NCBI GenBank assembly: GCA_963708075.1 | Contig: OY970194.1 | Span: 7,328,001 to 7,392,000, forward strand | Direction of reading: 5' to 3' | Length of the DNA: 64,000 nt | DNA from: Sedimentisphaerales bacterium | GTDB taxonomy: Bacteria > Planctomycetota > Phycisphaerae > Sedimentisphaerales > Anaerobacaceae | Shown: positions 1-64,000 of the stretch, piece after piece | Layout of the letters: every line of letters begins with the position of its first letter | Numbering within the stretch: position 1 is the first letter of the stretch | Made by a program: the position numbers and the translations under genes | The notes under the pieces: model-generated | What the model was told of the DNA's origin: nothing | The model's database searches: none | What the model saw: the letters and a program-made list of their open reading frames with translations, nothing else

Positions 1-2
1 TC

Positions 3-692
3 GTGATGAACTCGAACAAGTCCGTCACGGCCAATTTCGCCCCTGTGCCCAGCACGACGTACACACTTACCGTCAGTGCCACCAATGGCACAGTGACCAG
101 AACGCCCAATCAGAGCAGTTACACCTCGGGCACGTCGGTGTCCTTGCAGGCGACGCCGAACAGCGGCTACACGTTCACCGGCTGGTCGGGCGACTTGACC
201 GGCACGACCAACCCGGCGACGCTCGTGATGAACTCGAACAAGTCCCTCACGGCCAACTTCGCCCCTGTGCCTGTTACGTATACCCTGTCGATCAGTGCCA
301 CCAATGGCACGGTGACCAGAACGCCAAGCAAGACCGGCTACACCTCCGGCGAAACAGTCGCCCTGCAAGCGACGCCGAACAGCGGCTACGTATTCACCGG
401 CTGGTCGGGCGATCTGACCGGCACGGCCAATCCCGTGACGCTCGTGATGAATTCGAACAAATCCGTCACTGCCAATTTCGCCGCGGTCACATATACGCTC
501 ACCGTCAGTGTCACCAACGGCTCAGTGACCAGGACGCCGAACAAGACCAGCTACAGCTCCGGTGAAACGGTCACCTTGCAAGCGACGCCCAATAGTGGCT
601 ACGTGTTCACCGGCTGGTCGGGCGATCTGACCGGCACGGCCAATCCCACGACGTTAGTGATGAATTCCAACAAGTCCGTGGCGGCCAACTTT
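3..692 (+). repeat. Intragenic tandem repeats, three full units plus one partial, 213-222 bp each
   Basis: A GTGATGAAYTCSAACAA motif recurs at 3, 225, 444 and 657. Confidence 0.9.
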
Positions 693-2870
693 GCCTCCAG
701 CGGTGGGACCACCTATTACGTGGACCCAGCCGGCAATGACTCCAACAACGGGCGAAGTACCTCGGCAGCCTGGAAGACGATTGCCAAGGTCAACTCCTAT
801 ACCGGCTTCGTCCCCGGCGACCGCATTCTGCTCAAGCGAGGCCAGACCTGGCGTGAGCAGTTGATCGTGCCGAGAAGCGGCACGGCGGGCAGCCCGATTG
901 TCATCGGCGCCTATGGCACGGGCAATCGGCCCATGCTCAAAGGCTCCGCGTCAGTGACCAACTGGGTCGGTGCGGGAAGCACCATCGTCTGGCGAGCTCC
1001 GCTGAGTGCCTTGCCCGATCAGGTGTTCTTCAACGGCGTTCGCGGCACCAAAGAGACGGCCGCCACCAATGTGGACCGGCCTCGCGAATGGGCCTGGTAC
1101 TCGGGCAACCTGTACACATACGCCGCATCCGATCCGGACAGCGCGTACACGAGCCCCGGAGTTGAGGCGTCGGCGGTACCGGCGGCGCGGGGCAATGGTC
1201 TGATCCAGATTCAAGATCGTGAGTACGTGACCGTGGAGAGCATCGCGGTCTCCCAATCCTACGGCTACGGCATCCACATCAAGCCATCGGGCCGGTACAT
1301 CACGATCAGGGATTGCGATGTCAGCTACTCCATCGACGGCGGCATTGTCGCGCCAATAGGAAGCACCGCCTTGGCGCAGATTCTCATCGAGAACTGCCTG
1401 GTGCACCACAACAACACCGGCATCCAGGAAGGCACCGCCGGCAGCACCACATGGTACGAAGCACTCACCCTGGGATACGTAGACGGGTTTACCATTCGGG
1501 GCTGCCTGGTCTATGACAACTTCGTCAAGGGGGTGGGCCTCAAGCGTGGGGCCGCCAACGGCATGGTGGAGAACTGCCTGTTGTACTCCAACGATGCGAC
1601 GAACGTCTTCCTCGATGGAGCTTCGAACGTTCAGATCCGCTACAACAAGATCTACGACTCCACCAATGACGCAGGCATCGAGTTCGGCCTCGAAACCAGC
1701 ACGTACCACAATGACAACATCCGCGTCTATGACAATCTGTTCTGGGGCAACTCCGCGGCCGTTTCGTTCGATGCCGCTACTGGAGTGACCGCCCAGACGC
1801 GGAATCTCAGCTTCTATAACAACACATTCTATAGCAATCGGTATGGGTTCCGCTGGAAGAGCGGCGCTACCGACAACTACAGCGGCGCGAACAACATCAA
1901 GAACAATGTGCTCTGGCAGGCCGGCACGTCGAACTACGCCATTCGCGACGAGACCACCGGGCGCCAGGGGATTGGCCGAAGTGCCATTGCGTACAATGCG
2001 TTCCAGCAGGGTTCTGCGACCGACACCACCGGCACGAACGCCAGGGTGGTCACGAATCCCTATTTCGTGAACCCAGGCGCCCGAGACTTCCATCTCAGTA
2101 GCAACTCCCCTTGCATCAACGCCGGAACGAACGTCGGCCTTACTCGCGACTTCGACGGCAAGCTGGTCCCGCAGGGCAGTGCTCCGGATATCGGCGCATT
2201 CGAGTATGGCACGACCATGGCGTCTTTGAGTGAGCCCTTGGCGCAGGCCCTTGAGGCCGAAACGCCGGAACTTGCCGTGGCGTCGAGTGACGATCTGATG
2301 GAAATGCCGGCCCAGGCAGACGATGCAAACACCGCCCCGGCACCGCCGCAGCCTCCCGCTGCAACCTACGTCAGCGATGGCGTGGGCAACACGTGGATCG
2401 TTTGGCAGGCAGGTGATGCCGGACGCCAGCAGATCTACGTCTCTCGCGTCTCGAACGGCGTTGAAATCTCCGACGACACGGTTCAAATCAGCCGCGGCGA
2501 CGGCGAGCATGGCCATCCGGCCATTGCTATCGACGGCGCTGGGGTCCTCTACGTCGTCTGGGAAGAGAGCGTACGCGGCAAGTGGGACGTGTGTGTGGCG
2601 GTCTCGCCCGACGGGAACACATGGTCAATGCCAAAGCTGGTTATGGATTCCAACTCCAACCAGCGGAATCCCGCGATCGACGCCGGCGATCAGCCGGATG
2701 ATCCGGTCACGATTGCCTGGCAGGACGACGACGCAGGAACGCAGGACGTCTATATGGCGACGTCGACCGACGCGTTCCTCCACGTCGAAATCTCCGTAAT
2801 TCCCTCTGCGGAGGCCGATCCGGCGACCGACGTGACCGACAAGCCGACCGGCTCGTCCAAGAAGAAGTAG
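3..2870 (+). CDS. Surface/secreted protein, 5'-truncated: tandem InlB-B/Listeria-Bacteroides-type repeats, right-handed beta-helix, C-terminal BNR/propeller-like region
   Basis: ORF is open from the window edge. It has ~72-aa repeats (TYTL..ATPNSGY.FTGWSGDL..VMNSNKS.TANF), a TYYVDPAGNDSN beta-helix entry, and a DFHL..SPCINAG..PDIGAFE cap. Confidence 0.8.
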   Translation: MMNSNKSVTANFAPVPSTTYTLTVSATNGTVTRTPNQSSYTSGTSVSLQATPNSGYTFTGWSGDLTGTTNPATLVMNSNKSLTANFAPVPVTYTLSISATNGTVTRTPSKTGYTSGETVALQATPNSGYVFTGWSGDLTGTANPVTLVMNSNKSVTANFAAVTYTLTVSVTNGSVTRTPNKTSYSSGETVTLQATPNSGYVFTGWSGDLTGTANPTTLVMNSNKSVAANFASSGGTTYYVDPAGNDSNNGRSTSAAWKTIAKVNSYTGFVPGDRILLKRGQTWREQLIVPRSGTAGSPIVIGAYGTGNRPMLKGSASVTNWVGAGSTIVWRAPLSALPDQVFFNGVRGTKETAATNVDRPREWAWYSGNLYTYAASDPDSAYTSPGVEASAVPAARGNGLIQIQDREYVTVESIAVSQSYGYGIHIKPSGRYITIRDCDVSYSIDGGIVAPIGSTALAQILIENCLVHHNNTGIQEGTAGSTTWYEALTLGYVDGFTIRGCLVYDNFVKGVGLKRGAANGMVENCLLYSNDATNVFLDGASNVQIRYNKIYDSTNDAGIEFGLETSTYHNDNIRVYDNLFWGNSAAVSFDAATGVTAQTRNLSFYNNTFYSNRYGFRWKSGATDNYSGANNIKNNVLWQAGTSNYAIRDETTGRQGIGRSAIAYNAFQQGSATDTTGTNARVVTNPYFVNPGARDFHLSSNSPCINAGTNVGLTRDFDGKLVPQGSAPDIGAFEYGTTMASLSEPLAQALEAETPELAVASSDDLMEMPAQADDANTAPAPPQPPAATYVSDGVGNTWIVWQAGDAGRQQIYVSRVSNGVEISDDTVQISRGDGEHGHPAIAIDGAGVLYVVWEESVRGKWDVCVAVSPDGNTWSMPKLVMDSNSNQRNPAIDAGDQPDDPVTIAWQDDDAGTQDVYMATSTDAFLHVEISVIPSAEADPATDVTDKPTGSSKKK

Positions 2871-2900
2871 CGTTATCACATATCCTGGCTCTTACACATC

Positions 2901-2943
2901 CGGGGCGTCGTGCAAATCTATCGCACGACGCCCCGATTTTTTT
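2901..2943 (+). terminator. Intrinsic terminator
   Basis: Perfect 13-bp stem CGGGGCGTCGTGC/GCACGACGCCCCG followed by ATTTTTTT. Confidence 0.85.
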
Positions 2944-3037
2944 GCAGACCTTCCCCAGCATGCCTGTCTCTCCCTTTTCTGCTGCAGTCCTTGTTTTTTC
3001 GTTGATTGCAGGGCTGAGTTGGTCTAATACCACGTGC

Positions 3038-3778
3038 ATGGGACGACTGGTAATATTGTCGGGGCCGTCGTGTGTGGGGAAGGGGCCGCTTCGGGCGGCG
3101 CTGGCGAAGTTCTACCCACAGGTGGCGGGCAGACTTGCGAAGATTGTGCTCTACGATAGCCGGGCTCCTCGGCCGGGGGAGGTGGACGGGGTGGATTATC
3201 ACTTCCGCAGCCGGGAATACATCGAGGGGCTTCGCGGGCGGGAGGGATTCGCCGTCTTTGAGGTTCGCGGGGACCTGCAGGCACTGAACAGCCGCGAGCT
3301 GGAACGAAAGCTGGGGGCCTCGGATGTGCTCTTTGAAGGCAACCCTTTCATTGGCTCCGGGCTTCTTGACTTTGTCCGCGAGCATGGCATTTCGGCATTG
3401 AGCATCTTTCTCTCACCGCTATCGTGTGAAGAAGTCCTGGAATTCAACGCGGGCGAGCGGACCGTTTCCCTGTCGGATTTGTTGACGGACATGATGCGCC
3501 GAAAGCTCCTGCGGCGCACCGCTCGGCAAAAGGGCAACATGTCGCTTAAGGACTTGGAGAACATCGAAATCCGAGCCGCCGGCGCGTACGGCGAACTCCA
3601 GCAGGCGTGGCGGTTCGACCACGTGATCCCCAATCATGATGGCGAGGACAGCGACAACTGGGATGCGTTCTATTACCCCGTCGGCGACGCCCGCAAGGCG
3701 TTATTGGCATTCGCACCCCTGCTCGAAGGCAAGCCGGCTCCGCACGCCGAAAGATGGGAGCCGGACTTGGTCCCGTGA
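3038..3778 (+). CDS. Guanylate kinase-like P-loop protein
   Basis: LVILSGPSCVGKG P-loop and RAPRPGEVDGVDYHF motif; start placed at ATG 3038. Confidence 0.75.
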   Translation: MGRLVILSGPSCVGKGPLRAALAKFYPQVAGRLAKIVLYDSRAPRPGEVDGVDYHFRSREYIEGLRGREGFAVFEVRGDLQALNSRELERKLGASDVLFEGNPFIGSGLLDFVREHGISALSIFLSPLSCEEVLEFNAGERTVSLSDLLTDMMRRKLLRRTARQKGNMSLKDLENIEIRAAGAYGELQQAWRFDHVIPNHDGEDSDNWDAFYYPVGDARKALLAFAPLLEGKPAPHAERWEPDLVP

Positions 3779-4070
3779 CCTGCTCGGCACACGCGTGATC
3801 CGATGAGGATTACGCTCACACCAGGGCGCGTCCAAGACCGTATTTGGAGAAGCAGCATATTCTCCGGGCGGCAGCGGCAAGTCGTTCGGCCTCGCCGCCA
3901 CTTATCGCGGAAATGACATGGCAGTGGATTCAGCCATGCTCTCATGCCAGAGGCTCTAAGGGATTCCCTTCTTCCTTTGTGGGCAAGCCTGCGTTGATAA
4001 TGGTACTGCGGTCGCCCGCGATCGGTGATATTGTGCTGACAAATGTGCAAGAACCCGGGTCGGCGTTGGA

Positions 4071-6596
4071 ATGAGTTCTGAGAGCTGCAACTTCTGGGAT
4101 ATACCTGCTGAAGCAATGCTTGTCCGGCTTCACACGTCGAGGAAGGGCCTGACGAGTGAGGATGTCAAGCGGCGGGCGGAAACGTATGAGAAGGACCGCT
4201 TGGCGCGTTTACGTGGTTTCAGCCGAGTGTGGATTTTGCTGTCCCAGTACAAGAGCCCGATCATTCTTATCCTTATCTTCGCCTCGATTCTGTCTCTGAT
4301 GCTGCGTGATCTTACGGATGCAGTGATCATCCTGGCGATCATCCTGGTGAGCGGACTGCTGGGTTTCCGGCAGGAAGTGCGTGCGGCCGATGCGGTGCGA
4401 AAGCTGCTGGATCTGGTGAAGGTCAAGTCGACGGTGCTTCGGGACGGCCAGAAGGTGGAAATCCCCAGCGAGCAGGTTGTTCCAGGCGACATCGTGATCC
4501 TTACGGCGGGGGCGAGCGTGCCCGCCGACTGTCTGCTGCTCGACGCCAAAGACGTGTACGTCAGCGAGGCGTCGTTGACCGGCGAGAGCTACCTCGTGGA
4601 GAAGGCCACAGGCACTGTGCCCAGAGAGACCCCTCTGGCCCAGCGCCACAACAGCGTATTCATGGGCACACACATCATCAGCGGGATCGCTATGGCCGTG
4701 GCGGTCTGCACCGGCCGCAGCACGGAGTTCGGCAGGGTTTCGCAGAGGCTCAGGACCAGGCCACCCGAGACCGAGTTCGAACGAGGCCTGAGACATTTCG
4801 GGTACTTCCTCATGGAGGTGACGTTTCTACTCGTGGCCGCTATTTTCGTGGTGAACACGTACTATGACCGTCCGGTGCTGGAGGCGCTCTTGTTCTCGCT
4901 GGCCCTGGCCGTCGGACTGACGCCACAGCTCTTGCCGGCTGTCGTCAGCGTCAATCTCGCGCACGGCACGCGGGAGATGGCTACGCAGGACGTCATCGTC
5001 AAACGCCTGTCTTCCATCGAGAACTTCGGCAGCATGAATCTGCTGTGCTCGGATAAGACCGGGACCCTCACGCAGGGCCGAATCCACCTGGACCGTGCAA
5101 TCGATGCGAGCGGGCGGCCCAGCGACAAGACATTGCTCTATGCGTGCCTGAATGCATCATTCGAAAGCGGTTTCGTCAATCCGATCGACGAGGCGATCCG
5201 GGAGGCCCGGAAATGCGATGTCGCCGCGTATGCGAAGCTGGACGAGGTGCCATATGATTTCATTCGCAAACGGCTGAGCATTCTCGTCGCAACGGGCGAT
5301 CGGAATATCCTGATTTCCAAAGGATCCGTGCCGAACATTCTTCGGATCTGTTCCGGGGTCGAGTCCGCCGACGGCGCGGTTGCAGAAATCACAAGAGGCA
5401 TCGAGACGCAGGTCATACGGTTGTCGGATGACGCAGCTCGCGATGGTTTCCGCGCCATCGCCGTAGCGTACAGAGATCTCGGGACCGGCACACGGATCGC
5501 GAGAGAGGATGAAACAGACCTGACGTTGCTCGGCATCATAACATTCTCCGACTCACCAAAGGAGGATGTGGCCGAGACCATTGCTGAGTTGAAGCGACTG
5601 GGAGTATCCCTGAAGGTCATCACGGGTGACAGCAGGCACGTGGCGGCCCACGTATGCGGTCAACTGGGAATTGACGGGCGGGCGATCCTTACCGGCGAAG
5701 AGCTGCGATTCACCGGCGACGAGGCCCTGGTGCGCAAGGTCGAGCATGTGAACGTATTCGCGGAGGTCGAGCCGAACCAGAAGGAGCGGATTGTGCTGGC
5801 GCTGAGGAAGGCGGGCAACGTGGTCGGCTTCTTAGGCGATGGGATCAACGATGCCTCCGCGCTGCACGCCGCAGATGTGGGTATCTCCGTCGATGAGGCG
5901 GTCGACGTGGCCAAAGAGGCGGCCGATATCGTGCTGCTCAAGAAGGACCTGCGGGTCCTGCTCAACGGCGTCAAAACGGGCAGAAAGACCTTTGCCAACA
6001 CCCTGAAGTACGTGTTCATGGCTACGAGCGCCAACTTCGGCAACATGTTCAGCGTGGCGGGCGCGTCGCTGTTCCTGCCCTTCCTGCCGATGCTTCCGAA
6101 GCAAATTCTGCTGACGAACCTGCTGACGGATCTTCCAGAGATGTCGATTGCGGGCGACCGGGTCGATCCGGAGTTTGTCGAACGGCCGCACCGTTGGGAC
6201 CTCGGCTTTATCCGGAAGTTCATGGTCGTGTTCGGCGTGTTGAGCTCTGTGTTCGATTACCTGACCTTCGGCACGCTGCTGCTGATTCTGCATGCCGACG
6301 CGGCGCACCTGCGAACGGGCTGGTTTCTGGAGTCGGTCATCTCAGCGACACTGATCGTCCTGGTTATCCGGACGCGCCACCCGTTTTTCCGGAGCCGGCC
6401 CGGGCGGTACCTGTCGATTGCGACGGTCGTGACTATAGCCGTTGCCCTGTGGCTGCCGTTCAGTCCCATGGCCGGGCTGTTTGGCTTTGTGCCGCTGTCC
6501 GGCGTATTCCTGGGATTCCTCGGAGCGATTGTGGTACTTTACGCGGCCGCCGCCGAGCTGGCCAAGCACTTCTTCTATCGCAGGATCGCTCTCTGA
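4071..6596 (+). CDS. mgtA: Magnesium-translocating P-type ATPase
   Basis: LTGES, AVGLTP, CSDKTGTLT and GDGINDA motifs; the C-terminal SANFGNMFS..FLPFLPM segment is typical of the MgtA/MgtB subfamily. Confidence 0.88.
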   Translation: MSSESCNFWDIPAEAMLVRLHTSRKGLTSEDVKRRAETYEKDRLARLRGFSRVWILLSQYKSPIILILIFASILSLMLRDLTDAVIILAIILVSGLLGFRQEVRAADAVRKLLDLVKVKSTVLRDGQKVEIPSEQVVPGDIVILTAGASVPADCLLLDAKDVYVSEASLTGESYLVEKATGTVPRETPLAQRHNSVFMGTHIISGIAMAVAVCTGRSTEFGRVSQRLRTRPPETEFERGLRHFGYFLMEVTFLLVAAIFVVNTYYDRPVLEALLFSLALAVGLTPQLLPAVVSVNLAHGTREMATQDVIVKRLSSIENFGSMNLLCSDKTGTLTQGRIHLDRAIDASGRPSDKTLLYACLNASFESGFVNPIDEAIREARKCDVAAYAKLDEVPYDFIRKRLSILVATGDRNILISKGSVPNILRICSGVESADGAVAEITRGIETQVIRLSDDAARDGFRAIAVAYRDLGTGTRIAREDETDLTLLGIITFSDSPKEDVAETIAELKRLGVSLKVITGDSRHVAAHVCGQLGIDGRAILTGEELRFTGDEALVRKVEHVNVFAEVEPNQKERIVLALRKAGNVVGFLGDGINDASALHAADVGISVDEAVDVAKEAADIVLLKKDLRVLLNGVKTGRKTFANTLKYVFMATSANFGNMFSVAGASLFLPFLPMLPKQILLTNLLTDLPEMSIAGDRVDPEFVERPHRWDLGFIRKFMVVFGVLSSVFDYLTFGTLLLILHADAAHLRTGWFLESVISATLIVLVIRTRHPFFRSRPGRYLSIATVVTIAVALWLPFSPMAGLFGFVPLSGVFLGFLGAIVVLYAAAAELAKHFFYRRIAL

Positions 6597-6621
6597 GAGC
6601 CATGCTGACGCGAGCGATGTC

Positions 6622-7287
6622 TCAGTAGCGTGATACGTTCATCTCGCCGGGGGTGCCGGTGACGAGGTAGACGACGCTCTCGGCGATGTTCGTCGCTCGG
6701 TCGGCGATTCGCTCGACGTTGTGAGAGGCCCAGATCAGGTACGTCGCCCGCGTGATGACCGAGGGGTTCTCGATCATCCGCGACAGCAGGTCGTGATAGG
6801 CCTGGTCATAGAGCACATCGACGGCGTCATCCTCGGCGCAGATCTCGCGGGCCAGCTTGGCGTCGCGTTTGATGAAGGCATCGAGGCTCCTGCGGAGCAT
6901 GCTGACGGCTTTCTCCGCCATCTGCGGGATGTAGACCAGCGGCCTGATCAACGGCTGATCGCCATGCAAGAGAACGATCTTGCCGATGCCCTCGGCGTAG
7001 TCGCCGATCCGCTCCAGGTCCCGAACAATGCTCAGGACCGCGATGATCTCGCGCAGGTCGGACGCCACCGGCTGCTGCGTCGCGATCAGGTCCACGCATT
7101 TGTCCTCCAGGGCCCATCGTCTCTTGTTGACCTGGGCGTCATTGTCAACGACCCGCTTGGCCTCTTTGGCGTCGAGGTTCTTCAACGCCTCGACCGAGCG
7201 GTTGATCGCCGTGATCACCATCTCGCCCAATTGCAGGACATCTTGTTCGAGCTCTTTGATCCGTTTATGGAAACCTTCTCTTGTCAT
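6622..7287 (-). CDS. phoU: Phosphate signalling protein PhoU
   Basis: QQPVASDLR, DLERIGD and ERIADRATNIAE motifs; last gene of the pst operon. Start placed at MTREG after a GGAG RBS. Confidence 0.93.
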   Translation of the reverse strand: MTREGFHKRIKELEQDVLQLGEMVITAINRSVEALKNLDAKEAKRVVDNDAQVNKRRWALEDKCVDLIATQQPVASDLREIIAVLSIVRDLERIGDYAEGIGKIVLLHGDQPLIRPLVYIPQMAEKAVSMLRRSLDAFIKRDAKLAREICAEDDAVDVLYDQAYHDLLSRMIENPSVITRATYLIWASHNVERIADRATNIAESVVYLVTGTPGEMNVSRY

Positions 7288-7300
7288 GGCTGACTCCATT

Positions 7301-7379
7301 GATTATGGATGATTGATTATTGATTATTGGCCTGTCTGTCCTCCATCGCCAATCAACCATAATCTACCATCAGTGATCC
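7301..7379. repeat. Heptamer-repeat imperfect hairpin in the pstB-phoU spacer
   Basis: GATTATG GATGATT GATTATT GATTATT followed later by AATCAAC CATAATC TACCATC. Confidence 0.7.
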
Positions 7380-7380
7380 A

Positions 7381-8145
7381 TTACCCAAAGGATCCTTTAA
7401 TGTAATCTTCGGTCAGTTGCTCGGCGGGGTTCGTGAAAATTTTGTCCGTGTTGGCGAACTCGATGAGCTTACCGAGGTACATGAAGCCCGTGAAATCGGA
7501 GACGCGGGCGGCCTGCTGCATGTTATGCGTCACGATGATCAGGGTGTAGTCCCGCCGCAGCACGCGAAGCAACTCCTCGATCCGCAGCGTCGCGATGGGG
7601 TCGAGGGCCGAACAAGGCTCATCGAGCAGGATAATATCGGGCCTGAGGATCAGCACGCGGGCGATGCACAGCCGCTGCTGCTGCTCCAGGGTCAGTGAAT
7701 GGGCGTTCTTCCTGAGCTTGTCCTTAAGGTCGTCCCAGAGGCCGACGTGTTCGAGGCCTTCCTGGATCGTCTGCATGATCTCGTCCTTGCGGCTGAGCAT
7801 GTCGTGGATGCGCAGGCCGAATTTCAAGTTGTTGTAGATCGACAGGGAGAAGGGGTTGGGCCGTTGGAAGACCATGCCGACTTTGCGGCGCAGGGCGATC
7901 AGGTCGGTCTCCGGCGCGAGGATATTCTCGGCGTCGATGACGATCCGGCCCTCCACACGTGTGTTCTCGACCAGGTCATTCATCCGGTTGAAGCACCGCA
8001 ACAGGGTGGACTTGCCGCAGCCGGAAGGGCCGATGATCGCCGTGACATTCCTGGCGGGGATCTTGATGTTCACGTCGGTCAGTGCCCGGAAGCTGCCGTA
8101 GTACAGGTTCAGATTGTCCGTCGCTATTTTCGTTTCGCGTTCCAT
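7381..8145 (-). CDS. pstB: Phosphate ABC transporter ATP-binding protein (copy 2)
   Basis: GPSGCGKST, GMVFQRPNPF, LLDEPCSALDP and VTHNMQQAAR motifs; the signature is degenerate (LTLEQQQR). Confidence 0.9.
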   Translation of the reverse strand: MERETKIATDNLNLYYGSFRALTDVNIKIPARNVTAIIGPSGCGKSTLLRCFNRMNDLVENTRVEGRIVIDAENILAPETDLIALRRKVGMVFQRPNPFSLSIYNNLKFGLRIHDMLSRKDEIMQTIQEGLEHVGLWDDLKDKLRKNAHSLTLEQQQRLCIARVLILRPDIILLDEPCSALDPIATLRIEELLRVLRRDYTLIIVTHNMQQAARVSDFTGFMYLGKLIEFANTDKIFTNPAEQLTEDYIKGSFG

Positions 8146-8146
8146 A

Positions 8147-8902
8147 TTATCCGAATCTGCCGGTGATATAGTCGTCTGTGCGTTTATCCTTTGGGATGGT
8201 GAACAGGTCGTGCGTCGGGCCGATCTCGACCAATTCACCCATCAGGAAGAACGCGCATCGCTCGCTGACGCGGGATGCCTGCTTGGTGTTGTTCGTCACG
8301 AGGATCTGCGTGTAATCGCGTTTTAACTGCTGCATGGCATCCTCGACTTTGGCCGTGGAGATGGGATCGAGGCCGGAGCAGGGCTCATCGTACAGGATGA
8401 CCTCGGGCCCAACGGCCAGTGTCCTGGCGATGCACAGGCGCTGCTGCTGGCCGCCGGAGAGGCGCACCGCCGGCTCTTGCAGGCGGTCCTTGACCTCCTC
8501 CCAGAGATACGCCTTTATCAGGGCCTCCTCGACGATCCGGCTGACGGTCTCCTTGTCGGTCGTGCCGTGGACCTTGGGACCGTAAGCAACGTTCTCGAAG
8601 ATAGTAACCGGCAGGACCTGGGGCAGGGCGAAGATGATGCCGATCTTCTTGCGCAGAAGATTGTCGCTGATCTTGCGGATGTCGCCGCCGCCCAGGAGAA
8701 TCTCGCCGGTCTGCGAGTAGTTCCTGTGGAGGTAGTTGAGCCGATTGAGCGCCCGCAGGAAGGTAGTCTTGCCGCTGTTGGCCGGGCCGATGATCCCGAG
8801 AATCTCGTTGCGCGCGATCTCGATGTTGACATTCTTCAATGCCTGCGCCGAGCCGAAGTAGCAGTTCAGACCGAAGGTTTGGATGACCGGTTCGTTTACC
8901 AT
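8147..8902 (-). CDS. pstB: Phosphate ABC transporter ATP-binding protein (copy 1)
   Basis: GPANSGKTT, LSGGQQQRLCIAR, DEPCSGLDP and C-terminal YITGRFG; the H-loop reads VTNN. Confidence 0.88.
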   Translation of the reverse strand: MVNEPVIQTFGLNCYFGSAQALKNVNIEIARNEILGIIGPANSGKTTFLRALNRLNYLHRNYSQTGEILLGGGDIRKISDNLLRKKIGIIFALPQVLPVTIFENVAYGPKVHGTTDKETVSRIVEEALIKAYLWEEVKDRLQEPAVRLSGGQQQRLCIARTLAVGPEVILYDEPCSGLDPISTAKVEDAMQQLKRDYTQILVTNNTKQASRVSERCAFFLMGELVEIGPTHDLFTIPKDKRTDDYITGRFG

Positions 8903-9744
8903 AACCTCTTTTTTCTATAATGTCCACGCAGGAAGATGCTGACGAGGTTCATCAGGAAGACCAATGCAATCAGCACGAGGGCCGTGGCAAAGCTCAGGCC
9001 GAGCGGGATATTGGGCACCTGGGTCGAGATCACGTACAGGTGATAGGGCAGGGCCATCACCTGGTCGAAGGCGGACCGTGGCAGGCGGGGCAGGTAGAAC
9101 GCGGCGACAGTGAAGAGGATCGGGGCCGTTTCTCCCGCGGCCCGGCTGAGGCTCAGGACCGTGCCGGTGAGGATGCCCGGAATGGCGTACGGCAGTACGC
9201 AGTATCGCACCGTCTGCCATCGCGTGGCCCCCAGCGACAGGCTGATCTCCCGGTACGTGAACGGAACGGACTCCAGTGCTTCCTTGGAGGCCGTGATGAT
9301 CACGGGCAGGCTCATGATCGCCAGCGTCAGCGAGCCGGCGAGGATCGACGTGCCGAAGTGCAACAGCAGGACAAAGACCGTGAAGCCGAACAGGCCGTAT
9401 ACGATCGATGGTATTCCGGAAAGGTTCACCACCGATAGCTTGATCATCCGCGTGAACAGGTTGTCACTGGCGTACTCGACGAGGTAAATGGCTGAGAGCA
9501 CCCCCAACGGCAGCGCGAACACCATCGTGCCGATGACCAGCAGGATCGTGCCGACGATGGCGGGGAAAATGCCGCCGGCCTTCATGCCGTTGCGAGGCAC
9601 CGCCGTGAGGAACTCCCACGAGATCGCCCCTGCGCCATTGATCGCGATGTAGAGGATGACCAGCAGGATCGGTATGACGATCAACAGCGTCACTGCGCCC
9701 AGGATGGAAAACGCCACATTCTGGCGGAGCTTTGCTCCAGTCAT
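8896..9744 (-). CDS. pstA: Phosphate ABC transporter permease PstA
   Basis: GIPSIVYGLFG, SLSLGATRWQT and RAAGETAP motifs. Confidence 0.92.
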   Translation of the reverse strand: MTGAKLRQNVAFSILGAVTLLIVIPILLVILYIAINGAGAISWEFLTAVPRNGMKAGGIFPAIVGTILLVIGTMVFALPLGVLSAIYLVEYASDNLFTRMIKLSVVNLSGIPSIVYGLFGFTVFVLLLHFGTSILAGSLTLAIMSLPVIITASKEALESVPFTYREISLSLGATRWQTVRYCVLPYAIPGILTGTVLSLSRAAGETAPILFTVAAFYLPRLPRSAFDQVMALPYHLYVISTQVPNIPLGLSFATALVLIALVFLMNLVSIFLRGHYRKKRLW

Positions 9745-10697
9745 TTTCTGGCCCTTCGCAGGAACACATCAGCGATGAAATTGATCGCGAATGTAATAAT
9801 AAAAAGTACGAGCCCGACGGCAAAGAGTGCGTAGTAGTGCTCGGAGCCGCCGACGGTCTCGCCCATCTCCCCGGCGATCGTGGCGGTGAGCGTCCGCACC
9901 GGCTGCAGGATCGACGTGGGGATCACCGGGGCATTTCCCGTGACCATCAGGACGACCATGGTTTCGCCGACGACCCTGCCGATGCCGAGCATGACGGCGG
10001 CCACGATGCCCGGGGAGGCCGAGGGCAGAATGACCCTCCAGAGCGTCTGCCAGCGGGTGGCGCCCAGGCCGAAGGCCGCCTCGCGATACGACCTCGGCAC
10101 GCCCGTCAATGCGTCCTCCGAGATGCTGATGATCGTGGGCAGGGCCATGAAGGCCAGCAGCAGGCTGCCCGTCAAGCCGCACATGCCTGTGGACAGATGA
10201 AACGTGTCTCTGAGCACCGGCCCCAGCCAGATGATGCCGAGGAAACCCAGTACCACGCTGGGGATCGCGGCGAGGATCTCCACAAAGGACTTGAGCACGT
10301 TCTTGAGGGCCTTGGGAGCGACCTCGGCGATGAACATGGCTGAACCCACGCCCAGCGGCACACAGATGAGGACCGCCCAGAATGTCACGAACACGGAGCC
10401 GAGCAGCAGGGGGACGACCCCGAACTGCGGCGGATCGGAGATCGGCAGCCACTTCCTGCCGAATAGAAACTGAGCGAGTGGATAATTGCGAAACAACGAG
10501 AGTGAGTCTCGCAGCAGAAAGAGAAAGATCATGAAGACGAAAATGACCACGATGAGGCCACTGAGCCTGATGCACAACTCGATGATCGGCTCGCTGATCC
10601 TTCGCCACAGTCGTTTCATAGATGCGTAGAACCCAAATTCCCGGGCTTCCGGCTTGACGTACGGTTGAATTACCGATTCATTGGTCTCTGCGGGCAC
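9741..10697 (-). CDS. pstC: Phosphate ABC transporter permease PstC
   Basis: EILAAIPSVVLG, EAAFGLGATRWQT and GRVVGETM motifs. GTG start after GGAGG; ATG 10619 is an alternative. Confidence 0.9.
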   Translation of the reverse strand: MPAETNESVIQPYVKPEAREFGFYASMKRLWRRISEPIIELCIRLSGLIVVIFVFMIFLFLLRDSLSLFRNYPLAQFLFGRKWLPISDPPQFGVVPLLLGSVFVTFWAVLICVPLGVGSAMFIAEVAPKALKNVLKSFVEILAAIPSVVLGFLGIIWLGPVLRDTFHLSTGMCGLTGSLLLAFMALPTIISISEDALTGVPRSYREAAFGLGATRWQTLWRVILPSASPGIVAAVMLGIGRVVGETMVVLMVTGNAPVIPTSILQPVRTLTATIAGEMGETVGGSEHYYALFAVGLVLFIITFAINFIADVFLRRARK

Positions 10698-11604
10698 TAA
10701 TCCCTCCTGTACTGCTCTGCGGCCCTGCTTCTGGCGGCGAGGTTGGCGTCGGCACAAAACCCGTTTCGATGAACTGCTTCTGGCCCGCGGGGCTCAGGGT
10801 GAAATCGACGAACAGCTTGACGATGCCTTGCGGCTCGCCATCGGTGTATGCGTACAGGCCTCGCGAAAGCGGGTACGTCTTCTTGAGCACGTTGTCGATG
10901 GTAGGGGGGTAGGCCTCGCCGCTTTTGGCGATCTGCAGTGCCTTGGTTCGGTCGGACAGGTATCCCATGCCCAAATATCCGATGGCCTCCTCGTTGCCGG
11001 CCACCTCCTCGACGATCGCCTGCGAAGACGTCAGAAGCAGCGTCTCCCCCGAGAATTCCTCCTTGCCGTCCTTCTTGCCGAGCTGGATCACTTCCTCCTT
11101 GAAGTACATGTGGGTCCCGGAGCTGACCTCGCGGGAAAGTGTCACGATATGAAGGTCTTTTCCACCGAACCGCTTCCAATTGGTCACTTTGCCCGTGAAG
11201 ATGTCGTGCAGGTCTTCGATGGTTAGCTTGTCCACGGGGTTGCTCTTGTTGACGATGACGGCGACACCATCGAAGGCAACCACGATTTCCGTGGGATGGA
11301 CGCCGTGCTTGTTGGCGATCTCGATCTCCTTGGGCTTCATCTCGCGGGAGGCGGTGGCCACGTCGCAGGTCTTGTTGATGAGCGAGGCGATGCCGACGCC
11401 GCTGCCGCCGCCCGTGACGGCGACGAAGATGTGCGGGTACTGCTTCATGAACTCTTCAGACACCATCTGGATGGCGTTGACCATCGTGTCGGAGCCTTTG
11501 GCCTGAATGAACCCTTGCGGCTCATTCGGGTCGATGCTCTCGCCGCAGCCGGCCAGAAGAATGGCCGTGACAGAGGCCAGGATGGCTTGACTTCTCAATC
11601 CCAT
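10678..11604 (-). CDS. pstS: Phosphate-binding lipoprotein PstS
   Basis: Lipobox LAGC; KGSDT, GGGSGVGI, SRE.SSGT and YPLSR motifs. Confidence 0.92.
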   Translation of the reverse strand: MGLRSQAILASVTAILLAGCGESIDPNEPQGFIQAKGSDTMVNAIQMVSEEFMKQYPHIFVAVTGGGSGVGIASLINKTCDVATASREMKPKEIEIANKHGVHPTEIVVAFDGVAVIVNKSNPVDKLTIEDLHDIFTGKVTNWKRFGGKDLHIVTLSREVSSGTHMYFKEEVIQLGKKDGKEEFSGETLLLTSSQAIVEEVAGNEEAIGYLGMGYLSDRTKALQIAKSGEAYPPTIDNVLKKTYPLSRGLYAYTDGEPQGIVKLFVDFTLSPAGQKQFIETGFVPTPTSPPEAGPQSSTGGISARRDQ

Positions 11605-11676
11605 AAAACCCTTCGTTGTCCATGGCAGGTCCGAAAATGAGTAGATATACAATCTAATGGTTTAGTTATCACAGAT

Positions 11677-11717
11677 GTGTTAGGAAATTATTAGCAATTC
11701 GTTAGGATTTGGTTAAA
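11677..11717 (-). promoter_or_regulatory. Putative Pho box: four direct repeats with 11-bp period between divergent pstS and DUF47-pit
   Basis: Minus strand reads TTAACCAAATC CTAACGAATTG CTAATAATTTC CTAACAC. Confidence 0.75.
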
Positions 11718-11832
11718 CTTGGGCCGGTTGGACGAACGGCATGTCGTCGCAAGGGCGTTTGTCGTCCTGGCCACGGGTAGAGTTCACGTGGCGGCTGGAA
11801 TGGCCCTTTTTGTTGAGATTAAGGAGATGTGC

Positions 11833-12459
11833 ATGGTTTTCAGGTTCTTCCCCAAGACACACAACTTCTTCGATCTGTTCGAGAAGCAGGTGAGCCACGC
11901 CGTCGAGGCGGCCTGTTTTTTCAAGGAGGTGGTATCCCAGGGCTGCGTTACGGAGGATGCCTTGAGCAAAATGGCGTCCATTGAGCATCAAGGCGACGAC
12001 GTGGCGCACGCCATTATCGATCAGTTGAACAAGACGTTCATCACTCCGTTCGATCGGGAGGACATCTACGCTCTTGCGAAGCAACTCGACGACATCGTTG
12101 ATATGGTCAACAACATCCTGAGCCGGCTCAGGGTGTACGATATCCGTGCCGTGGACAAGAACCTGGTGGAATTCTCTGTGGTTATCGAGCAGTCCGTGCG
12201 GGCGGTGTCGCGGGCCATCGGCGGATTGCGGAACCACAAGAACAGCCAGGTCGTTTGCGATGCCTGCATTGAGGTCAACCGCCTGGAAAACGTCGGCGAC
12301 GCGATGCGCGATCGTGTGCTCTCCGAGCTGTTCGCCAGCTCCAAAGACCCGATCGCTGTGATCAAATGGAAGGACATCTACCAGGACGCCGAAACCGTCC
12401 TGGACGTTTGCGAAGACGTTGCCCACGTTGTTGATTCCATTATGGTCAAACAGGCTTAA
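11833..12459 (+). CDS. DUF47 family PhoU-like Pit accessory protein
   Basis: EHQGD..QLNKTFITPFDREDI and LEN.GD motifs; AAGGAG RBS; lies directly upstream of pit. Confidence 0.88.
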   Translation: MVFRFFPKTHNFFDLFEKQVSHAVEAACFFKEVVSQGCVTEDALSKMASIEHQGDDVAHAIIDQLNKTFITPFDREDIYALAKQLDDIVDMVNNILSRLRVYDIRAVDKNLVEFSVVIEQSVRAVSRAIGGLRNHKNSQVVCDACIEVNRLENVGDAMRDRVLSELFASSKDPIAVIKWKDIYQDAETVLDVCEDVAHVVDSIMVKQA

Positions 12460-12461
12460 TC

Positions 12462-13463
12462 ATGACGCTGACTATCTTGTTGCTGATCGGACTGGCGCTT
12501 CTCTTCGATTTTCTCAACGGTTTTCACGATTCGGCCAATTCCATCGCCACGATCGTCTCAACGCGAGTTCTCACACCCCGCAAGGCTGTTGTCTGGGCCG
12601 CCTTCTTCAATTTCATCGCCTTTTTGTTCTTCGGTCTGCACGTCGCTAACACCATCGGCAAGGGCATTATCGATATCACGATCGTCGATAAAGGTGTGAT
12701 CTTCGCCACCCTCATCGGCGCCTGCACGTGGGATGTGATTACGTGGTACTGGGGGCTGCCGACCAGCTCTTCTCACGCCCTCATCGGCGGGATGGTCGGT
12801 GCCGCATTGGTCAAGGTCGGATCGCAGGCCCTGATCTGGCACGGCATCACAAAGACTGTCATCTTCATCTTCGTCTCTCCGATTCTCGGCCTGATCCTGG
12901 GCGTTACGCTGGGTACAGCCGTCTACTGGGCATGCCGCAAAACCACGCCGCGGAAGGTGGACCATCTGTTCCGCAAGGGGCAGCTCCTCTCGGCCGCTTT
13001 ATACAGCATGGGCCACGGCGGCAACGACGCCCAGAAGACGATGGGCATTATTGCCAGCCTTCTCTTCAGTGCCGGCCTCTTGCAGGGTGAATTCCGCGTG
13101 CCGCTCTACGTCGTGCTCTCATGCCACGCTGCCATTGCACTGGGCACGATGTTCGGCGGCTGGCGGATCGTCAAGACGATGGGGCAGAAAGTGGCCAAAC
13201 TGAAGCCCGTGGATGGCTTTGCCGCGGAGTCCAGCGCTGCCGCTACACTGGCTATCTCCTCCGGCTTCGGCATCCCGGTAAGCACGACACACACGATTAC
13301 CGGCGCGATCATGGGTGTAGGCTCGCTACGGCGGCTCAGCGCGGTTCGTTGGGGTGTGGCCCGCAATATCGTGTGGGCCTGGGTTCTGACCATTCCCGCC
13401 GCGGCCATCATATCTGCGGTCGCCTACCTCCTGGTCGGCCGCTTTCTCATGAGCCTGCCTTGA
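12462..13463 (+). CDS. pit: Inorganic phosphate transporter, PiT family
   Basis: NGFHDSANSIAT, PTSSSHAL, HGGNDAQKTMG and PVSTTH motifs. Confidence 0.92.
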   Translation: MTLTILLLIGLALLFDFLNGFHDSANSIATIVSTRVLTPRKAVVWAAFFNFIAFLFFGLHVANTIGKGIIDITIVDKGVIFATLIGACTWDVITWYWGLPTSSSHALIGGMVGAALVKVGSQALIWHGITKTVIFIFVSPILGLILGVTLGTAVYWACRKTTPRKVDHLFRKGQLLSAALYSMGHGGNDAQKTMGIIASLLFSAGLLQGEFRVPLYVVLSCHAAIALGTMFGGWRIVKTMGQKVAKLKPVDGFAAESSAAATLAISSGFGIPVSTTHTITGAIMGVGSLRRLSAVRWGVARNIVWAWVLTIPAAAIISAVAYLLVGRFLMSLP

Positions 13464-13576
13464 GGTCTGCATGGCCAGGGCCGGGGGCACTACGTAGCCT
13501 TTGCCTCTGGTAGCCAAACAGTGTCAGATGTGCGTTGATTCCCGTCAGGATGGGTTAGCAAGAGATTCGCTGGAGC

Positions 13577-14908
13577 TCAGAACTTGACCACGATATCCGC
13601 TTGGAGTCTGCCGTAGTCGGCGTTGTCCTTGCGACCCCAGTACTGAGCGTCATAGAACGTCAGGGCCGGCGCCACATTCTTTGTGAGTTGATAGGCGAAG
13701 CTGAAGCGATGGCCTTTGCCGCCGGTGCCGCCGCCGACGAAGTCGGAGTCGTTGAACTGCCCGACCACGGCATCGGCATCGATCTCTCTGTAATCGTAAT
13801 CAAACTGCCATGAGCCCGGGTCTTTGATCTTATTGAGGCTTGCGCCGATGAGCCAGCCGGTATCTTGGTCCGTGCTGGCGACGGTGTTCTTGACCCAGTC
13901 GCCATAGACTGCCGCAGGCAGCTTGCCGACCACCGTGCCGAATTCAGCGAACAACTCAATCAGGTCGTAATCGCTGGCAAAGACGTTCCCCGGCGCCGCC
14001 GTGTTGCCGAAGAAGTCGTTCGTGCCTTTCCACTCGTTGGCCAGGCTTTCCTCGCCCTGGATATTGCCATAGTCGTACCAGCTCGCGCCGGCCAGGACGT
14101 AGGTGGGCTTATTGATCTGGTGCTTCAGATAGCCTTGCAGGCCCCACAGCGATGTATCGCCGCCCGTGGACTCTTCATTGACCCAGAACCCGCCGGCGGA
14201 CAGGTTGATGCTGGTCTTATCGTTGAACGGGCGTGCATAGGTCAGGGCGCCGCCTTCCGGGGTCAAATCGTGATCCCAGATCAACTGGTTCTTACCGACC
14301 ATGTAGAACGGATTGGCCATCTTGCCGGCGATAGCGCTGAAGCCCTTGACCCAGGCCGGATGGTAGTTGAAATACGCCAGATCGAGCCAGAACGTCTTCT
14401 TGGAGAAGCTGCCGTCCAGCGTCTGGTTCGTGGAGACGGGATCGCCGCCCGACACTCCTTCCGCGGTGGCCAGGCGAAAGCCCAGGTTCCACTCGTCGCT
14501 AATCTTCGCATCAAGTCCCAGGCGAGCCCGAATGCGGTTGCGGTGACGGATTTCCTCGGCACTGTTGTCGTCGATATACTCGTAGCGGTAGCGGAAATCG
14601 CCGGACCAGTTCAGCCTGGATGCCCACTTGAGAATGTCGGGAATGGCGGGCTCCTCCTTCTTCGCCTCGGGGGCTGGCGGCTTCTCGGCCAGCGCCTCTT
14701 CTCTGAGCTTCTGGCGGGCCTCCAGTTGGTTGATCCTACCCTCCAACTCCGCCTGTCGCTGCTTTTGGGCTCCCAATTCCGCCTTGAGCTGATTCACATC
14801 CTCCGCCTTGTCAGCCGCGATTGCTGCCATCGGTCGCGGCAGTGTCACAGCACAGGCAAACATGAAACCAAGAATCCATTTGCGTTGTTGCGCCTTGTTT
14901 CTGTTCAC
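13577..14908 (-). CDS. Putative outer-membrane porin, probably phosphate-regulated
   Basis: Signal peptide, coiled coil, GDFRYRYE..R.R.RARLG, DPVSTNQTL and a C-terminal Phe (LQADIVVKF). Confidence 0.75.
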   Translation of the reverse strand: MNRNKAQQRKWILGFMFACAVTLPRPMAAIAADKAEDVNQLKAELGAQKQRQAELEGRINQLEARQKLREEALAEKPPAPEAKKEEPAIPDILKWASRLNWSGDFRYRYEYIDDNSAEEIRHRNRIRARLGLDAKISDEWNLGFRLATAEGVSGGDPVSTNQTLDGSFSKKTFWLDLAYFNYHPAWVKGFSAIAGKMANPFYMVGKNQLIWDHDLTPEGGALTYARPFNDKTSINLSAGGFWVNEESTGGDTSLWGLQGYLKHQINKPTYVLAGASWYDYGNIQGEESLANEWKGTNDFFGNTAAPGNVFASDYDLIELFAEFGTVVGKLPAAVYGDWVKNTVASTDQDTGWLIGASLNKIKDPGSWQFDYDYREIDADAVVGQFNDSDFVGGGTGGKGHRFSFAYQLTKNVAPALTFYDAQYWGRKDNADYGRLQADIVVKF

Positions 14909-15013
14909 TGCGATGTCTCCAGAAGTGATTCCAAACGTTTCAGTACATATTGCATGGAACGAGCTTGTCGCGACCGGTATCCTGTCTCATTTAGACACGT
15001 AAGTACCGCGCCG

Positions 15014-15054
15014 ATGTTAAAGTCTGATTAGGATTCTGTTAGATTTCCATTAGT
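15014..15054 (-). promoter_or_regulatory. Second putative Pho box upstream of the porin gene
   Basis: Minus strand reads CTAATGGAAAT CTAACAGAATC CTAATCAGACT TTAACAT, with 11-bp period. Confidence 0.72.
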
Positions 15055-15392
15055 GTTTTGCTGATGCGGCCGGAGTGCGGAGGCATTCCTGGTTTCTCTG
15101 CAGACTCATCGAAAACTAATGCACCCGTAACGCGCATCTGACAATATCGCCGCAGGATCTCTCAGAAGCCTGTAATAGTGCCTCGTGCCTCGGAGAAGTT
15201 GAATCGATGGTTTCTTATCTGCGGAAGTCCTCAGGAGAGCGAAGATCAGATGAGTCGAGGGACAATTGAAGTTACTTATACCGAGGCAACCAATCAGTAG
15301 TACGGCTGGCAGCGGCGAGCGCGTCGCCCTCTGAATGAATAGGGAGGAGTCGAGGGAGAGCCATCAACCCTCTGTGCCCATGTGCTTTGCCG

Positions 15393-18300
15393 CTACCGTG
15401 GCGGTTCTGGGGGCTTTTCCGGCTCGTCGGGCGGGATCGATGGGATCTGCGAGATAATGGCGGCCCGGCGACTCAGGACGTACTGCTTGATCTGGTCGCG
15501 CCGACCGTCGCCGAGGCCTTCAGCGATCAAGACCCCGGCATTCTCGTCGACGTAGCGGTCGAACGGCGTCGGTGGGTTGTTCGTGCCGTAAGAGGTCTGC
15601 CAAGGGCCCGCCAGCAGGTCATAGAAGGCCTTCGCATATAACTGCCGGTACCTCGCGTAGTTCAGGAACTGGTTGACCTCCGGGAAGTGGCCCGCCACGG
15701 AGAACACGCTCGAACTGGCGCCGTCGCCCGAGCCGAACGCGAAATCGATATCCCAGGGCATGAGGTACCATTTGCCCTCGGGCAACGCGTAGTAGAAGGC
15801 GTTGTTCTTGCCTCGCCTGTATCCGTAGCTGTCCCAGTCGCCGACCGCGTGACGAATCGCCAGGACTTTGGTGAAGTGCACCGGGTCCATCTGGGCCTCG
15901 ATCAACTGCGGGTACCGGGAGTTGTTTGCCGGCGTATTCAATGCCACCGCGAGATCGAACAGGTGCTGCCAGTTGTCGTCCTCGGGGTGGGACCGCTTCT
16001 CGAAGTGCCAGCGGTAGGTTCTCGGGGATGAGCGGATGCTGCGCGTTGTAGAGCAGGCCCTCATCGGCCCGTTCGCCGCTGTGGGCTGTGCCGTCCGTGT
16101 TGTACTCGAAGTAATCGTCGATCTTGTGGAGGTAGCCCTCGTCGTTGCCCGGGAACCATGCGTTGATGTAATCGCCGTCGATCTTCTGGACGTCGTCGAA
16201 ATTGGAGTGGTGTCTGCCATTGATGACCAGGCGCACCCACTCCTGCCTGGAGTATTGCAGACCCATCTGAGCGTAGAACCAGTAGGCGACGCGTTCCTGG
16301 AGCGGGCCGCGGTTGCTTCCTTCGGTGTTGTCGAGATTGATTTCCTCCCGCCCGTGGAACTTTTGATCGGGGCCGAACTCGATGCGATAGGCATAACGAT
16401 CGCGCGGGTCGCGGCCAAAGCCCTGGCGAAGGAACGGGCTGCCGCGCATCCGGATCCCGCAGTTGTAGTACACATCAGTATCATTGTAGACGAACGTGCA
16501 GTCGAGCAGCTCGTTGGAAAGGCTCGGGCGGGACCGAAACGCGTTGATTACGGCGTCAGACATCCAGATGCGATAGATCGCCATCTGGGACGTTACAGGC
16601 GTATCGCCGACGCGGACGAGGCAAGTCCGCTCCGGGACGTCGGCCGATGATTCGAGCTTCGTGGGGAAGCGAGTCGTGACGGCGCCGTCGGAGGCTTCGA
16701 TGTAGAACGCTCGCATCGTGTTGGCAGAGGCGGCCGGGATCGCCGCCGTATACATTCCGTCCCGGGCAACCTTGTCGCTGCCGGAGCCATTGTCCGTCAT
16801 GGGCGTGCTCGAGAATGTGGAGGCGCCTTCCGAACGATAGTAGAGGGTTACGGAGTCGATCCCGTCGTTGTCGAGCACGCGGGTGGCCACGACGATCGGC
16901 TCATTGGCCTTGGGGGCGACAGGGGCATGACACGTTTCGAGGATGTCCGGGCCCCGATTGGCCACGAAGGCTGTGTTCTGCCGGCCCGGCGTGCCCAGGT
17001 CCAGAGGCACCTCGAGCTCGAACGCGTGCGATGGCCTCGGGGGCTGCACAGGCGACGTTTCCCGCGTCGTTCGCAGCAGCAGGAAGCGGCTGCCGCGAAG
17101 CCAGCGGGCCCAGCCGCTGAACTGCACACTGCCTGCGGTTGTGCCGGAGATGGACTGATTGATGCGGTTGCTCCCCGGATCGCCATGGCCCGTGGCGATC
17201 ACATGTAACGACTGCGAGCCCGAACGGTGGTCCTCCGTAGTCACGAAGGACTGCGTGTGGTTGCCGAGGATTCGCCAGGGGTTCTCGCCGCTCTCGAAGC
17301 CGCCGTTGGTCAGACAGTTCTTGCCGTCGATCGTCAGTTGCACATCATCGAGCAGGATTTCGCCGGCATTGAGCATCATCAGGTCGAAGATCGTGACGGT
17401 ATCGTGCGTGAATTTGGCGTCACCGGGGTAGGTGCCGAAGGAGAAGGATTTCCAGGTTGTTTTGCTGCTCTCGTCGCTGTCGGCCCAGGCGTCGGGGGCA
17501 TCGTTGTTGCTGCGCGGGTCGCGCAACTCAAGGCTGGCGCCCATGCCGTCGGCCCATTTCGGCCATCGCCCGCCGTCGCAGTAGGTGACTTCATCCGCGG
17601 TCGCCATATATGCTTTGAGCTTGCCCGTCTGGGGATTTCGTCCCTGCACCGGGAAACTGAGGCGGATGCGCTCGCTGTGGTTGTCGAGCGTGCCGATGTA
17701 CGGTCCGACGAGGTTCGTGCCGATCGTGAGGTTGCTGTAGAGGGCGGCAAGGAAGTTCGGGTCCTTGGCGATGACCAGATAAGAGCCCGGCTGCATCACG
17801 GCGCCGCTGCCGAACGAGTATTCGATACTGTCTGTAAAGGCCCACCCCGCTAGCGAGACAGGCCTGGTGCCGCGGTTATACAGCTCGACGTATTCGTACT
17901 GGTCGTCCCGCATCGCGTGGTTATACATAATCTCGTTGATCACGATGTCGCGCACCAGCGGCTTGGTGTTGGCGGCCCCGCGGGTGGCGGAGGACAGGCA
18001 ACCGAGGTAGAGAGAGCCGTCGGGGAAGCGGCCGAAGGTGACCTCGGCTTCCGTGGCGTCGTAGCGCATTGCATCGAGCACGCGCAGCGGCTTGGGCGGC
18101 ACGTCCGCCGTGGCCGCCGTCAGGAACACCGTTTCACCCGAGAAATCCAGCGCAAAAGGCATGCCGCTCGGCGGTGTGCCCTGGCTGAAGACCCGGAATT
18201 CGCCGGGCTGGAGCGAGCCGGCCGGCAGTTTGTACTGCAACAGGTTGAGCCGGTCGTCGCTCAAGTACAGATTGCCAAGGTCCACTGCGATGGGGCCGGG

Positions 18301-19539
18301 ATTGTACAGCTCGACCCAATCCACGGCCGGAGCCGCGTCGCTGTTGGCCAGAAGCTCGTTGATCACCAGGCGGGCGCGGGGATCGCCACCGGTGCTTGCC
18401 GGCTGTACGATGGCCCGCAGGACCGGAGCGGCGACGAAGTCCGAGCTGCCGGACAGAGACTGATTGTGGACCTGGATTGCCAGGATATTCACGCCGGCCA
18501 CGAGAAGATTCTTACGGCTGGTCAAGTCGACGTTGAATGCCTCCGGGTCGCCCGCGGTGTTTGCCGCCGCGCTGAACACGGGCGGGCTGCCGGTCAGGCC
18601 CCCGGAGTCGCCCACGCGCGTGCCATTGAGATACAGCACGAAGGCGTCGTCATAATGGACCTCGGCCATGATCTGGGAGAACGAGGCGATCTGCACGCTG
18701 GTGAGCGTGAACGGCAGGCGGACGTATACAGAGACATATTTGCCGTTCATGTCGTTCAGTTGTGTCTTGATGTATTGCAGCTCATTGTTCTGATTGCTGT
18801 AGCCGTAGCCGCTGGGGCCGTCAAGCCATTCCGTTTTGGTGGGATCATCCACGAAGTCCCGCTGCGTCCATCCGATTGTAGCCGGCACGCCGGAGCCCGG
18901 TGCAGGCTCCTTGACGCCCTTGAAGTACCGGCCGGGCGAGCCAATGTCGATGAGCGTCACCTGCGTGGGGTTCTCCGGCTGGGCCTGGACCGGGTCCGCT
19001 TTGCCGGGCGACCCGTCGATGGTTGTGCTGGTGGACCAGGAGGAGGCCTCCTCGGGGGCGCCGCTGAGCTTGGTGAAAATGAGCGAATGTCCCGTGCCGT
19101 CGGGCGAAGTCGGCCAGGGGGCGGTGTCGTTGTAGCGCAGCGTCAAGACGATGCCGCCGCTGGCGTTGGACAGATCGATCCGCTCGCCATCGTTATTGAG
19201 CCGGCCGGTGAAGGGGCCGACCACATTGGTGATTCCATAAGTTGCCTTGATGGCGTTCGGGTCGTAGGCGATCACGAGGTACTGCCTGGGCCCGAGCAGC
19301 GTGTCCGGCTCGAATGTGTACTCGATGCCGTTCGTAAACGCCCATTTGCCAAGCTCTTCCGACACGGGCCTTTCGTTGTACATCTCGATGAACTCAAGCG
19401 TCTCGTCCTGGGTGAGCGGGTCCTCCGCCGGGTGATACATGATCTCGCTGATCACCAGTGCCAGGCTCGGCCGGGCCGACCATAGCACCAGCGCGCAGAC
19501 CACTACCCACAGACAATACCAACGACGTTGGTCTCTCAT
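15393..19539 (-). CDS. Secreted lamin-tail-domain/CotH kinase protein with an apparent +1 frameshift at ~16020
   Basis: Signal peptide, three LTDs (ISEIMYHP, INELLAN, INEIMYN) and a CotH core (GIRMRGS..EINLD). The C-terminal DWDSY..NN..PWDID part continues in the 15393..16484 frame. Confidence 0.8.
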
Positions 19540-19557
19540 AGATCCTCGATCCTTTCT

Positions 19558-19585
19558 CCGCTCGTAGTGACGCCGTTAGGCATTT
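19558..19585 (+). repeat. GTAG-type REP, family A copy 1
   Basis: CCGCTCGTAGTGACGCC-GTTA-GGCATTT; near-identical to the copies at 19735 and 28883. Confidence 0.75.
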
Positions 19586-19600
19586 GTCGCGACGCCGTGC

Positions 19601-19625
19601 GGGCGGGTTTGAAACCCGCCCCTAC
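19601..19625 (-). repeat. GTAG-type REP hairpin
   Basis: Minus strand reads GTAG-GGGCGGGTTT-C-AAACCCGCCC. Confidence 0.75.
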
Positions 19626-19734
19626 AATTCCGGGCGCACTACAAACACACCGGCTTGGCCCTATCCTGCCATTCTTCCTAACCCTCGTCCAGTCCTACAC
19701 TTGCGCAATTGCGAGTCTCCCCCGTTCGTCGCCG

Positions 19735-19762
19735 CCGCTCGTAGTGACGCCGGAAGGCGTTT
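19735..19762 (+). repeat. GTAG-type REP, family A copy 2
   Basis: CCGCTCGTAGTGACGCC-GGAA-GGCGTTT. Confidence 0.75.
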
Positions 19763-20262
19763 CTTTTGATGCCCTTACAAACGCGCGACCCGCCTGACCC
19801 AAACATCAGACGCTCGCTACTCCCATATTGTACCACATTTCCCCGATTTTTCGCGCAAATTCCAACCCCTTTCTATCGCCACAAAGCCGAGATGCAATAT
19901 GTTCCCCATCCACAAACAGGCGTAACAGGCCGTTCAATATGTGGCGGAGTCCACGGCAGGGGGGTTATTGGTTATCGGCTGTCGGTTGGGGGCTGTGAGC
20001 GTCGCCGTTGAGATGCGGTTCCGGAGATGTGATGCGGGTTTCCTCGACAGTCTGGCGTGTGGATTCTGTGTCCGCTCCAGGCGTGGCAGAAGGCGGTGCG
20101 TGCGGGCCTCTGAGGACTTTGCGGCGAGTGACTCTGATACGAGGGTAGAGGACCCAGTCTACATGCTCCCGGCTGTCGCCGAAGCCACATGAAGTCGTGT
20201 GCGTCTGGGCCTTTGGATTGATTGAGGGATGATCCACTGCTGAATCCGTGTCTATGGGTTAG

Positions 20263-20294
20263 TGGATTCCCGCCGTCGCGGGAATGACATGGCA
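20263..20294. repeat. ATTCCC-N8-GGGAAT palindromic element (dRS3-like)
   Basis: TGG-ATTCCC-GCCGTCGC-GGGAAT-GACATGGCA; an 18/19-nt partial match lies at 3905-3923. Confidence 0.65.
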
Positions 20295-20313
20295 CAGTCC
20301 AGATGACGGACCC

Positions 20314-20847
20314 CTATGGGATTTCGATGCCTTCGAAGCACAGGCGGCATTCGATCTTCTCGGTGCGACGGGCGATGTCGCAGGGGATCGGTTGTTCCAC
20401 GATGCCCTGGAAGATACAGGACTCGCTTGGATTGAGCCTCTGGGTGGCAGTTCGGACGTAATGCACCGGGAAGCCGTCGGCGTCGAGAAGGGCGAAGCTG
20501 AACTGTACATTATAGGACGAGAACAGGTGCAGCGGCGCCTCGGGCGGAGTGGCCGGAGCGGCAAGGTCTATGGCATAGCCGAGCCGCACAACCTGGTCAT
20601 CATCGCTGGCCGAAGGGAGGAACCTCGCCAGGCCTGACAAGCGGCAATTCCCTTCGCTTACAAAGCCAGGCTCGCGGGCGACATAGGTGTGGGACGTCCC
20701 CATAAATACTTCCATGCCTTTTTCGAAAATCATCGGCAGCCAACTGCGGGTCTCCTCGCCGGTGGCGCTGCGCGGCACCAGGTAGCCAAAACTCGCACCC
20801 ACAACCAAAGCCACAACGACCATGAGCACAGAATTCGACCAACGCAT
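20314..20847 (-). CDS. Hypothetical protein with N-terminal membrane anchor or signal
   Basis: ATG after AAGGA; hydrophobic N-terminus (VLMVVVALVVGASF). Confidence 0.55.
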   Translation of the reverse strand: MRWSNSVLMVVVALVVGASFGYLVPRSATGEETRSWLPMIFEKGMEVFMGTSHTYVAREPGFVSEGNCRLSGLARFLPSASDDDQVVRLGYAIDLAAPATPPEAPLHLFSSYNVQFSFALLDADGFPVHYVRTATQRLNPSESCIFQGIVEQPIPCDIARRTEKIECRLCFEGIEIP

Positions 20848-21193
20848 GTTTCCATCCTTTAAACCACGTGTTCTGCTGCGAGTTTCGACCCCCAGCGTGT
20901 CGTTCGATCTACCCCCGGCTGATGCCGATACTGAGCCTGCACTATCCTTCCATGCACGCCCACGTACAATCTTCGGCATTTACACGGCGAGACTTCAGCG
21001 GTTGTGGCGGAGATGAGCACGCAAGTGCCCGAATGGTGTGACTTTTTTGCTAATTCTCTGGTTGACGCGAGCGTGACGCAGTAGAATGTCAGTGGTGTTA
21101 AGGAGTACGCTTTCCTCCCTCGGAGTCTACCCCTTACTAACGAACAGCAGAGGGAACGTGTGTTACAGGCCTGCGAGGGCCGAGGAGAGAATT

Positions 21194-21397
21194 GTGGCAA
21201 GAGGTACAGTGAAGTGGTTCAGTGAGCAGAAGGGGTTCGGATTCATCGTCCCCGATGATGGCGGCGAGGACCTGTTCGTCCATCATTCGAACATCAACGG
21301 AGCGGGATTCAAGACGCTGAAGGAAGGGCAGGCGGTGGAGTACGAGGCGGCCCAGGGCAAGAAGGGCCCGGAGGCCAAGGCTGTCACGCCCTGCTGA
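21194..21397 (+). CDS. csp: Cold-shock protein (CspA family)
   Basis: GTVKWF..KGFGFI (RNP1) and DLFVHHS (RNP2); 67 aa; GTG start after GAGGAG. Confidence 0.95.
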
Positions 21398-21423
21398 GGA
21401 ACCTGCCGAGAGCGGAATCCATG

Positions 21424-21451
21424 GCCCCGCCTCATCGCGGGGCTTTTTTTT
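21424..21451 (+). terminator. Intrinsic terminator after csp
   Basis: GCCCCGC-CTCATC-GCGGGGC followed by T8. Confidence 0.9.
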
Positions 21452-21452
21452 C

Positions 21453-21480
21453 TTGACATCCAAGGCAGGGACACTACAAT
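21453..21480 (+). promoter_or_regulatory. Sigma70-type promoter
   Basis: TTGACA-N16-TACAAT immediately after the terminator. Confidence 0.6.
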
Positions 21481-21608
21481 CGGCAGCCTGAGAAGGGGTA
21501 GGAGTGGGTGCGGCCGGACGTTCGGCGGCATGGATCGCCGCTGCCGGTGACGCATGCTCTTGCTCCCACAGGGTGAATTCATTTCAATCACATTGGAGGA
21601 GGTTGAAA

Positions 21609-22220
21609 ATGAATGCTTCGATTTTCTTTCTCGCGTGGCTCATGTCATTGGGGACCCCTGCGCCCGGCGATACGGGCGGGATGGCAGTGGCGGCCCCGCC
21701 GGCCGCAGCCAGAATCAAGCTGGATATCAGCGCCCGTGAAGAGCTCAAGAACGCGATCCGCCAGCACCTCACGATGGAACTCCAGGCGCAGCAACCGGTG
21801 CAGTTTGTGGAGAGCGACCCCGACTGGACACTGGGTGTTGTGACGACGGAGTTGACGGACGCAAACGGAGCAACGGTGGCCGTGGGGCTGTCGTTCATCG
21901 TCGAGCAGCACGGTATCCACGCGACGATGTTGAAGGCGCTGGCCCAGGCGTGCCGGTATTTCCTCGCCACAGGCTTGCTGAAGGACGCGCCGCTGGAACG
22001 CGACATGCAACTGCTGTTGCGAGGGGCGGAGGTGTTGCCTGAGCCGGAGGGTCTGGCGGTGGTCTCGCAGCACAAGATGTGTGTGATCACCCCGGACCGG
22101 GTGCCGCAGGCGTGCTCTGACATGGTCGCCGCGTTCAGCGCAGAGTGTCTCGGAACCGCCGGTACTCCGAATTCCAGCGCCGACACGAAACCGCCGGCTA
22201 TACTGGTTGAGAACAAATAG
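21609..22220 (+). CDS. Hypothetical exported protein
   Basis: GGAGGAGG RBS and a signal-peptide-like N-terminus. Confidence 0.65.
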   Translation: MNASIFFLAWLMSLGTPAPGDTGGMAVAAPPAAARIKLDISAREELKNAIRQHLTMELQAQQPVQFVESDPDWTLGVVTTELTDANGATVAVGLSFIVEQHGIHATMLKALAQACRYFLATGLLKDAPLERDMQLLLRGAEVLPEPEGLAVVSQHKMCVITPDRVPQACSDMVAAFSAECLGTAGTPNSSADTKPPAILVENK

Positions 22221-22242
22221 TCGCTCACGGTCCTGAGTGTCA

Positions 22243-23865
22243 TTATGCGCTCCGCTGCACGGGCAGGGTGACGTGGAACGTGACACCTTCGCCGGGGCGG
22301 TTCTCCACGCGGATGGTTCCGCCGGCTTGCCTGACAACGCGATCGACAATGCATAGTCCCAGGCCTGTGCCCTCGCCGGGCGGTTTGGTCGTGAAGAAAG
22401 GCTCGAAGATTCTGTCCACCTGCTCGGGGAGGATGCCGCCGCAGGTGTCTTCGAACCGGAGCATGACCTTGTCATCCGCCTTGCGGCCGCTGACGATCAG
22501 CTTACGCTGCTTCTTGCCATCGGCCGCATGGATGGCGTTCTCGATCAGCGCAAAGCACATCTGCTCCATGTCTTTTTCATTGGCGTAGACAGGAGGCAGC
22601 ATACTTATGCTCCGCGTGGACAGCGACATGTGTCGCTCCTTCGCCTTTCCTTCCAGCAGTCTCACCGTACGCGCCACGACATCCTGCAACGATACGTCGC
22701 GAGGCGCCTCCCGCGGGGACTGTCTGCTGAAATCCCGGAACCGGGCGACGCGATTGGAGGCATCGGAGATCCCCTCCAGGCATTCACGAAGCGCTTCCAG
22801 GATCTTGTGGGAGTCCCCGGCGGCTTCCATCTCCGCCATGGCCTCCTGCAGAGAGAGGCAACTGACCGTCAAGGGCTGGGTCAGCTCATGCGCGATCGTG
22901 GCGCTGAGGGTGCCCAGCGAGGCGAGATGTTCGGCCCGGCACATCTTCTCGCGGTACTGATCGAGTTCCTGGCGAGCCTGCTGGAGTTCGTGGACGTCTC
23001 TGCCCACGATGAGAGCGGCCGTGGCCTGGCCGGCGGCGTCCCGGATCGGCTCGATGGTCGTGTTATACCACCGCTGTTGTCCGCCCAACTCCGTCAACGT
23101 GACAAAGTTCAACCCTTTTCCCGTGTCGATCACCTTTCGCACGCTGCCGGCCTGTCGGTCCGCGATCGCCCGGGGAAAGAGTTCCCACATCGTTTTCCCC
23201 GTATAATCCTCCTGCGTGCCGCCCAGACGTGCGGCAGCCGTCTTATTCAGGAACAGGAATGTGCCGCTCCGGTCCACCATCGCGATGGTCTCCCCCGCGC
23301 TCTCCACGAGCGTTCTGTACTTCTCCTCGCTTTCCCGCAGGGCCCGCTCGACGGCTTTCTTGTCTGTGACATCCCGGCAGATGCTTCCGATTCGGAACCC
23401 TTTCCTGGTGCGGACCGGGTAAATAACGATCTGCAAATACCGGCGGGCTCCGTCTCGCCGAATGAACTCGTGCTCGTGCAACCTCTGGGATGACGTGATC
23501 TCTCCGGTCCGGCAGACCTCGGTTACCCACTGTCTTAACGTCTCGTGGCTCCGCCCGTCGGGCGTCAGTTCTCGGACGACGTCCCAGAGGGGCCGGCCGA
23601 GAACTTCGGCGCGGGGCCTGCCCGTGATCTCCTCCTGCGCCCGGTTCCATTCGATGACATTTCCCACCTCGTCAGTCAGGACGATTCCTTCAGAGGACTG
23701 CTCCATGATGCTCTGAAAGCGGCTCTCCGTCTCTCGCAGGCGGTCCTCTATCCGCTTACGCTCACTGATCTCGGGATCGGAGGGTGAACCGACCCCGTCA
23801 ACAGCATCCTTTGAAATGTCAGATCCTCCGGCTCTCCCTGCCTTGCGATTGTCCGGGTTGCCCAT
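22243..23865 (-). CDS. Cytoplasmic PAS-PAS sensor histidine kinase
   Basis: Two PAS/PAC domains, H-box AHELTQPL, IENAIHA, FEPFFTTK and GTGLGL; no transmembrane segment. Confidence 0.9.
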   Translation of the reverse strand: MGNPDNRKAGRAGGSDISKDAVDGVGSPSDPEISERKRIEDRLRETESRFQSIMEQSSEGIVLTDEVGNVIEWNRAQEEITGRPRAEVLGRPLWDVVRELTPDGRSHETLRQWVTEVCRTGEITSSQRLHEHEFIRRDGARRYLQIVIYPVRTRKGFRIGSICRDVTDKKAVERALRESEEKYRTLVESAGETIAMVDRSGTFLFLNKTAAARLGGTQEDYTGKTMWELFPRAIADRQAGSVRKVIDTGKGLNFVTLTELGGQQRWYNTTIEPIRDAAGQATAALIVGRDVHELQQARQELDQYREKMCRAEHLASLGTLSATIAHELTQPLTVSCLSLQEAMAEMEAAGDSHKILEALRECLEGISDASNRVARFRDFSRQSPREAPRDVSLQDVVARTVRLLEGKAKERHMSLSTRSISMLPPVYANEKDMEQMCFALIENAIHAADGKKQRKLIVSGRKADDKVMLRFEDTCGGILPEQVDRIFEPFFTTKPPGEGTGLGLCIVDRVVRQAGGTIRVENRPGEGVTFHVTLPVQRSA

Positions 23866-24194
23866 GGTTCACGTCTCTCCACCTGCTCACAGGCTGCATA
23901 AACGACTCCTTTCAACCCAGTATCCAAAAGGTGTTGATCACAAAGAAGACCTTATTGTACACGGCGAGGGGTCGAATAGAAACCAAAAATCAAGACAAGT
24001 TCCGGAGAAGATGTGGTCGGCATTCGGTGGCGGATTCCGGCACCAACGCGGGTAAGCATCTTCATCCGCTCCCCTCAGGGAATCAGAGGACGCTGCGGCA
24101 CTCTTTCGACACGTTGCCTTCTGAGTGTCGCCGGGGGAGCTTCGCGAGACGCCGGGGCGAGTGGGGGACGGCTTCGCCAGCGCGCGAGTTCGCC

Positions 24195-25600
24195 TTACTT
24201 GCGCGATATTGTCTGAGCTTTGAGTTCTTCGAGCATTTTGATGGCGGCATGGACGAGCATCTCGCCGGAGCCTTCGGCACACCGGGCGCTGACGACTTCG
24301 TAATTGCCCTCAGGATAGGCGGAGCGGTTGGGGATGTAGCCAATGGAGCCGTTGGCGAGCTCGGCGATGTGGGTCTGGGCGAACGGGGAGGCGGCCTTGA
24401 TGCTCAGGCCCAGCTCGACGAAGACTTCGCCCGGCAGGGACACCCAGGCCAGCGAATCGCCCATCGTGATGACCTGCACCTCGACCTCCAGCGGCTTGCC
24501 CTCGCGTTTTTGGACGTCGAGCACCTTGTAGGCCTTGACCTGCTCCATGAACCTGGCTTTGTCCTTCTTCTCGAGTGTCGCCTTAGCCTCCTGCACGTCC
24601 TCCTGCGAGAATGGAGCCAGGGGCAGTTGAAGCACTTCACTGCGGACTCGCAGGGTCGTGTCAGCGACAGGCTTGAGGTCCATGTAGGCCTTGAGGACCG
24701 AGGCCGCCAGGATCGTGCCCAGTCGGTTCGCCTCCGCCGGGCTCGTTTGCGCCCCGGCCCAGTTGACGTTGACGTGGTTGAGATTACCGCAAGCGCCGTT
24801 GGCAAAGATCGTCATCATGTCCGGTCCCTTGCAGTCCGCCAGTCGCCGGGCCAGCGCGCCGGGATAATCCGCAGAGATTCCGGTGCCGCCTGTGGTGTCC
24901 GCGTGCAAGGCGAAATTCACGTACGTCAGCACGGGCTTCTTGTCGGGGGTTTCGAAGTACACCACGCCGACTTCCGGGTCGATGGGACTGACCGGCCGTA
25001 TGATATTGGGATTCAGTTTGCCCGGATTCCATCCGACGGTCCCATCCTTCATCCAGAACCGCCGGCAGAAGGACAGCCGGTCCTCGGATTCCCGGCGCAG
25101 GAGACCTTCACCGCGGCCAGCTTGCCATTCGCCTCGGCCACGGCTTGCGCGATCCGCCCGGGCAATTCCAACGTGTAGTGCCTGGCGGGATCGCTGCTGC
25201 CCTTGTCGAGGTCGTCCCGCACGGAGTCCCTCGTCAGGGCCGGGCCGGTATGTGTGTGCGTGGCCGATATCATGACGTGGCCGCCCGGGATGCCCGTCTG
25301 CTGCTCGATCAACTGCCGGGCATCGAGCACCGTCGTGCGGGGCAGGGTGATCAGGTCGCACACGACCAGCGCCACCTTCGTGCCGCCGTCGTCGAGGACC
25401 GCGGCTTTCGCGTAGAGGTCATCGAGCGCATCCTGGCTGCCTCTGGCGTAGTAGTACCCAGCCATAGGTGTCCCCGCCGGCGGGCTGATGTTCAGGGCTG
25501 CCGTTCCAACACGCAGCTCCGCCTGCGCGGGATCGCAGTGGAGCAGACAGGCTGCCGTGGCAGTAATCAAGGTGATGGTTGCGGATCTCGTATAGTTCAT
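24195..25600 (-). CDS. Exported neutral/alkaline-ceramidase-N-terminal-like hydrolase with an apparent 1-bp deletion at ~25093
   Basis: MAGYY..DDLYAKA and SATHTHTGP lie in the 25049..25618 frame; LSFCRR, NFALHAD, SADYPG, GACGN and PGEVFVE lie in the 24195..25361 frame. Confidence 0.72.
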
Positions 25601-25808
25601 ACGACATTGTTCCTTCAATGCCTGTTAGGCTGCTTTCCAGGAGTCTCGCATCATTGGGTGGCGGCGTCAAGGCCGCAGGCCTTGGCGATGGTCCCACTGC
25701 ATTCCAGGACAGCCATCGCCAAGCTGCGCTTGACGCTGCCACCCGGATTGCAGTTTCGTGCCACGAAGGACTCGATCGTGGTCGGCATCAAACGGAGGCG
25801 GCTCTCAC

Positions 25809-27128
25809 TCATCGGCGTGGCCGATCAAAGTAAGTCAGGGCAGCGTTCGGGTCGATCAGGCCCCAGCCATACTCTTCGTCCCATCCCGGCGTTCCCAGGT
25901 CCTTGGCGGTCTGCTGGATGGCCTGTCGCACGTTCTCCGGTCCGGCCACGCCGTGCGAGACAAGCAGCCCCGCCAGACCACTTACATGGGGCGCGGCCAT
26001 GGAAGTCCCCTGGAGAAAATAGTACGCGAAGTCGCGGGGATCAATGAAGAACGTCTGCTGGACGATGCCGTCCGGGTATCCATCGACGTTCTGATCGACG
26101 GTCATGTCGCCCCCCGGCGCCATGACGTCCAGATGCGGGCCCGTGCTGGAGTAGGGGGCCCGGCGGTTATCGTAGCGCGTGGCGCCCACCGCGATGCAGT
26201 AGCTATCGTAGGCGGCCGGATAGATTACCGGGTTGCCATTCTGGTACTCGTTGCCTGCCGAACAGACCACCGTCACCCCGTGCTGATGAGCCGCCTTCAG
26301 CGCCCTCTCCAGCGTGATCGACGAGCCGCTGCCGCCGGCGCTCAGATTGACCACCCGGGCGCCATGATCGATGGCGAAATAGACTCCCTGGGCAATCGTG
26401 AAGTGGTCACCCAGGCCGTTTACGTCGATGATCTTCACGGGCATGATGGAACAGCCGAAGGCCACGCCCGCCACACCGAGTTTGTTGTTCGTGCTCTGGG
26501 CAATCGTGCCGGCCACGTGCGTCCCGTGTCCATTGTCATCGTTCGGGTGGTCGTCGTCGTTCACAAAGTCATAGCCGGTCACGAACCGTGTCTGGGCCAG
26601 GTCCGGGGCCTGCTTGTAGTCGCCATAATCCTCGAAGGCCGCGCCGGTATCGAGCACGGCGATGGTCACGTTCGGATCGCCCGTCTCGACCGCCCAGGCC
26701 TTCTCCATTCCAATCCCGCCCGTGGCCTTGTTGTAAAGGTTCCATTGGTAGCGGAAGTAGGGGTCGTCGGGCACGAAAAACACGCGGACCTGATAGTTCA
26801 GCTCAGCGTACTGGACAAACTCGTGTTCGACAAAATCGTTGACCATGTCCTCAGGTGGAGTGTCTTCAGGAATCCTCACCAGGTGGACGTCCCCGTACTC
26901 ACAGGTGCGAATGCTGAGACAGCCGTGCTGCTCGATAGCTTCATCCCGGACGTTCTGCTCGACATCTTCGCTGAACTTGACGATGATCTCACTTTGGCTC
27001 CAGGCGGGCGGCCCAGAGATGTCGGCCGCCGTGTCCGCGCCGGCGGGCGATCCCCATAGTGGGGCAATAAGAAGGCCTCCCGCCAAACACACGGCCGCGA
27101 CGGCTCCGGACAAGATACTCGCTCGCAT
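25809..27128 (-). CDS. Secreted S8 (subtilisin-family) serine peptidase
   Basis: Signal peptide and propeptide; triad motifs IAVLDTG, HGTHVAG and GTSMAAPHV. Confidence 0.93.
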   Translation of the reverse strand: MRASILSGAVAAVCLAGGLLIAPLWGSPAGADTAADISGPPAWSQSEIIVKFSEDVEQNVRDEAIEQHGCLSIRTCEYGDVHLVRIPEDTPPEDMVNDFVEHEFVQYAELNYQVRVFFVPDDPYFRYQWNLYNKATGGIGMEKAWAVETGDPNVTIAVLDTGAAFEDYGDYKQAPDLAQTRFVTGYDFVNDDDHPNDDNGHGTHVAGTIAQSTNNKLGVAGVAFGCSIMPVKIIDVNGLGDHFTIAQGVYFAIDHGARVVNLSAGGSGSSITLERALKAAHQHGVTVVCSAGNEYQNGNPVIYPAAYDSYCIAVGATRYDNRRAPYSSTGPHLDVMAPGGDMTVDQNVDGYPDGIVQQTFFIDPRDFAYYFLQGTSMAAPHVSGLAGLLVSHGVAGPENVRQAIQQTAKDLGTPGWDEEYGWGLIDPNAALTYFDRPRR

Positions 27129-27376
27129 GGCTCAACCTCCTTCATGTGCGTTCGTCACGGGCCACGGATGTCTCCTGTGACCCAGACGGCCGGCGTCACG
27201 CCTGGGCCGACGTATGATTATACGGCTGCCGGCCGTCGGCGTTCAAGGGAAGACAAGCAGACCTGCGGCCTTGACGGGGCCACCTGCCGTGGCCGTCAAG
27301 ATTTTCGCCCTCGCCGGTGGACTGGACGCTCAGGCGGGATATAATGCTGTTTTGGCTGGTTCTTAGGAGTATACAG

Positions 27377-28882
27377 ATGCATCCACTGCTTATCCTTGCC
27401 ATCGGTGTCTTCTCGATCATCTTCCTGATCGCGGCCCTGCGGCTCAATGCCTTCATTGCCCTGATCGTATCGGCGATCATCGTGAGCCTGTTGGCTCCCG
27501 GCGAGACGGCCGATAAGATCAACCGGGTGGCGGTCGCATTCGGCAGTACGGCCGGCAACATCGGCATCGTCATCGCTCTGGCCGTCATCATCGGCAAGTG
27601 CATGATGGACAGCGGTGCGGCCGACCGGATTGTGCGGGCCTTCCTGTCCGTGCTCGGAGAGAAGCGGTGCTCCTGGGCGCTCATGTCGAGCGGCTTTGTC
27701 CTGGCCATCCCCGTGTTCTTCGACACGGTCTTCTACCTGCTCGTGCCTCTGGCCCGTTCGGCCAATCGGCGAACCGGCACGAAGTCGCTGCGGTTCGTCC
27801 TGGCCATTTGCGTGGGCGGGGTGGCTACGCACTGCCTCGTGCCGCCGACGCCCGGCCCGCTGCTTATGGCCGACCAGCTTGGCATCGATCTCGGCGTGAT
27901 GATTCTCTTCGGCGCGCTCATCGCCGCCCCCTGTTCCCTTGCGGGTATGGCCTTTGCGAGATGGCTCGACCGCCGGACACATATCGAGATGCGGCCCCTG
28001 GCCGATGGGATGACGGAAGCCGAGCCGCTCGCAGATGATCAACTGCCTCCTTTGCTTCCCTCTCTGCTGCCCATCGTGCTGCCCGTTGTGCTGGTTTCGA
28101 TCAATACGATCGTCTCGGCCGCTGCCGAAGCGACGGCAAAGGCACAGGTCGTCGAGGCCGTGGCCGTCTCGGCAGAACCTTCAGCCCTTCAGCAGGCCGC
28201 AGAGGTGATGGCCATTCTCGGCAACGTCAATTTCGCCATGCTCCTGTCCACGGCCATCGCCATTTGGGTCCTCAAGAGCAAGCGCAAGCTGACGAATCTG
28301 CAACTCGCCCAGGTCGTCGAGGGCTCGCTCATGAGCGGCGGCATCATCATCCTGATCACCGCGGCCGGCGGGGCCTTCGGCGCCATGCTCAAAGTGGCCG
28401 AGATCGGCCCGGCTATCGAAGCCCTCTTCAAAGGCAGCGCCGCCGGACAGAGCAGCGGCATCATGTTCCTCGTCATGGGCGCGCTCATCGCCTTTGTCAT
28501 GAAGGTCGCCCAGGGCTCCAGCACCGTAGCGATGATCACGGCCTCAGCTATGATCGCCGCCATGGTTCCCTCAATGGACTCGCTCGGTTATCCGTCTGTC
28601 CTGCTGGCCACCGCCATCGGCGGCGGCGCGTTGATTGGGTCATGGATGAATGACAGCGGTTTCTGGATCTTCGTCAAGATGACCGGCCTGACCGAAGCGG
28701 AGGGTCTTAAAACCTGGCTGCCGACCCTGGCAAGCGTAGGCGTCGCCAGTATAGTCATCTCGTTCATCCTGGCCGTCCTCTGGCAGACGGGCCAGCCCCT
28801 GTGGGCTGCCGTCGGCTTCTGCGTCATCCTTGGCGCGCTGATCCTAGCCTTCTGGACCCATGCTGTGCCCCAAGAGAGCTGA
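27377..28882 (+). CDS. GntP-family sugar-acid:H+ symporter
   Basis: LNAFIAL, IPVFFDT, HCLVPPTPGP, AQGSSTVA and WMNDSGFW motifs; AGGAG RBS; TATAAT at 27340. Confidence 0.88.
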   Translation: MHPLLILAIGVFSIIFLIAALRLNAFIALIVSAIIVSLLAPGETADKINRVAVAFGSTAGNIGIVIALAVIIGKCMMDSGAADRIVRAFLSVLGEKRCSWALMSSGFVLAIPVFFDTVFYLLVPLARSANRRTGTKSLRFVLAICVGGVATHCLVPPTPGPLLMADQLGIDLGVMILFGALIAAPCSLAGMAFARWLDRRTHIEMRPLADGMTEAEPLADDQLPPLLPSLLPIVLPVVLVSINTIVSAAAEATAKAQVVEAVAVSAEPSALQQAAEVMAILGNVNFAMLLSTAIAIWVLKSKRKLTNLQLAQVVEGSLMSGGIIILITAAGGAFGAMLKVAEIGPAIEALFKGSAAGQSSGIMFLVMGALIAFVMKVAQGSSTVAMITASAMIAAMVPSMDSLGYPSVLLATAIGGGALIGSWMNDSGFWIFVKMTGLTEAEGLKTWLPTLASVGVASIVISFILAVLWQTGQPLWAAVGFCVILGALILAFWTHAVPQES

Positions 28883-28909
28883 CGCTCGTAGTGACGCCGT
28901 AAGGCGTTT
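28883..28909 (+). repeat. GTAG-type REP, family A copy 3, between convergent genes
   Basis: CGCTCGTAGTGACGCC-GTAA-GGCGTTT. Confidence 0.75.
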
Positions 28910-28917
28910 TGTCCGTC

Positions 28918-30867
28918 TTACGGTGTCGCCGGGCCGGGGGCGACGTCCATCACCTTGCCGGATTGGGGGATAGTGCCTTCGGCCGGCTCAAGCCTGTCGT
29001 ACCATGTGAGCTTCAGGATCGCGGAGGTCACCACGAACACGGCGGCGCAGATCAACGTCCTGCCGTATTGCTGGATCACGAGGAAGATCGGGCCGGCGAC
29101 CATGGCCAACTCCCAGATGATCCCGACGATCACATTGAACCAATCGCGCCAGAACTCGCGGTTGGGCTGGATGGCAGGGTCCTCGGCCCGGCACTTCTCG
29201 TAGATCGGCCGCCAGAAGCCCCACGGTCGCACCGTGCGGTAGAAACGCATGAGCACGGCATCCTCCTCGGGCCGCGTCAGCAGGCACACGCCGATCGAGG
29301 CGATGGCGCTCAGGACCATGATCGTCGGGAATACGACGTATACCGGGTGCAGGCGGATGGGCTCCATGCCCACCATCGTCATGTAGTCCGGCCTGCCGAT
29401 AAACAGCAGCACCAGGGCCGAGACCGTGCCAGCCACCATGCCGGCGAAGAACCCGTACCCGTTGAACCGCCACCAGTGCCACTTGATCACGTTCGGGATC
29501 ACGAACGCCGGCACGATCACCGAAACGAGCACCTCCGTAATCGAGTGCACGGATTTTGTCACGAAGCCGAAGCCGATCCCCAGGGCGATGATGAGGACGG
29601 AGCAAAGGTAACTCAGCAGGACATAGCGGCGGGGCGAGCCATGCGGATTGATGTATCGTTTGTAAATATCATTCACGATGTAGGCGGCTCCGGAATTGAC
29701 GGTCGAAACGAACGTGCTCATGAACGCGGCGAGCAGACCCGCGAGGATGAGCCCCTTGGCGCCGATGGGCAGGTAGCCGTTCACGACGCTGGGCAGGATC
29801 TGCTCGAAATCGACTTTGCCGCCCGCGCCCATTGCCTGCAGCTCGGGTCCGAAGTAGACGATACCGAGTGTGCCGATGCCGGCGATGAGCAGGAACCGCG
29901 GGGCGAGCGAGGCGATGGCCATCATGAGGTTCTCGAGCGCGGCCTCGCGCGGGCTGCGCGTTGAGAGGACGTGCTGGATGGCGTAGTTGGGGGTTGGCCC
30001 GGCCATGCTGACGAGCACGCCCTTGAGAAAGAGCATCAGGACAAACAGGCCGAAAATCGAGTACCCGTCGCCGCCGGCGCCAACGGGATTGTACAGCTTA
30101 TCGTTGAGCTTCGGGATCAGGCCCGACCAGTCGAGGTCGAGCCGCCAGCCGAAGAACATTTGGTCCCAGCCGGCCGGCACGGCAGCCAGAATCTGCTCTG
30201 ATGAGGTGGTGGTGATGGCGATCACGCCGATGATGATCGCGGCGATCATGATGAGGGCGAACTGGATCATATCATTCATCACAACACTGTACATGCCGCC
30301 GACGACGCAGTAGACGCCGGCGATCAGCATGACTACGATGGCGAAGAAATCGGCGGGCGTCATTCTGCCCGGCAGCGCTGCGGCCGAAATGCCCAGGGAC
30401 TCCAGCGGAATGAACGAGGCTGTGAACTTGCCGATGCCGATGTAGGCCATGCTCAGGAACCCGACGACGCTCACAATGGCGTAGGCGACGATGCTCAGGT
30501 AGGCCATCTCGGAGCCAGTGTTGCGGCCGAAGCGCGTGTACATCCACTCGGCGCCGGTAAGGACGTTGGACCGGCGGACCCAGGCGCCGAGGTACGCCAT
30601 GCGAAAGATCACATTGAACAGCGGCCAGACCCACAGCAGCCAGACGCCCTTGACGCCGTAGACGAACAGCACCATGACGAACCACATCGTGCCGGAGATA
30701 TCGACGCCGCTGGAGCCGTGGGCGATGCCGATCATCCACCAGGGCAGGCTCTTGCCCGCCAGGAAGTACGACTCTGGGTTGCGGGCCGCCTTCTTTGCCA
30801 CGAACCAGCCGACGGCGATCATCAGGAGGAAGTACAGGATGATGATGGTGATGTCTACAGCGTGCAT
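28918..30867 (-). CDS. Sodium:solute symporter (SSS) family protein
   Basis: YFLAGKSLPWW and GLLAAFMST motifs with many TM helices; AAGGAG RBS before MHAVD. Confidence 0.88.
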   Translation of the reverse strand: MHAVDITIIILYFLLMIAVGWFVAKKAARNPESYFLAGKSLPWWMIGIAHGSSGVDISGTMWFVMVLFVYGVKGVWLLWVWPLFNVIFRMAYLGAWVRRSNVLTGAEWMYTRFGRNTGSEMAYLSIVAYAIVSVVGFLSMAYIGIGKFTASFIPLESLGISAAALPGRMTPADFFAIVVMLIAGVYCVVGGMYSVVMNDMIQFALIMIAAIIIGVIAITTTSSEQILAAVPAGWDQMFFGWRLDLDWSGLIPKLNDKLYNPVGAGGDGYSIFGLFVLMLFLKGVLVSMAGPTPNYAIQHVLSTRSPREAALENLMMAIASLAPRFLLIAGIGTLGIVYFGPELQAMGAGGKVDFEQILPSVVNGYLPIGAKGLILAGLLAAFMSTFVSTVNSGAAYIVNDIYKRYINPHGSPRRYVLLSYLCSVLIIALGIGFGFVTKSVHSITEVLVSVIVPAFVIPNVIKWHWWRFNGYGFFAGMVAGTVSALVLLFIGRPDYMTMVGMEPIRLHPVYVVFPTIMVLSAIASIGVCLLTRPEEDAVLMRFYRTVRPWGFWRPIYEKCRAEDPAIQPNREFWRDWFNVIVGIIWELAMVAGPIFLVIQQYGRTLICAAVFVVTSAILKLTWYDRLEPAEGTIPQSGKVMDVAPGPATP

Positions 30868-30889
30868 CGGATTCTCCTTGGAGAACGCA

Positions 30890-30928
30890 ATAGGTCCTAT
30901 CGGTCCTATTCGTCCTATAGGTCCCATT
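30890..30928. repeat. 9-bp tandem repeat (ATAGGTCCT-like, four copies)
   Basis: ATAGGTCCT ATCGGTCCT ATTCGTCCT ATAGGTCCC. Confidence 0.8.
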
Positions 30929-30940
30929 CTTCGCCCACGT

Positions 30941-31975
30941 TCACGCCGGGCAACGGAGCAAATGCTGCACCAATTCCTCAAGGTTGCAGGTCGCGACAGC
31001 GCAGTACTTGTCCCCGCCGCCGTAATAGACGAAGAGCGTACCATCGATCACGACGGCGCCGCACGGGAAGCACACGCCGCGATAGAAGCCTTCGATCTCG
31101 TAATCGGTCTCCGGCTGCAGCAGCCAGTCGGGCGTGCGGTGCAGGACGATGCCAGGGTCTTCGAGATCGAGCAGGACCGCGCCGAGGCGATAGTACTTGT
31201 CCGGACCGACCGCGTGGTAGATCGACAGCCAGCCGTACTCGGTCTTGATCGGCGGCGTGTTCACGCCCAGCTTGGCCGTTTCCCACGGGTACTTGTTCGT
31301 GATCAGCAGCTTGCTCTTACGAAAGCCCATCAGGTCGTCGGCGAAGGAGATCCACGCACTGGCGTGCTCCACGCCGTACTCGGGCCCGACCCACTCCAGC
31401 GGCCGGTGCAGCATCACGTATTTGCCCCCGACCTTCTCCGGGAACAGGATCACGTCGCGGTCGTCCAGCAGCGGGTCGGTCAGCCAGCCGGCGCGAATCC
31501 AGGTCTTGAAGTCCCGCGTGAGCAGCAGTCCCGTCAGTGTGGCGTTGATCCGCAGGTAGCGAGGGAAACCGTCGGTGCACTCGGCCGGCGTGATGTATTT
31601 GTCTCGACCCCCGGGCACCCAGAACTGCCCGAACGGGTAATGCCGGCAAGCACAGGTGACGTAGAACCAGCCGTCCATCTTGATCATTCGCGGGTCCTGG
31701 ATCGTCGCCCCATCGAAGCCCTCGACGCTCGGACTGAGCGCCGGCTGATCGGACACCCGCTCGAAGTGGTAGCCATCCTTGCTCTTGGCCAGGCCGAAGT
31801 AGCACTTGTACTCCGCCCCCGACTCCGCCGCCCGATACAGCAGCAGGACCTCTTTCGCTTTCTCATCGTACCACGCCGCCGGGTTGAAGACTGCCAGGTC
31901 CTCCCACGGATGCCCCGGATGCGGCGACAGGATCGGATTGCCCTTGTAACGCTGAAGCTTCATAGGTTTACTCAT
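30941..31975 (-). CDS. GH130 family beta-mannoside phosphorylase/glycosidase
   Basis: NPILSP..VFNPAA, LLYRA, QDPR, DRDVILFPEK, MLHRP and VCFPCG..YYGGGD motifs. Confidence 0.88.
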   Translation of the reverse strand: MSKPMKLQRYKGNPILSPHPGHPWEDLAVFNPAAWYDEKAKEVLLLYRAAESGAEYKCYFGLAKSKDGYHFERVSDQPALSPSVEGFDGATIQDPRMIKMDGWFYVTCACRHYPFGQFWVPGGRDKYITPAECTDGFPRYLRINATLTGLLLTRDFKTWIRAGWLTDPLLDDRDVILFPEKVGGKYVMLHRPLEWVGPEYGVEHASAWISFADDLMGFRKSKLLITNKYPWETAKLGVNTPPIKTEYGWLSIYHAVGPDKYYRLGAVLLDLEDPGIVLHRTPDWLLQPETDYEIEGFYRGVCFPCGAVVIDGTLFVYYGGGDKYCAVATCNLEELVQHLLRCPA

Positions 31976-32071
31976 CCAAGAACCACGGGCTGTACACGAG
32001 CTCGAAACAGCGGCCCAACCGGGCACCAAAATACTCGGCCGCCCTCACCTTCTCAAGCGCATAGTGCCTCG

Positions 32072-34210
32072 TCATTCTGCGAAAGCGGCGGGCGTGACTC
32101 GGCAGGCGAGGTCACGGGTGAAGGTCGGCACGGCTAGTTCGAGCCGGTCCTGGTCGCAGGACGCGGTCTGGCGGCTCACTGGCTCGCCTTTGTAGGTGTC
32201 CCACCACAGGACGGTGTAGCTGCCCGGGTGAAGGCCACCGATCGTGATAGTCGCTGCGTCGATTCGGTCAGGCTCGCGTTTCTCCACGACCAGATTCCAC
32301 CATGTGGTCTGGCGGTTGACGAGCCACAGGTATGCGCAGGTGTCGCCCTGGTAGCCGAGGATGCGCACGCGGGCGTCGGAGATTGTCGCCGTCGTTTGCT
32401 GCAAGCCGGCGGGGGAGAAGCTCGCCAGGAAGCTGGCAAGCGGCTTGTAGTGGTGATAGGCGTCCTGGCGGTCGAGCTGATCCCACCACCAGAACATGGC
32501 GGTGCCGGAGACGCCGGAGAGAGCGGAGGCCCACAGGCAGTTGTGGAGGTGCACGCCCTCGCGGTCCTGCTTCATATAATCGCTCAGGCCCCACTTGGCG
32601 TCGGCCAGGCCGAACTCGCCGATCAGGGCGGGCTTGCCCGGGGCATTCTCGCGCAGCCAGCGGCTCTGGCGGAGGACGGACTCGACCTCGTCCTTGAAGT
32701 CATCGTCGTCCGGCCGCATGTAATGGTGCTCCTGGGCGATGTCGATCTGCGCGTGGCGGCAGTCCTTCGCGGACGGAGCCCACGTGCTCGTCGTTCGTGG
32801 ATGTCTGTAGATGTCGATCTGTTCGAGGTACTTGCCGACGTCCTCGTAGAACTTGTTCGTGGGCTTGCCCGGGTCCATCTCGTTGAAGTACTCCCAGGCG
32901 GCCACGCTGGTGGAGTAGCCCCACCTCGCCACGGCGTATCGCATGAACTTCCTGGCATCCGTCGTCGCCTGGCGATACTCGGCGCTATCGACCTTCGACA
33001 GCGTGCTCATGTACAGGTCCCGCGTGATGGCGCAGAGCATCAGGTAAATCCCATTCTGCTCGGCGGCCTCGACAATCTGATCGAGCATGAAGCAATCCAG
33101 CGGATTATAGTATCTCCGCACCGACCGATTCACTTCCGCCTCCCACAGCAGCTCGGCCCCACCGGCAGCCTCTTTCAGCGACAGGTCATCTAGCCACGCC
33201 TTGCCTGTGCCTGCAAGGCTGAATGTAGTCCGGCCGAGCCAGTACTCGTTGGCCCCCGTGGTGAACTCCTCGGCAAAGCTCTGCCAGTCGGATGTCGCCG
33301 GGACTCTCCACTCGTTGCCGCCGATTTGGACGCGCACGGCCTCAGGCCCATCCATTTTCAGCTTCCCCGAGAGGACATACTTCGTCCCGGGCAGCAGGGC
33401 CACCGGATGCGATGGATCGACCGTTACTGAGGCCCCGTTCTGGCCCTCGATCTTGATACACTTCCTGGCCTGCGGGTCGCTCTCGCTGCCGGGCACGGGC
33501 ACGATGAAGGATGCCTTTGCCCAAGAGCGCCCCCACGCGCTCTTGCGGGCCTCGATGGCCATCGCCCAGTCCTCGCAGCACGTCCAGATCCGCAGGAAAT
33601 TTGCCCCGTTGGCCGCCAGCTTGCCGAAGATCTCCTCCGCCTTAGGCAAAGTGACGTACTGCCCCTCCCCAATGAACGCCAAATTCTGCCCAATAGCAAA
33701 GAACGGCTGCCCCTCCGAAAACTGCAGAAACCTCGGATCATCTGTCCCTGTCTGCAAGAAACCTTTGCTCGCAGACGCCACGCACTCAAATGTCACCGGC
33801 GCAGAGCTGCTCTCGCCTTGCTCATCCTTCAACACCGCCCGTGCCGTGTATGCCCCGACCTCCATCGGCGCAAATCTCGCCTTCCACGCTCCAGTCCCGC
33901 GCGGATGGCACCACGCCACAGTCTTGCCGCCTTGCGGCAAATCCCGCCGCTCATACTCCTGCCCAAAGAACGCCGGCAATAGGAGGCTTTGTCCACCTGG
34001 CGTCACAATCACCACGTTGATCTCCACTTCGCACGGGTCAAACGGATTACCATACTCCTGATCCGTTTGGATCAGCAACTCGGCTTTTCCATACCTGTCG
34101 ATTCTCTGCTGTCCTACGCTCAGCTCGGTCTTCTGTGCCGCCCCTGCAACGCTCATCGAAATGATCATAAAAGGCAGCCATGCACACGTGACAGATCTCA
34201 ACCGCAGCAT
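32072..34210 (-). CDS. Secreted DUF5060-like/TIM-barrel glycoside hydrolase-like protein with an inserted carbohydrate-binding-like domain
   Basis: Signal peptide; NPFDP..WKARFAP, GANFLRIW, ARWGYS..WEYFNE and LIGEFG (clan GH-A-like Glu pair). Confidence 0.7.
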   Translation of the reverse strand: MLRLRSVTCAWLPFMIISMSVAGAAQKTELSVGQQRIDRYGKAELLIQTDQEYGNPFDPCEVEINVVIVTPGGQSLLLPAFFGQEYERRDLPQGGKTVAWCHPRGTGAWKARFAPMEVGAYTARAVLKDEQGESSSAPVTFECVASASKGFLQTGTDDPRFLQFSEGQPFFAIGQNLAFIGEGQYVTLPKAEEIFGKLAANGANFLRIWTCCEDWAMAIEARKSAWGRSWAKASFIVPVPGSESDPQARKCIKIEGQNGASVTVDPSHPVALLPGTKYVLSGKLKMDGPEAVRVQIGGNEWRVPATSDWQSFAEEFTTGANEYWLGRTTFSLAGTGKAWLDDLSLKEAAGGAELLWEAEVNRSVRRYYNPLDCFMLDQIVEAAEQNGIYLMLCAITRDLYMSTLSKVDSAEYRQATTDARKFMRYAVARWGYSTSVAAWEYFNEMDPGKPTNKFYEDVGKYLEQIDIYRHPRTTSTWAPSAKDCRHAQIDIAQEHHYMRPDDDDFKDEVESVLRQSRWLRENAPGKPALIGEFGLADAKWGLSDYMKQDREGVHLHNCLWASALSGVSGTAMFWWWDQLDRQDAYHHYKPLASFLASFSPAGLQQTTATISDARVRILGYQGDTCAYLWLVNRQTTWWNLVVEKREPDRIDAATITIGGLHPGSYTVLWWDTYKGEPVSRQTASCDQDRLELAVPTFTRDLACRVTPAAFAE

Positions 34211-34411
34211 CAATGAATCCTCCCATGAGTCATCTACTTGTCACACACGCTGGATTGTATCCTGTGGCACCTCACCATGGAATCCTTGCTTCACCTATAA
34301 TCGTAGATTGGGCTTGCCTGTCGGGCTCGCAGCATACATACTCAGCAGATTGCCGTGCGGCAGCATGGTCACAAGTACAATCTGGAGTTTTCTGTTGAGG
34401 AGCGATGGACT

Positions 34412-35356
34412 ATGGGAAATCAGGCTTCTTCCCGACGGGAGTTTTTGAGAGACATCGCGGTGACGGCTGGTTTGGCGGCTGTGGCGCCGGCGGTTGGCGC
34501 AGTGGCGCGGGCCGCTTCGGGGAAGCTGCATGTGGCGTGCAATCAGTATTCGTGGAGCGTGTTCTATACGCGGGAGAAGAAGGACTTCAATGCGTCGCTG
34601 GATGCGGGATTTGCCGATGTGGCGGCCAGCGGGATCGATGGGTTTGAGCCGGGGGTAGGGGGGCTGGCGCAGATCGAGCAGATGGCGCCGGTGCTGAAGA
34701 AGCACGGGCTCGAGATGCGGTCGCTGTATGTTAATAGTACGCTGCACGAGGCGGGTCAGGGGGACAAGAGCATCGAGGAGGTCCTTGCCGCGGCGGCAAA
34801 GGCGAAGACCATCGGCACGCGGATCATCGTGACCAATCCGAGCCCCTTGCGCTGGGGCGGGCAGGAGAACAAGAACGATGAGCAACTCAAGATACAGGCG
34901 GAGGCCCTCAACAAGCTGGGCGCCAAGCTCAAGGCAATGGGCTTGACACTCGCCTATCACAACCACGACATGGAGCTGCGCAACGCCGCCCGCGAGTTCC
35001 ATCATATGATGGTCGGCACCGACCCCCAGAACGTCACCCTCTGTCTCGACGCCCACTGGGTCTATCGCGGGTCGGGCAACTCGCAGGTGGCCCTGTTCGA
35101 CGTGGTCAAGCTCTACGGCTCTCGCGTCACCGAATTGCACCTTCGCCAGTCGCAAAATGGCGTATGGACTGAGGCATTCGGCCCGGGCGATATCGACTAC
35201 CCACGGCTGGCCGAGTCGCTGCTCAAGGTCGGTGTCAAGCCCTTGCTGGTCCTGGAGCAAGCCATCGAGGACGGCTCACCCAACACGATGAAACCCGTAG
35301 AAGCCTTCAAGCAGAGCACTGCCTACGTCCGCCAGATCTTCGCCGCATTCGCATAG
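34412..35356 (+). CDS. Tat-exported sugar phosphate isomerase/epimerase (xylose-isomerase-like TIM barrel)
   Basis: SRREFL Tat motif; LAYHNH, LCLDAHW and GPGDID motifs. Confidence 0.82.
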   Translation: MGNQASSRREFLRDIAVTAGLAAVAPAVGAVARAASGKLHVACNQYSWSVFYTREKKDFNASLDAGFADVAASGIDGFEPGVGGLAQIEQMAPVLKKHGLEMRSLYVNSTLHEAGQGDKSIEEVLAAAAKAKTIGTRIIVTNPSPLRWGGQENKNDEQLKIQAEALNKLGAKLKAMGLTLAYHNHDMELRNAAREFHHMMVGTDPQNVTLCLDAHWVYRGSGNSQVALFDVVKLYGSRVTELHLRQSQNGVWTEAFGPGDIDYPRLAESLLKVGVKPLLVLEQAIEDGSPNTMKPVEAFKQSTAYVRQIFAAFA

Positions 35357-35647
35357 CGGTGACTTGATGGCGAAAAAGGCTTGCAGAATCGCCCTGCGTC
35401 TGATAATATAGGGTTAGTTGAGGTATGAAGGCGGGCGAATAACTGCCGCGATGCCTCCGGTGGGTCTCATAATCATACCGTTTCCTGCGTCACGCAGGCC
35501 CGCCCTCATTTTGCCTCTGTCGTTGGCCTCATTGGGAGGGGTCTTGCGACCGATATCATTCAACGGATGGCAGTGACAAGACCGCCCGGATTCCGCGCCG
35601 GCGGGGCTGTGATCGTCATATATGCGCGTACGTGAAGGAGAGATGAG

Positions 35648-38600
35648 ATGGAATGGCGTATGAGAGCTCTGATGCCAGTGGTGTTGGCGTTCGCGCTGGC
35701 TTTGATGGGGACGTCGCGAGCATCGCTTGTGGCGCACTGGCCGCTCGATGAGACCAGTGGAACGGTTGCCGCGGACGCGGTCGGGGACAACGACGGGACG
35801 CTCTCCGGCAATCCAGTCTGGGAATCGGCGAGGGTCCGCCCCAGTGGCTCGCTGGTGTTCGATGGCAAGGATGACTACATAACGACCCGCTTTGCGCTGG
35901 ACCCGGCGAAAGGGCCGTTCAGCGCGTTTCTCTGGGCCTTGGGCAATGAGGCGGGCAAAGTCCTGATCGCCCAGCAGGACTTCGGTGGGACAGGGCAGGC
36001 GTGGCTGGTAGCAGGTACAACGAGCGCCAAGCTGGGCACGGAACTGACAGACGCCAGGGGCCAGGCCCGCGCGTTGCAGTCGGATGCCGTCCTCGCGGAT
36101 GGTCGGTGGCACCATGTCGGGGTGATCTGGGATGGGCAGTACAGACGCCTCTACCTGGACGGCGAAGAGGTGGCGGCGGACCAGGTTGCACTGGCGGATA
36201 TGAGGAGTTCGCTGGGCGGGCTGGTCATTGGGGCCTCGAAGACCCAGGACAGGTCCACGCTCTGGTCCGGCAGTATGGACGACATCCGCATCTACGATCA
36301 TGCTCTGAGTCAATCGGAGATCCGCGTGCTGGCGGGCCTCGAATCCGACCGCCAGGGCCAGCCACAGATCATGGTGGTTGCTCCCAAGACGATCTATACG
36401 GGTGCCCCGGCAGCCGTGACGGTGACAGCCATGAACGCCGACCGGTCTCCGTTGGTGGCCTCGGTGACGACCCTGCTGGCCAGCACGAAGGTCTTTGAAG
36501 GGATGACCGATGCGACCGGCCGAGTGGTCGCGAGCTTCGACACGCCGGATATCGCGCCCGGCACATACACGCTCGAAGTGCAGGTCGCCGGCATGAAAGA
36601 GTCGCTGACCGCTCAAGTGCAGGTGCGTCAGATGCCCATCGTGCTGGTCGAGACGGATAAGCCCATCTATAAGCCCGGCCAGACGATCCAGGGTCGTGCC
36701 CTGGTTCTGACGAACGAGCTTCGGCCCACGATTTCCGATGTTGCTGTCCAGATCACGGACGGCAAAGGCGTCAAGATCTTTCGCAAGGAGTTGCAGACCA
36801 ACGCATTTGGCGTTGCGCCGTTCACGCTCGACCTGGCCAGCGAGCTCAACTACGGCACGTGGAAAATCACCGCCGAGGCCGGCTCGGCCACCGGCATGGT
36901 GGATGTCCGGGTCGAGGAATACGTCCTGCCGCGATTCGAGGTCAAGGTCGAAACCGAGCGCGACTACTTCCTCGTAAACGAGCGAATCCCGGGCACCGTG
37001 CGGGCGACGTACTTCTTCGGCAAGGCCGTCGATGGCACAGTGGAGATCCACGCCAGCCGATACGTCGGCACGTGGGAAGAATATACCCGCTATACGGCTC
37101 CGCTGGTCGAAGGGGCTGCCGAGTTCGAGCTTCCCGAGGTTGGTTACGTCAGCGGCACGCCCGGTGCAGGCGGGTCGGGCAGCGTCCAACTCGATGCCAT
37201 CATCACCGACACATCGGGTCACCAGGAAAAGTCCACGAAGCTGCTCAAGATTGTCAGCTCGGGCATTGTGCATCAGCTCATTGCGGCCTCACGGTCATTT
37301 ACCCCGGGCTTGCCGTATGAGGTGTTGCTCGTGGCCGAAACCCCGGACGGCATACCTCTGTCGGTCAGTGCAGAACTGACGGCTGAATACTATTCACAGG
37401 ATGGTCGTTCGGTCCTGAAAGACAAACAATCACTATCCTTCGAGGGTTCAGCCTCGCTGACGCTGCGAGCGCCGAGGGACGCGGCCTGGGTGTACGTGCA
37501 AAGCACGGCCCGGCGTGGTAGCGAGTCGGGTCAGGCGGAGCTGTTCGTCTATGCGACGTACTCGCCCACCGACAGCTTCCTGCACCTGAGCCGGACGAGC
37601 GATGAGGCGGTGAAGGTGGGAGACGCCGTGACCATCGACGTCTTCAAAACACACGATTCGACGATCTACTATGACGTGTCTGCAAACGGGCACACCGTTT
37701 GGTCGGAAGCGACCACCGGCTCGCAGATCAGCTTCCGGGCGACACAACAGATGCTGCCTGCCGCCAAGGTCGTGGCCTATATCATCAACCCGAACAACGA
37801 GATATCCGCCGATACACTGGAGTTCAAAGTGGTTATGGATGCGGCGGCCTCGCTGACAGTGGGCTTCAACGCTGAGGAAGTCTTGCCCGGCGACCGCGTG
37901 CAGGTGTCGATAGGCGCGGGAACCGAAGCCATGGTCGGCATCGCTATCGTCGATGAATCCGTCTACGCCTTGAACGAGGGCCGGCTCAACATGCAAGCGG
38001 TTTTCGATGAGCTGGAGAAACGCTTCATGGACCCGCAGGCGGAGATCCATGCGCAGCCGTACAACTATGCGACACGCGAGGTCTTTGCCGACGCGGGCCT
38101 GCAGGTGATTACCTCGGGCGACCTCCAGGTCCCCGAGGGCCGGCAGGTGTGGGGCGGAGGCCCGATTCGCCGCGGCGACGGGACTGGTGTTGTACCGCCG
38201 GTGCCGACCGATGGCGGCTCGCTGGCCGAGGTCGCTCGCATCCGGCAGTTCTTCCCGGAGACGTGGCTGTGGACGCCGGACTTGCTCACGGACGCCAATG
38301 GTGCGGCCGTCATCGATCTGATCGCCCCGGACAGCATTACGACCTGGCGGTTGCACGCCGTCTCCACGTCTGACACCGGCCTGGGGATCGCCGAATCCTC
38401 GCTCCGCGTCTTCCAGGAATTCTTCGGCGAGCCGGACCTGCCGTACTCCGTGACGCGAGGCGAGCAGTTCCCTGTCCGCATCCAGATCTACAACTATCTC
38501 GATGAGGCACAGACCGTGCAGGTCGATCTGCGGACCGCCGAGTGGTTCAAATTGCTCGACATCGCGTCGCAGCAGGTGCGCGTGAACGCCAACTCCGTGG

Positions 38601-40315
38601 CAGCAGCCTCGTTCCTCATCGAGCCGACGAAGCTCGGCCGCAACTCGCTCGAGGTCACGCTCCGCTCCCCGCAGCGGGCAGACGGGGTCCGCAAAGAGGT
38701 CCTCGTCGAGCCCGAGGGCACGAAGCGCGAGCTGATTACGAATGGTCTGATCCGTTCCGGTGAGATCCTGCGGCTCGATGCCAACATGCCGGCGTACATC
38801 GTGCCGGACTCCGGCAAGCTGCTTCTGAACATCACGCCGAGCCTCGTCGCTCAGAGCATCAACGGTGTCGACGACCTGCTCCAGATGCCCTACGGCTGCG
38901 GCGAGCAAAACATGATCTTCTTCGCCCCCGATGTCGAGGTGCTGCGATACCTCGACGCCACGAGCCAGCTCACGCCCGAAGTTCGCGCCAAGGCCGAGCA
39001 TTTCATCACCGTCGGCTACCAGCGGGAGCTGACCTTCCGCCACAGCGACGGTTCGTTCTCCGCGTTCGGCGAGTCTGATGGCCAGCCCGGAAGCTTATGG
39101 CTTACGGCGTTCGTCCTCGACTGCTTCAGCGGCGCCCGCGAGATCACGACAGTCGATGACAGCATCCTCGCCGCAGCCGTCCAGTGGATCGCTTCCAAGC
39201 AGAAGACTGACGGCTCGTGGGACCCGGTTGGCTTCGTCATCCACAGCGACATGACGGGCGGTGTCCAGGGGAACTACACTCTTACCGCGTTTGTCACAAT
39301 CGCACTGGCGGACTATGCGTCCGCCCCGGCCGGCGTCGTGCAAGCGGCCGTGAAGTACCTCCGCGACAACATGAGCAGAATGCAGAGTGATCCGTATGCT
39401 CTGGCGATCGCGGCCCTGGCGCTGGCGAAGGCCGGGGACTCGACGGCCGATGCCGCACTGGACAACCTGCTGAGGATTGCTAAGAGCGACGCCAGCGGCA
39501 TGCACTGGGAGCCATACGCAGTAGAGACGACCGCTTATGCCGCTCTGGCATTGATGGAGAAACAGCGGCCGGAGGCGAATGAGGCCATCAAGTGGCTGTC
39601 CCTGCAGCGCAATAGCCTTGGCGGCTACGGCAACACGCAGGATACCGTGATGGGCCTCAAAGCCCTGATGACGGCGGCTCGAAACCAGAGCCGCAACGTG
39701 AACCTGACGGTGACCGTCCAGGATTCGAGGCGCGAGACGATCGCACAATTCACGGTTGACGAGAGCAACTTCGACGTCCTGCAGACTGTGGAACTGCCGC
39801 TTGAGCAGGTGATCGAGCTGGAGGCCCGGGGCACGGGCGAGGTCCGCTACCAGTTGGTCCGACGGTTCAACGTCCTGCTCAGCGATCAGACCGTGAACAA
39901 GGACATGGTTCTGGAGGTTAAGTACGATGCCGACCACGTGGAGGTCGATGACATCGTGAACGTCACTGCAACCGTCCGCTACATGGGCCTCAAGAGTTCC
40001 ACCGGCATGATGATCGTCGATGTCGGCGTGCCGACGGGCTTCGATACCGTCCGCGAGTCGCTCGACACGCTCGTTGAAGGAGGCAAAGTCACGAAGTTCG
40101 AGGTCGCCGGCCGCAAGGTGATCTTTTATCTCGACGGCCTGACGCCCCGCGAGGAGCGCTCTTTCACCTTCCAGGTCAAGGCCCGTTTCCCGGTGCGTGC
40201 CATCGTCCCGGACAGTAAGGCTTATTCTTACTACGAGCCTGACCTGCGTGCCGAGGCCATGGGTGAGGAGATCACTGTCGGTACACTGTCCCCGCAGGAG
40301 GAGCCGAAGAAGTAA
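35648..40315 (+). CDS. Secreted alpha-2-macroglobulin/thioester-containing protein with N-terminal LamG domain
   Basis: Signal peptide; LamG (LVAHWPLDE..WHHV..MDDIRIYD); ETDKPIYKPGQ, EEYVLPRFEV, FFPETWLW, DSITTW, MPYGCGEQNM; receptor-binding-like C-terminus. Confidence 0.92.
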   Translation: MEWRMRALMPVVLAFALALMGTSRASLVAHWPLDETSGTVAADAVGDNDGTLSGNPVWESARVRPSGSLVFDGKDDYITTRFALDPAKGPFSAFLWALGNEAGKVLIAQQDFGGTGQAWLVAGTTSAKLGTELTDARGQARALQSDAVLADGRWHHVGVIWDGQYRRLYLDGEEVAADQVALADMRSSLGGLVIGASKTQDRSTLWSGSMDDIRIYDHALSQSEIRVLAGLESDRQGQPQIMVVAPKTIYTGAPAAVTVTAMNADRSPLVASVTTLLASTKVFEGMTDATGRVVASFDTPDIAPGTYTLEVQVAGMKESLTAQVQVRQMPIVLVETDKPIYKPGQTIQGRALVLTNELRPTISDVAVQITDGKGVKIFRKELQTNAFGVAPFTLDLASELNYGTWKITAEAGSATGMVDVRVEEYVLPRFEVKVETERDYFLVNERIPGTVRATYFFGKAVDGTVEIHASRYVGTWEEYTRYTAPLVEGAAEFELPEVGYVSGTPGAGGSGSVQLDAIITDTSGHQEKSTKLLKIVSSGIVHQLIAASRSFTPGLPYEVLLVAETPDGIPLSVSAELTAEYYSQDGRSVLKDKQSLSFEGSASLTLRAPRDAAWVYVQSTARRGSESGQAELFVYATYSPTDSFLHLSRTSDEAVKVGDAVTIDVFKTHDSTIYYDVSANGHTVWSEATTGSQISFRATQQMLPAAKVVAYIINPNNEISADTLEFKVVMDAAASLTVGFNAEEVLPGDRVQVSIGAGTEAMVGIAIVDESVYALNEGRLNMQAVFDELEKRFMDPQAEIHAQPYNYATREVFADAGLQVITSGDLQVPEGRQVWGGGPIRRGDGTGVVPPVPTDGGSLAEVARIRQFFPETWLWTPDLLTDANGAAVIDLIAPDSITTWRLHAVSTSDTGLGIAESSLRVFQEFFGEPDLPYSVTRGEQFPVRIQIYNYLDEAQTVQVDLRTAEWFKLLDIASQQVRVNANSVAAASFLIEPTKLGRNSLEVTLRSPQRADGVRKEVLVEPEGTKRELITNGLIRSGEILRLDANMPAYIVPDSGKLLLNITPSLVAQSINGVDDLLQMPYGCGEQNMIFFAPDVEVLRYLDATSQLTPEVRAKAEHFITVGYQRELTFRHSDGSFSAFGESDGQPGSLWLTAFVLDCFSGAREITTVDDSILAAAVQWIASKQKTDGSWDPVGFVIHSDMTGGVQGNYTLTAFVTIALADYASAPAGVVQAAVKYLRDNMSRMQSDPYALAIAALALAKAGDSTADAALDNLLRIAKSDASGMHWEPYAVETTAYAALALMEKQRPEANEAIKWLSLQRNSLGGYGNTQDTVMGLKALMTAARNQSRNVNLTVTVQDSRRETIAQFTVDESNFDVLQTVELPLEQVIELEARGTGEVRYQLVRRFNVLLSDQTVNKDMVLEVKYDADHVEVDDIVNVTATVRYMGLKSSTGMMIVDVGVPTGFDTVRESLDTLVEGGKVTKFEVAGRKVIFYLDGLTPREERSFTFQVKARFPVRAIVPDSKAYSYYEPDLRAEAMGEEITVGTLSPQEEPKK

Positions 40316-40321
40316 GCTGAG

Positions 40322-42127
40322 CTATCTTGAGGCGGCGTCAAGGCCGAAGGTCTCGGCTCGTCGCACGGCTGCCATGCCTTGCGATTCGGGCGTGCCGGCA
40401 TTGTAGTCCACGACCACGCCGTCCACGAGCATCCTGCTGCCATCGCGGGTCACGATGCCCCCGGCAGGGGTCAGCAGGATCAATGCGGCTGTATCCGGCC
40501 GCAGTTCCAGCGATGTTCTGCCACTGATTCGCTTGCGCACGAATGAATGTTGAGTCGTATCGTAGAGGTCCACCGGCCGGCTGCCTGCGTCCATGTGGAT
40601 TTCCCGCCTCTCATTATAAGGATTGTAGTAGAGATACGTCGGGTACGCTTCCTCGTGGAAGAAATCTGTCTTGAGGCAGTTCAACTGAAGGATTCTCTCG
40701 TCATCCGTCCGCTCCACGACGGCCGCCATCAGGCCGACGTGGCTGGAGCCGTACAGGGAGAGATCGGAAACGTACTTATGCCTGCCCCATCGGCCGCCGA
40801 GCGGGTCGCCGCACGCGCAGGGAATCTTGTCGGCGTCCTGCGGCCGCAGGCCGATGCGGCGCAGGCCCTCGTAGGCAATCACATCTCGCGAGAACTCCCG
40901 CTGGTCATAGCAGGTCTGGTTCTCAGGCGGCAGGCTGTCGGTATAGAACAGGCGGGTGGCGTTGGCGGCGTTGAGCAGCAGCTTGCCGACCGCCCGGGCA
41001 TATCTTGCGTCGTATCGCGGCAGGGGCGCCAGTGCGGCGACTAACTCGAATGTGTTCATGGCAAAGGCGTATCCGCCGCCGTCGGTGATGCTGCCCTGCA
41101 GTCCGCTGACATCGTAGCCGCCCCAGTGGCCGACGATGACTCCCCATCCCGGCCGGCATGCGTTGTTGCCGTCGAGGCACCGGTTGAGCAGTTGAGTTAC
41201 ATCATAGTCGCAGCCTTGTTCCGCATTCATCCTCGCCGCCAGCGTCACGCCGTAAGGCAGCAGGACCTCGTAAAACGTACTGCGGCCGAAGTCATCCAGC
41301 GCATCCATGGCCCGGCGAGCGGCGTCGATGTATTTCATTTCGCCGGACTTGGCCCCGGCCATATACTCGATCCACGCCACGCCGGAAGTCGCATCGCCTT
41401 CCCGCCATCGGCCGTTGAACACCGGCTCATGACGGACGAAGTCATACCCTGTGTACCACTGGCCCTCCTCCAACGCCGGCACAAGCTCCGCCACGGAATC
41501 CGCAGAACGCCGCATGTATTCATCGAGCCGGCCGTGATCCGGGTAGCAGTCGGCGAGCATGAACGCGAGCATGTTGGGGAACAGGAAATACCACATGGAG
41601 CCCGTGCCCGGCAACAGACTTGCATTGTTCGCAAAGATATCCAATCCGCCTCGGTCTTTGGGCGAGAAGTATCTCTCGCACATACGAACATAGTCATGCC
41701 CATCTTGATTTCGCTTATCGATGCCGACGAGGCGGGCGCCGACGACCGCCGCGAGGCAGTTCACAGCCTCATGCTGGCCGGGGTTCACCGCCGGTCCCTG
41801 TCGCGGATCGCCGGCGACCGTGTAGAGCCCGAACCCCTCGATGTTGCTGGTAAGGCGAGTACGGTCCTCCCAGATCAGCGGGAGAAATCGGCCTCGCGCA
41901 CCGCGGTCGAAGACCAGGGCATCATAGTCTCGCGCGACCTGTTTCCAATCCCGCATCTTGAACGGCCGGGGCATATTCGGCATCTGCTCGACGCGTGCGA
42001 TGTGGACCTGCGGCCGGGCCTCGAAAGCCCGCGCCTCCACAGCATGCAGGATGGAGCTTGCCCCACCGATTCCGTCGGATTTTGGTGGGGCAAGCCCCAC
42101 CCTACGATTCCCGGCCCCTGTCGTCAT
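40322..42127 (-). CDS. Conserved hypothetical protein, possibly an (alpha/alpha)-barrel carbohydrate-active enzyme; start uncertain
   Basis: Long ORF with host-like codon use, aromatic/Trp-rich, co-directional with the upstream catabolic genes. Confidence 0.6.
   Translation of the reverse strand: MTTGAGNRRVGLAPPKSDGIGGASSILHAVEARAFEARPQVHIARVEQMPNMPRPFKMRDWKQVARDYDALVFDRGARGRFLPLIWEDRTRLTSNIEGFGLYTVAGDPRQGPAVNPGQHEAVNCLAAVVGARLVGIDKRNQDGHDYVRMCERYFSPKDRGGLDIFANNASLLPGTGSMWYFLFPNMLAFMLADCYPDHGRLDEYMRRSADSVAELVPALEEGQWYTGYDFVRHEPVFNGRWREGDATSGVAWIEYMAGAKSGEMKYIDAARRAMDALDDFGRSTFYEVLLPYGVTLAARMNAEQGCDYDVTQLLNRCLDGNNACRPGWGVIVGHWGGYDVSGLQGSITDGGGYAFAMNTFELVAALAPLPRYDARYARAVGKLLLNAANATRLFYTDSLPPENQTCYDQREFSRDVIAYEGLRRIGLRPQDADKIPCACGDPLGGRWGRHKYVSDLSLYGSSHVGLMAAVVERTDDERILQLNCLKTDFFHEEAYPTYLYYNPYNERREIHMDAGSRPVDLYDTTQHSFVRKRISGRTSLELRPDTAALILLTPAGGIVTRDGSRMLVDGVVVDYNAGTPESQGMAAVRRAETFGLDAASR
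42046..42105. repeat. Inverted doublet of GTAG-type REPs (REPIN-like)
   Basis: GCAGGATGGAGCTTGCCCCACC..16 nt..GGTGGGGCAAGCCCCACCCTAC; 22-bp arms with 3 mismatches. Confidence 0.75.
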
Positions 42128-42251
42128 AGCCCCACGCCGCCCCAACCACGCGCCGTCTCGCGTCCGACTCGACACGCCCGAGCCGCCGGAAGATCACTGC
42201 GCAGCTATTCCCCCTTATCGGTCCCGCGGGCTTTTGGGCATGAGCCTTGTG

Positions 42252-42620
42252 TCAGCCAATTCTGAACTTGGCCTCGTGGGGCCAGATCTCGGATTCGGGC
42301 CGGTCGAACTGGAGGAATTCGATGGGGGCGCCGTGATCGACAATGAAGGCGATGGTTACGCCTTCGGTGGGGCTGTTGGGTTGGATCAGGACTTCCTTGC
42401 CGGCGATGGCCGCGTTCAGATCGTCCACGAGAAAGGCCACGTGCGGGATGGTCTTCACCAACTCCGGCAGCGGGCAGTCGGGATCGAACTTCATCCACTC
42501 CACACCATACGGGCTCTCGAAGTACCCGGAGGCGTACATCTTGTACTTCTCGCTGTAGTCCTCCCGTGGCAAAGGCCTGTCCGTCGGGATGCCCACATGA
42601 TGATATCGCAGTTGAGCCAT
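42252..42620 (-). CDS. VOC/glyoxalase superfamily protein
   Basis: YHHVGIP, PHVAFLVDDL and PIEFLQF motifs. Confidence 0.75.
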   Translation of the reverse strand: MAQLRYHHVGIPTDRPLPREDYSEKYKMYASGYFESPYGVEWMKFDPDCPLPELVKTIPHVAFLVDDLNAAIAGKEVLIQPNSPTEGVTIAFIVDHGAPIEFLQFDRPESEIWPHEAKFRIG

Positions 42621-42621
42621 G

Positions 42622-44001
42622 TCAGCTCCAGAGGCGGTCGCTGGAGTCGCGGTTGTCCCATTCATCGGTTGGGGCGAAGCACTCCTCGCCGCGCATCAAG
42701 TGCTGCTTGACGACGTCGAGGTTCAGCTCGACGCCGAGGCCCGGCGTGTCGGGCACAGAGGCGTAGCCCTGTTTTTGCAGCGGCTTTTCAATGCCGGTGA
42801 CGAGGTCCTCCCACCAGGGATTATCCACGGCGTGATGCTCCAGGGCGACGAAGTTCTCCGTGGCGGCGGCGCAGTGTACGTTGGCCATGAACGAGATGGG
42901 CGAGCCGGCGAAGTGCATGGCCATCGGGATGGCGTGCAGCTCGGCATAGTCGCCGATCTTCTTGGTTTCGAGGATGCCGCCGGCGGTGGCCAGATCGGGG
43001 TGGACCATGTCCACCGCGTGCTGGTCGATCAGGTCCTTGAAACCGTCGAGCAGGTAGATATCCTCGCCGGTCAGGGTCGGCACGTTGATCGCCGTCGTGA
43101 TCTCCTTGTGCATATCCGTGAATTGCCAGGGGACCATGTCCTCCAGCCAGGCCATCTGGTAGGGCTCCAGGGCCTTGCCGAGCCGGATGCAGCTATTGAC
43201 ATCGAGAGGTCCGAAGTGATCGGCGCCGAGCGGGACCTCATATCCGACCGTTTTGCGGATCTCGGCGATGACATCGGCCAGGATACCGATCCCTTTGTCG
43301 GTGAGTTGGACTCGCGTGGCGGAGGGGCGCGTTGACCTGGATCGCTCCCAGCTTCTCTCCGGCGGATTGCTCATCGTCCCGGGCTCATCGCGAACCCAGC
43401 GCAGCGTCAGGTCCGTCTTCAGAAAGGTAAAGCCCGTCTCCATCCTCTTCTTGAGCTTGGCCGCATAGGTTTGTTTATCCCTGCCGTCGCTGCTGTCGGC
43501 ATACAAGCGCACGCGATCGCGGTACTTGCCGCCAAGCAGTTGATAGACGGGCACGCCGTACGCCTTGCCCGCGAGGTCCCACAGGGCCATCTCAACGCCG
43601 GAGACGCCGCCGCCCTGACGGCCGTGATGGCCGAACTGCCGGATGGATTTGAACAGGGACTCCACGTTGCACGGGTTGCGGCCGAGCAGCCGGCTCTTGA
43701 GCATCAGGGCGTATTTCTTGCTGCCGCCGTCGCGGACCTTGCCCCAGCCGCTGATGCCCTGGTTCGTATCAATGCGGATCAATGGGATCGTGAATGGGGC
43801 TCCCGTGATGACGGCGATGCGCAGGTCCGTGATCTTCAGTTGCGACGGCTGCGAGCTGCGGCTGACGCCCTGCGATGCGTACGCGATCTGGTCTTCGATG
43901 GAAGCGCCAAGCACGCCCGCCAGGCTCAGCCCACCAAGGCCCTTGAGCAGCGAACGACGACAACATAGGGATTTTCCATTCGGCGATTGTTTCTGGTGCA
44001 T
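42622..44001 (-). CDS. Mandelate racemase/muconate lactonizing (enolase superfamily) acid-sugar dehydratase-like enzyme with Tat signal
   Basis: CRRSLLKG Tat motif; EMALWDLAGK and putative metal ligands in GADH, WLED and TGED. Confidence 0.87.
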   Translation of the reverse strand: MHQKQSPNGKSLCCRRSLLKGLGGLSLAGVLGASIEDQIAYASQGVSRSSQPSQLKITDLRIAVITGAPFTIPLIRIDTNQGISGWGKVRDGGSKKYALMLKSRLLGRNPCNVESLFKSIRQFGHHGRQGGGVSGVEMALWDLAGKAYGVPVYQLLGGKYRDRVRLYADSSDGRDKQTYAAKLKKRMETGFTFLKTDLTLRWVRDEPGTMSNPPERSWERSRSTRPSATRVQLTDKGIGILADVIAEIRKTVGYEVPLGADHFGPLDVNSCIRLGKALEPYQMAWLEDMVPWQFTDMHKEITTAINVPTLTGEDIYLLDGFKDLIDQHAVDMVHPDLATAGGILETKKIGDYAELHAIPMAMHFAGSPISFMANVHCAAATENFVALEHHAVDNPWWEDLVTGIEKPLQKQGYASVPDTPGLGVELNLDVVKQHLMRGEECFAPTDEWDNRDSSDRLWS

Positions 44002-44045
44002 GACTTTCCTTTGATCTATGTACCCTTTCGGCGTTCGCCAAGCTG

Positions 44046-45014
44046 CTACCACGTCCTCTTCTCGAGGATTTCCTGGATCGCTTCCTTGGGCACGGGCAGG
44101 TCGTTCATGTTTTCCTTGAGCCAGTTGAAGAAGTCGTTCCTGATCTCCTCGGACCATTTGCCGTCGATCTGGCCGGGCGTGTACTTGCCCTCCTTGAGCC
44201 GCTGATGGCCGAAGCGGTCGCGCAGCATGACGGCCTCGGCGCTCTTGACGACCTTCTCGGCCAGTTGGGCGGGGATGAAAATCACGCCTTCGCGTTTGGC
44301 GAGGACCACGTCACCCGGCAGGCAGACGGCCCGGCCGATCCGGATCGGCACGTTGATGCCCGTCAATGTCACCTCCTGCAGGAAGGATGGGTCCCAGCCA
44401 CGAACGAACGCGTTGAACCCGTCGATCTCGCCGAGACCTTCGATGTCGCGGACGGAGCCGTCGAAGACCACGCCGTTGCCGCTCTTGGCGTAGATCGAGT
44501 TGCCCAAGTTATCGCCGATCAGCGTGCCATCGATGATCTTGCCGAACCCGTCAGCGACGTACACGTCGCCCTTCTGCAGCATGTCGATGGGCCAGGAGTT
44601 GGAGGAGCCGATGCGTCCCTCCGCCTTGCCCTGCTCGTCGATGAGCTTCTTCATGTCCGGCCGCGACGGCATATATTGCGCCGTCAACGCCCGGCCCACG
44701 ACAGGCACATCCTGGTGCAAGATCTGCCAGTTGCCCTCGAACTGATTGTGATAGCCTTCGTTCTTCAGGATTGCCCACGCCTCCTCGATGGAGACGTTCT
44801 TCATCCTCTGGAGAATATCGTCGGAGACCTTCGGCCGGCCATCCGACAGCCGCTCGCCCGTCCACGCGACCGTGTACGATTGCACGCGGTCGCTGCACGC
44901 GATCTTCTGTGCCGCGTAGCTGCTGATCACCAGGACCAGCACCAGCAAGACCAGTACGGAGGCTTTGACCAGATTCACTCGCCGAGGAGATGCGAGACGG
45001 ACACTCGTTGCCAT
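44046..45014 (-). CDS. RraA/HMG-aldolase-like protein with signal peptide
   Basis: GRALT, GDVYVAD, IGDNL, DGSVRD and PGDVV motifs; hydrophobic N-terminus. Confidence 0.82.
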   Translation of the reverse strand: MATSVRLASPRRVNLVKASVLVLLVLVLVISSYAAQKIACSDRVQSYTVAWTGERLSDGRPKVSDDILQRMKNVSIEEAWAILKNEGYHNQFEGNWQILHQDVPVVGRALTAQYMPSRPDMKKLIDEQGKAEGRIGSSNSWPIDMLQKGDVYVADGFGKIIDGTLIGDNLGNSIYAKSGNGVVFDGSVRDIEGLGEIDGFNAFVRGWDPSFLQEVTLTGINVPIRIGRAVCLPGDVVLAKREGVIFIPAQLAEKVVKSAEAVMLRDRFGHQRLKEGKYTPGQIDGKWSEEIRNDFFNWLKENMNDLPVPKEAIQEILEKRTW

Positions 45015-45150
45015 AACGCTCCTTTCCAAAAAGCGATGAGTCACTCGTACCCTTATCATTTGCCGCCCGGCATTGTACCGGCTGTAGAGCGGTCTGTGGA
45101 GTCCCTGGAGTGTGCTTTTTTACCTGGCCTGGCGCCGGGTGCCTTTCATG

Positions 45151-45612
45151 TCACAGCTTGAATCCAAAAGGAGCCTGGCCGGTCCAGCCTTTGGCGAACG
45201 TGGGCGACAGGCGAAGCAGGCTATAGTCGGGGTCATTGACTCCGCCCGGATAATAGACCTCCCAGCCATCTTGCCAGATTCGCCTTTTGAGTTGCTGGTC
45301 TGTGACGATTTCAATGGTCCCGGCAAGCATAAGCCCGTGAGAGTGTGCCGGATCGCAGAAATAGACCGATCCCTTCGGATTGGTTTTGATCTGTGCCACC
45401 TTTGCCGACGATGTGTTCGTCGAATAGTACATAAGCAGGTCGCGCTCGTGCCCGTCAAAGACCGCGGCGAGAGATGGCCATAGCGTCCGGTTGCGCAGAT
45501 TCAACATGGCTCTCACTTCGGGAAAGCCATTGCTGTCAATGGTGGTCAGACAGGACGTCTCGGCTTTCTCGATGAGCGCCAGGGCAAAGCGCCTTGCTTC
45601 CGATTCGTCCAT
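45151..45612 (-). CDS. Pyridoxamine 5'-phosphate oxidase-like FMN-binding protein
   Basis: LTTIDSNGFP.RAM, STNTSSAKV and YYPGG..DPDY motifs; AAAGGAG RBS. Confidence 0.82.
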   Translation of the reverse strand: MDESEARRFALALIEKAETSCLTTIDSNGFPEVRAMLNLRNRTLWPSLAAVFDGHERDLLMYYSTNTSSAKVAQIKTNPKGSVYFCDPAHSHGLMLAGTIEIVTDQQLKRRIWQDGWEVYYPGGVNDPDYSLLRLSPTFAKGWTGQAPFGFKL

Positions 45613-45659
45613 GCCGTGCACTCCTTTCTCTCTCAGTGTCCCTGCAAACGCCATGAATC

Positions 45660-48077
45660 CTATTCGCTCGTTTTGAGGGCGAACGCGCGGATAGGGTTTA
45701 TCTCGGTGATCATCCGAATCGTTGCAGCATCCACGCCGGCATCGCTGAGCTTCGGAATGAATGCGTCGATCAGGTACGTGTAGGATCGCTGCGTTCCACC
45801 GTTGGGCTGGCCCGGCTGGTACCATCCAGCGTCGTGCGAGAGCAGGATGCGGTCGCCATAGCCGGCGGCGAGCAGGTCCTTGATGGCCGTGATAAGCGTG
45901 GAATCCTGCCCGGGATTCGAGCCGAGGGAGTCAAACTCGACAAATACGCCGCGTGCGGCCAGTTGGCGCTGCATGTCGCGGTTGTTCTCGCTTTGGGCAT
46001 GGACCCAGATGAATCGGATCGCCGGGTCGATGGATTGCAGGATCGCAATCTGCCTGGATGCATTGCTGCTGACCGGCGTGTGGCTGGCGACGGCGGCACC
46101 CGTTTCGCTCGCGGCGCGGCCGGCGGCTCGCAGGAATTTCTCCTCCAGCGGGGTCATGGCGCCGCTGCCCGTGGCGGTTTTGATGAAGCCGGCCTTGATG
46201 CCTGTGCTCTCGATGCCCTCGCGAATCTCACGAATGAACAGAGTGGTCAATTCATCCTCGCTCATGTTCCGGTGCTCCGGCGGGGCGAAATTGTCCCGGC
46301 CGTACACGCCCGTCGGCACCACCACGGGCAACGCCGACTCCCGCGCCACCTGATCAATGATGGTCACGTTTCGGCCTACGCCGATGCTGCTGCACTCGAT
46401 CAGGACGCCCACACCCTTCTCGCGAGCGGCCATAAGCCATGGCTTCATGATGCGCACGACATCTGCGGGGTTGGCCTGGCCGTAGCCGGCTACGGTGGGA
46501 CCGCGCAAATCGGTGAAGATATGCTCGTGGGGCAGAATGACGCCCAGCCCCTCGGCGAGCAGGGGACCCTGGGTCGTGATGAACTGCCATCGCGTGTCGG
46601 ACTTGCTCGCCTCAATGGTGCCACCATAAACGCCCATGTTGGCCCGACTGCCGTTGGGCAGGGGCTCATCGTCGAATGCCAGCACCGGGTTTCCGGCGTC
46701 GATGCAGGGACTGGTCACCGCAACCTGCACCCATGCCTGGGTCGCAGGGTCCCATCGGCCCGCGCGCGACTTCAGATGGTAGTCGCCAGGCACGAAGAGA
46801 TCGTCGTTGGGGTCGTCCGGCGTGTCATTGGCGTCCCAGTATCCTGCATCGGCGAAGCAGGGGTCGGCATCGATGTTGCCCGGTCCCCAGGTCATCGTTC
46901 GCCTCGGATCGCTGACGGTCGACTTGCCGCCCACCACATCCGTGTACTGAATCATCAGAGCGGCATAGCCGTTCGATATCTCATTGCCGTCGTTGGCCAG
47001 GATGCAGCTATCCACGCGGATCGACGGAGGCGGCGACCCCCGGCCGGGACGCGCAGAGTTGTCTGACAGGAACTGACCCTCTGGGGCGGTATTACCCGCC
47101 GCCGTACAGTTCTGCACCTTCGCAGACCCGTTCTCGTTGTAGAGTACCCCGCCGCCTTTACTTGCGGCATTGCCGACCGCCAGGCAATTCACCATTTCCA
47201 CGCGCCCGAAGCTGGTGCTGTGGATACATCCACCCCACGTCGCTTGATTGCCTCGGAATACGCAACCTGTCAGAACTGCCTTGCCTCTAAGCATAATGGC
47301 CCCGCCCTGTCCTACAGGGAGCCTACTGTAGAGTCCCGCCACGTTCCTCTCAAATGTACAGCCCGTAAGCAGCACATCCTCCTCCAGTTGATCGGCAGAG
47401 AATTCCTCTGCCAGTGCTCCTCCTCCGGATGCTGCGAAGTTGGCTTTGAATACGCAGTCACGGATAGTGATGCCGGCTCCCATGACTATCGCTCCGCCGC
47501 CAAGTGGCACATCCGGGTCAAAGCCATCCTCGAGAGGCACAACCCAGGAATGGGCATGACCACCGGTGATTGTCATGCCGTCCAGGAGAGCAGACCCGGT
47601 GATGGCAACCACATGTTGGGAATTGTCCATCCGCGTCGGCTCATGCATCAGCTTGTTGGGATCGAGGACGTCCACATCGTTGCCCGCCAGGTCGCCGGAG
47701 AGGATCGTCGGGTATGCGACGACATCCCGAAGATTCGGGTCGGCTGCCCCGACTCCGGCGTAGCTGCCTGCCACGTGGACCCCCTGGGTGACAACAAACG
47801 CCGTTTGACGGTCGTCGCTGCCCTCAGGGTTTGCGTTGTTCTGATCCGGCTTGTACGTTCCCTGGGCCACCCGAACTTCCAGCGGCCAGTCCGACGACCT
47901 CAGCATCAGGGGAACAAGGGCGTCCTGCAAATGCCTGTAGGCCGTGGCCCACGACCTGCCATTCCCGCCCGCCGGTGCATCGTCATCGACATAAATAACC
48001 GGATCGAGTGCCCACACCGGCATTGTCCCTGCCAGGATCAGTCCCAGCACGACCATGTAAATGTATGTGTGTTTCAT
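45660..48077 (-). CDS. Secreted beta-helix protein fused to a phosphotriesterase-family amidohydrolase domain
   Basis: Signal peptide; IYVDDDA..GRSWATAY..LQDAL beta-helix; C-terminal PHEH, GFIK, ASH, WVH and LLSHD. Confidence 0.82.
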   Translation of the reverse strand: MKHTYIYMVVLGLILAGTMPVWALDPVIYVDDDAPAGGNGRSWATAYRHLQDALVPLMLRSSDWPLEVRVAQGTYKPDQNNANPEGSDDRQTAFVVTQGVHVAGSYAGVGAADPNLRDVVAYPTILSGDLAGNDVDVLDPNKLMHEPTRMDNSQHVVAITGSALLDGMTITGGHAHSWVVPLEDGFDPDVPLGGGAIVMGAGITIRDCVFKANFAASGGGALAEEFSADQLEEDVLLTGCTFERNVAGLYSRLPVGQGGAIMLRGKAVLTGCVFRGNQATWGGCIHSTSFGRVEMVNCLAVGNAASKGGGVLYNENGSAKVQNCTAAGNTAPEGQFLSDNSARPGRGSPPPSIRVDSCILANDGNEISNGYAALMIQYTDVVGGKSTVSDPRRTMTWGPGNIDADPCFADAGYWDANDTPDDPNDDLFVPGDYHLKSRAGRWDPATQAWVQVAVTSPCIDAGNPVLAFDDEPLPNGSRANMGVYGGTIEASKSDTRWQFITTQGPLLAEGLGVILPHEHIFTDLRGPTVAGYGQANPADVVRIMKPWLMAAREKGVGVLIECSSIGVGRNVTIIDQVARESALPVVVPTGVYGRDNFAPPEHRNMSEDELTTLFIREIREGIESTGIKAGFIKTATGSGAMTPLEEKFLRAAGRAASETGAAVASHTPVSSNASRQIAILQSIDPAIRFIWVHAQSENNRDMQRQLAARGVFVEFDSLGSNPGQDSTLITAIKDLLAAGYGDRILLSHDAGWYQPGQPNGGTQRSYTYLIDAFIPKLSDAGVDAATIRMITEINPIRAFALKTSE

Positions 48078-48340
48078 CGTGACACCTCCGACTCACCATG
48101 TCGCGGACCGGGACAATCCTGGATACGGCACCGTCCCAATTATAGCAGTTGGCCGGCCTCAATCCATACCCATTTCACGGCTCCGAGTCGCCTGTCGCCC
48201 CACGTAGCGCGGGGAAGCGTTGACACGTCCATCCAGTGGCGGTAGAAAGGGCATGCGGGGCCGAGACCCTGTGTAAGTCGCTGGCCGTCGGTGATGACTG
48301 TCGCATCCACTGCTCTGCCCATTGATTGTCGGAGGCGTCT

Positions 48341-49349
48341 ATGAGACTGCGTTTGTCTGCGTTACTGGTGTGGCTCGTGGGTGCCCCGTGGGTCGCCGCT
48401 GCTGGCGATGCGGGGCCGGTGGCGCCCAAGCCGCTGTATCGTGACCCCGTGTACGATGGGGCGGCGGACCCGGTGCTGGTGTGGAATCAGCGGGAAGGCA
48501 AGTGGTGGATGTCCTACACGAATCGGCGAGCCAATGCCGCTGGGCTGCGGGGTGTGTCGTGGGTGCACGGCACACGCATCGGGATCGCGGAATCCGCCGA
48601 TGGCGGGGCGACGTGGAAGTATCGTGGCACGGCTGACCTGCCGGTCGGCGGTGCCCAGGACACGCACTGGGCGCCGGATATCGTTTTCCATGACGGCGTA
48701 TACCACATGTTCCTTACGTTCGTGCCGGGAACGCACGAGGACTGGTCCGGCGAGCGGCGCATCGTGCATCTGACAAGTCCCGATCTGGTGAAATGGAAGA
48801 ACGAGGGCCAGATCCCCTTTGCTTCGAATCGCGTGCTGGATGCCTCAGTGCTGCGGCTGCCCGACGGCACGTGGCGGATGTGGTACAACGACGAGAACGC
48901 CGGCAAGACGATCTTCGTAGCCGACAGCGCCGACCTGATGACCTGGACCATCCGCGGCAAGGCGGTCCCGGACAGAGGCGAAGGCCCCAAGGCCTTCCGG
49001 TGGCAGGGCAGTTGTTGGCTGATCGTGGACCAGTGGGAGAAAGGTCTGGCGGTATATCGCTCCACTGACGCGAGCCACTGGACAAAGCAGCCGGAAAGCC
49101 TGCTTGTCACCCCGGGGACTGGTGAGGACGACAAAGTACACGGCGGTCACGCCGATGTCGTGGTTCTCAGAGAATCGGGCTTTTCTCTTCTACTTCACCC
49201 ACCCAGGCCGCCGGCCCGACGCCCCCAAGACCGACACCGAAGATCGCCGAAGCTCGATCCAGGTCGTCGAGCTGAAACACAAAGACGGCCACCTGACCTG
49301 CGACCGTAACCAACCCACGCACATCCGCCTCGTGCCACCAAACCATTGA
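48341..49349 (+). CDS. Secreted five-bladed beta-propeller glycoside hydrolase (GH43-like) with an apparent +1 frameshift at ~49165
   Basis: DGAADP, HWAPD, VLDASV, GEGP and HADVV motifs; the protein-like tail SENRAFLFYFTHP continues in the 49104..49349 frame. Confidence 0.75.
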
Positions 49350-49438
49350 GCATGAGCCATTCGGACAATCGGTCTTCGGTCTCCGGGTGACCGCGTCAAG
49401 CGAAGCGTGGCAATGGTCTGATGGTGGGCAAAAAAACG

Positions 49439-49467
49439 TTGACACTATGTGCGGGGGGCGGTAGAAG
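49439..49467 (+). promoter_or_regulatory. Possible sigma70 promoter of the sugar catabolic operon
   Basis: TTGACA-N17-TAGAAG. Confidence 0.45.
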
Positions 49468-49592
49468 GGGGCTGCGCTGGGGGCTGGGCCCCGGGCTGTC
49501 GGTAGGCACTTTTCGGTGGTCGTTGGTATGATGGCTACGCATCTGCGGATACACGCAAACACACATCCATGCAATCGTTGTCGGGGGTCTGT

Positions 49593-50444
49593 ATGAAAAT
49601 CGGAATGAATCTGTTGCTGTGGACGCCGGTTGTGACGGAGGAGCACTTCGGGATTTTCGGCAAGCTGAAGGCGACGGGCTTTGACGGCGTGGAGGTCCCG
49701 CTGTTCAGCGGGGACGTGACACACTACCAGAAGGTGGGCAAGGCCTTGAAGGACAACGGCTTAGCCTGTACGACCTGCACGGTCATGCCGGACGCGGAGC
49801 ACAACCCGGTCAGTCCCGATCCCAAGAGCCGCCAGGGGGCGATCGATTACCTCAAGTGGGTGATCGACTGCAACCAGGCGCTGGGGTCGGAGGTCCTGTG
49901 TGGGCCGTACTATCAGCCGCTGGGCAAGTTCACCGGCAAGGGGCCGACCCAGGAGGAAAAGCAGCGGGCCGCCGAGGTCCATCGCAAGGCCGCCGACTAC
50001 GCCCAGAAAGCGGGCGTGGTGCTCGCCATTGAGTGTCTCAACCGCTTTGAGTGCTATTTCCTCAACACGCTCGATGATGCCGCCGCACATGCAAAGCTGG
50101 TCGATCATCCGAATTTCGGCATCATGTACGATTCGTTCCATGCCAACGTCGAGGAAAAGGACCCGGTTGGCTGCATCACGCGGAACATCGGCGCGATCAA
50201 GCACGTTCACGTCTCGGAGAACGACCGCGGGACGCCGGGCAAGGGGCACGTGCCGTTCGGCAAGATCTTCAAGGCGTTGCGTTCCGGTGGCTATGACCGG
50301 TGGCTGACCATCGAGGCGTTCGGAACGAGCCTGCCCGAACTGGCGGCGACAACCTGCGTGTGGCGCGAGCTGTCGGCCAGCCCGGAGGAATGCTATGAGT
50401 TCGGCTATAAGACGATCAGGAAGAAGTGGGACGCCGCCAAGTGA
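49593..50444 (+). CDS. Ketose 3-epimerase-like TIM-barrel isomerase/epimerase
   Basis: GFDGVE, IECLNRFE, YDSFH, HVHVSENDRGTPG and TIEAF, i.e. an E-D-H-E metal site as in the D-tagatose/psicose 3-epimerase family. Confidence 0.85.
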   Translation: MKIGMNLLLWTPVVTEEHFGIFGKLKATGFDGVEVPLFSGDVTHYQKVGKALKDNGLACTTCTVMPDAEHNPVSPDPKSRQGAIDYLKWVIDCNQALGSEVLCGPYYQPLGKFTGKGPTQEEKQRAAEVHRKAADYAQKAGVVLAIECLNRFECYFLNTLDDAAAHAKLVDHPNFGIMYDSFHANVEEKDPVGCITRNIGAIKHVHVSENDRGTPGKGHVPFGKIFKALRSGGYDRWLTIEAFGTSLPELAATTCVWRELSASPEECYEFGYKTIRKKWDAAK

Positions 50445-50506
50445 GATTCTTGATGTTTGATTTTTGATTTTGAAATCAACAATCGACAATCATCAATCAA
50501 CAATTC
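50445..50506. repeat. Heptamer-repeat hairpin in an operon spacer
   Basis: GATTCTT GATGTTT GATTTTT GATTTTG followed by AATCAAC AATCGAC AATCATC AATCAAC. Confidence 0.8.
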
Positions 50507-50542
50507 CATGAGCCAAGGAGACAACAGATAAGGAGCCAAGAG

Positions 50543-51580
50543 ATGAGTCCACATGCCCTCCCCAAACTACACAACGCCATGTGGCCCGGGCTGGTCGGCA
50601 AAGGAGATGGACCGGGCCAGGAGCCGCCGATCAGTCTCGAACGGATGCTCGAACTGACCGCCGGCGCCGAGGTGAACGGCCGGAAGTTCGACGGGATCGA
50701 CTACTTCCTGTTCCTGCCGCACACTGACCCCAAGGCTAGCAACAGCCAACTGAAGAAGATCGCCGACCTGATTCAGGGGTACGGCTTCAACGTCGGCTCG
50801 CTGGTCGCCCCGGTTTGGCCGGGTACGGTCGGGGATTCGGCGATGCGGGATGCCGCGGCCCGCAAGAAATTCCTCGACGCCGTGCGGATGGCGTGCCGCA
50901 TCGCCGGCGTGTTCAACGAGCACGGCGTGCGCAAGTACGGCGTGATCCGGATCGATTCGGCGGAATTCGGCGTCGAAGAATGGCGCAAGGATCCAAGGGC
51001 GAACACCAAGAGGATCGCCGAGACGTTCCGCGAGGCGGCCAAGATCGCCGCCGATCACGGCGAACGCCTGGCCGCCGAGGGCGAGATCTGCTGGGCGGGC
51101 ATGCACAGTTGGAAGGCCATGCTGGATCTCCTGGAAGAAGTTGGAATGCCGGAGACGCTTGGCTTCCAGGCCGATATGGCCCACACGTACCTGTATCTGA
51201 TGGGCTACAATGCGCCGGAAGCTGCGCTGCTGAAGCCCGGCTATTCGGACAAAGAGTTCTACGACGCCTATGAAGCGATGGTCGATAAGCTGCGGCCCTG
51301 GACGATCGACTTCCACGTGGCGCAGAACGACGGCCAGGTGCACGGCGCCGGCTCGCACGACAAGACGGGCAAGCACTGTCCGGCTAATGACCCCAATGGC
51401 AAGCTCGACATCGTCCGCTGCGCCGGCTACTGGCTGAAGGACGCCCCGAAGCGCGGTATGCAGCACATCTGCTGGGACGGTTGCATGTTCCCCAACGCCA
51501 TGCTCGAAACGCAGAACACCTGGAATGAGATCCTGGATGTGATGCTCAAAGTGCGTGCCGCGCACGGGTGGAATGCGTAG
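50543..51580 (+). CDS. Xylose-isomerase-like TIM-barrel protein
   Basis: [21 protein letters not shown] and DFHVAQND motifs; AAGGAG RBS. Confidence 0.78.
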
Positions 51581-51597
51581 GGTGTGCTGTGCGCACC
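51577..51597 (+). repeat. GTAG-type REP overlapping the upstream stop codon
   Basis: GTAG-GGTGTGC-TGT-GCGCACC. Confidence 0.6.
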
Positions 51598-51645
51598 ATC
51601 TTCGTGGCATCGAGAATCTGAGACCTTGAATAAGGAACTACTGCA

Positions 51646-52785
51646 ATGACCAAACGACTGAACGTCGGCATCATCGGCTACGGCTTCATGGGCCGCACAC
51701 ACTCCAATGCCTACCGCAAGGTACGCAATTTCTTCGATGTGCCGTACGAGCCCGTCCTCAAGACGATCTGCGGATTGGAGGAGAAGGAGGCAAAAGCATT
51801 CGCCGACCGGTGGGGCTACGAGTCATACGTGACGGACTGGCGCAAGGTGATCGACGACAAGAGCATCGATGTGGTGGATATCTGCGTGCCGAACAACTAC
51901 CACGCGGAGCTCGCCATCGCCGCGGCGCAGGCGGGCAAGATGATCATCTGCGAGAAGCCGTTGGCGCGGACCGGGGCGGAAGCTGAGCCGATGGTCCAGG
52001 CGGTCGAGAAGGCGGGGGTCGCCAATCTCGTCTCGTTCAACTACCGGCGGGTTCCGGCGGTGACGCTGGCCAAACAGCTCATCGACAGCGGCCGGCTGGG
52101 TCGCATCTTCCACTATCGCGCCAACTTCCTGCAGGACTGGACAATTTCGGCGAAGGTGCCGCAGGGCGGCATGGCGACGTGGCGGCTGGACGTCAAGGCG
52201 GCCGGCTCCGGCGTCACCGGCGATCTACTGGCCCACTGCATCGACACGGCCCTGTGGCACAACGGTCCGATCACCTCTGTGTGCGCCATGACCGAAACGT
52301 TCATCAAGGAGCGCATGAACGTGGACACGGGCACGGTCGCGCCGGTCGGCATCGACGACGCCTGTACGTTCTTCTGCCGCTTCGGGAACGGATCGATGGG
52401 CAACTTCGAGTCCACCCGGTACGCCCGCGGGCACAAGGCCCTGTACACCTTCGAGATCAACGGCGAGCATGCCTCCATCGCCTGGGACCTGCACGACCTG
52501 CATCGGCTCAGCTACTTCGATCACCGCGACGAGTCGATCGTTCGCGGCTGGCGGTCGATCCACGTCACCGATGGCGACCAGCCGTACATGGGACACTGGT
52601 GGGTGCCGGGGCTGCAGATCGGCTACGAGCACTCCTTCGTCCACCAGGTGGCCGATTTCCTGGAAAACACGGCCAAGGGCAAGCCGACGTCGCCGACGTT
52701 CCGCGAGGCCCTCGCGACCCAGTACGTCTGCGATGCCGTGCTGGCCTCCGCGAAGAACGGCAAATGGGAAAAAGTGAAATCATGA
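51646..52785 (+). CDS. Gfo/Idh/MocA family NAD(P)-dependent oxidoreductase
   Basis: [13 protein letters not shown] and GDLLAH motifs. Confidence 0.92.
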
Positions 52786-52791
52786 CGGAAT

Positions 52792-52861
52792 AGGACATGG
52801 TGGACGTGGCGGACGAATAGGACCTATAGGTCCTATCGGTCCACAACGTCCACGGCGTCCA
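52792..52861. repeat. 9-bp repeat palindrome in an operon spacer
   Basis: Four GGAC units and four GTCC units arranged around a central CCTATAGG; shares ATAGGTCCTATCGGTCC with the 30890 repeat. Confidence 0.8.
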
Positions 52862-52878
52862 GGAAAGGGCAACAAGCT

Positions 52879-54099
52879 ATGGCGGTAAAGAGAATCGCGG
52901 AAAGAGCCCTGGAGCAGGGCGGTGGCATTTTGCGTCTGGCGCCGAACTGGGTGCCTCGGTCGTTCTGCGTGCCGGGGCGGCGGATCAAGCTGCATCCGGA
53001 CGATTACTATGCGATGGGCGGCGAGCGGGGCGGCATTGACGAACGTTGGTTCGCCTCGACAACGCCGGCCGACAACGGGCCATTGACCTCGCCCAACGAG
53101 GGACTCAGCTTCATCGTCTTTGAGCACGCCGGCAAAACCGAGCGAATCCTCCTGCGCGATGCCATCGAGGAGCTCCAGGGCGAGATCATCGGGCCGCGAA
53201 TCTGGAAGAAGCACGGGCGCTGGCCCATGTACTCGAAGTTCTTCGATAACAAGGGCGCTTTGCCGCACCATATTCACCACCGCGACAAACACGCCAAGCT
53301 CACGGGCCAGCTCGGCAAGCCCGAAGCGTACTACTTCCCGCCCCAGGCCAACAACCATGGCGGTGATTTCCCCTACACCTTCTTCGGCCTCAACCCCGGT
53401 GTGACCAAAGACCAGGTCCGCAAGGCACTGCTGGACGGTGCAGAGGGCAGAGACAACTCGATCACGTCTCTGGCTCCGGCTTACCGGCTCGATGTCGGGA
53501 CCGGATGGGACGTTCCGCCGGGCGTTCTTCACGCCCCGGGCAGCCTGTGCACGTATGAGCCGCAGAAGGCCTCAGACGTCTTTGCCATGTACGAGAACGT
53601 TACCCACGACCAGGTCGTGCCCAAAGAACTGTTGTGGAAGGATACGCCGAAGAATAAGAAAGGCAACGTCGATTGGCTGCTCAGCGTCATTGACTGGGAG
53701 CTCAATGTCGATCCGGATTTCGTGAAGAATCGCTTCATGCGGCCGAAGCCCGTGTACCCCGTGAAAGAGATGGAAAAGCAGGGCTTCATCGAGAACTGGA
53801 TCTGCTACAAGTCCGACGCCTTCAGCGCCAAGGAGCTGACGGTCCTGCCGGGCGCGACGGTGACGATCAAGGATGGCGGCGCCTACGGCTTCATCATGAT
53901 GCAGGGTCACGGCACGATGGGTGTCTGGGACATTGAGACCCCGACGATGATCCGCTACGGCCAGCTCACGTTTGACGAGTTCTTCGTCACCGAGCAGGCC
54001 GCCAGAGGGGGCGTCACGATCACGAACACCTCCGGGGCCGATCCCATCGTCATGCTCAAGCACTTTGGGCCCGGCAATCCGGACCTGAAGATCGAATAG
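52879..54099 (+). CDS. Cupin-fold protein, mannose-6-phosphate-isomerase-like
   Basis: KFFD...LPHHIH, KPEAYY, VPPGVLHA and YEPQ..SD motifs. Confidence 0.72.
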   Translation: MAVKRIAERALEQGGGILRLAPNWVPRSFCVPGRRIKLHPDDYYAMGGERGGIDERWFASTTPADNGPLTSPNEGLSFIVFEHAGKTERILLRDAIEELQGEIIGPRIWKKHGRWPMYSKFFDNKGALPHHIHHRDKHAKLTGQLGKPEAYYFPPQANNHGGDFPYTFFGLNPGVTKDQVRKALLDGAEGRDNSITSLAPAYRLDVGTGWDVPPGVLHAPGSLCTYEPQKASDVFAMYENVTHDQVVPKELLWKDTPKNKKGNVDWLLSVIDWELNVDPDFVKNRFMRPKPVYPVKEMEKQGFIENWICYKSDAFSAKELTVLPGATVTIKDGGAYGFIMMQGHGTMGVWDIETPTMIRYGQLTFDEFFVTEQAARGGVTITNTSGADPIVMLKHFGPGNPDLKIE

Positions 54100-54181
54100 T
54101 GTCATGGCCGGCGTTCGAACGTCAATGGAAAGGTGCGCCCGACGCAGCGCACCTTTCCTTTTTGGAGGGCAGGGAGCCGAC

Positions 54182-55144
54182 GTGAGTCCGGAGCCCATCT
54201 ACATCCAGATCAGCAAGGTGGATAACATCCGGCATGCATATCTCGGCCTGGAAGGGACGGTCCTGCTGTTCGGACAGAGGCAGGGAGCGACCGATTCCGA
54301 GCTGCAGATTCCCGTGGAGCTCGCCACGATCAGCGAGGGCCGGCGATTCAAAGGCTCGCGTCTGATCGCGGCGCTGCTATCCTTATTGCTGCCGCTGTTG
54401 GTTGTGGGTCTTTTCTATGGGCTGACCGTCGGTTTCGCGTCGAACGAGGACGCGGCCGCTGCCGCCGAGCCTGCGATCCTTGGCCTCTTTGCCTTGGGCA
54501 CTTGTCTCATCGGCCTGATTGCATTCCTCATTCTGCTGGTCATGTTCTTCTTTCGGGTCAAGACGGTGCGGCTGATCGTCGAGCCGAGCGGCACTCTCAT
54601 CGAGTTCTATAAGCACCGCCGGCAGGCCGGCGAGATCGATGGGTTTATCGAGCAGGTTCACCAGCGGCAGGCCCTTGTAAGTGAGTCATTGGCCGGCGCG
54701 GCCAAGAGGCCCGTGGGCTTCGCCAAGGAGCACTCCGTTCTCCCGAAGCTGGCGGCATTTCTTTGGATCGCCGCGATGCCGGCCGTGATTACGGAGCAGC
54801 CGTTGCTGCTGGTCCTGCCTCTTGGTGTGCTGGGTTGGTTTGCCTGGCGGCAGATTCAGTATCAGAGACAGCCGTGGGAGTATCGCCAGGCCGTTCGCAG
54901 CTATCTCCGCGGCGATCTCGATAGTGCCATCGACGCACTGCAGAGCCTGCGGCAGCGCCTGGCCGATTATGTCCCCGCGTACTTTTTCCTGGCGGAGGTG
55001 TTTACCCGCACCGGCCGGTTCGAGGAGGCCCTGGACATGGCGTCGTACCTGTCGGGCGATTACCCCGATCTGGCCCGGCAGATGCAGAGCGACATCTGGC
55101 TGTTCAAGCGGATTCACCAGCGGCGTCAAGGCGAGGCACTTTGA
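54182..55144 (+). CDS. Hypothetical membrane protein with C-terminal TPR-like helices
   Basis: Several hydrophobic segments; AYFFLAEVF..GRFEEAL; start uncertain (54104 is an alternative). Confidence 0.6.
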   Translation: MSPEPIYIQISKVDNIRHAYLGLEGTVLLFGQRQGATDSELQIPVELATISEGRRFKGSRLIAALLSLLLPLLVVGLFYGLTVGFASNEDAAAAAEPAILGLFALGTCLIGLIAFLILLVMFFFRVKTVRLIVEPSGTLIEFYKHRRQAGEIDGFIEQVHQRQALVSESLAGAAKRPVGFAKEHSVLPKLAAFLWIAAMPAVITEQPLLLVLPLGVLGWFAWRQIQYQRQPWEYRQAVRSYLRGDLDSAIDALQSLRQRLADYVPAYFFLAEVFTRTGRFEEALDMASYLSGDYPDLARQMQSDIWLFKRIHQRRQGEAL

Positions 55145-56330
55145 TTCTGGCACCGCATCGCGGGCATTTTCCTGTCGCCCCGGCGTACCGGGCCGGGACC
55201 TTGATGTCCTTGCCGCAATGACATCGCAGTCGGATGTGCCCGTCGCCTTCAGATTTCAAATTCCGGATTTTGAAATCCCTGCCGGGGCGGGTATCCGGGA
55301 CTCGGACCTTTGCCTTGCAGTGCGGGCATGTGACGAGCTGGCCTGCGTACTGCCGCGTCGCCCGGATACACTTGCCGCACGCGCAGCCGACGACAACGAG
55401 ATTGTCACCCGCCGAAGCGCGTGCGACCTCCCCTGTAATGGGGTCGATCAGGGGGATAGGTTTCAATGGCGGTGGCAATGACGCCGGTGAAGGCGTCGGC
55501 GAGGGTGGTGTTGAGGCCGTCGCCTCCTGCTCCTTCAGCTCTCTCATCAGCGGTGTGAGGGGATTGTAGTATTCCTCGTAGCGATCCTTCCCGCCATGTT
55601 TTCGCTCCTGCCAGGCCTGCCACAGGGACTTCTCATATCTTTCCATCGTGATCCAGCCCTTGTAGCACAGGAGAAACGCGATACCGAACCCCGCGCCAAA
55701 ACCGCCCAGGTGGGCGAAATAGGCGACATCCTCGCCGCCACCGATCGCGCCAACGATGTCCCAGAACAGCCAGAAGAGGATGAGCCAGATACCGCTCACG
55801 TCAAACCACCGCACATACGGAACGATGAACCAGAATGCGAACAGGCAGGTGATCTCGTTTTCATAGAAGAGGACCAGGTACATTCCGACCACGCCGTTGA
55901 TGGCGCCGCTGGCTCCAAGCGCGGGACCGGGACTGAACAGCAGATGAGTCACGCCGGCGGCCACCCCGAGAAGAACGTACAGGAGGAGGTACTTCAGGTT
56001 GCCCAGCTTCGCGCAGACGGCATTGCCGAAGAGCCAGAGAAAGAACATGTTCCCGATCAGGTGGAAAAGTCCGCCGTGCAGCCACATGTAGCCGAAGAGC
56101 CCCTTGAGTCCCCAGCCTTTCAGCATCAGGTCTCCGGTGATGCCGGGGACTGCCATCTCGCTCTTCCCTTCGGGCACGCGATGCTCGACACGGCTGCTCT
56201 GTTCCGCTATTTCCACAAAGTCGGGCACCTGGAGGCAGAAGACACCGATGGTGGCCAGGATGATCAGCCAGTTGACGACCGGCCATCGGTCCTGCGGCAC
56301 ATCTACTGTCCATGGTATGAGGAGAAACAT
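55104..56330 (-). CDS. Rhomboid intramembrane serine protease with two C-terminal zinc-ribbon motifs
   Basis: HGGLFHLIGNM, GASG and AHLGG motifs; CACGK..CPHC and CHCGK..CPRC. Confidence 0.9.
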   Translation of the reverse strand: MFLLIPWTVDVPQDRWPVVNWLIILATIGVFCLQVPDFVEIAEQSSRVEHRVPEGKSEMAVPGITGDLMLKGWGLKGLFGYMWLHGGLFHLIGNMFFLWLFGNAVCAKLGNLKYLLLYVLLGVAAGVTHLLFSPGPALGASGAINGVVGMYLVLFYENEITCLFAFWFIVPYVRWFDVSGIWLILFWLFWDIVGAIGGGEDVAYFAHLGGFGAGFGIAFLLCYKGWITMERYEKSLWQAWQERKHGGKDRYEEYYNPLTPLMRELKEQEATASTPPSPTPSPASLPPPLKPIPLIDPITGEVARASAGDNLVVVGCACGKCIRATRQYAGQLVTCPHCKAKVRVPDTRPGRDFKIRNLKSEGDGHIRLRCHCGKDIKVPARYAGATGKCPRCGARIKVPRLDAAGESA

Positions 56331-56569
56331 CGGTCTCCTTCCTCCTGAGGCACCACACCTGCGGCTTCACACTCCAGCCGCATTGTACCAGGAACACACT
56401 CCGGAATACAGGCGCAAGCCCCTTTCTTCAGCGGCGGACCGCTTGTCGAATCCACGCCGTCCTTATGGAAAGGACGCTCAGCGACTGCGATTCTTCACGC
56501 GTGGGGACCGTTCTTTGAAGAAACAGGCCGGGTGGTGGGCGATACGGGGCAAGGATGAATTCCGCTCCC

Positions 56570-57616
56570 TCACGGGATCAGGTTCTTGCGCACATCCGCC
56601 AGCGGGATCTCGGCGTAGCAAATGGAGGTGTCGGCGGCGCCATAGTATAGCTTCAGCACGTCATCTTCGAACAGGAGCCCGCAACTGAAGACGACGTTTC
56701 CGAAGAAGCCGGAATGTTCGTACGGGGCCTGCGGCTCGAAGAGGGGACTGTCCGATCGTGCAATGATCTTCCACGGCTGCTCGGTGTCGAGCAGGACCGT
56801 GCCGAGACAATAGCGATTGTCTCGATCTGCGCCGTGGTAAATCTCAAGCCAGCCTTCGTCAATGCGGAAGGGCGCTGCGCCGGCTCCGATGCGGATCTCG
56901 TCCCACATCCCGTCTCGTGTACCCATCAGGCGGCGGTGATTGCCCCAGCGGACCAGGTCGGGCGATTCGGCGAGCCAGATGTCGTTTCGCCGGAAGAGAG
57001 AGGAGTGTGGGCGGTGCAGTGCGTAGTATTGACCCGCGATGGAGGCCGGGAAAAGGACCACGTCTTTGTTGTCGGGGTGGAAGATGATGCCGTGACGTTC
57101 GAAGGAACCAAAGTCCCGCGTGGAGGCCAGACAGGTGGTGACTCCGAGCGGTGAGACGGCGACATAGTCGATGTAGTACACGCCGTCAATTTGCGTGATC
57201 CGTGGGTCCTCGATGCCGAACGTTTCGTACTCGTTGGCGGCATGGATCGCCGGTGCGTCGGCCACCTGGAATCGAATGCCGTCGGTGCTGCGAGCCAGAC
57301 GCAGATGCGAGATCGACGTCAGGTACGTTTCCTTCGACCGGACGATCAGACGCGGGTCCAGGAAATCGTTCCGGGGATCATCTCGCGAAAATGGCTTGGC
57401 GACAATCTCATGGCGATCCACATCATAGATCGGACTCAGGACGATGTTGACATCACGGTTGATCGGCCGCTCGGCCACACGCAACAGGAGAAGCACCTCG
57501 TCATCATATCGAGCCACTGCCGCATTGAAAACGCCAATGACTTCGAAATCCTGCCGTGAGGGCTTCACGTCCTCGGGCCGAAGGATCGGATTCTCTACCG
57601 CACGAACAATCGCCAT
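56570..57616 (-). CDS. GH130 family glycosidase/phosphorylase (second paralog)
   Basis: NPIL..VFNAA, LRVAE, SISHLRLARS, GIEDPR, NKDVVLFP, ALHRP and YYGAAD motifs. Confidence 0.88.
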   Translation of the reverse strand: MAIVRAVENPILRPEDVKPSRQDFEVIGVFNAAVARYDDEVLLLLRVAERPINRDVNIVLSPIYDVDRHEIVAKPFSRDDPRNDFLDPRLIVRSKETYLTSISHLRLARSTDGIRFQVADAPAIHAANEYETFGIEDPRITQIDGVYYIDYVAVSPLGVTTCLASTRDFGSFERHGIIFHPDNKDVVLFPASIAGQYYALHRPHSSLFRRNDIWLAESPDLVRWGNHRRLMGTRDGMWDEIRIGAGAAPFRIDEGWLEIYHGADRDNRYCLGTVLLDTEQPWKIIARSDSPLFEPQAPYEHSGFFGNVVFSCGLLFEDDVLKLYYGAADTSICYAEIPLADVRKNLIP

Positions 57617-57893
57617 CTTTGAAACCCCCATAGATCCACTCGGTCGCCGATAGCATGAAAGTCGTCTTCTTCCAAGCCTATCGGCGGAGCCTCGTTTCTG
57701 CAAGAGCGATTGTGGCGTACGCCAGGGCTTACGCATCTAAATTGGAATCGGGCTTCTTGCCCGCGAAAACGCCTATCGGACGCTCACAAGTTCGGTGGCC
57801 CGGCCGATCCGTGATCCGAGCTTTCCGCGTTTCCGCGCCAATAGTCAGCGTCGAACAATTTAGATGCGATAGCCCTGTGGCGTACGCGAACAT

Positions 57894-57931
57894 GAAGAAA
57901 GGGAGAGACGGACTGCATGTCCATCTCTCCC
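57894..57931 (-). terminator. Probable terminator for the 58056 gene
   Basis: Stem GGGAGAGACGGAC/GTCCATCTCTCCC, followed on the minus strand by TTTCTTC. Confidence 0.6.
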
Positions 57932-58055
57932 CTTCGGTTCGAGCGTCTCAGAGGTCGCAGGCACCGCCGGCATGCCCGTCTCTTTTCATAGCCCCGATCC
58001 CTACTGCCGGACTGGCGCCGTGCGGCAACTGAGCTGTTCCATCAGCCTGGCTCGA

Positions 58056-58514
58056 TTACAGAGGCTTGACTTTGATCTTCACGGTGGCGACCTGAACGTC
58101 CTTGGTCCCAGCGGGCTGGCCGGTCAGATTCGCATTACTCAACGTTGCGCACACCTTCACTGTCGTGCTGCCGGAGTTGCAGTCGGTGGGATCCAGAGTG
58201 ACGGAGTAGCTCCCATCGATGGCGCCGGTCTTCGTGATGCTGGCGCTCAGAGTCAGGTTGAAGTTGCTCTCGACGGCCATGTCGGTGCAACCTTTGAACT
58301 TGTGGATATCCTGCTCATCCTGAACCAACTTGATTCTCAGCGAGCTCTGATTCTTGATGCGGACAAAGTACCCAACGTCCATCACAACCGGAATCGTAGT
58401 GATCTCGAGTGCGACGAACTGGCAAGGCCATTCATGTGTTTTGATCTCGCCTGCCTGCGCGCTGACCGCCAACATGGCCAAGACGGCGACAGTAGTAACA
58501 AATCCCTTCATCAT
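58056..58514 (-). CDS. Small secreted beta-rich protein of unknown function
   Basis: Signal peptide ending AQA, four Cys, Thr/Val-rich; AAGGGAG RBS. Confidence 0.72.
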   Translation of the reverse strand: MMKGFVTTVAVLAMLAVSAQAGEIKTHEWPCQFVALEITTIPVVMDVGYFVRIKNQSSLRIKLVQDEQDIHKFKGCTDMAVESNFNLTLSASITKTGAIDGSYSVTLDPTDCNSGSTTVKVCATLSNANLTGQPAGTKDVQVATVKIKVKPL

Positions 58515-59115
58515 CTTCACTCCCTTTCCAAGCTTTACTCTCGCTCCAGGCGGGCCGGTCCGGCCCGGGAGCTATCTCCAATGATTGGCGGCTCGGCTAT
58601 GCGATGCCGCACCGTACTTCTCAGCGGGCAATGCTGCGTTTCACGATCTGTTCGGATTGCCCGTTTCCCGCGCGAACAGCCGCGGCCCCGAATGCACCTG
58701 AGTGTTGCCTGCGATTCTCGCTCTCACTCGGCATTTGTCTTTCATTATTGCCATCCAAAGAGGGGGGGCCAACATCCTCGGATGAGCCGCGGGCCTTCAG
58801 CAGCTCGCGACATGTGCATTGTCGATACTACACCTCCTTTCTCCTTACCTCCCTGAGAGGGCTTTTCAGGGGTCAAACCTTTCCATAGGTCCTGGGTGTA
58901 GACCCTTGGCAGATTACAGAGTATGACTCAGGAAGCAGATGATGGGTCATAATAGAAGAAGAAGTGTTTTGCTGGATACCTCAGTAGACCGATCCAGTGG
59001 TCATTTCCTACCTCCTTGACTCTCTCACCCTGCTACCCAGCGGGCCGGATGCACCACTCGTAGGATGCTTAGCCCGTAGCGACCTGCTTGCTCACCACAG
59101 TTCGCTATGTTGGGT

Positions 59116-59145
59116 ACACTACCACGACATTGCTTGCCGTGTCAA
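59116..59145 (-). promoter_or_regulatory. Possible sigma70 promoter pointing toward the 58514 gene
   Basis: TTGACA-N18-TAGTGT with a TG extension. Confidence 0.45.
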
Positions 59146-59323
59146 GCGAAATTTCCGATTTTGCCCAAAGTATCTGCGGCAGTTGTCCTGGTCGCCCTGT
59201 ATTACCCATACCACCAATCGATGCGATAGTGATCTGTCACAGCCACAGGCACTCGCACATTTGGGATGTCCATTGCCTCTGGTTTCCCCCGGGCGACAAA
59301 ACGGGGTCGGTCACTTTGGGTCG

Positions 59324-59351
59324 TTGATTTTAGGACCTCATCTGGTATAAT
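59324..59351 (+). promoter_or_regulatory. Possible promoter for the LTD/CotH gene
   Basis: TTGATT-N16-TATAAT with extended -10 TG. Confidence 0.5.
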
Positions 59352-59475
59352 AGGAGATGATCGGTGAACCTGTACGATCGCGGCGGGGTGGAACTGCCTG
59401 TCTGCAGTCGCCCGTGGATGTTGTGCAAGCGGCTTCCAGGCTCTTGCCTTACTATCAATGCTGGAGAGAGGACGA

Positions 59476-62400
59476 ATGATGCGTGGATCAAAAGAGGTCC
59501 CCATTTCCCTCGTGATGTTCATTCTTGGCCTGACGTGTCTTCAGGGGGGTGGTCTCAGGGCCCAGGGTGACGGGCCACCGGTCGTTATCAACGAATTCCT
59601 CGCCTCCAATTCGGGCGATAGATACTTGGACCCGCAGGGTGAGCCGGCCGACTGGGTCGAGCTGTACAACCCGGCAGAGACGCCCATCGATGTCGCAGGG
59701 TGCTACCTGACGGACAACCTGAGTGCGCCCACGAAATGGCAGATTCCCACGGGTAGAGGGGGTGAAACGACCATCCCACCCCACGGGTACCTGCTGATCT
59801 GGGCCGACAAGGACGTGACGGACCCGGGGCTGCATGCCGACTTTTCGCTGGACGCCGATGGGGAGGACCTCGCGGTGTTCGACAACGATGGCGTGACACT
59901 GATTGACAGCGTGACATTCGATCAGCAGATGACGGACGTTTCCTATGGCCGCTTCCCCGACGGCAGCGAGAGCTGGTCCCAGATGACGTTTCCCTCCCCG
60001 GGCCTGGCGAACTTCCGGATCTACCAGGGCTTTGTCAAGGAGCCGAAGTTCAGCTTCGACCATGGCTTCTACGATCGGGAGATTTCCGTCACGATCACCT
60101 GCGAGACCGAAGGGGCGATGATTTACTACACGACCGACGGTACGGACCCGTACTCGGCCACCGCTGCCCGGCCCAGCGCCACGGCGATGGTATACAACGC
60201 GCCGGTGCGGATCAACAGGACCACGTGCCTGCGGGCCAGCGGCATCAAGATCGGCTGGTACGCCTCCCCGATTGAGACGCGCACCTACATCTTCATCGCC
60301 GATGTGATCAAGCAGTCGCCAACGGGAGCATATCCCGGGCGTGGCTGGCCTACCGGCAGCGTCAATGGACAGTCGATAGACTACGGGATGGACCCGGACG
60401 TGGTGAACGATCCGCGATACAAGGATCTGATGGATGACGCACTGCTGGCGATCCCCTCGATCTCTCTCGTGACCGATCCGGCGAATCTCTTCGACTCACA
60501 GAAGGGCATCTACGTCAACGCGCGCATGCAGGGAGAGGCGTGGGAGCGGCCGGTCTCGGTCGAGCTGATTCATCCCGACGACACGGAAGGATTCCAGATC
60601 GACGCCGGCCTGCGGATCCGCGGCGGATACAGCCGCAGCGGCAGCAACCCGAAACATGCGTTTCGCCTGTTCTTCCGCACGGAATATGGTGCATCTACCC
60701 TCAAGTATCCGCTCTTCGGCGATGAGGGTGTCGAGGAGTTCGACGCGATTGACCTGCGGACCAGCCAGAACTACTCCTGGAGTTACGAAGGCGACAGCAG
60801 CCCTCATGACACGTTCGTGCGCGAGGTCTTCTCCCGTGACACCCAGCGCGACATGGGCCAGCCCTACACACGAAGCCGATACTATCATCTCTACATTGAC
60901 GGTCAATATTGGGGCCTTTTTCAGACGCAGGAGCGTTCCGAAGCATCCTACGCCGAGTCGTATTTCGGGCCGGCCCGGGAGGACTACGACATTGTCAAGT
61001 CTCGCGCCGGCAATGGCGGCTACGACGTCGAGGCGACCGACGGCACGCTCGACGCCTGGCGGCGGCTCTGGGACGCGTCCATCGCGGGCTTCAACAACGA
61101 TGCGACGTACTATCGCGTCCAGGGCCTCAACCCGGATGGCACTCCGAACCCGGCCTATGAGAAGCTTCTCGACGTGGACAACCTCATCGATTATATGCTG
61201 TGCACGTACTATGTCGGCGATCCGGACGGCCCGGTCAGCGCCTGGGCCCTGGTCTGCAATAACTTCTATGGCATCTACAATCGCGTCCAGCCCGATGGTT
61301 TCAAGCTCTTCCGGCACGATGCGGAGCACTCCCTGTACGATCCGCAGGAATCGCGCCTGTTTGCGGCATCGACAGTCCGCGTGGGCCAGCAGTTCAACCA
61401 GTCCAATCCCTTGTGGATGCACACGCACCTGATCCTCCATCCCGAGTATCGCATGCGGTTCGCGGACCGCGTGTACGAGTACTTTTTCAACGACGGTCTT
61501 CTGACCCCGGACCAGTGCATCGATCGCTTCATGGCCAGGGCCGAGCAGATCGACATGCCGATCATCGGCGAATCGGCGCGGTGGGGCGACGCCAAGCGTT
61601 CCAAGCCGCGCACGAAGGACGATGACTGGCTGCCGGACATCAATGGGATGGTGCAGGATTACTTCCCGCGGCGGACGACGGTTGTGCTCAATCAGTTCAA
61701 ATCGCAGGGCTGGTACCCGAATGTGGACCCGCCGACACTCACTCCTGGCGGCGGCTATGTAACGACCGGTTCCGCCGTGCAGATGCAATCCTCGCGAGAC
61801 ATTTACTATACGCTCGATGGCGCCGATCCGCGGTTGCCCGAAAAGGCCGGCGCCGCCATGCCGGCAGGGCAGACGATTGTTGCCGAAAATGCGGCGAAAC
61901 GCGTCCTGGTGCCAACGGGGCCGGTCGATGACGCGTGGAGAACGAATATAGACTTCTCCGATGCTTCGTGGATCAGCGGGGCCGGTGGTGTCGGCTATGA
62001 ACGAGGCTCCGGGTATGAGTCCTATTTCAGCATCGACCTTCGCGCTCAGATGTACAATGTGAACGCAGGCTGCTACATCCGCGTTCCCTTCACGATCAGC
62101 GCACAGGATCTCGCCAGCCTTACCAGCCTGACGCTGAGGGTTCGATACGATGACGGCTTCATCGCCTACCTCAACGGCGTCGAGGTCCGGCGGGACATGT
62201 TCAACGGCACACCCGCCTGGAACTCGAGGGCCACCGGCAACCATGATGAAGAGGACGCCGTGACCCTGATGCCCTTCGATCTCACCGGCCACATCGACAA
62301 GCTGCACGCGGGCACGAACCTGCTCGCCATTCATGGCTTGAATTACTCCACCTCAAGCTCCGACTTCCTGATTTCCTTCGATCTGGTCGGTGAGAAGGCA

Positions 62401-64000
62401 TCCACAGGCGGCCCTGCCACGCCGGTCGGCGTGTCTCCTGCCGCAGTCAAGTACACCGGACCGGTGACACTGAACAAGAGCATGCACATCAAAGCTCGTA
62501 CACGCAGCGGCAGCACGTGGAGTGCGTTGAATGAGGCGGTCTTTGCGGTCGGGCCGGTGGCTGAGAACCTGCGGATCAGCGAGATCATGTTCCATCCGAT
62601 GGATACCGGCAATCCCGATGATCCCAATACCGAGTTCATCGAGCTGACCAATATCGGCAGTTCAACGATCAATCTGAGCCTCGTGTCGTTCTCCAACGGC
62701 GTCGATTTCACCTTCCCCAGCTATGACCTGGCCGCCGGACGCTACTGTGTCGTGGTCAGAGATAGGACAGCCTTCCAGGCCAAGTACGGCTCCAGTTTGC
62801 CTGTGGCCGGCCAGTATGCGGGCAATCTGAACAATGCGGGCGAGCGGATCGAATTGCTCGATGCCGCGGGAACGATCATTCACGATTTCCGCTTCGAAGA
62901 CAACTGGTTCGATATCGCCGACGGGCTGGGCTTCTCGCTGACAGTGAAAGCCCCCGGGACGGCGGACCCGAACGGCTATGACGATAAGAGCCTGTGGCGG
63001 CCCAGCGCCAAGGCGGGCGGCTCGCCCGGTACTGACGACAGCGGCCAGGTGCCTGCCCTTGGCTCAGTAGTCATCAACGAGCTTTTGGCCAACTCCGGGC
63101 AGGAGTCCGACTGGATCGAGCTGCACAATACGACCGGTCAGGCGATCAACATCGGCGGCTGGTATCTCAGCGATGACGCCAACGATCTGACCAAGTACAA
63201 AATCGGTGCGGGTACGAGCCTTGCGGCCAATGGATATCTCGTGTTCTACGAGAATCGCCACTTCGGCAACAAATCCGATCCCGGCTGCAAGAAGGAATTT
63301 GGCCTGCGTGCGAGCGGTGAGACGGTGTACCTGCACTCGGGCTCCGCAGGCGTGCTGACCGGCTATAGCGAGCAGGAGAAATTCGACGCCTCGGAAGCAG
63401 GCGTAACTCTGGGCCGCTATGAAAAGAGCACGGGCACATACAACTTTGTGGCCCTGATCAACGCCACGTCAGGTGCGGCTAATGCCGCTGCGAAGGTGGG
63501 TCCAATTGTGATCAATGAGATCATGTACCATCCGGATGCAGTTGCCGACGCGGAGTACGTGGAGCTACTCAATACCAGCGGCAGTTCTGTAACGCTGTAC
63601 GATGCAGTGGAGCAAGCTCCCTGGCGGTTCAGCGACGACGCGGGGATTGAGTTTCTGTTTCCCACGGACCCGCCCATGACGCTCGCGGCGGGCGAGTACC
63701 TGCTGCTGGTGAAGGATCTGAGCTCCTTCAGCGCCAAGTACACGCCTGCGGCAGGGGTGAAGATCTTCGCCTGGGGCGCCGGCAATCTGGCCAATGGCAG
63801 CGAGAAGATTCAGCTCAGTAAGCCCGGCGAGGCCGATGCCGACGGCGTGCACGACTGGATTCGCGTGGACCGGGTGGTCTACAGCGACGGCTCGCATCCG
63901 CAGGATTTCCCGGGCGGGACTGACGCGTGGCCGACGAAAGCGGACGGCCAGGGCTCGTCCCTGAGCCGGACCACGCCGGCCGGCTATGGCAATGACGCCG
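59476..64000 (+). CDS. Large secreted LTD/CotH kinase protein, 3'-truncated and missing from the ORF track
   Basis: Spot-translated by hand in frame 1: MMRGSK..PVVINEFLASN..DWVELYN, WERPVSVELI, GLRIRGGYSR, GQYWGLF, NNFY..HDAEH, then further LTDs (EIMFHP, VINELLAN, INEIMYHP). All motifs stay in frame up to the window end. Confidence 0.9.
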   Translation, partial: MMRGSKEVPISLVMFILGLTCLQGGGLRAQGDGPPVVINEFLASNSGDRYLDPQGEPADWVELYNPAETPIDVAGCYLTDNLSAPTKWQIPTGRGGETTIPPHGYLLIWADKDVTDPGLHADFSLDADGEDLAVFDNDGVTLIDSVTFDQQMTDVSYGRFPDGSESWSQMTFPSPGLANFRIYQGFVKEPKFSFDHGFYDREISVTITCETEGAMIYYTTDGTDPYSATAARPSATAMVYNAPVRINRTTCLRASGIKIGWYASPIETRTYIFIADVIKQSPTGAYPGRGWPTGSVNGQSIDYGMDPDVVNDPRYKDLMDDALLAIPSISLVTDPANLFDSQKGIYVNARMQGEAWERPVSVELIHPDDTEGFQIDAGLRIRGGYSRSGSNPKHAFRLFFRTEYGASTLKYPLFGDEGVEEFDAIDLRTSQNYSWSYEGDSSPHDTFVREVFSRDTQRDMGQPYTRSRYYHLYIDGQYWGLFQTQERSEASYAESYFGPAREDYDIVKSRAGNGGYDVEATDGTLDAWRRLWDASIAGFNNDATYYRVQGLNPDGTPNPAYEKLLDVDNLIDYMLCTYYVGDPDGPVSAWALVCNNFYGIYNRVQPDGFKLFRHDAEHSLYDPQESRLFAASTVRVGQQFNQSNPLWMHTHLILHPEYRMRFADRVYEYFFNDGLLTPDQCIDRFMARAEQIDMPIIGESARWGDAKRSKPRTKDDDWLPDINGMVQDYFPRRTTVVLNQFKSQGWYPNVDPPTLTPGGGYVTTGSAVQMQSSRDIYYTLDGADPRLPEKAGAAMPAGQTIVAENAAKRVLVPTGPVDDAWRTNIDFSDASWISGAGGVGYERGSGYESYFSIDLRAQMYNVNAGCYIRVPFTISAQDLASLTSLTLRVRYDDGFIAYLNGVEVRRDMFNGTPAWNSRATGNHDEEDAVTLMPFDLTGHIDKLHAGTNLLAIHGLNYSTSSSDFLISFDLVGEKASTGGPATPVGVSPAAVKYTGPVTLNKSMHIKARTRSGSTWSALNEAVFAVGPVAENLRISEIMFHPMDTGNPDDPNTEFIELTNIGSSTINLSLVSFSNGVDFTFPSYDLAAGRYCVVVRDRTAFQAKYGSSLPVAGQYAGNLNNAGERIELLDAAGTIIHDFRFEDNWFDIADGLGFSLTVKAPGTADPNGYDDKSLWRPSAKAGGSPGTDDSGQVPALGSVVINELLANSGQESDWIELHNTTGQAINIGGWYLSDDANDLTKYKIGAGTSLAANGYLVFYENRHFGNKSDPGCKKEFGLRASGETVYLHSGSAGVLTGYSEQEKFDASEAGVTLGRYEKSTGTYNFVALINATSGAANAAAKVGPIVINEIMYHPDAVADAEYVELLNTSGSSVTLYDAVEQAPWRFSDDAGIEFLFPTDPPMTLAAGEYLLLVKDLSSFSAKYTPAAGVKIFAWGAGNLANGSEKIQLSKPGEADADGVHDWIRVDRVVYSDGSHPQDFPGGTDAWPTKADGQGSSLSRTTPAGYGNDA

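Follow-up and report, generated by a model that had tools for sequence, protein, structure and literature searches.

The locus at 35648..40315 raises two questions, namely what a bacterium does with a thioester protein of animal build that is joined to a LamG domain, and whether such a gene is bacterial at all. In the window, which is the whole 64,000-nucleotide stretch of DNA analysed here, the ORF listing and the translation give a single forward-strand ORF of 1555 amino acids at these positions. A sequence-only reading had taken it for a metazoan-type, complement-like surface protein. Our results suggest instead a secreted, monomeric and protease-triggered covalent trap with LamG as an accessory tether, a reading to which we assign a probability of about 0.6.

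Gene, signal peptide and domain order

The motifs on which the sequence-only reading was built (MPYGCGEQNM, GFVIHSDM, RQFFPETWLW, DLPYSVTRGE, GYQRELTFRHSDGSFSAFG, LWLTAFV and GMMIVDVGVPTGF...YSYYEP) all occur in the translation of the 1555-aa protein, and the set is well past chance expectation. The gene is intron-free, and its features are collected in Table 1. GGAG lies 8-12 nt 5' of its ATG. Promoter and terminator scans at the gene stayed at chance level. By eye, the N-terminus, MEWRMRALMPVVLAFALALMGTSRA followed by SLVAHW, reads as a Sec-type signal peptide without Cys. The first 1083 residues of the protein are Cys-free, and hence the lipobox Cys of the lipoprotein signal of classical bacterial A2Ms is missing, in line with the earlier claim. 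The whole protein contains two Cys only, at 1084 and 1159, so that disulphide-linked oligomers are absent.

Table 1. Features at the thioester-protein locus (positions in the window; aa, residues of the 1555-aa protein)
Feature	Positions	Strand	Basis and remarks
TIM-barrel gene, xylose-isomerase-like (AP_endonuc_2)	34355..35356	+	Pfam 4.4e-19
Signal peptide, aa 1-25	35648..35722	+	By eye; cleavage likely after SRA; Cys-free, without lipobox
LamG / ConA-like jelly-roll domain, aa 26-230	35723..36337	+	Pfam Laminin_G_3 aa 72-225, 5.1e-21
MG1, first macroglobulin beta-sandwich, aa 243-330	36374..36637	+	Weak Pfam MG4-model match, aa 251-326
MG2 to MG6 with bait-region domain	36647..37972	+	Pfam MG2 aa 334-421 (2.5e-18), MG3 424-480 (4.1e-12), A2M_BRD 647-775 (6.1e-20)
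Bait-like hypervariable segment, aa 801-862, with GGGPIRRGDGTG	38048..38233	+	Ends at conserved RxRQFFPETW
Pfam 'A2M' domain (MG7 region), aa 872-961	38261..38530	+	2.8e-28
Thioester domain TED_complement, aa 1066-1341	38843..39670	+	Pfam 4.8e-76
MG8 / receptor-binding-type domain (A2M_recep), aa 1451-1537	39998..40258	+	Pfam 2e-17

The Pfam matches follow the animal-type order MG2, MG3, A2M_BRD, A2M, TED_complement and A2M_recep. MG1, which is the start point of homologues without LamG, is a beta-sandwich in the AF2 model (pLDDT about 90). No C345C domain, dockerin or anchor follows MG8, and the protein ends 18 residues later. Moreover, the anaphylatoxin and C345C/NTR domains that mark complement C3/C4/C5 have no Pfam match in the protein.

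The candidate thioester motif PYGCGEQNM, with its Cys-Gly-Glu-Gln, spans aa 1081-1089. All 121 family sequences have Cys1084 (codon 38897-38899) and Gln1087 (38906-38908), and 118 of them have His1199 (39242-39244). The translation confirms the codon positions previously given for the Cys and the His, with 115 residues between them. In phmmer alignments, CD109 and A2ML1 have a His opposite His1199, and human A2M has its Asn there; the earlier placement of this His at the catalytic position appears correct, and the protein probably falls into the His-type thioester subgroup (C3, C4B, CD109 and A2ML1). The variable bait typical of the A2M/TEP superfamily has a likely counterpart in the predicted bait at aa 801-862, where conservation within the core is lowest, with indels and an identity to the query of 0.32-0.42 compared with 0.6-0.88 in its flanks. 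The protein is probably monomeric and probably a member of the alpha-2-macroglobulin/TEP superfamily.

Classical bacterial A2Ms and animal relatives

In the available text of two 2026 reviews, bacterial A2Ms are of the YfhM type only, Gram-negative and equipped with extra MG0 and NIE (PMC13069473, PMC12939704). Our query aligns with E. coli YfhM over the TED only (38 bits, 21% identity), and bMG3, bMG5, bMG6 and bMG10 have no Pfam match in it. The genome's other A2M (G000:C1:7175267-7180606) is of the YfhM type, with 317 bits against YfhM; it has an intact CxEQ and, by Pfam, all four of these bMG domains, and it is directly followed by a gene for a transglycosylase/transpeptidase PBP (PBP1C-type). 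No PBP or transglycosylase gene is adjacent to the query gene, whose neighbours in the window are the TIM-barrel gene, 291 bp upstream on the same strand, and a gene for a 617-aa protein without family assignment. With 38 bits and neither bMG domains, lipobox nor pbp1C neighbour, a YfhM-type identity of the query is rejected, and both the distinctness from this type and the missing pbp1C gene that the sequence-only reading had claimed hold good. The search for a conserved operon partner was negative: among 92 neighbour proteins from 23 related loci there were 0 matches to the Transgly family, and no partner gene was common to the whole clade.

These data bear on the possibility that the protein is a periplasmic envelope guard, an equivalent of YfhM/ECAM that protects the wall-building machinery once the outer barrier has been breached, with peptidoglycan or another envelope glycan as the LamG ligand. 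Classical bacterial A2Ms act as such guards according to the available part of one review (PMC12939704), and a Sec signal peptide without further sorting signal would suit the same role. However, the genome already has its YfhM-type A2M with intact CxEQ and PBP, a PBP neighbour occurs at 0 of 23 query-type loci, and sister proteins carry dockerin, PKD and TM-anchor modules that point outward. We regard envelope guarding as unlikely.

All of the best solved relatives come from animals, with the inhibitor-type proteins CD109, A2M and A2ML1 among them. phmmer against the PDB gave CD109 at 3.3e-125 (over query 326-1535), human A2M at 8.4e-124 and C3 at 6.9e-98, and A2ML1 and TEP1 (over query 296-1536) were also among the best. 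Together with the Pfam set from MG2 to MG8, the CD109 match bears out the animal-type architecture that had been proposed. Such matches could also mean that the gene is an animal TEP/CD109 gene, recently transferred, contaminating or mis-binned. In accordance with this, a tree that joins prokaryotes with fish A2M and leaves insect TEP outside was not rejected by the AU test (p 0.70) and lay 15.5 log-likelihood units above the free quick tree. A tree that joins animals with the query's core clade was not rejected either (p 0.09), and the AU tests thus do not discriminate between these deep branchings; the core tree used for them has 3 animal rows only. Widening the animal sampling by profile search (mosquito TEP and fish A2M) gained no deep animal lineages, and the named proteins among the 120 matches listed were nearly all dipteran TEP/CD109, plus 2 fish PZP.

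Several observations speak against an animal gene. Its GC of 0.62-0.63 equals that of the flanks, the window sits within one 7.5-Mb contig that makes up the genome, introns are missing, and the protein has 2 Cys versus 31-42 in the fish proteins. Identity to fish A2ML1 is 30%, versus 46-89% to 120 prokaryotic proteins. Moreover, the order of DUF5060 hydrolase, TIM barrel and A2M recurs at five related loci in bacteria (L006, L010, L026, L029 and L032), in which the TIM-barrel gene, at 62-66% identity by tblastn, lies directly upstream of the A2M gene. The GC match, the single contig and the five-locus synteny exclude contamination by animal DNA and, with the identities, also rule out recent transfer from an animal; the chance that we leave to an animal origin of this kind is negligible. 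A transfer in the distant past, in either direction, may nevertheless have taken place. The case against contamination first made from host-like composition and the lack of introns is thus extended by the single contig and the synteny.

The prokaryotic clade and the LamG domain

A homologue search with the protein returned 921 matches. The clade occupies 532 loci in species genomes of Phycisphaerae, Methanosarcinales, Omnitrophota and others, with members annotated "alpha-2-macroglobulin family" or "CD109 antigen". The protein is therefore not a singular oddity, and the family is already known and annotated in many microbes. What is new is the addition of LamG and the bearing of the family on the origins of animal proteins. 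The clade is separate from the YfhM type, and we found neither a characterisation nor biochemistry for any of its members in the literature. It has the domain order and the thioester motif of the animal proteins together with a histidine of the C3/CD109 type, and its targeting modules, here LamG, are interchangeable. Three motif groups (GCGEQNM, GCFEQTS and VSGCGEQS) are distinguished among prokaryotes. In sister proteins, precomputed annotation gives Pfam matches to dockerin and TSP3, PKD modules also occur among the add-ons, and reading by eye finds dockerin-like tails of ~55 aa, TM anchors at the C-terminus and, in archaea, N-termini that resemble a lipobox. LamG is one among several swappable add-ons of the clade, alongside dockerin-like tails, membrane anchors and lipoboxes.

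That a LamG domain is fused to the N-terminus, as the sequence-only reading stated, is confirmed by Pfam, the AF2 model and Foldseek. The Laminin_G_3 match reaches 75.8 bits with a Pfam cut-off of 27.6. A single-sequence AlphaFold run on aa 25-336 gave a pLDDT of 36 and was discarded; with a 24-row alignment instead, AF2 models the domain as a beta-sandwich with a pLDDT of 88. Foldseek matched this model to ConA-like domains with probability 1.00, among them AbnA domain 4 (TM 0.78 on target), the PTX3 pentraxin domain (22% identity) and a trans-sialidase lectin domain. Both the score above cut-off and the jelly-roll fold assign the domain to the LamG / ConA-like lectin superfamily, although fold matches of such a model are generic. 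The 'carbohydrate recognition' previously attributed to LamG is an inference from fold likeness only and is not supported in that form: the genome contains 102 LamG_3 matches, and the core tree requires at least 8 gains or losses of LamG among 82 rows. LamG is present throughout the query's own clade (n=7 sequences), and the LamG domain tree is a polytomy, compatible with one as well as with two origins of the fusion. Given the 102 matches and the repeated gains and losses, LamG behaves as an interchangeable tether rather than as the dedicated lectin arm of a pathway.

Proposed covalent trapping, possible tagging and known systems

As a covalent trap, the secreted protein would have the order MG1-6 with bait insert, MG7, CUB, TED and MG8. 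By homology, a foreign protease would cleave the exposed hypervariable bait at aa about 801-862, and this cleavage would free the CUB-TED-MG8 body and expose a thioester between Cys1084 and Gln1087. Attack of His1199 on the thioester would then give an acyl-imidazole, which may react with amines or hydroxyls within a short distance, chiefly on the attacking protease, and the protease would end up covalently bound and sterically blocked. A2ML1, CD109 and E. coli ECAM are monomeric inhibitors working by such covalent trapping. LamG would most likely tether the trap to a surface rich in glycans, which could be a polysaccharide substrate or else the envelope or matrix of the cell itself, as the counterpart of the dockerin-like tails, membrane anchors and lipoboxes of sister proteins. 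We favour the trap for several reasons: the best relatives are of the inhibitor type, the Cys and Gln of the thioester motif do not vary in the family, the protein has two Cys only, and the bait is the most variable part of a core that is otherwise 60-88% conserved. Swappable localisation modules, a labile LamG and the lack of a conserved partner gene point in the same direction.

Against the trap stands the scarcity of the gene: a search with the core only gave no orthologue in 40 sampled relatives and an orthologue in just 1 of a further 300 genomes from the class, and its role is therefore not a core envelope function. Architecture alone leaves function unfixed, since insect TEPs share the build; in the available part of the source, protease inhibition by insect TEPs is undemonstrated and TEP1-like proteins of this build are complement-like factors (PMC9156758). 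The protein might accordingly be a complement-like tagger, in which LamG would bind carbohydrate of a foreign cell or particle and the thioester, through His-driven acyl-imidazole chemistry, would fix the protein to hydroxyls there. Activation would come from a protease of either foreign or own origin, and the outcome would be marking, gluing or blocking, as by an opsonin or adhesin and not an inhibitor. Besides the TEP1-like proteins, the His at the C3/C4B/CD109 position, a LamG fold like that of lectin-type domains including the PTX3 pentraxin, and the constancy of LamG in the query's clade agree with tagging. However, the inhibitors A2ML1 and CD109 have the same His. For A2ML1, the same partly available source describes a monomer that inhibits via covalent conjugation and whose His gives an acyl-imidazole reactive with amines and hydroxyls both (PMC9156758). 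Hence the helper His fails to discriminate trap from tagger, and its earlier use as a pointer to a complement-like role does not hold. Further points against tagging are that anaphylatoxin and C345C are missing, that no partner protease or receptor gene lies nearby, that LamG_3 is generic in this genome, and that close relatives with the same core swap LamG for dockerin, anchors or nothing. A downstream reader of such a tag is not known in any bacterium. From the lectin-guided tagger first proposed, the LamG fusion and the His position survive, but specific support for the tagging role does not, and we consider this role improbable.

A speculative and rather doubtful extension is a 'lectin pathway' within one polypeptide, in which LamG would dock on a specific glycan of a competitor's surface or of the cell's own sheath and a cut in the bait by any protease would fire the His-assisted thioester onto nearby sugar hydroxyls. 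If this were true, macroglobulin would covalently coat a surface as a shield or mark, complement opsonisation would have a prokaryotic precursor, and this would fit the prokaryotic clade as the source rather than the recipient of the animal TEP family.

A classical A2M-PBP pair and an animal-type protein in one genome form a natural system for comparing their roles. The clade is also obvious test material for the direction of descent, since the TEP, A2M and complement proteins of animals may derive from prokaryotic ones or the other way round.

Human CD109 (PDB 8s3o, 9fx2) and A2ML1 (7q1y) are monomeric thioester protease inhibitors that share with the query the order MG2-MG8, a PYGCGEQNM-type motif, a His at the predicted catalytic position, the bait insert and a conserved R..FPETW segment after the bait. 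The query differs from them in its N-terminal LamG, an identity of about 30%, its prokaryotic origin and the lack of a GPI anchor and of a glycosylation or disulphide framework (2 Cys). Complement C3/C4B resemble it in the TED, the thioester, probable His-dependent chemistry at the same position and MG8; the query lacks their anaphylatoxin and C345C, and a disordered, variable stretch forms its predicted bait. YfhM/ECAM and the genome's YfhM-type A2M belong to the same superfamily and likewise combine MG domains and a bait with a CxEQ thioester, whereas bMG3/5/6/10, the lipobox (in E. coli) and the pbp1C-type neighbour of the classical type are all absent from the query. Un-fused orthologues from Anaerobaca lacustris (P0033), a Phycisphaerales MAG (P0021) and Methanococcoides burtonii (P0100), annotated 'alpha-2-macroglobulin family protein', share the motifs and the His, with core identities of 69-72% in bacteria and 49% in archaea, and five bacterial loci have the same neighbourhood. 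Anaerobaca lacustris is a cultured carrier of the un-fused form; no carrier of the LamG fusion was identified in culture. These orthologues differ from the query in lacking LamG, the bacterial ones being 1316-1342 aa long and the archaeal ones beginning with lipobox-like N-termini.

Architecture of the thioester protein and its LamG domain

The query gene, encoding a LamG-fused protein of animal thioester type, is a single uninterrupted open frame. Translation, Pfam domains and matches to solved structures all bear out the sequence-only reading of one gene with a thioester-protein body, and every motif quoted in that reading is found in the translation. The N-terminus reads as a Sec-type signal peptide that ends in SRA and has no Cys, and the thioester Cys and Cys1159 are the only two cysteines of the protein. 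No bacterial macroglobulin (bMG) model matched the query in the Pfam search, and no NCBIfam model matched the protein.

Positions of the features discussed (window coordinates unless a locus or contig is named)
Feature	Position	Detail
Query gene	35648-40315 (+)	1555 aa
Laminin_G_3, query	aa 72-225	Pfam, 5.1e-21
MG4-model match, query	aa 251-326	Pfam, weak
MG2, query	aa 334-421	Pfam
MG3, query	aa 424-480	Pfam
A2M_BRD, query	aa 647-775	Pfam
A2M, query	aa 872-961	Pfam
TED_complement, query	aa 1066-1341	Pfam, 4.8e-76
A2M_recep, query	aa 1451-1537	Pfam
Thioester Cys, query	residue 1084	codon 38897
His, query	residue 1199	codon 39242
Convergent ORF	40322-42175 (-)	617 aa
Beta-helix/phosphotriesterase fusion	45660-48077 (-)	805 aa
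Second A2M of the host, including next frame	G000:C1:7175267-7182713 (= L003:5268-12714)	A2M of 1779 aa
Reverse transcriptase/maturase, Hydrogenedentota MAG	L035:12786-14342 (+)	group II intron
LamG protein, Phycisphaerales MAG	L004:3856-7449 (+)	1198 aa

The N-terminal 312 residues, modelled with a 24-row alignment (pLDDT 88), form a jelly-roll that a short linker of low confidence joins to the MG1 sandwich. Foldseek matched the LamG model to generic ConA-like domains, including domain 4 of the GH43 arabinanase AbnA (TM 0.78 on target, rmsd 3.3), the PTX3 pentraxin domain (22% identity), trans-sialidase lectin domains and, as a two-domain, high-rmsd match, the jelly-roll of the clostridial neurotoxin binding region. 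The model supports the description "lectin-like fold" but no narrower one. Among the host's secreted proteins, LamG is a mass-produced module: Laminin_G_3 has 102 matches in the host genome, 98 of them above cut-off, and the closest paralogues (37-45% identity) are C-terminal on other proteins of ~520-870 aa.

Relation to YfhM-type and animal proteins

By sequence comparison, the query is distant from the YfhM type. E. coli YfhM, taken from the K-12 record where it adjoins pbpC, gave only 38 bits and 21% identity, confined to the thioester domain (TED), whereas fish A2ML1 gave 333 bits and 30% identity across 925 residues. The host genome has a second A2M, ~185 kb from the query gene and ~148 kb before the window start, which scored 317 bits against YfhM. 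This protein contains bMG3, bMG5, bMG6 and bMG10 domains, and its PYGCVEQTS motif is intact. Its 3′ end is overlapped by the next open frame, which has Transgly and Transpeptidase domains (PBP1C-like). With this classical A2M-PBP pair and the query in one genome, the host has both kinds of A2M. Given the two scores and the separate YfhM-type protein, the query does not nest within the classical bacterial A2Ms, in line with the sequence-only reading. A YfhM-like role as a periplasmic guard is considered unlikely.

The top matches among solved structures were all animal: CD109 (3.3e-125), human A2M (8.4e-124), A2ML1 (1.4e-114), C3 (6.9e-98) and TEP1 (1.3e-86). The best 60 of 80 matches to the full query included no bacterial A2M chain, and with the TED alone as search all 51 matches were animal.

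In a tree of 58 rows (LG+G4, quick search, 1388 columns, rooted on two YfhM-type proteins), all 53 prokaryotic rows of TED_complement type fell in one group (SH-aLRT 99), and a separate group (SH-aLRT 91) was formed by the three animal rows, namely a mosquito TEP and two A2M-like proteins of fish, each trimmed from an over-long gene model. The query grouped with the un-fused homologues P0021 and P0033 (SH-aLRT 100). With only three animal rows, a grouping of animals with the query's core clade was not rejected (AU p 0.09), and a grouping of the prokaryotes with fish A2M, the insect TEP outside, had a likelihood above that of the free search (AU p 0.70). The deep branching between the prokaryotic clade and animals is not robust and animal sampling is thin; thus our claim is limited to the distance from the YfhM type.

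Prokaryotic clade, gene order and exchange of end modules

A search of 90%-clusters found 921 proteins among 8000 scored candidates, and 24 of the 120 matches listed were LamG-fused (1555-1822 aa, 56-89% identity). Un-fused bacterial relatives of 1316-1342 aa, named Phycisphaerales, Sedimentisphaerales or Anaerobaca lacustris, showed 69-72% identity over 84% of the query; identities were ~49% for archaeal relatives (ANME-2, Methanosarcinaceae, Methanococcoides burtonii) and ~46-47% for Omnitrophota. Source annotations of these proteins are "alpha-2-macroglobulin family protein" or "CD109 antigen", and the query is a LamG-fused variant of this already annotated kind. Relatives with the PYGCGEQN pattern occurred at 532 loci when one genome per species was searched. 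When representatives of 50%-clusters were searched exhaustively, 14,697 matched at E≤1e-3 and 3,136 of them at E≤1e-30; the best 150 sort by the motif around Cys into GCGEQNM (the query's clade and animals), a large prokaryotic GCFEQTS group, and VSGCGEQS, with one checked member named Thermoplasmatota. In five of six tested GCFEQTS members (P0160, P0163, P0193, P0241 and P0258), a full TED_complement/A2M_recep body is preceded by a fused zf-HC2 anti-sigma-factor zinc finger at the N-terminus; such fusions could be protease-sensing anti-sigma factors.

Archaeal A2M homologues with CxEQ are already noted, and those of Methanomicrobia called bacterial-like, by Makarova et al. (2021, PMC8416519). 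Two 2026 reviews, in their available passages, present bacterial A2Ms only as Gram-negative proteins with MG0 and NIE (PMC13069473, PMC12939704). A full-text literature search for macroglobulin with Planctomycetes or Phycisphaerae returned nothing relevant, and we found no experimental study of the clade.

A TIM-barrel gene ends 291 bp before the query gene on the same strand, and the stop of the convergent ORF lies 6 bp from the query stop. This ORF had no Pfam match at E≤0.001, and at none of the related loci did tblastn place it beside the A2M gene. The order DUF5060-hydrolase (-), TIM (+), A2M (+) is kept in four related loci (L006, L010, L026, L032), and L029 keeps the TIM-A2M pair without a tblastn match to DUF5060. 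Identities across syntenic loci are 59-60% for the hydrolase, 62-66% for TIM and 68-70% for A2M, the A2M core being the best conserved of the three. With gene order kept in this way, LamG was gained or lost in place. Across 23 loci, no partner gene was common to the clade. The reverse transcriptase/maturase gene of the Hydrogenedentota MAG lies directly downstream of an A2M orthologue, and the 805-aa protein in the window unusually combines a right-handed beta-helix and a segment related to disaggregatase with a phosphotriesterase-family domain at its C-terminus.

On a tree built from the core alone, with 82 rows from bacteria and archaea of which 25 bear LamG, LamG presence needs at least eight changes, and well-supported branches force six of these. 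P0039, sister of the LamG-bearing P0013, appears by eye to have kept the opening residues of a LamG that was deleted. LamG domains of more distant A2M fusions have 39-51% identity, about equal to the host paralogues. Other clade members have dockerin-like tails of ~55 aa, tails of ~146 aa with Pfam dockerin and TSP3, tails of ~214 aa or C-terminal TM anchors; archaeal members have lipobox-like N-termini, and Omnitrophota members an unrelated N-terminal region of ~360 aa. LamG thus belongs to a set of exchangeable end modules attached to a strongly conserved core. In the Phycisphaerales MAG, the 1198-aa protein with Laminin_G_3, CARDB and a sortilin-like domain is encoded directly upstream of an un-fused A2M orthologue, LamG thus adjoining an A2M gene that lacks it.

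Among 40 relatives sampled, of which 23 belong to the same genus, none gave the orthologue and two gave a type of 34% identity. A sample of 300 further genomes drawn across the class gave one un-fused orthologue, in a member of the same family (73% identity to the C-terminal 696 aa that served as query), and types of 33-36% identity in three genomes. This sparse distribution and the 49% bacterial-archaeal identity would fit a history in which sediment anaerobes repeatedly exchanged the gene by horizontal transfer. GC content like that of the flanks, the single contig, only 30% identity to fish A2ML1 and bacterial synteny exclude both contamination and a recent origin from animals.

The conserved histidine and a proposed protease trap

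His is conserved in 118 of 121 family sequences, and Cys and Gln in all 121. On established knowledge and work on A2ML1, we take the His1199 site to correspond to the catalytic one in C3 and C4B. By homology with A2ML1, CD109 and ECAM, the query is most likely a monomeric trap held by LamG on some glycan-bearing surface, a reading to which we give a probability of roughly 60%. A protease would cut the variable bait (aa ~801-862) and uncover the thioester, which His1199 would make briefly hyper-reactive; the thioester would then bond with whichever nucleophile lies closest, as a rule one on the protease. The sequence-only reading had favoured a complement-like tagger: its observation stands, and its interpretation is partly supported. 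Such tagging seems to us improbable beside the protease trap.

In the work on A2ML1 (PMC9156758), a His close by is described as attacking the nascent thioester, which gives an acyl-imidazole reactive towards both amines and hydroxyls, "similarly to C3 and C4B". In phmmer alignments from the TED search, the query segment vgfvIHsdmtgg pairs with grvIHselqgg of CD109 and vgnllHtamkgg of A2ML1, whereas human A2M (sgsllNnaikgg) has Asn where the query, CD109 and A2ML1 have His.
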